This document shows, in pieces, positions 1 to 36,166 of a stretch of 36,166 nt of DNA. The DNA is from Folioceros fuciformis (taxonomy: Eukaryota). The position numbers and the translations under genes were made by a program. Each line of letters opens with the position of its first letter. Position 1 is the stretch's first letter. A model generated the notes under the pieces. The model had not been told where the DNA came from and searched no databases. It worked only from the letters and a program-made list of their open reading frames with translations. The stretch spans positions 34,281-70,446 of the forward strand of contig JBNGIO010006079.1 in the NCBI GenBank assembly GCA_049999805.1, given 5' to 3'.

Positions 1-12600: not shown

Positions 12601-13377
12601 CCCTCCCAGCCTCCGCCCTGGGCAACCCGTGCCCCGCCTCCAGCAGCTCACTACTCTCCACCGCCGGAGACGGCGGCAACAACGACACCCTCTCATCTTG
12701 CAAGAAGCTCTTGGGATTAAACCGCTGCTTCCTGCACGCACCAGAATCGCCTCCGGTCACAACCATACTACACCACAGTACATCATTCCCCCCGCCGTCC
12801 CGCCCAGTACCTGGGCAGCGGCAGCAGCGGGGGCCCCAAACCCACCAATCGCGCAAATCCCTGCCTCCCGCCCCTCCGCCGGAAGCAAACCGCGACCCCC
12901 CTCCTCCCCGCTCCCCCCGCCGCCGCNNNNNNNNNNNNNNNNNNNNNNNNNNNNNNNNNNNNNNNNNNNNNNNNNNNNNNNNNNNNNNNNNNNNNNNNNN
13001 NNNNNNNNNNNNNNNNNNNNNNNNNNNNNNNNNNNNNNNNNNNNNNNNNNNNNNNNNNNNNNNNNNNNNNNNNNNNNNNNNNNNNNNNNNNNNNNNNNNN
13101 NNNNNNNNNNNNNNNNNNNNNNNNNNNNNNNNNNNNNNNNNNNNNNNNNNNNNNNNNNNNNNNNNNNNNNNNNNNNNNNNNNNNNNNNNNNNNNNNNNNN
13201 NNNNNNNNNNNNNNNNNNNNNNNNNNNNNNNNNNNNNNNNNNNNNNNNNNNNNNNNNNNNNNNNNNNNNNNNNNNNNNNNNNNNNNNNNNNNNNNNNNNN
13301 NNNNNNNNNNNNNNNNNNNNNNNNNNCCCACCCACCTGCTCCCTGCTCCAATGCGCGCACCCCAACAGCAGCACCAT
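9695..13377 (-). CDS. IREG3: Ferroportin-family (SLC40) transporter, plastid/mitochondrial IREG3/MAR1/FPN3 type; 5' coding region interrupted by assembly gap, start codon uncertain
   Basis: Motifs [83 protein letters not shown] and [21 protein letters not shown]. Candidate ATG in ggccATGG context at 13377, beyond the gap. Confidence 0.93.
12927..13326. other. Assembly gap (400 N) inside the first IREG3 coding region
   Basis: Run of N flanked by very C-rich (+ strand) sequence. Confidence 0.99.
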
Positions 13378-13698
13378 GGCCGCGCCCTCACAGCTCGCCT
13401 TCCCCTCCCCTCTCGTTCAGAGCTCAGGCGGGCAGCCGCGGCGCATGAACCACCCAACTGTCTAATTTCCGCGCCGTTCCTTTCGGTTCCCTCCTACACC
13501 CTACCGCCTCGTTATCCAACCGCCTTCCATCGACTCCACCCCACGCGAACGCCGCGCCTGCTGCCTCCACCACGCCTATCTACCCCTCGGCGTACAGTAC
13601 AAACAAACATACATGGTCTTCATAAGTAGAAAGCGCAGAGGAAGATTCTGGCCGGAATCAGATGATCCAATGTGGAGTGGGCCGTGAGCAGGGAGCAA

Positions 13699-13727
13699 GT
13701 CCAGTCCAGTCCAGTCCTGTCCAGTCC
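13699..13727 (+). repeat. (CCAGT)n pentamer microsatellite
   Basis: gtccagtccagtccagtcctgtccagtcc. Confidence 0.8.
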
Positions 13728-14463
13728 GTGGCCTCCAGGAGTCCATGGCTCCAGAGTCCAGGCCCGCCCTTGTCACCCTGCCGGGGGCCCCACCGGCACA
13801 GAATGCCAGCCGTGCGTCCAATGCCGTGCCGCGTTGCATGGAAAGGGTGCAGCCACGTCGTGCGAAGGAGAAGAAGGAGCAGGATTCTCTCCAGCTCCGG
13901 TCTGAGAGGATCTGGTAAGTGTAGCTCGGCAAACTTGGGACGGGGGGCGTGAAAAGCTGGTGGGCAGCAAGCATGGTGCGTCCCCAATCACGATCCGCCT
14001 TCCAGACTGCTGCTTGCATCACTGGGCCGCATTGGGCTGGGCCCTGGGGCCCTAGGGTCCTGGGCGTGTCGGAGGAAGAGCCACAAGATGGCCAGCGGCC
14101 GGACATCCTCGCTGCACCCTCCTCCAGTGGAAGATTTCGCGTCTTCCAGATTTTCCCAGCCATCCGGCACCATGTCACGCTGCGCGGAGCTTTCCTTTCC
14201 ACCCAACGTCGCTTCCATATGGCGTTGGGCGGTCTAAAATAATTTTTTTCTAACACTTTACACTGGAATGTTTCACTGTATGGGAGTTGAAGTTTTGTTC
14301 TTCAACGAAAAAGAAAAAGACTACCTGGTTAGTTAGTCTGTACCTGAGGCCTCCTGGAGTATATGACGGGCATACGGGACACATGAAAAGGTTCCGGCTT
14401 TGATAGCGAAGGATGTTGTACAACAGTGGGACAGTGATCCTAGCGGAGAGGGGAATGAAGGGA

Positions 14464-16030
14464 TCAGTGAACCGGCAAGCCGTGCTTTACCAATGTTTCT
14501 GCAATGGCAGATCGTGCTCGCTCGCTCAAGACATCAGGATTGGTGTCGCGGATGGGAGGGTGTATGACGACTTTCACAAGGCCTGGTCGGAGTGTATATT
14601 CCATCTTGTTGGGCATCAGTTTCCCTGTACCTATTAGACTAATTGGGACCACCGGGGCCTTAGCTTTGGCTGCCACGCTGAATGCTCCTTTCTGCAACAC
14701 GGGATGAGTACGTCAGGCCATACTAGAGAGCCGTTCGGAACCCAACGTGACCAAGCACTAGTTGAAAAGCACGGCAGCTGTACCTTGAACTGCGCCATGG
14801 CTCCGTCTGAGGAGCGGGTTCCCTCTGGAAAGAAAATGACCGAAACGCCTCTCTTCACCAGCTCCACACAATGCTTCAGGCATTGCTGCAAAAACGACGG
14901 ATTCAGCACAGGTGTCACGCGGGAAAAATGTTCTTCCGAGCAGGGCGTGGGCGTGGGCGCGCCAAACCATCAATCAAAGCTAGAGACGGAGCAAGCAACT
15001 CACGATCTGGCTCTTGGGGTCTTCTCGCTTGAGGGGTACGTGGCCAGTCAGGTACATTGCCCATCCGATGATTGGAATGAGGAAGTTGCTCGTCTTGCTG
15101 ATGAACTTGAAAGACCGGCCCAGCTGAAACAGCGTGAAGATGTCCAAAAAGCTCTGGTGGTTGGCCACGTAAACAGCTCCCTCGTCTTCGGCTGGCAAGT
15201 TTTCCCAGCCACAGATCTCTGTCTTGTAAAAGGGAAATGTCGTCATTTGAGCCCAAACCTTATTGACCAGGTGATGTGCCTTCCGCCTTGCTTTGTCAAA
15301 GAGCATCACAAAGGGGTGTAAGACGAGCATCACAACCACCAAGGGAGCAGCAATTGCAAAAGTCGTTGTGTAGAAACATATAGCCCGCACCTTCTGCCAC
15401 ACAGATGCATCTGCAAACCAGCATCCACTGCCAGCATCTGAGAACAATGAAAGCCCTAACAGCTTCAAGAAAGGTCAAAATTTCCATCATTCACTTCCTT
15501 CCACTACCAGAAGGACCAAACCTCACCTTTACTCGCGGGCACAGTAAAATCCCATCCTCCACCCTGCACTGTTGCACCTGCAACCTTGCATCTAATCACC
15601 GCCCTCCCCTTCCCCCTGTCGTAGGCCTCGGCACGCTTGGCCGTCAAAAAAGCACCTTCCTCCTTGCCAAAAAAGCCAGAACCCAGGACAGCGACGCAAG
15701 CGCCGCCACCTCCGCTCCATCTCGCGCTACTCTTCCTCACTGCACAAGAGATGCAGACAAATTTTCAAAAAAAAACATCCAAATTCCTCACAACAGACTC
15801 CACATTCCACAACAACACACAGCGTGATCAGAACCTCTACTTTCTAACCTACATTTCAACACGCCAGCTCTGCCAACCCCATCCTCAGCCCCGCCGCTCC
15901 TCTTGCAGCACAGCACGCGAGGCGGAGGCAGATTCCTCCTCCCGCCCCCCCGGCTCCCATCTCCCGCCACCAGCACCGCGCCTTGCAGAAGCCGCTGCTG
16001 CGGCCTCGCTACCGCATCGCAGACCTCCAT
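14464..16030 (-). CDS. LPAT1: Plastid 1-acyl-sn-glycerol-3-phosphate acyltransferase (LPAAT, PlsC family)
   Basis: Acyltransferase motifs VYVANHQSFLDIF, FKFISK, PIIGWAM, FFPEGTRS and KGAFSVA. The N-terminal exons are Gly/Arg-rich and transit-peptide-like; the ATG at 16030 is inferred. Confidence 0.93.
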
Positions 16031-16265
16031 CTCTGGCTCCTCTATCCAATTCGCTTCGCGCACCTTCCGCACGGCCCCGCAAATCGCATCGATCCCCCAC
16101 ACCGGACCCGGCCGCTGCACAGAGCAGGCAGAGACGGCAATCTTATCCGGACGCCAGCCAAAAATACGGTGTGAATCGTGTCAAACAAGAATACGAATCA
16201 GAGTCACAAACTCTTAACTACAGTACGTTAACTATCCCAGGAAAATACAACCTTACACACACCTA

Positions 16266-16303
16266 CAACGCTAATCAATTAGTGCAACGCTAATCAATTA
16301 GTG
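16266..16303 (+). repeat. Perfect 19-bp tandem duplication (caacgctaatcaattagtg x2) followed by TGGGCC, upstream of LPAT1
   Basis: Read directly: 16266-16284 equals 16285-16303. Confidence 0.9.
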
Positions 16304-16329
16304 GGCCGTTAAGTGACTATTACACCATT

Positions 16330-17280
16330 GCATAATATTGTTTGCACAAGTGTTGTGCGAGCTATCAAGAATCTTTTGTTAAATTATAAATTATTTATAG
16401 ATAATTTATGAGAGAGTACTTATAAATTCTATTAGTTATATATTCTACTTCATATATACAATACACGTGTTCTAAGCATGGAGACAAAGATAAGATTAAT
16501 ATAAAATTGCTCCACTTTAGTAAACGAAGATGTCCCTAAGTGACAAGCCTACTCCATATACATTTATATATTTAGGAAAAATCAGTTCTTCATAGAAAAT
16601 ATGACATCACAAAGAATATTCTTTGTAGCAATGTGTTGCTCCGTAGGGGATGACGAACTGTACAAGCCCTAGAATCATCAATGGTCACTCCACAAGTACC
16701 CTAGGGTATGGAGAGAGAAGAGCCTCGAGGAGAAGACAACCGGAGACAAAACCCTTATTGTAGGAGAAAACAAGAAGCCTCTGAGACTAGAGGATGAGCC
16801 AAGTGAAGCTTGAACCTTGTCGGGAACTATGCCGGTAAGACTAGAGGATGAGCCAGGTCAAGTTGAGGCGGAACTTCTCGAGAGAAGCCAGTGAGACTAG
16901 AAGGTGAGTCACACCAAGATGTTGTCGAGACAAGATGCTAATGCAACGAATGCAAGGCCAAATTGGAAGATTGGAGTGCAACCCCTTCCCCGATCAAGAA
17001 CGTCGGTAGGCTTGTGAGGGCCTACCTACGTGTTTGGTCGGAGAAGGGTTCACACTCCTAACTTGCTTAGCTGATTTTTTGCTGAGCAAAGGTGCTCACT
17101 CCTAACTGCACTTGGTGAGGATTCTAGAATTGCCTTCGCGGTTTTCTAAGGTGCTATCAAGGTTGTACAGGTTTGCCTTCAAAGTTTTCTAGGATTGCCT
17201 TCAAGGTTTTTCAAAGCTTGCCTTCAAGATTTTCAAGGTTAATGACAGGGTTCAAGGTTTTCTAGGTAGCTGCAGGTTTT
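16330..17280. mobile_element. Probable degenerate transposable-element remnant (LTR-like) with internal tandem subrepeats
   Basis: An AT-rich segment is followed by ~55-bp units starting agactagaggatgagcc (~16784, 16838, 16894) and ~22-bp units ttgccttcaaggttttctagg (~17130-17270). No ORF of 60 aa or more; composition differs from the flanking genes; no termini or TSD identified. Confidence 0.4.
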
Positions 17281-17905
17281 TGCGTCAAATGGTGTGTATT
17301 ACAGTGGGTGGCAATAAAGGTTCCCTAGTCTCCTTGGTTAACTTTCTTCAGTTCTCCAGAAAATGATTTCCCACTGGGAGGCGCGTAGATGACTAAATGA
17401 CCTACATATATGGAAAAGAGCTATCGTTCGGTGTGCACTGTGGTATATACTTTTTCTGGATGTGATCTACGTCACATACAACATACGTAAGACTTAAACC
17501 AGTTGAGCCACAGCTGTGTCTTGCAACGAGCAGTACAGGATCTGCAACAACAACCAGGTGGACGTTTGAAACAAGTTGCACTGAGCTCTCATTGCTCGTC
17601 AACCATATTGAGTTTTGCCTGGAATACAGCAGCTGCATGCAGCACGAGGGACATTGGTTCCGAACTAAGGGTTGCGAACCAACCGCTACATGCCTGCCTG
17701 CAAACTTGGAGTGAGATAATGCATGCCAGAAAGAGGACCTGCAGGTTGAAGCAGGAACCTCGTACGAAGTCATGCGCATCAGCACACCACCTCGCACATC
17801 TCCAGGAGTGGAAACGGGGCTCCCACATCTGAGATCGTTCGAAGGTGGTTACCCATCGTATCTCGAAGCTACAGATGTCGCAGGGGAACTGCGGTTACCA
17901 ACTGG

Positions 17906-20900
17906 TCAATGTGGCCACACTTTTGAGCCTCTGATTCCTCGCTTCCATTCCCCTAAACTCTGGAAATCATCTTTGTCGATCCAGTTGAACTCCATCTGGA
18001 TTGTGTAAAATCAGCCATGCCTGAAACCCACTCACAGAAAACATTGTAGACAGGGAAGGCATTCTGAATGATGACAATACAGTACCTGGCCGACGATCAC
18101 AGTGTCACCTTCCTGAACTCCCTGTTCCCTGAGTGCTTTGCTCACTCCGCTGGCATTCAAAACATGCTGAAACCTTCTCACCGCTTCGAAGTACCTGAAA
18201 TGCATCGTTCTCAATGAAGGGTGACTGGTGGAAGAAGATTCCACATGGATGAACGCAAACGAGTATGAAGCTTGAGAACTTACTCCCAATTTGTCATTTG
18301 GGTGAACCGCTTGAGTCCTGCTCCATCTATATACCATGTGCGCGTGTGTTTGTCACATGTTATCTTGAAGTCCTCTATAGGGGCACTCCGCTTCTGTTTC
18401 ACAATCTCACCGACGGAAGGGCATTTCACTTCCACATCTGCCACAGTTTTCACAAGACCATAGGGAAATCAAGACCAATGCTTACAGGAACAGGAACTTC
18501 CGGTCTAACATGTAGTGAAATGGACTTGCCTGCATCTGCTTCCACAGGCTGTGAATTCTTCTTCAGGAGCTCATAAACTGCATCAACAACCTCCTTGGTG
18601 CCCTGCTGGGTGGCTGCGCTCATGCACAAGGGCTCAACACCCTTGGATCTCAGAATTCTCTGAAAATTTTCCCATCGGTCGGCAGCCTCAGGGACATCCA
18701 TCTTGTTGTAAGCCACCAGGAAAGGCTTGTGCTGAAGCTCGGGGTTGAAAAGCTGCAGCTCCAAGCGAACTGCTTCATACTCGTACTCTGCTTGCTGACT
18801 CATCCCATCTACCACATGAATCTACAAACATTTTCAAACACATCCGCTGTCACCGCAAAGTGACTTGCAAGCTCGCATTGGCGGCATCAAGCTGCACACA
18901 CTCAACAATCGCGACCACAATAATGAAGATAGGGGCAGCCAAACAGAAGCAGGAGATACGGAAAGGAACAGGGAGGGATCATGATAAGGCTTACAAGGAC
19001 CCGACACCTTTCCGTGTGCCTCAAAAATTCATGGCCAAGTCCATATCCAGTATGTGCTCCCTCAAGCAAACCAGGTAGATCAGCCACCACCATAGATGCA
19101 TCAAACCCCAAAGCCACCACCCCCAAATTTGGTAAAAGAGTAGTGAAGGGGTAGTTAGCGATCTCTGGTCGAGCTGCACTGATGGAACTCAGCAGCGTGC
19201 TCTTCCCGGCGTTTGGCACCCCTATGATACCAACGTCTGCCACAAGCTTTAGCTCCAGCGCTACCCACCTGAAAGTTGACAGTGCAGAGCTAGAGGTGAG
19301 CCTCAAAGACCAGAGAAAGAGGTCCACGGTTTTTCACGCCCCATAACGAACATCTAGGTGACAATGCAGCAGGAAGCAGGTATCTTAAGACAGACATTTC
19401 TGCTCCTTCTTCGCCATTTTCAGCAATTTGTGGAGCTTTGTTGCGACCTGACTTGAAGGCCCCATTTCCCCGCCCACCCCGACCACCAGGCAAAAGCAAC
19501 TCTCGTTGTCCAGGCCTTGACAGGTCCAATAGAATATCCCCATTGCCTTCGGAATCCTTGACAAGAGTTCCCACAGGCACCTTCACAATGCAATGCTCAC
19601 CCGTAGCCCCTGTCTTGCCCTTCCCCTGCCCATGGCTACCTCTTGTGGCTCTGAAATGTACAGTTCTTCTGAATGGCAAAAGCGAATTCACACCGGGGTC
19701 TGCTTCAATGTACACGTCACCTCCATCTCCACCATTACCCCCCGAAGGACCTCCAAACGGCACAAACTTCTCCCTTCTGAAGGCCACAACCCCATCACCT
19801 CCATCTCCAGCTTTCGCATAAATTTTGGCTCTGTCGAAACATCTCATCACAGCTGGAATACCTCTCTTACCCTTATCTAGGTCGTCCACATCTTCATCCT
19901 CTTCAACCTCACGCGGTGCTGCACTAATTCGTCGCTTCTCTGGATGGAAGCTCATGGCTTTTGTCTGCATGTGTTCTGAGAAGTCTTCCGAACTGCCACC
20001 ATCCTCAGAATCCTCCATATCAAATCGAGAAACTGCTTCATTAGAGGGGGCAACGGGACCGGTGTCCCTCTCCTTACCCCTCCTCCTCACAATCCCTTGA
20101 TCTTTGTCCCACTTGTACACCTCAAGAAATTTTGAGGGAGAAGACTCTGTTGGTCTATCTTGGTCTTCCTCGCCATTATCAGGTAGAGAAGCTGACGGTC
20201 CAGTGCCACTGCTACTACTTTCACTCCCTTGACTTTTTTCTTTTGCTATTTGTTCCTCCATCTTACCAACAAGCTCTTTGAGCCTGGCTAACTCCTTCTC
20301 CATTTCAGTAACGTTCCCTTTACCGCCGGCCTCCTGTCCCTGCAACCTCGGAGTTGACAAAGCTGATGCCCCCCTAACAGAGTAAGAAACTTGACTGCAC
20401 CAGGTGTGACACGTACCTGGGATTGCGTAGAAGGAGAAGCAGCGGCTGATGATGAACGTCGTTCTTTCTCTGCTCGTTCTCTTTCCAGCTCGGCAATCTC
20501 CTGCTCTGCTTCCAACAATAAAGCGGCTTCTTCTTCAGCAGTCATGGGTCCTAAATCCCCTTCCCACACTTCAACAAGCTCCAGATCCTCATCACCCTCG
20601 GCCAGCCTCCTATCCCATTCCTCGTCATCTATTTCCACCCACTCTTCCTTCTCATCTTCACCCACCTCACCTTCCTTCGCACCTGGCTCTTCACCATCCA
20701 CTCCAGTATCTTCAACATCCTGATCCTGGAGACGCACGTGCTCACGAGACCGTTCCCGTTCCATAGACACTCTCACCTTGCCAGAGCCTGAATCTGTTTC
20801 AGCGTCAGGACGATTCGATTTTTTCCATCCACCTGAATTCCTAGCATACCATGATGCCAATGGCAAATTCTCCTCTTCCCTCGGCTGCAATGCAGTGATT

Positions 20901-21232
20901 GATGCTCCGGCAGACCATAAATCCGGCACCACTGACTCGTTTTCCTTCTTCACTGAAGGCACACTATCCTTCCTCCTCTTGTCTAAAACAGCCTGCTTTC
21001 CTCTGCCGTTCACATTTTTTAAACCACCTTTCCCAGCACAAGTCACAGAGTAATGTCGTCTTCTTCCACATGACGCCTTGCGCATGGAATGTGCATGCCA
21101 CCGATCCAGGTTCAGAGCTGAACCAATCCTAGAGGACTTGCACCAAGGTGTGACAGCCTGGCCACCATGGCTGTAGCCGTGCACTCCTTGAGGAGCAACA
21201 CCCGGGGCTGCAAATGGGAGCAGCTTAGCCAT
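17906..21232 (-). CDS. OBGC: Plastid Obg-family GTPase (ObgC/CPSAR1)
   Basis: Obg fold [34 protein letters not shown]1 [26 protein letters not shown]4 NKMD; last exon MEFNW...RGSKVWPH* (stop 17906-17908). Confidence 0.96.
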
Positions 21233-21431
21233 CGCAACACTTCAGCCGACACACATGACTGAGTCTGGGAACCTGCGAAGAGCCAGAGTCCTGTCGAACC
21301 TGGACTAGGGTTTAGCTTGCTCTTGTCCCGGGGTTTAAGCTGGTTTTGGGTCGCTGACCTCCGGCTAAAAGGTCTTGCCATCGTTGATTGTGGGAGGAGG
21401 AAGGTGTTGATATCCAAGCTACGTATGCAGC
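21233..21431. promoter_or_regulatory. Putative bidirectional promoter between OBGC and SSSCA1 start codons
   Basis: Head-to-head ATGs about 200 bp apart; contains a telo-box-like ctagggttt (~21305) and a second gggttt. Confidence 0.6.
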
Positions 21432-22642
21432 ATGGCATCTGAGCAAAATGAGGTGGGCATGGTGGACGCAAGCATGGAGGAACAAGAGGCGGCGATGGCC
21501 GAGCGGCTCCAGAAATCAGCAGATTGCAGCGCGGCTTTAGCTGAGAAGCTGCTGCAGGGCTGGACACTGATGGGTGTGCATTGCCCCGAGTGCATCACGC
21601 CTCTGATGCGGAACAGGTGAAATTCTCTTCCGGACTGTTTAGCAGTGAAGTGGCAGAGAGCGGCATGATCAACTGGAACTTGTGCTTGATTTGGAACTCT
21701 GGTTCGTGTCATCCTGTTACAGGCAGAGGCAGCTATATTGTGTGTCTTGCGTTCAGTGGGTGTTGACAGAGGAAGAGGCCGCACTCAGAACGGGGAGAAA
21801 CCATGAAGGACGCAGCCATCATTTTGACAACCCTCACATTGCCCGATCTCTAACCAACACGGCTGTCCCTGCGGTCCAGGATGAGGTGCAGAATGTTGGG
21901 ACCAATGATAACGAGGGGGCTGAAGAGGCCTATGCAATGGCTGCAGCTATGAACGAGAGGCTACAGGCCTCCAGGAATGGACACCGATCCTCCGACGCCC
22001 TTGCTCCCGCACTGCAATATGAGGTACGCAACGGTGGAGGTAGCAACCCAGCAGCTTATGATCAGGTGTCAGCGGAGTCACTTACTTCTACTCGTTCTGG
22101 CCCACGACCTACCACCCATGGCAAGCTGCCGTCTCTGGTCCTTCCCAAGGTATGACCCCAAATGATTTGATCGTAAGCTTTGTGAAAGCAGTGGCCAATC
22201 TTGTGACTTCAACTGCATGCCCCAGGTAACTGTGCCTCCGAAGCCAGAAATTGTACAAACCCAGACTGTTAAGACACTCTTCCTGAAGATGGAGGTAAGT
22301 GGGTACCATGCGTTCGTTGATTTCTTCCACAAGCCACCGATGGAACCACCACCCTGAGTATCATTGGCATTGTAACGCAGGAAATACGAAGCCAGATTGC
22401 CATAACCCAGGATGTAGAGGAATTGAAGCAGGTGCGTACTGCGTACTTGGGCTTGGGTATTTGAGCTGAAACCCTGGCAGCTCCCGTGTGCCTTCTGAGA
22501 CTCCATTTTCTTGTTACAGCTCTTCGAGGTCCTTTCTGCTTGCGTGGACACCATCAATGTCGTCAACAGCGTCTCAAGTGAGGGAACAGCGTTTGTAAAA
22601 CCCTGGAAGGCTACCACTTGGAAGGACAATGAGGGGCAGTGA
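21432..22642 (+). CDS. SSSCA1: SSSCA1/ZNRD2 (Auto_anti-p27 zinc-ribbon) protein, 5 exons
   Basis: LAEKLLQGWTLMGVHCPECITPLMRNR|QRQLYCVSC zinc ribbon; C-terminal helical exons TVKTLFLKME|EIRSQIAITQDVEELKQ|LFEVLSACVDTI...EGQ*. The exact start ATG is uncertain. Confidence 0.88.
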
Positions 22643-22899
22643 AGCAGCCGCAGCCGCAGCCGCGAGCATGTTTTAGACTAGTTGTTTTAGAAGCATCGAG
22701 CCACAGACCAGGATTAACACGACAAGGCAAGCTCACTTCCAGCAGTTTTAGTCATCTTCCGTTCCAACCTAACGGCGGCCGTTATGCCGTCCTCTACCAC
22801 CCGGCATACGCGCACCTTGCGGTTGCATGGCAGGGCATCGCCAGGATCGAATCAGCACAAATTACTTGCATCGTCTGTGGCCCAGACACATCGAACAAG

Positions 22900-25800
22900 A
22901 TGGCCAGGGGGATCATTCTTGGCATGATCGTTCTGACGTTGGCAGTTCGCCATGTGATCTGTATTGAAGTTATGAGGCAGTACCTCGTCACCAGCAGTTC
23001 GATCCTCGATTGTAAGCAGTATGCCGGTATATCGGCTGGCCTCAGTTGCAATACTTCGCTAGCGTGGACGTTCGGCCTTGCGTCCGATGAGGTACGAGGG
23101 TGTACATCCTGATCGTAGGTTTTTGAGGAGTATGCTTCTGAGCGCTGTGTGATTCTTGCTTTTTGAGCAGACCCAACAAGGGACATCCTATGCGGTAACG
23201 TTGGACGAAGCAGTTGTGCTAAGCACTATGCTGACAGTGAAATTGAAGTACCCTATCACCGTTACCTTTCAACTTGGGCCAACTGTCTTCACTCTCCCTG
23301 CAACTTTCGTGGCTGTGAGTAACCCTGGTATGATGGATGGAAGGATGCATATGGCGTGGTATGGCATCCAGTCCTCCTCACTCCAGTTGGAACGTGAACT
23401 AGGAACATAATGCACAGCCCTACGAAGAGTCCATCAAACGATCTCCTTGCGTTGCTTACGCTGGTTCCGGCACATCGGCCACTTGTGGATGGTAATGCTG
23501 GCCGACGCTTCAGGTTGGGCCCTATTTCATGCAAACTCGACTTGCGGCAGGTGGTCCTAATCTGAAGATCTGCTTACAGGGCAAAGGATGCTGCCGGAAA
23601 TAACATACCCAACAGTGAGGTCAGCACATCAGAACCGTTTGCGAATCACACCTCGATTTCTTGCTGCACCCTGCAAAATTCGTCGTAGCCTGATGCTCTC
23701 TGCCTGTGTTATAACAACGCAGGGTTTCTGTTGCTCCAACTGTGCCACAAGCTCAACCACCCGGGGTTCGCAATGCACTCCATCAGGTGACTATGTGCAC
23801 TGCCTCCCAGTCCTTCAGCTGCCAAACCATGAGCAAGTGTTTTTAAGGTCGCTGACAGGCGCTCAGTCACGTGAAAATGAACAGATTCTTCTCCTGTAGC
23901 CTACTGTCTGCGAATGAGCGCAAACTGGTGAGTGAGTGCCATTTGCTTGGCTTGGGATCCGTCCATCCATGTCCAATTTGACCTTCTTTTGGGCTTTCGG
24001 GATACATTCAGGTTTCAAACTTACTCTCTGGGCAAATACTCAGCGTCCTTGCAGTTTGCCACCGTCGGTATGAGGCGTACCATCAGTAGTGGGACCAAGG
24101 TGCGGTGGATAACACTTGTGCCGCGTTTCAAGAAGCATAGATGAGGCTGCCCGTGCTTCCTTTGTAATCTACGCATGCCTGCCGGTTTTGCAGCCCAGCT
24201 CCTGGACTTTAACGGTTTCAGGGTCTTCTCATGTAGCCGTCGACAGCGCCGGCCAGTGGAAAGTTTCAGTTGGTGAAGGCATTTCCTCCACCTTGGATAC
24301 CGTCCAAAACTTGTATCTGTCCATTCCCATGTCCCCGGTAAGATTTACGTTCTTCCTTGCCTTGCCGCAGTTCCTTGCATTCCTGCCATAGCAGTACAAG
24401 AAACGCTGTGATGTGGACGTCTGTTGCGCTGTTGTCCGAAATCAGCCTCCTTATATGGTGCAAGATACTTCTAGCTGGCTGGCCGTTCCCTCTTCGTTGT
24501 ATGGAAGCAACGACTCCTGCAACTTGGTGGGTTCGTCGTACGCTGGGTATGTCGCCAATCCGAACAAGTGCTCAGCACCTCTCGGTGACTGCACAAACAA
24601 CCAACTAAGTAGTTATGTCCAGGTAACTCTTTGCTGCTGTGGGCTCATCGGATCTTGGCAATTCCATTCACCAACTGCACCCTTTGTCATTCTAAACGTT
24701 TTGTGCAGCAAAACGCTGTTGCACAACGTGTCGGTTCTCCGGGACCTTTCTCAGCAACCGCAGCCTTTGGAGCCTTCCAAGTAAGTTCCAGAAGTCGACG
24801 TGACTTTGAACAGCAAAGGAGGGCTTGTTCTCAAGGTCGTCTAATCACCTGTCAGGCGAACATGACGGATGACCGTAGCACACTTCACTCCATTTCGGTG
24901 CCGCAAAGTACTCAAGTGTCCTCCTACATCAGCTTTTCCGTAATTTTGGTAGCCGACAATATTGAATTTCTCCCAAAAGCGTAAGCATCCTCCCATAGCT
25001 TGCCTTCCTTGTATTTCGAACCACCTTGATTGCATGGCTGACTCTTGTACATTTTTGTGACATGATCAGTTACACCGGATCGATCCTTGATCTCAGAGCT
25101 CTCGGATACAATTCCAGTGACATTTCCACCAGAATCGTGGCCGTCACCGTGGAAAACACAGGAAATAATTCTACCAATTACACTCTCACCGTAAGTAGCC
25201 CGCAGGAAGGCAAGGACGTTGTTCAGGGCTTTTGGCAGTGGCTGATTAGCTTGTTTGTGCATATTTTCATAGGCCAGCTCCAGTGCACGAGTGGAATCGT
25301 TCCTTCTCAGGTGACTAAACCTCAACCTCACCATCACCTCACCTCATGTCACCTCCCACGACACGGAAGTATGATGCTCATTCTTGTCACCCGCTTGTGA
25401 GCTCTCACTTCAGTCTGTCACCTTTATAAATCTGCCGCCGAACACTCCGAAAGGCGTCAACTTCACACTCCATTTCGACACCGACGTGGGCCCGGCCTTC
25501 AACTGCTCAGGTATGCATCCTGTTCTTGACCAATGTCTAGCTCCGTCATACAACAGAGATCCTCATGGTTTTGCGGTGCATGCAGCATATCTGTTTGACA
25601 TCCAAAGCCACCTCCAAGACTGGCAGACAGTGACGGCGTATCCAGACGGAGTGACAAAGTCGGTAAGCTCTCTAGCCACCCAGGCAACGACCCCTTCCCT
25701 GCACACACACGTACACAGCCACACGTACTGACCCTGGCTTGCTGAGCAGGTCACTGAGAAGTTCCCCCCGATACAGATTTCCTCCCTCCCGAGATGGATG

Positions 25801-26842
25801 CAGTATCCTGTCCAGTTCCTGGCCATCCAGCTCAAAAACTGCAGGCAACCAGCGCACATCTCCCTCCCTGCTCTTGCACTTGCGTCCTTCCACTTCCATT
25901 TTCACTTCTTGTGGATCCCATTTACTGACCGGATGGCTGGGACTGCACTTCAGTGGAGGCTGCGCCAACTCCACTGCCGTCAACTGCCAGACTTTCCACA
26001 CGTGCTGGTCGGCCGTGATGACCATGGTGGGAGCACTGGCCTTGGCGATCGTGAGTAAGTTCATCATTCGCAACCAGGATCGGGGCCTCCAGAACGTGTT
26101 GTCGTGAATCTGATTTCGTTCCGTTTCCGCAGTAATGCTGACGCTGATGGCCCTGATTCGGCACGGGAGGCTGGGGTTTTTCCTGTCTCAGTGCGCGCTG
26201 TTGATGTGCTTGCCCTGCTGGCTGGGGTTCAAGCACAGTGGGAAGCTCGCGGATCTTCTCCTGTTCAAAGCCCTACGGGGCCGCGTCTCTCCAGCAGCTC
26301 CAGCTGCCAAGGTCTGGAAGCCATTGCTAGACCCTGGGAGGGAGGCGGCAGTGGAGGACGACGAGGAAGACGGTATGCGGTCGGACGATGAGCAGGATCA
26401 CAGGGCCGGGCCGGGCGACCAAGGGGACCAGGAAGGTGCGCTCGGGACCGGTCTCGGACACCGGGCCTCGCTTCTGGCGCCGCCCCCGCCGGGAACGCCC
26501 TTGCCTGGAAAGGGGAAAGTGCCCTTCATCCCTCCGCGACCAGTGGTCCCCGACCAGCCTCCGCTGCTCTCATCGCCTAACCCTTTGCCCAAGAAGGCAG
26601 CAGCCCTGCCTCGAGCAGTGGTCGCCGACCGTCCCCCTACAGGTACTCCCTGGCTGAACAGGTTGAAGAAGGCCTTCAAGAGGCCACCCCCAATAGTCCC
26701 CGACCTCCCCCACCCGGTTGCCGGTCGGACTGTACGTCCGGTGGGCTGGGGTACGTGGCCCGTACCTGCTGGCCGGGGACCAAGACTGGTGCGCTTCGAG
26801 GCGCCTTTCGATGGACCCAACATCTCTCCCAATCTCTCCTGA
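22900..26842 (+). CDS. HAP2: Divergent HAP2/GCS1 (class II fusexin, gamete fusogen) homolog, ~18 exons
   Basis: Phase-consistent exons give, in order: signal peptide; SSSILDC..LSC; NAQPYEE..C..TCGW..GNNIPNSEGFCC..TRG..SAYCLRMSANW; HAP2-GCS1 domain WLAVP..SCNLVGSSYAGYVANPNKCSAPLGDCTNNQL; ADNIEF; domain III VTVENTG..NYTLT; stem C-x3-C-x7-C-x5-C; TM helix; cytosolic tail. Confidence 0.88.
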
Positions 26843-27573
26843 ACGGGCAACCTGCAGATCATCGCCATGGAGACGAGCTTCATCGGGTCTCGGACGACAT
26901 CAGGACTGACAATCCAAGACGGACGTAAGACAAAAGTATAAGAAGGACAAGAACCGTAACCGACGAGATAAATTTATTGCTTAGCTAAGCTGCCACGAGT
27001 CTCAGCATTGTAATATCAAGAATTGTCTACATGCCATTTGAGCTTATCACGACGTCGGTTTCATATGCATGCACAACCTGCAGTAGGTTTCCGATGAAGG
27101 CTACACGGCGTGCAACTACGACAAGGACCAATGACGGGGACCCGGGAAGTGGGAAACTTCGAAGTACCTGCTTAACAGCAGGTGATATTCATTTACTCCT
27201 GTGCGCCTTGGCCACCTGCATCCACAGAGCTTGCAGTACAGGCACCGGTGTTAGAGGAAGCGCAGCTGGGACTCTTCTATTCTCAGCAAATGAAACACAC
27301 TGAAGACGAGGACAACCAGGAAAAGGAGCTATATTCCCCTCCGCTTTAGTTGTACAGGCAAAAACTTTGGCCTCCTCAACAAACTTATATACTGAATGGG
27401 GAATAAGGTCAAATCGGAAAACCATTGTATTATCCACATCACAGAGTAGCTCGGTCCATACACCACTCCACAAATCAGCTCTCCTTACGCGCTCCCGCCC
27501 AAAGAGCCATTTTTGGGAGTAGGTATTGCGCTGATACGTGTATCCAAGTAGACGAATTCACAGACGAGGTGAA

Positions 27574-30500
27574 TCAGGAGAGGTCGAAAGAGCCTTGACC
27601 CTCCGAAATGGCATAGAGCAACCTTTCACGCATTACCTCCTGATATAACACACGAAGAAATCAGCTGAGTAGGAGGGCACAGCGCACTCCAGCACATTTG
27701 ACAGCTCTTTACGTCATTCGCTTGCAAAATTGAAAACCAAACACACGTAGATTATTTACTCACCTTGCTGGAATACGGTGGCAGCTTCAGATAATTAGCA
27801 CAGGTCATGACACTTGGGAGGTCACCATCTGCAAGAGTAGTTCCTTGACCTGACACGGGTCCAGGGGGTGTGCTCCCCAGAGCTGGGATTACTGTGCTTG
27901 CTCCTGTTGGATGCTGTCAAAAGCAACAAGCGTCACACAATAACACACTAAAGCATGCAGTTGCAACATCTACAACTATAATCCAGCGCTTCAGCTCACC
28001 TTTCTCACAATGGTGAGTTTTGGGCTTAAAGCCGACAAACCCCCAGGTGGAAGGCGTGGTGCTCCAGTCACAAATCGTAAGAACGATCGTTGCTCTTCAG
28101 CAGAGAATTCACCCATAATCTCCAGAAGCTGTTCACATCATCCAAACCAAGTAAATACGTTGTGTATAACCCAGTAAAACCATGCAATACACAAAACACA
28201 AATTACATTTCGAATTGGTGGGCTCGACGCAGTGTAACCATGGTCAAATTTAATGAGATCCGCCAGAGAATCAGGCTGCCAGGACCCACCATCAAAAATT
28301 TCACTCAAATATTTATGAGGTGCAAAAACAAACGGTTTTCAGACTTCCATCCCCCACTGAGGGGTCTCCCTGCCAAAAACTTACCATCCATAGTTCACAG
28401 CGACCACAGAGCAGAGAGTCAAGTTCATCCTCCGAAAATATTTGCAAAGATGACAGCTGGAAAACCTGAAAACCAGACAAGAATTATCAATACACAGAAT
28501 TGTAAGTAAGTAACAACATAAATATCAAAGCAGGGTAGAAGTCAAAGCCAACCTGATTGAATCCTGCGCGGAAAGCCTCCATCTGAGGGAGGATACCTGT
28601 CTTTACAGTTGCATCCACTACCAGTGATATATAGTCCTCTAGATTGCTCACGTCCACCTGCACCATCCATTGAAAGACCCATCCCCATCCATTAAGAATC
28701 CGATACCAAAAGTGACAAGTCACCGCCCTTGAGTGGAACAAAATGAACGGGTCCAAGAAACACGCTTACCAATATTTCACCTCCATTTGGTCTTAAAAGA
28801 TACTCAGGATACCCAGGAAGGGTGAAGTCAAGGCACAGGTCCTCAACCCTAGAACCGCGGAAACGCAGTTGAGAGACAGCGTACTTTTTCTCTCCAGGAG
28901 TGACTTCAAGATACTGTTTACGACGTACAAGAACTTGCATTTCTTGCAAGGTCTTCCCAAGCTCATAATCTATAGACTTAACATCGTACAAATCCAGATC
29001 CTGCAGGAAATCAACAAAATCAAAATGTCCAACTCTACAGGAGGAACCAACGGACGGCACTGAATTTTCACAGCAAATTCAAATCATGAAACCCCCGGTG
29101 CTCTGGCAACAGATTGCCAGGGGAGTGTTTACAGAGTGAACGAACACAATACCTGGCCCAGCACCAGCTTGTAGAATGCAGTGGAAAGAGGTAAGTCCAG
29201 GAGTCGCCCATCTTGGAGAGCCTTTGCCATAACACGACCAAGCAGGCGGAAATGCTCGACCACCTTAGCATACCTGGTGTTTGAGGTATCTGCGTTGGAG
29301 GGCCAAGGTCGTGGAAAAAGACCCTGCGACGCTTGGACGTAATCTCCTGCAATATTCGCAGGATCGCCTGTACCCCTGCTCCTGGCTGAAGGACTTTCCG
29401 CCCCGGGTTCCCCTTCAGCATCTTGCATCTCAACATCATCCTCACCACTACTCCCTATGTCAGTTCTCCAAAGATCCAAGCTCGCCTTTTGCAGCTCATG
29501 GCTCAGCAGGGTATAAAACTCCAGGGTCGGCCCAAGTCCAGTCCCAACCTCCCCAAAGTACTCCACTTCCAAAACAGCCTTGTTACCTGAGTACAACTCC
29601 ATAACCTTGGCAGCTGAATCGAGGATCCTATTCCTTGACACCCGTACCTTCTGCCGCTGGAGTCTCCCAACGCGTAACTCGCGATCAGTTGACACAGCTT
29701 GTCCATCAGCAGTTTGTTGCTGCTGTAAACGCTGAAGAGCTCTAGACAACCCGAAAGCAGTAGCATGAAAATACTGTCTTCTAGTCTCAAAAGGAAACAA
29801 AAAGGGGCACGCCTTTGTCAGCTGATGACACCATGACGGTAAACCTCCACTGCATAGCGCTAGTGCGTCCTGCATCTGCCGAGCTAGCTTTGGAGTGAGC
29901 TTACTGCTCAGAAATTCCTCTCGTGGAACAAGGGGTCCATAGCCCTTAATATCTTCAAATTTTGAAACTTTGCCTTCTGCAAAAGCATCAGCAGCTTGCT
30001 GTGCTCTCAACCTAGGAGCAATGCGATTCAGCCCTTCCAATACCCGAAGCAAAAGGAGGATGTTGTAAGTGGTATTTGACTTATCCAAGTCGCAGGGAAG
30101 TTCCCCTTGCAAGATACTATCCAACAAGGAGGCCTGCTGCCAAGAACCCTCAGTGCAACTGGAGCCAGCATTCACTGCTCTGCTTTGAGCATTCGCTTCC
30201 AACCTTTGAGAACCACTGCCAGATGACGATGCTGCAGGTTGATCTGTAGTGTTGTAGTCTGCTCGTTGGTATGTGATAGTGTATATTTCCTCCCAAAGTC
30301 TTTTACCGGCTCCTACTGCATCTGTCCCTGCATATCTCTCCTCGTCCTCATCATCAGCAACTATTTGTCGCTGAACCGCTTGAAAGATGGTCAGAGACCT
30401 GTTCAAAGGTTTCCCACCAAGCGAGAAAACCAACTTGGGCGGTAGATTGGCAGCAGTTAAAGAAGCCATTGGAGTTCTCCGATCACGCGTGACACCCCGT

Positions 30501-33500
30501 CCCCCACTGCCACCTACTGATGTGCCTCCTGCCATGGCAACAGCAGCAAAAGATAAAGAGCCCTTTGCCCACACAGAGGATCCTGTCCGCAAGCCACTGG
30601 TTTCAGCTCCTGCTCCTACAGCATTCGACCTACCTCCTAAGTTGACTCCAGATATGCCTGATGCAAATCCAGATGCCTGCAGTAGTGCCTCACTTCCAGA
30701 CACACTGGATGAAGCCAAATTCCCCACATCATTCCCATCCCCCAGCTGTACATCATGAACCCGCTCCCCAATGCAGACAGGTGAAGGCTCCTCTCCAAAG
30801 ACCTGCATTCCATGGGTCAATTTCCATGAGCCACAATGATCACCAGCTCCAGGCCACAGCTAGCAATCATGAAGCTGTCAGCTAAAAGAAGGTTCACGAT
30901 GGGAGAAAAGAAACAGCCCAAAAACATATTGCCCACCTCTTCATCAGCCTGATCATCATCAAGTTCATCATCCTGTAAATGGCCAATGAGATGGGTTAGT
31001 CGAGAGTTTCTCTGTACCCCAAGGAAGATGAATTCACGTTCACAAGAAGTGCCCTACCTCTTCATGCTCTTCTTCATCTTCTTCATCCTCTGATATCTCA
31101 TCCTCTTCCATTGCAACAGCCTCCTCAAGCTCTGCTGGAGAAGCATCGACCTCTTCATCCTGTCATCACCATTGAGAATTGACCGAAGAAAGGTCAGGAA
31201 CACAGTTGAAGGAGGAATGCTGAACATCAACAAAACAGTTCTAAATTGCCAGAAAATTTTAACCACCCACCTCACTCTCCATTGAAGAGGTGCCTTCTGC
31301 TTGCTTCAGCAAAGAAGCTTCGGCAGCTGATGCTCTTCTCCGCGCGGCAGCATTCCTTGTTTCGGGGCCCCTATGCTCTTCTGGACTTACTGTCTCAACA
31401 GTATTCTTGGTGCCAACTTTCCCCTTTCCTTTCGACGAGGTTATACTTCCTGCAGCTTCTAGATTTCTTCTAGACCCAGCTGTTACTGATGCTGACGCTG
31501 AAGCAGGGCCTGATACAGATGCTGATGCAGATGCAGCTGCAGAGGCTACAACAGCTGCAGTTCTTGAGCGAGTTGATGGACGACGCTCGGGGATTAGAGG
31601 TGCCGTCGTGGAAGGGGTAGTACCGGGCGCTGAATCAGTCGCTGGCACTGCATCACCTCCCTCAACACTATTTGCAGCAGATGTAGATACAGCCTCATGC
31701 CTCTTCACCCTGGGCCAAAGGAAGTCTTCAACCGCAAAAAAGGTAGCCAGAGGTTCAATAAGAACAACATTAGAAGAGTAGTCCCGCAGAACTCTCTCCC
31801 CAGGTGCTCTACAGAGCCGCAGCTTAAAAGGCTGAGCTAGAGCACTTAACCCTGCAGCAATGCTAGCACCACTAGTAGTTGACCTGGGGGAATGACTAAT
31901 TACTACCGGGAATCGCTCCAAAGATGCTAGTGCATTTTGCAGCTTTTGCACCAGCATTGTCAAAGGAACTTCCTTTCCCTCATCTACCATAGGCAGCGCA
32001 AGCCCAATGAACTCCTTAAACCTCTTCAGCGCCTGTTGCCTCAGCCTAGCAGAATTTGGGTCAGTGATGTTCTCCTTGGAAAGATTCCCACAAGAGAAGA
32101 AATGTAAGAGGGAACCAACAACTCCACTTCCCACGAACTCAAAGGTTGAAACCCCATCCCCACCACCCAATTCCACCAGTATTTCTTGTATGAGCCCTAG
32201 GAGATGCTCGTCACTCAAAGAAGGTACCTGCGAAGCTTTTCCTTTCCCTTTCCCCTTGCCTTTAACCTCCACAATAGTGTCACCACTGAGCTTAGCAGAG
32301 AGCCCCTTCAGCTTGCACAGGCTTTCTGTCAACCCAGCATCGGTTAAACCAGAATCCCCCGAAAAGTACTGCTCCTTGAATCTCTTAGCACTGCTGATAT
32401 AAGCTGCCCGAAGCCCTGAACGTGTAGACCGGAGAGCTGGTTCCGAGCCTCCAGTAGGTGGTGACCCAACAGGTGCACTGCTAGACCCTCCAAGCTCGTC
32501 TGCTGGATCAGTTGGTGCAGCTCCTCGGCGCCTTCCAGGAGCTCCGCGGCGTGGCCTTGATGTGGCCACTGAGGAGGCACCCGATGCATCTGTTCCCCTG
32601 GCAGAAGCTGAGCTTTGTTGAGAAGCTCCCTGACTGTGCTCCGAGGCAATCAACAAATCAATTGCGTGGACAACACCCTCTTTCACAAACACCTTTGTGA
32701 AGACGTCAGGCAGTTTCTGCATTAACATTTCTGCTATCTGCAAAGCTGTGATCAAAACTGAAGCATCTTTAGATGCCAGGACCCCAGACAAGAAGCTGCA
32801 TCACATCAAGCCAAGGTAAGCAGGATGTTACACTTCGAAGATGAAAGATTAGCTTCAAAGTTGTTAACTTCGTATGCATGCAAAGACAAAAGAGCTGCGT
32901 CTGATTCATACCTGGAGATATTTGACTCCTTCAACAACGTCCGCAACATGTCAGCCGTACTGAAGTGAAGAAGCTTGTTGATGGCAGCAAGGCACTTGTG
33001 ACGCACCGGTGGATTGACACTGGAACCGTAAACCTGGGTGACGAAACAACAGTCAGCAATTTTGCTCGACAAAAAAGTAATACGGACAAATCCCTACGTT
33101 TAAAGTCATACCTGAACAAGCACTGGGAATAGATCCGCCCCAAACTGCACCAATAGCTCAGGATGACAGCGCAGCAACTTCTCTCGAGGTGAGATCTCTG
33201 CCACTGTGACATCCCCTTCTTCTGTTTTTCCATGCTTTTTTCCACTCTTCCCGCCGTTTGAGGTTGATGCAGGGGTTGCCCCAGAAAGCCCAGGCATGGG
33301 TGGTAGGAGCTCATTGATAAGCGTCACAACCTCATAGAGCTGTGAAGCCGCATGGTCAGAGAAAAACAGATGCTGTGTCCAACATGTTTGCATGCTTCTA
33401 GCAGAAAGCAAGTCGCAAAATGTGCATTTCATAAAAGGGTATGACCACAGGAGAACTTCAGGTGGTAAGAACCTGTTCTGGTGGGCGGTTGACGGATGAG

Positions 33501-35504
33501 GGAGACACAGAGGTACTTGAGACAAGTCCAGATCCAGCTAGAATGTCCTTCAAGATTCTACTGATACGGAGATCAAGCAAGCTCTCAGCTGCTGCAGCAG
33601 ATCCAGAGGTGCATGTTGAAAGTAGCCGGATCAAACCCTGCAAGACCAGCCATACAGCGTCACCTTTAGACTCCCACCCCCGACTCATGGTCAACAGCAG
33701 TTAACATGCTGGTAACGTACTGTGTATGTTGCATTGCCCAACGATGCTTGCGGAATTAGACTCCCGCTGGAGCTCCCAACAGAGATCAAACGCGCAGTTT
33801 GTGCAATCAGTCCATGGGAGCAAAGTGTATCCAGCTTCTCAGGAGACGTTGCGAAAGCCTCTGCAATTCGTGTGAGGCACACCGAAGCTTGCTCGACAAC
33901 CTGCAAGAGAAGAACTTGCGATTAGTCACCAATGAAGGGTAAGGGTGGGGCGGCAACGGAATCAGGTTCCAAACAAGCCCACCTTTGAATCTTGATATTG
34001 CAAAAGGCTGGTTAATATGGGCACAGCCTCCATCACAAAGTCCGAAGCATCAGATGGCAACTGCCTGCATATATTGGCAGCAGTGGAAACTGCTACTCTC
34101 TACAGTACAAATCCACAAGTCAATACAGCAGCACGACTCCGGATTCCCTGAAGCAAGGGAACGTTTTCCTCCCAAGCAAAACAGCACAAAACACTCGCGT
34201 AAGTATCTTACTTGAACGCCAGTTGAAAAGAAGTCCAGATAAGAGAGCACTGCAATGAGAGCTCCAGCTCGAAGACAAGCTGTAGGATGCTCGTGAGAGA
34301 TCTTTTCTAGAGCTTGCAGAGACTGCAAAGAAGGACACCCACGAATCAATACTGCTGAATGAGCAGACATCTGACTCGGGAATACAGTGAATTAAGTTAT
34401 CAGCCTCAGCACAGGCAGGCCTAGCAAGAGGAAGCGCAAGGTGGGTACTCCAACAGAAACCTTTGCACACGACACACTGCATGAACCAAAGCACACGGCA
34501 GGCGCCTGGGCTATGGTGCACGAACATACCTGCTCTGCAAGATCAATGTACTCAATAGTCAGGAGACGTGCACAAAAGCATGGAACAGCCCCATAGTGCA
34601 CGACCGCTGCACATGAAGAGGGAAGCACATCGCATAGATGAGTCAAAGCCCTAGCGGCTAAGAGCATCATGTCAGGATTGTACTCGCAGTTCAGTAGCCC
34701 AACCAGCACCGGCACAAACGAGTCGACAGAAAAGCTGCTCAGGGACTCTTCTGTTCCAATGGAAAGCAATTCACAGAGCTGAGAAAGGGCATCCAATTGC
34801 CGGCCCTCTTCACCATCCGCCCGGAGGCCTGACAGAATTTTCTTCAGCCGACTATTCTGGTGAGACGAGGGGGTGGAGGAGGGCATGAGGTCATCCAAGC
34901 CCGCACCCAGTTTCCTGAGAAGACCATGCAGAGCACTGCTGGCGGACGCCAAATTCTGATGCAAAGTGCTGCCACCCTCCCCATCATGGTCGTCATCAGC
35001 AAAGCCCGCCACTGCTGCTGCAGCAGCCGCCCTGTCCCTGTCCCTGTCCCGGTCCCTATCCCTGTCCCGAGCTCGCTCCTTCTCCTTCTCAGCTTCCTTC
35101 TCCTTCCCCTTGTCCGTATCCCTATCTTTCTCGTTCTCCTTCTCGGCAGCGCGCTGCTCCTCTTCCCGCTCGTGGTCCCTCTTGGCGGCTCTCTCTAATT
35201 CCCTCTTAGCAGCCTTCTCCGATTCCCGCCTGCTGGCCTTGTCGCTCTCCCGCTTGGAGGCCAGGGCCAGGGCGTCGTAGGACGGGTCCATGGGCGTGGC
35301 CTCCAGAGATCTAGCAGCGGCAGCAGCGGCGGCAGCAGCAGCTATGGAAGTGCGAGTGGGCGGGCGAGGTCGAGGCGGAATCGGAGCAGAAGCTGCGGCG
35401 GCTGACGAGGATGCAGAGAGGCGGGCTCGCTTGGACCGGGATGGCCGAGCAGGGGATGGCCGATGCGACGTGGCCTCCGCCCGCTTGCGGCTGCGCGTTT
35501 CCAT
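27574..35504 (-). CDS. UPL3: HECT E3 ubiquitin ligase UPL3/KAKTUS type (ARM repeats + HECT)
   Basis: [11 protein letters not shown] start, [73 protein letters not shown]; last exon ...[12 protein letters not shown] (stop 27574-27576). Confidence 0.97.
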
Positions 35505-36135
35505 AAAAGGACTCCAATCCCCCGGGACCGGCCCCCTGCCCCGCCTAGGCCCGGGCCTGGGATGCAGATCTCACACGCAGTGTCCACAGCACAAGCCTCT
35601 TAGCCGCGCCCTCCTGCTTCGCTCCCATGAAGCCACGCCAGGCCCGGAATTGGGCCTGCCTCCAATCCTTCCCGTCCCGCCGGTGCCGCAGCACTCAGAT
35701 CCCCGATCAAACCCTGCACGCTCTGCAATCCGCGGCCACCATCGCACCAATTACTCCCAATCTCAGCCCGGGGCCCGATTCCCCCGCCTCCCAGCAAGAT
35801 TGTCCTCCGCTCCACAGCTGGACTCCAGTGGCGGTCGCCGGGCTACCGTGCTGCAGGGCTCAGGGCACAACACGCACCCATGCACCACCGGAGCAACACA
35901 AATGTACAGAGCGGGTTTGAGGGGAGCTTTATAGCCTGCACCTTCCCACCTCCATACTATATGGAGAGATGGCACCACATGACATGCCCTCTACCGAGAT
36001 CACCACACAAGTCTTTTTTTCACAATTTCCCACATTCTCTACAAGACTTGGTGCTACTTCCTCGGTATATCCTTCCCTCCTGCATGAGAAAAAAAAATAG
36101 CAACCAAAGCCTCCGACTTATGCAGCTCCTTCCTC

Positions 36136-36166: not shown

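What the first reader, a model, noticed from the sequence alone, without database searches (positions are those of the whole stretch)
23403..23927. HAP2/GCS1 homolog with its hydrophobic fusion loop deleted
Seen: exons 23403-23491, 23580-23619, 23723-23786 and 23900-23927 splice in phase to EHNAQPYEESIKRSPCVAYAGSGTSATCGWAKDAAGNNIPNSEGFCCSNCATSSTTRGSQCTPSAYCLRMSANW. The intervening 113-nt intron is too small to hide another exon. Known: in characterised HAP2s (Chlamydomonas, Arabidopsis, Trypanosoma) the segment between GFCC and AHCL carries amphipathic helices or loops with bulky hydrophobic residues that insert into the target membrane, anchored by a conserved Arg-Glu salt bridge. Here the Cys scaffold, the candidate Arg (TRG) and Glu (PYEE) remain, but that segment is short and has no aromatic or large aliphatic residue. 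Inference: this is a fusion-loop-less plant fusexin. It could be a non-inserting or bilateral fusogen (reminiscent of EFF-1), a dominant-negative or heterotrimer partner, or a repurposed adhesion protein, probably a paralog alongside a canonical HAP2.
Basis: partly seen in the sequence, partly recalled or inferred. Interest (0 to 1): 0.9.

Follow-up and report, generated by a model that had tools for sequence, protein, structure and literature searches.

The report
Divergent plant HAP2 lacking hydrophobic tip
A land-plant gene for the sperm-egg fusion protein HAP2 keeps the protein's disulfide skeleton but has lost the greasy loop that normally inserts into the egg membrane, so it is either an unusual kind of fusion protein or a copy drifting away from that job.

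Summary
The window holds an 18-exon HAP2/GCS1 gene (22900-26842, + strand; PF10699 E 3.3e-10). They move the fourth exon's start from 23900 to 23885, which adds five residues to the loop.

Tip anatomy:
- All nine invariant tip residues (7 Cys, Glu, Arg) and 18 of 18 conserved cysteines are kept.
- The c-d connection is the shortest of 27 HAP2s compared. It is the only one without any F/W/L/I/M; the others have 4-11.
- Each shortening alone has precedent: loop 1 is absent in flowering plants, and loop 2 is short in many protists (PMC6089408). I found no case of both together leaving a polar tip.

Divergence: the protein sits on a very long branch (5.53 vs median 0.81). Its UPL3 neighbour is an ordinary bryophyte-grade land-plant gene.

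The same run shows an intron-2 read-through and a frameshifting donor, so productive mRNA is unproven.

Open points: paralogue status and the fold could not be tested, because no genome is held and a spliced protein cannot be folded here. The scan earlier noted loop-less HAP2 relatives in bacteria on other DNA.

The parts
22900..26842 (+). HAP2/GCS1-family gene, coding span of an 18-exon, 806-codon in-frame model (signal peptide, ectodomain, one TM at about aa 553-577, Cys-rich then Pro/basic tail)
   Evidence: Model built by coordinates. An HMM from 22 other HAP2s aligns aa 15-596 at 242 bits, E 2.3e-75. Hydropathy.
22900..23091 (+). exon 1 (start codon, signal peptide, first conserved Cys pair)
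   Evidence: Donor joint 23091>23171. No upstream in-frame ATG in ORF 22633-23112.
23171..23314 (+). exon 2
   Evidence: Acceptor joint. The donor is inferred from homology (the conserved block across the junction aligns without a gap). A 1710-nt contig runs unspliced through 23315-23402.
23403..23491 (+). exon 3: strand b with the invariant Glu (codon 23424-23426), first tip Cys (23448-23450), then Val-Ala-Tyr (23451-23459)
   Evidence: Donor joint 23491>23580. Alignment.
23580..23619 (+). exon 4 (b-c connection)
   Evidence: Both borders are covered by joints.
23723..23786 (+). exon 5: G-F-C-C motif, fifth Cys, six-residue polar loop 1 (23744-23761), invariant Arg (23762-23764), sixth Cys (23774-23776), start of loop 2
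   Evidence: Both borders are covered by joints. Alignment.
   Evidence: Joints 23786>23885 and 23927>24012. This acceptor scores 5.6 bits better than 23900 against the HAP2 HMM.
24012..24099 (+). exon 7 (strand d onward)
   Evidence: Joints.
24194..24337 (+). exon 8
   Evidence: Joints.
24446..24622 (+). exon 9, the part that matches Pfam on its own
   Evidence: Joints 24337>24446 and 24622>24709. PF10699 39.6 bits, E 3.3e-10. PDB 5ow3_C E 0.0027 and 7s0k_A E 0.008.
24709..24980 (+). exons 10 (24709-24780) and 11 (24856-24980)
   Evidence: Joints.
25070..25194 (+). exon 12 with tandem donors. The HAP2 frame needs the donor after 25194 (GTAGCC). The listed joint uses 25190 (GTAAGT) and shifts the frame.
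   Evidence: Joint 25190>25273. It leads to a stop at codon 451.
25273..25662 (+). exons 13 (25273-25310), 14 (25414-25510) and 15 (25586-25662), domain III
   Evidence: Joints.
25750..25844 (+). exon 16, followed by a GC..AG intron (25845-25953)
   Evidence: Joint listed as 25841>25951 with 3 letters of slack. Frame checked.
25954..26054 (+). exon 17 (membrane-proximal Cys cluster, first half of the TM); donor inferred
   Evidence: The frame needs the donor after 26054. A 1266-nt contig runs unspliced over 26055-26132.
26133..26842 (+). exon 18 (rest of the TM, Cys-rich juxtamembrane motif, Pro/basic tail, stop at 26840-26842); acceptor inferred
   Evidence: 242-codon open frame 26114-26842. 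No Pfam match.

Best explanation
This is a genuine but highly derived member of the HAP2/GCS1 (fusexin) family in a bryophyte-grade land plant. It is a type-I membrane protein that keeps the disulfide-bonded class II scaffold and the Glu-Arg pair that braces the domain II tip.

The element that canonical HAP2s push into the target membrane is missing. Loop 1 is cut to six polar residues, as in flowering plants. Loop 2 is ten residues with no large hydrophobic side chain, where flowering plants carry the amphipathic helix alpha-F. Insertion through the c-d loops, the mechanism shown for Arabidopsis, Chlamydomonas, Trypanosoma and Cyanidioschyzon HAP2, is therefore unlikely for this protein. This step is inferred from sequence and from published mutants.

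My most likely reading is that this is a copy released from the fusogen's usual constraints. It would be an accessory or regulatory HAP2-like protein, or a copy now drifting toward loss, and not the plant's working sperm fusogen. The reasons are that the divergence is specific to this gene and that the spliced forms seen are mostly unproductive.

Shown: family membership, exon structure, tip composition, divergence. Inferred: loss of insertion ability, status as a copy, present function.
For: Family:
- PF10699 E 3.3e-10 with exon 9 alone.
- Arabidopsis and Cyanidioschyzon HAP2 structures are the only PDB hits (2 of 2).
- An HMM from 22 other HAP2s aligns aa 15-596 at E 2.3e-75.

Scaffold:
- 18 of 18 conserved Cys columns are kept.
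- Glu and Arg are in place.
- Signal peptide and TM are present.

Tip:
- The c-d connection counts 20 here against 25-41 in 26 others, by the same count.
- It has 0 F/W/L/I/M against 4-11 in the others. Several comparators are near-duplicates, giving about 21 distinct lineages.
- Spliced contigs exclude a hidden exon.

Functional analogy, from PMC6089408 sections 8 and 10, which I read:
- Deleting alpha-F, or changing I171/F172/I176 to Ala, abolishes Arabidopsis HAP2 function and liposome binding.
- Amphipathic helices were predicted for all plant and algal HAP2s in that paper's alignment.

Gene-specific divergence:
- Best identity to any of 35 HAP2s is 28%.
- The end branch is 5.53 against a median of 0.81, though the protein groups with Zygnematophyceae (SH-aLRT 99).
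- Only 33 of 63 conserved non-Cys columns are kept, the lowest of 24 rows; the next lowest is 0.69.
- The UPL3 neighbour has a normal branch, 0.18 against a median of 0.16.

Unproductive forms: a read-through of intron 2 and the frameshifting donor at 25190.
Against: - No genome is held, so a second, canonical HAP2 in this plant is not shown. This could be the only copy.
- An 806-codon frame that stays open over 18 exons, with every conserved cysteine kept after so much change, argues for continued selection and against simple decay.
- No land-plant HAP2 other than the Arabidopsis PDB chain could be brought into the comparison. Bryophyte HAP2s in general might therefore be closer to this form than I can see.
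- Small hydrophobic residues near the tip could make a minimal contact surface. These are Ile in the first part of the b-c connection, Val-Ala-Tyr right after the first tip Cys (where 21 of 23 others have Asp at the middle position), and Val and Tyr before the seventh Cys.
- Archaeal Fsx1 has a six-residue uncharged c-d loop that its fusion activity requires (PMC9259645, passages read).
- The RNA picture rests on Logan contigs of one run of unknown tissue. One joint was not listed, and contigs drop rare forms.
Confidence: 0.5

Rival explanations
1. It is the plant's sole, working sperm fusogen. It has evolved a new way to engage the egg membrane without large hydrophobic loops. Options are a small Ile/Val/Tyr patch summed over a trimer, a short uncharged loop as in archaeal Fsx1, action from both membranes as in EFF-1/AFF-1, or help from a partner protein. 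The long branch would then reflect the fast evolution typical of fertilisation proteins.
For: - Intact 806-codon frame, 18 of 18 conserved Cys, Glu-Arg pair, TM and Cys-rich tail.
- Expressed and mostly spliced at homology-predicted sites: 14 of the model's 17 introns are seen spliced, 13 exactly at the model's borders.
- HAP2 tips are known to be highly plastic (PMC6089408).
- Fsx1's six-residue uncharged loop is functional and that protein acts bilaterally (PMC9259645).
Against: - Every characterised HAP2 needs hydrophobic tip residues (PMC6089408 section 10; PMC9279424 discussion).
- 26 of 26 comparators have them.
- The listed exon 12 joint shifts the frame, and intron 2 is read through in a 1710-nt contig.
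- Divergence far exceeds that between Closterium and trypanosome or red-algal HAP2 (the scores come from different programs).
Confidence: 0.25
2. It is a gene in the course of being lost, a recent pseudogene. Constraint on the tip and on many conserved surface positions has gone. A lesion at the end of exon 12 now forces a frameshift unless a weak cryptic donor is used.
For: - The perfect donor GTAAGT after 25190 is the one seen used, and it gives a stop at codon 451. Only the poor GTAGCC donor 4 nt downstream keeps the frame.
- Intron 2 and the last intron are each read through in long contigs.
- Only 52% of conserved non-Cys columns are kept.
- The longest branch in the tree.
Against: With a branch of this length, an unconstrained sequence should have lost cysteines and gained stops. 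Instead all 18 conserved Cys and all other exon frames are intact, so any inactivation must be very recent. One joint was hidden, and Logan contigs drop minor isoforms, so an in-frame form may exist.
Confidence: 0.2
3. The short polar loop is an artefact of a wrong gene model or of assembly error.
For: A run of N lies elsewhere in the window.
Against: The spliced contigs join exon 4 to 5 and 5 to 6 directly, with no other letters and no indels against the window (tables 3-5). The HMM aligns through the region. The gap of N is about 10 kb away.
Confidence: 0.03

Closest known systems
Arabidopsis thaliana HAP2/GCS1 (PDB 5OW3; Fedry et al. 2018, PMC6089408)
   Same: Land-plant HAP2. Same nine invariant tip residues. 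Loop 1 is essentially absent, and exon 9 aligns to it. Introns lie between the segments coding strands b, c and d, as the paper reports for HAP2 genes.
   Different: Arabidopsis loop 2 carries the amphipathic helix alpha-F (I171, F172, M175, I176), which is essential in vivo and for liposome binding. Here loop 2 is ten residues with no large hydrophobic residue, resembling the non-functional alpha-F deletion mutant. Overall similarity is low: exon 9 scores only 21 bits.
Trypanosoma cruzi HAP2 (PDB 5OW4) and other short-loop HAP2s of protists and animals
   Same: Short c-d connection. Loop 2 is only a turn. The b-c connection is thought to lie level with the tip and to contribute to it (PMC6089408 section 8). 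Comparators P0019, P0022 (Malawimonas), P0035/36 and P0040 have loop 2 of 9-10 residues, as here.
   Different: T. cruzi still presents V129, L167, L168, I183 and F184. The short-loop comparators have 5-6 F/W/L/I/M in the connection; this protein has none.
Chlamydomonas reinhardtii HAP2 (PDB 5MF1, 6E18, 6DBS) and zygnematophyte HAP2 (Closterium P0002, Spirogloea P0013)
   Same: Nearest group in the tree is Zygnematophyceae (SH-aLRT 99). Variable region 1 has the same length as in Closterium and Spirogloea.
   Different: Those proteins have two long loops, a 40-residue connection with 10 large hydrophobics. Closterium scores 322-327 bits to Chlamydomonas, but this protein scores only 109-124 bits to Closterium (a different program).
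EFF-1/AFF-1 of nematodes and archaeal Fusexin1 (PMC9259645)
   Same: They show what this protein might work like. They are fusexins without a bulky hydrophobic insertion surface that act from both membranes. Fsx1 has a six-residue uncharged c-d loop that is needed for fusion.
   Different: No sequence relationship beyond the superfamily. Bilateral action is untested here. Fsx1 has an extra domain and a Ca-shaped loop. That EFF-1 lacks an insertion surface is taken from PMC6089408 (discussion).

Membership tests
HAP2/GCS1 (Pfam PF10699) | Match to the family profile above the curated cut-off | tested here: met
   ORF holding exon 9: 39.6 bits against a cut-off of 27.4, E 3.3e-10. My own HMM from 22 HAP2s scores 242 bits over aa 15-596.
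HAP2/GCS1 | [quoted passage not shown] | tested here: met
   All nine are aligned in MAFFT. 18 of 18 conserved Cys columns are kept over the whole ectodomain.
HAP2/GCS1 | Type-I topology: signal peptide, large ectodomain, single TM, cytoplasmic tail | tested here: met
   Hydropathy peaks at aa 1-25 and 552-590 of the in-frame model. This depends on two inferred splice sites at the 3' end.
HAP2/GCS1 | Hydrophobic or amphipathic fusion loop(s) at the domain II tip | tested here: not met
   0 F/W/L/I/M in the 21-residue c-d connection, against 4-11 in 26 of 26 others. Whether the b-c connection compensates is untested.
HAP2/GCS1 | Three-domain class II fold forming post-fusion trimers | not testable with these tools
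The fold is inferred only from full-length alignment and cysteines.
HAP2/GCS1 | Male-gamete (or one mating type) expression and requirement for gamete fusion | not tested
   One coded run of unknown tissue holds spliced and unspliced forms. No tissue information is available.
EFF-1/AFF-1-like bilateral fusexins (functional class) | No membrane-insertion surface, and a requirement on both fusing membranes | tested here: inconclusive
   The first half is compatible. The second half needs cell-fusion assays.

The most novel reading that the evidence does not exclude
A land plant's only gamete fusogen works without any large hydrophobic fusion loop. It would be a natural counterpart of the non-functional Arabidopsis alpha-F deletion that nevertheless supports fertilisation. 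It could do so through a minimal Val/Tyr/Ile patch relocated to the b-c connection, through action from both gametes as in EFF-1 and archaeal Fsx1, or through an egg-side partner.
Probability: 0.17. Interest if true: 0.85.

Novelty: new variant of a known kind. Interest (0 to 1): 0.58.

Why it matters
HAP2 is the only known gamete membrane fusogen of plants and many protists. The current model, built on four crystal structures and on mutants, is that it must insert hydrophobic tip loops into the partner membrane.

A naturally occurring plant HAP2 with an intact scaffold but a polar, minimal tip is a ready-made test of that model.
- If it is functional, it shows a new mode of engagement in the plant lineage.
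- If it is an accessory copy, it would be the first HAP2-like paralogue with a different job that I am aware of in land plants. My searches found no paper describing one.
- If it is decaying, it marks loss or replacement of a fertilisation gene in a bryophyte lineage.

Each outcome can be tested directly with standard assays.

Tried and rejected
- Whole-genome search for a second HAP2: no genome is held for this window.
- Word-index protein search with the exon 9 ORF against longer proteins: 44 candidates, none at E <= 0.001. No annotated copy of this protein, and no close relative, was found that way.
- phmmer of exon 9 against 1.84 billion representatives: 9 hits at E <= 0.001. Of these, 5 are LysM-repeat false positives and 4 are true HAP2s, none from a land plant.
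- Pfam scan of nine other exon-bearing ORFs: no HAP2 hit (one of them gave only a sub-threshold zf-RING match, E 0.14), because the exons are too short. The first attempt failed on a coordinate slip.
- PDB search with the ORF holding exon 5: only chance hits at E 0.39-0.99, none of them HAP2.
- Run search: no RNA holder listed. The one holder, X1, is labelled 'RNA? (a guess)'. I treat it as holding spliced molecules only because its contigs carry GT..AG joints.
- Earlier notes of this scan: none for this genome or for this sequence. The word search returned only bacterial, archaeal and Naegleria HAP2-like notes.
- Folding: not attempted.
- Considered and rejected:
  - A hidden micro-exon in the loop, because the spliced contigs join the exons directly.
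  - Horizontal origin, because the protein groups with streptophyte HAP2.
  - Generally fast evolution of the host, because the UPL3 branch is normal.
  - The second His-Cys-Leu motif seen when intron 5 is read through. It is a relic or chance, with no support as an exon; intron-5 retention scores 82.8 bits and truncates.
- Supplements of PMC6089408 (alignment table, intron figure) are closed and may list bryophyte sequences that bear on the comparison.
Full report
**What is in the sequence**

It holds short exons with GT/AG borders that join in phase. The window is eukaryotic and no whole genome is held for it.

A coded public run, X1, holds 0.92 of the sampled words of 22800-27000. Its label is only 'RNA? 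(a guess)'. When laid on the stretch, however, its contigs show 16 joints, of which 15 are listed. Fourteen are GT..AG. One reads GC..AG once its three letters of slack are used.

After the printed slack, the joints relevant to the finding are:
- 23491>23580
- 23619>23723
- 23786>23885
- 23927>24012

The fourth begins 15 nt further upstream than proposed, which adds five residues (Asp-Ser-Ser-Pro-Val) to the loop. The spliced contigs join exons 4-5 and 5-6 directly, so no hidden exon supplies extra residues. The run also holds unspliced contigs over the same introns, for example 23591-23750.

**The gene**

I combined the joints with frame and homology to build an 18-exon model, 22900-26842, of 806 codons. 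It has:
- a signal-peptide-like start;
- an ectodomain of about 530 residues;
- one hydrophobic span at about aa 553-577;
- a Cys-rich juxtamembrane motif and a Pro/basic tail.

Evidence that it is HAP2:
- The ORF holding exon 9 matches Pfam PF10699 on its own (39.6 bits, cut-off 27.4, E 3.3e-10).
- Its only PDB matches are Arabidopsis HAP2 (5ow3, E 0.0027) and Cyanidioschyzon HAP2 (7s0k, E 0.008), 2 of 2 hits.
- An HMM I built from 22 other HAP2 proteins aligns aa 15-596 of the model in one piece (242 bits, E 2.3e-75).

Against that HMM, the RNA-supported acceptors score better than the alternatives. Acceptor 23885 beats 23900 by 5.6 bits, and 24446 beats 24392 by 8.9 bits.

**Comparators**

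- phmmer with exon 9 against 1.84 billion representatives gave 9 hits at E <= 0.001. Four are HAP2 (the best is Closterium, 46 bits). Five are LysM-repeat false positives.
- A word-index search seeded with the Closterium protein gave 32 HAP2s from zygnematophytes, chlorophytes, Malawimonas, ciliates and unnamed environmental sources.
- The Arabidopsis, Chlamydomonas, T. cruzi and Cyanidioschyzon chains were seen only through PDB hits to Closterium. Of these only the Chlamydomonas and Arabidopsis alignments were printed.

**Anatomy of the tip**

Fedry et al. 2018 (PMC6089408, sections 6, 8, 10, 11 and the discussion read) define nine invariant residues of the b-c-d region: seven cysteines, a Glu in strand b, and an Arg in the c-d connection. 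They also define three variable regions:
- region 1, the start of the b-c connection;
- region 2, loop 1;
- region 3, loop 2.

In a MAFFT alignment of the model with 27 others, all nine invariant residues are in place.

| Segment | This protein | Comparators |
|---|---|---|
| Loop 1 (fifth Cys to Arg) | six polar residues (Ala, Thr and Ser only) | at least 9 in the 26 that cover the region |
| Loop 2 (sixth to seventh Cys) | ten residues | 9-10 in five (P0019, P0022, P0035, P0036, P0040) |
| Whole connection, same count | 20 | 25-41 |
| F/W/L/I/M in the connection | 0 | 4-11 |

The paper states that loop 1 is absent in flowering plants, and the Closterium-Arabidopsis alignment shows the corresponding gap. 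The five comparators with a short loop 2 all open with hydrophobic residues; this one does not.

Some comparators are near-duplicates (three Closterium, two pairs of unnamed proteins), so about 21 distinct lineages are represented.

Within the protein itself, the connection lies within the longest stretch without those residues.

One local oddity points the other way. [quoted passage not shown] At the middle position 21 of 23 others have Asp.

**Divergence**

- The model is at most 28% identical to any of the 35 HAP2 proteins in hand.
- In a tree of 24 rows (model cut to aa 1-552; 23 of the 35 HAP2s, leaving out fragments and near-duplicates) its end branch is 5.53 changes per column against a median of 0.81.
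- It still falls with Spirogloea and Closterium (SH-aLRT 99), as expected for vertical descent in a streptophyte. Such a long branch makes any placement unsure.
- It keeps 18 of 18 conserved cysteine columns but only 33 of 63 other columns conserved in at least 80% of the rest. That is the lowest of 24 rows; the next lowest is 0.69.

The host is not generally fast-evolving. The neighbouring UPL3/TRIP12-type HECT ligase is 72-76% identical to liverwort, moss and lycophyte orthologues and about 69% to angiosperms. In a tree of 27 rows (26 picked from the 120 listed) it has an ordinary branch, 0.18 against a median of 0.16. It lies outside the sampled liverwort and moss clades. I therefore call the host a bryophyte-grade land plant. 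A hornwort is my guess, from 50% G+C and introns of about 90 nt; that is recalled knowledge and was not tested.

**Transcript oddities**

Three features of the same run argue against a simple picture of a working gene.
1. A 1710-nt contig is spliced at intron 1 but runs unbroken through intron 2 (23315-23402). That brings an in-frame stop at codon 144.
2. Exon 12 has two donors 4 nt apart. Only the weak one (after 25194, GTAGCC) keeps the HAP2 frame into exon 13. The listed joint uses the perfect one (after 25190, GTAAGT), giving a stop at codon 451.
3. A 1266-nt contig runs unbroken across the last intron.

Only one joint was hidden. So at least two of the three productive events (removal of intron 2, the in-frame donor, removal of the last intron) were not seen at all.

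These are contigs of one run of unknown tissue, and contigs drop rare forms. This is therefore a warning, not proof of inactivity.

**Interpretation**

Published work shows the following:
- Arabidopsis HAP2 loses all function when alpha-F is deleted or its I171/F172/I176 are changed to Ala (PMC6089408 section 10).
- All three hydrophobic loops of Cyanidioschyzon HAP2 contribute to trimer formation (PMC9279424, passages read).
- T. cruzi HAP2, with short loops, still presents V129, L167, L168, I183 and F184 (PMC6089408 section 8).

Against that background, a c-d connection with no large hydrophobic residue is unlikely to insert in the canonical way. Adding the gene-specific acceleration, the intact cysteine scaffold and the unproductive splice forms, I rank the readings as follows:
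- A HAP2 copy released from the fusogen's usual constraints, with an accessory role or early decay (0.5).
- The plant's only fusogen, using a new and minimal mode of engagement (0.25).
- A recent pseudogene (0.2).
- An artefact of the gene model (0.03).

Archaeal Fsx1 is a useful parallel: it has a six-residue uncharged c-d loop that is required for fusion, and it acts from both membranes (PMC9259645, passages read).

**Novelty**

My searches of the held library found no description of a plant HAP2 without a hydrophobic tip, of a divergent HAP2 paralogue in land plants, or of hornwort HAP2. For most of the papers listed I saw only listings and abstracts.
- HAP2 / fusion loop / membrane insertion / gamete fusion.
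- GCS1 / HAP2 / hornwort / Anthoceros / bryophyte / spermatozoid.
- HAP2 / paralog / fusexin / land plants / phylogeny.
- Anthoceros with GCS1 or HAP2.

Earlier notes of this scan mention loop-less HAP2 relatives in Planctomycetota on other DNA. They are unchecked and concern a different lineage.

**What stays open**
- Whether a canonical HAP2 exists in the same genome.
- The three-dimensional shape of the tip.
- The tissue and isoform pattern.
- Any activity.

Noticed in passing
window 25845-25953: A GC..AG intron in the HAP2 gene, supported by a spliced contig. The joint is listed as 25841>25951 with three letters of slack.
   Followed up: partly
window 25188-25199 and 26048-26060: Two tandem donor pairs 4 nt apart (GTAA|GTAGCC and GTGA|GTAAGT). 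At the first pair the frame needs the weak downstream donor, and the RNA joint uses the strong upstream one. At the second pair the frame needs the strong downstream donor, and no joint was listed.
   Followed up: partly
window 23787-23884 (intron 5): Read through in the exon 5 frame, the intron encodes a second His-Cys-Leu motif a few codons after the donor. It resembles the strand-d motif that exon 6 provides. It may be a relic of an older exon border or chance.
   Followed up: no
window 21411-21617 (+) and upstream of 22800: An autoantigen-p27-type zinc-ribbon gene (PF06677, E 1e-11) lies just upstream. A 1710-nt contig of run X1 extends about 1.1 kb upstream of 22800 and continues into HAP2 exons 1-3, so read-through transcription from the neighbour is possible.
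   Followed up: no
window 27500-35600 (-): A UPL3/TRIP12-type HECT ubiquitin ligase (PF25579, PF00632), 72-76% identical to bryophyte and lycophyte orthologues. I used it to place the host.
   Followed up: yes
window 169-1266 (-), 9698-10285 (-), 14983-15474 (-), 18905-20534 (-): Parts of a KUP/HAK potassium transporter, a ferroportin-like protein, a PlsC-type acyltransferase and an Obg GTPase (Pfam). The locus is gene-dense with short introns.
   Followed up: partly
window about 12900-13200: A run of N (assembly gap), flanked by Pro-rich low-complexity open frames on both strands.
   Followed up: no
exon 9 (24446-24622) as a search query: phmmer with this 59-residue exon pulls bacterial LysM-repeat proteins as top hits (5 of 9). 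This is a false-positive trap for anyone searching with this exon.
   Followed up: yes
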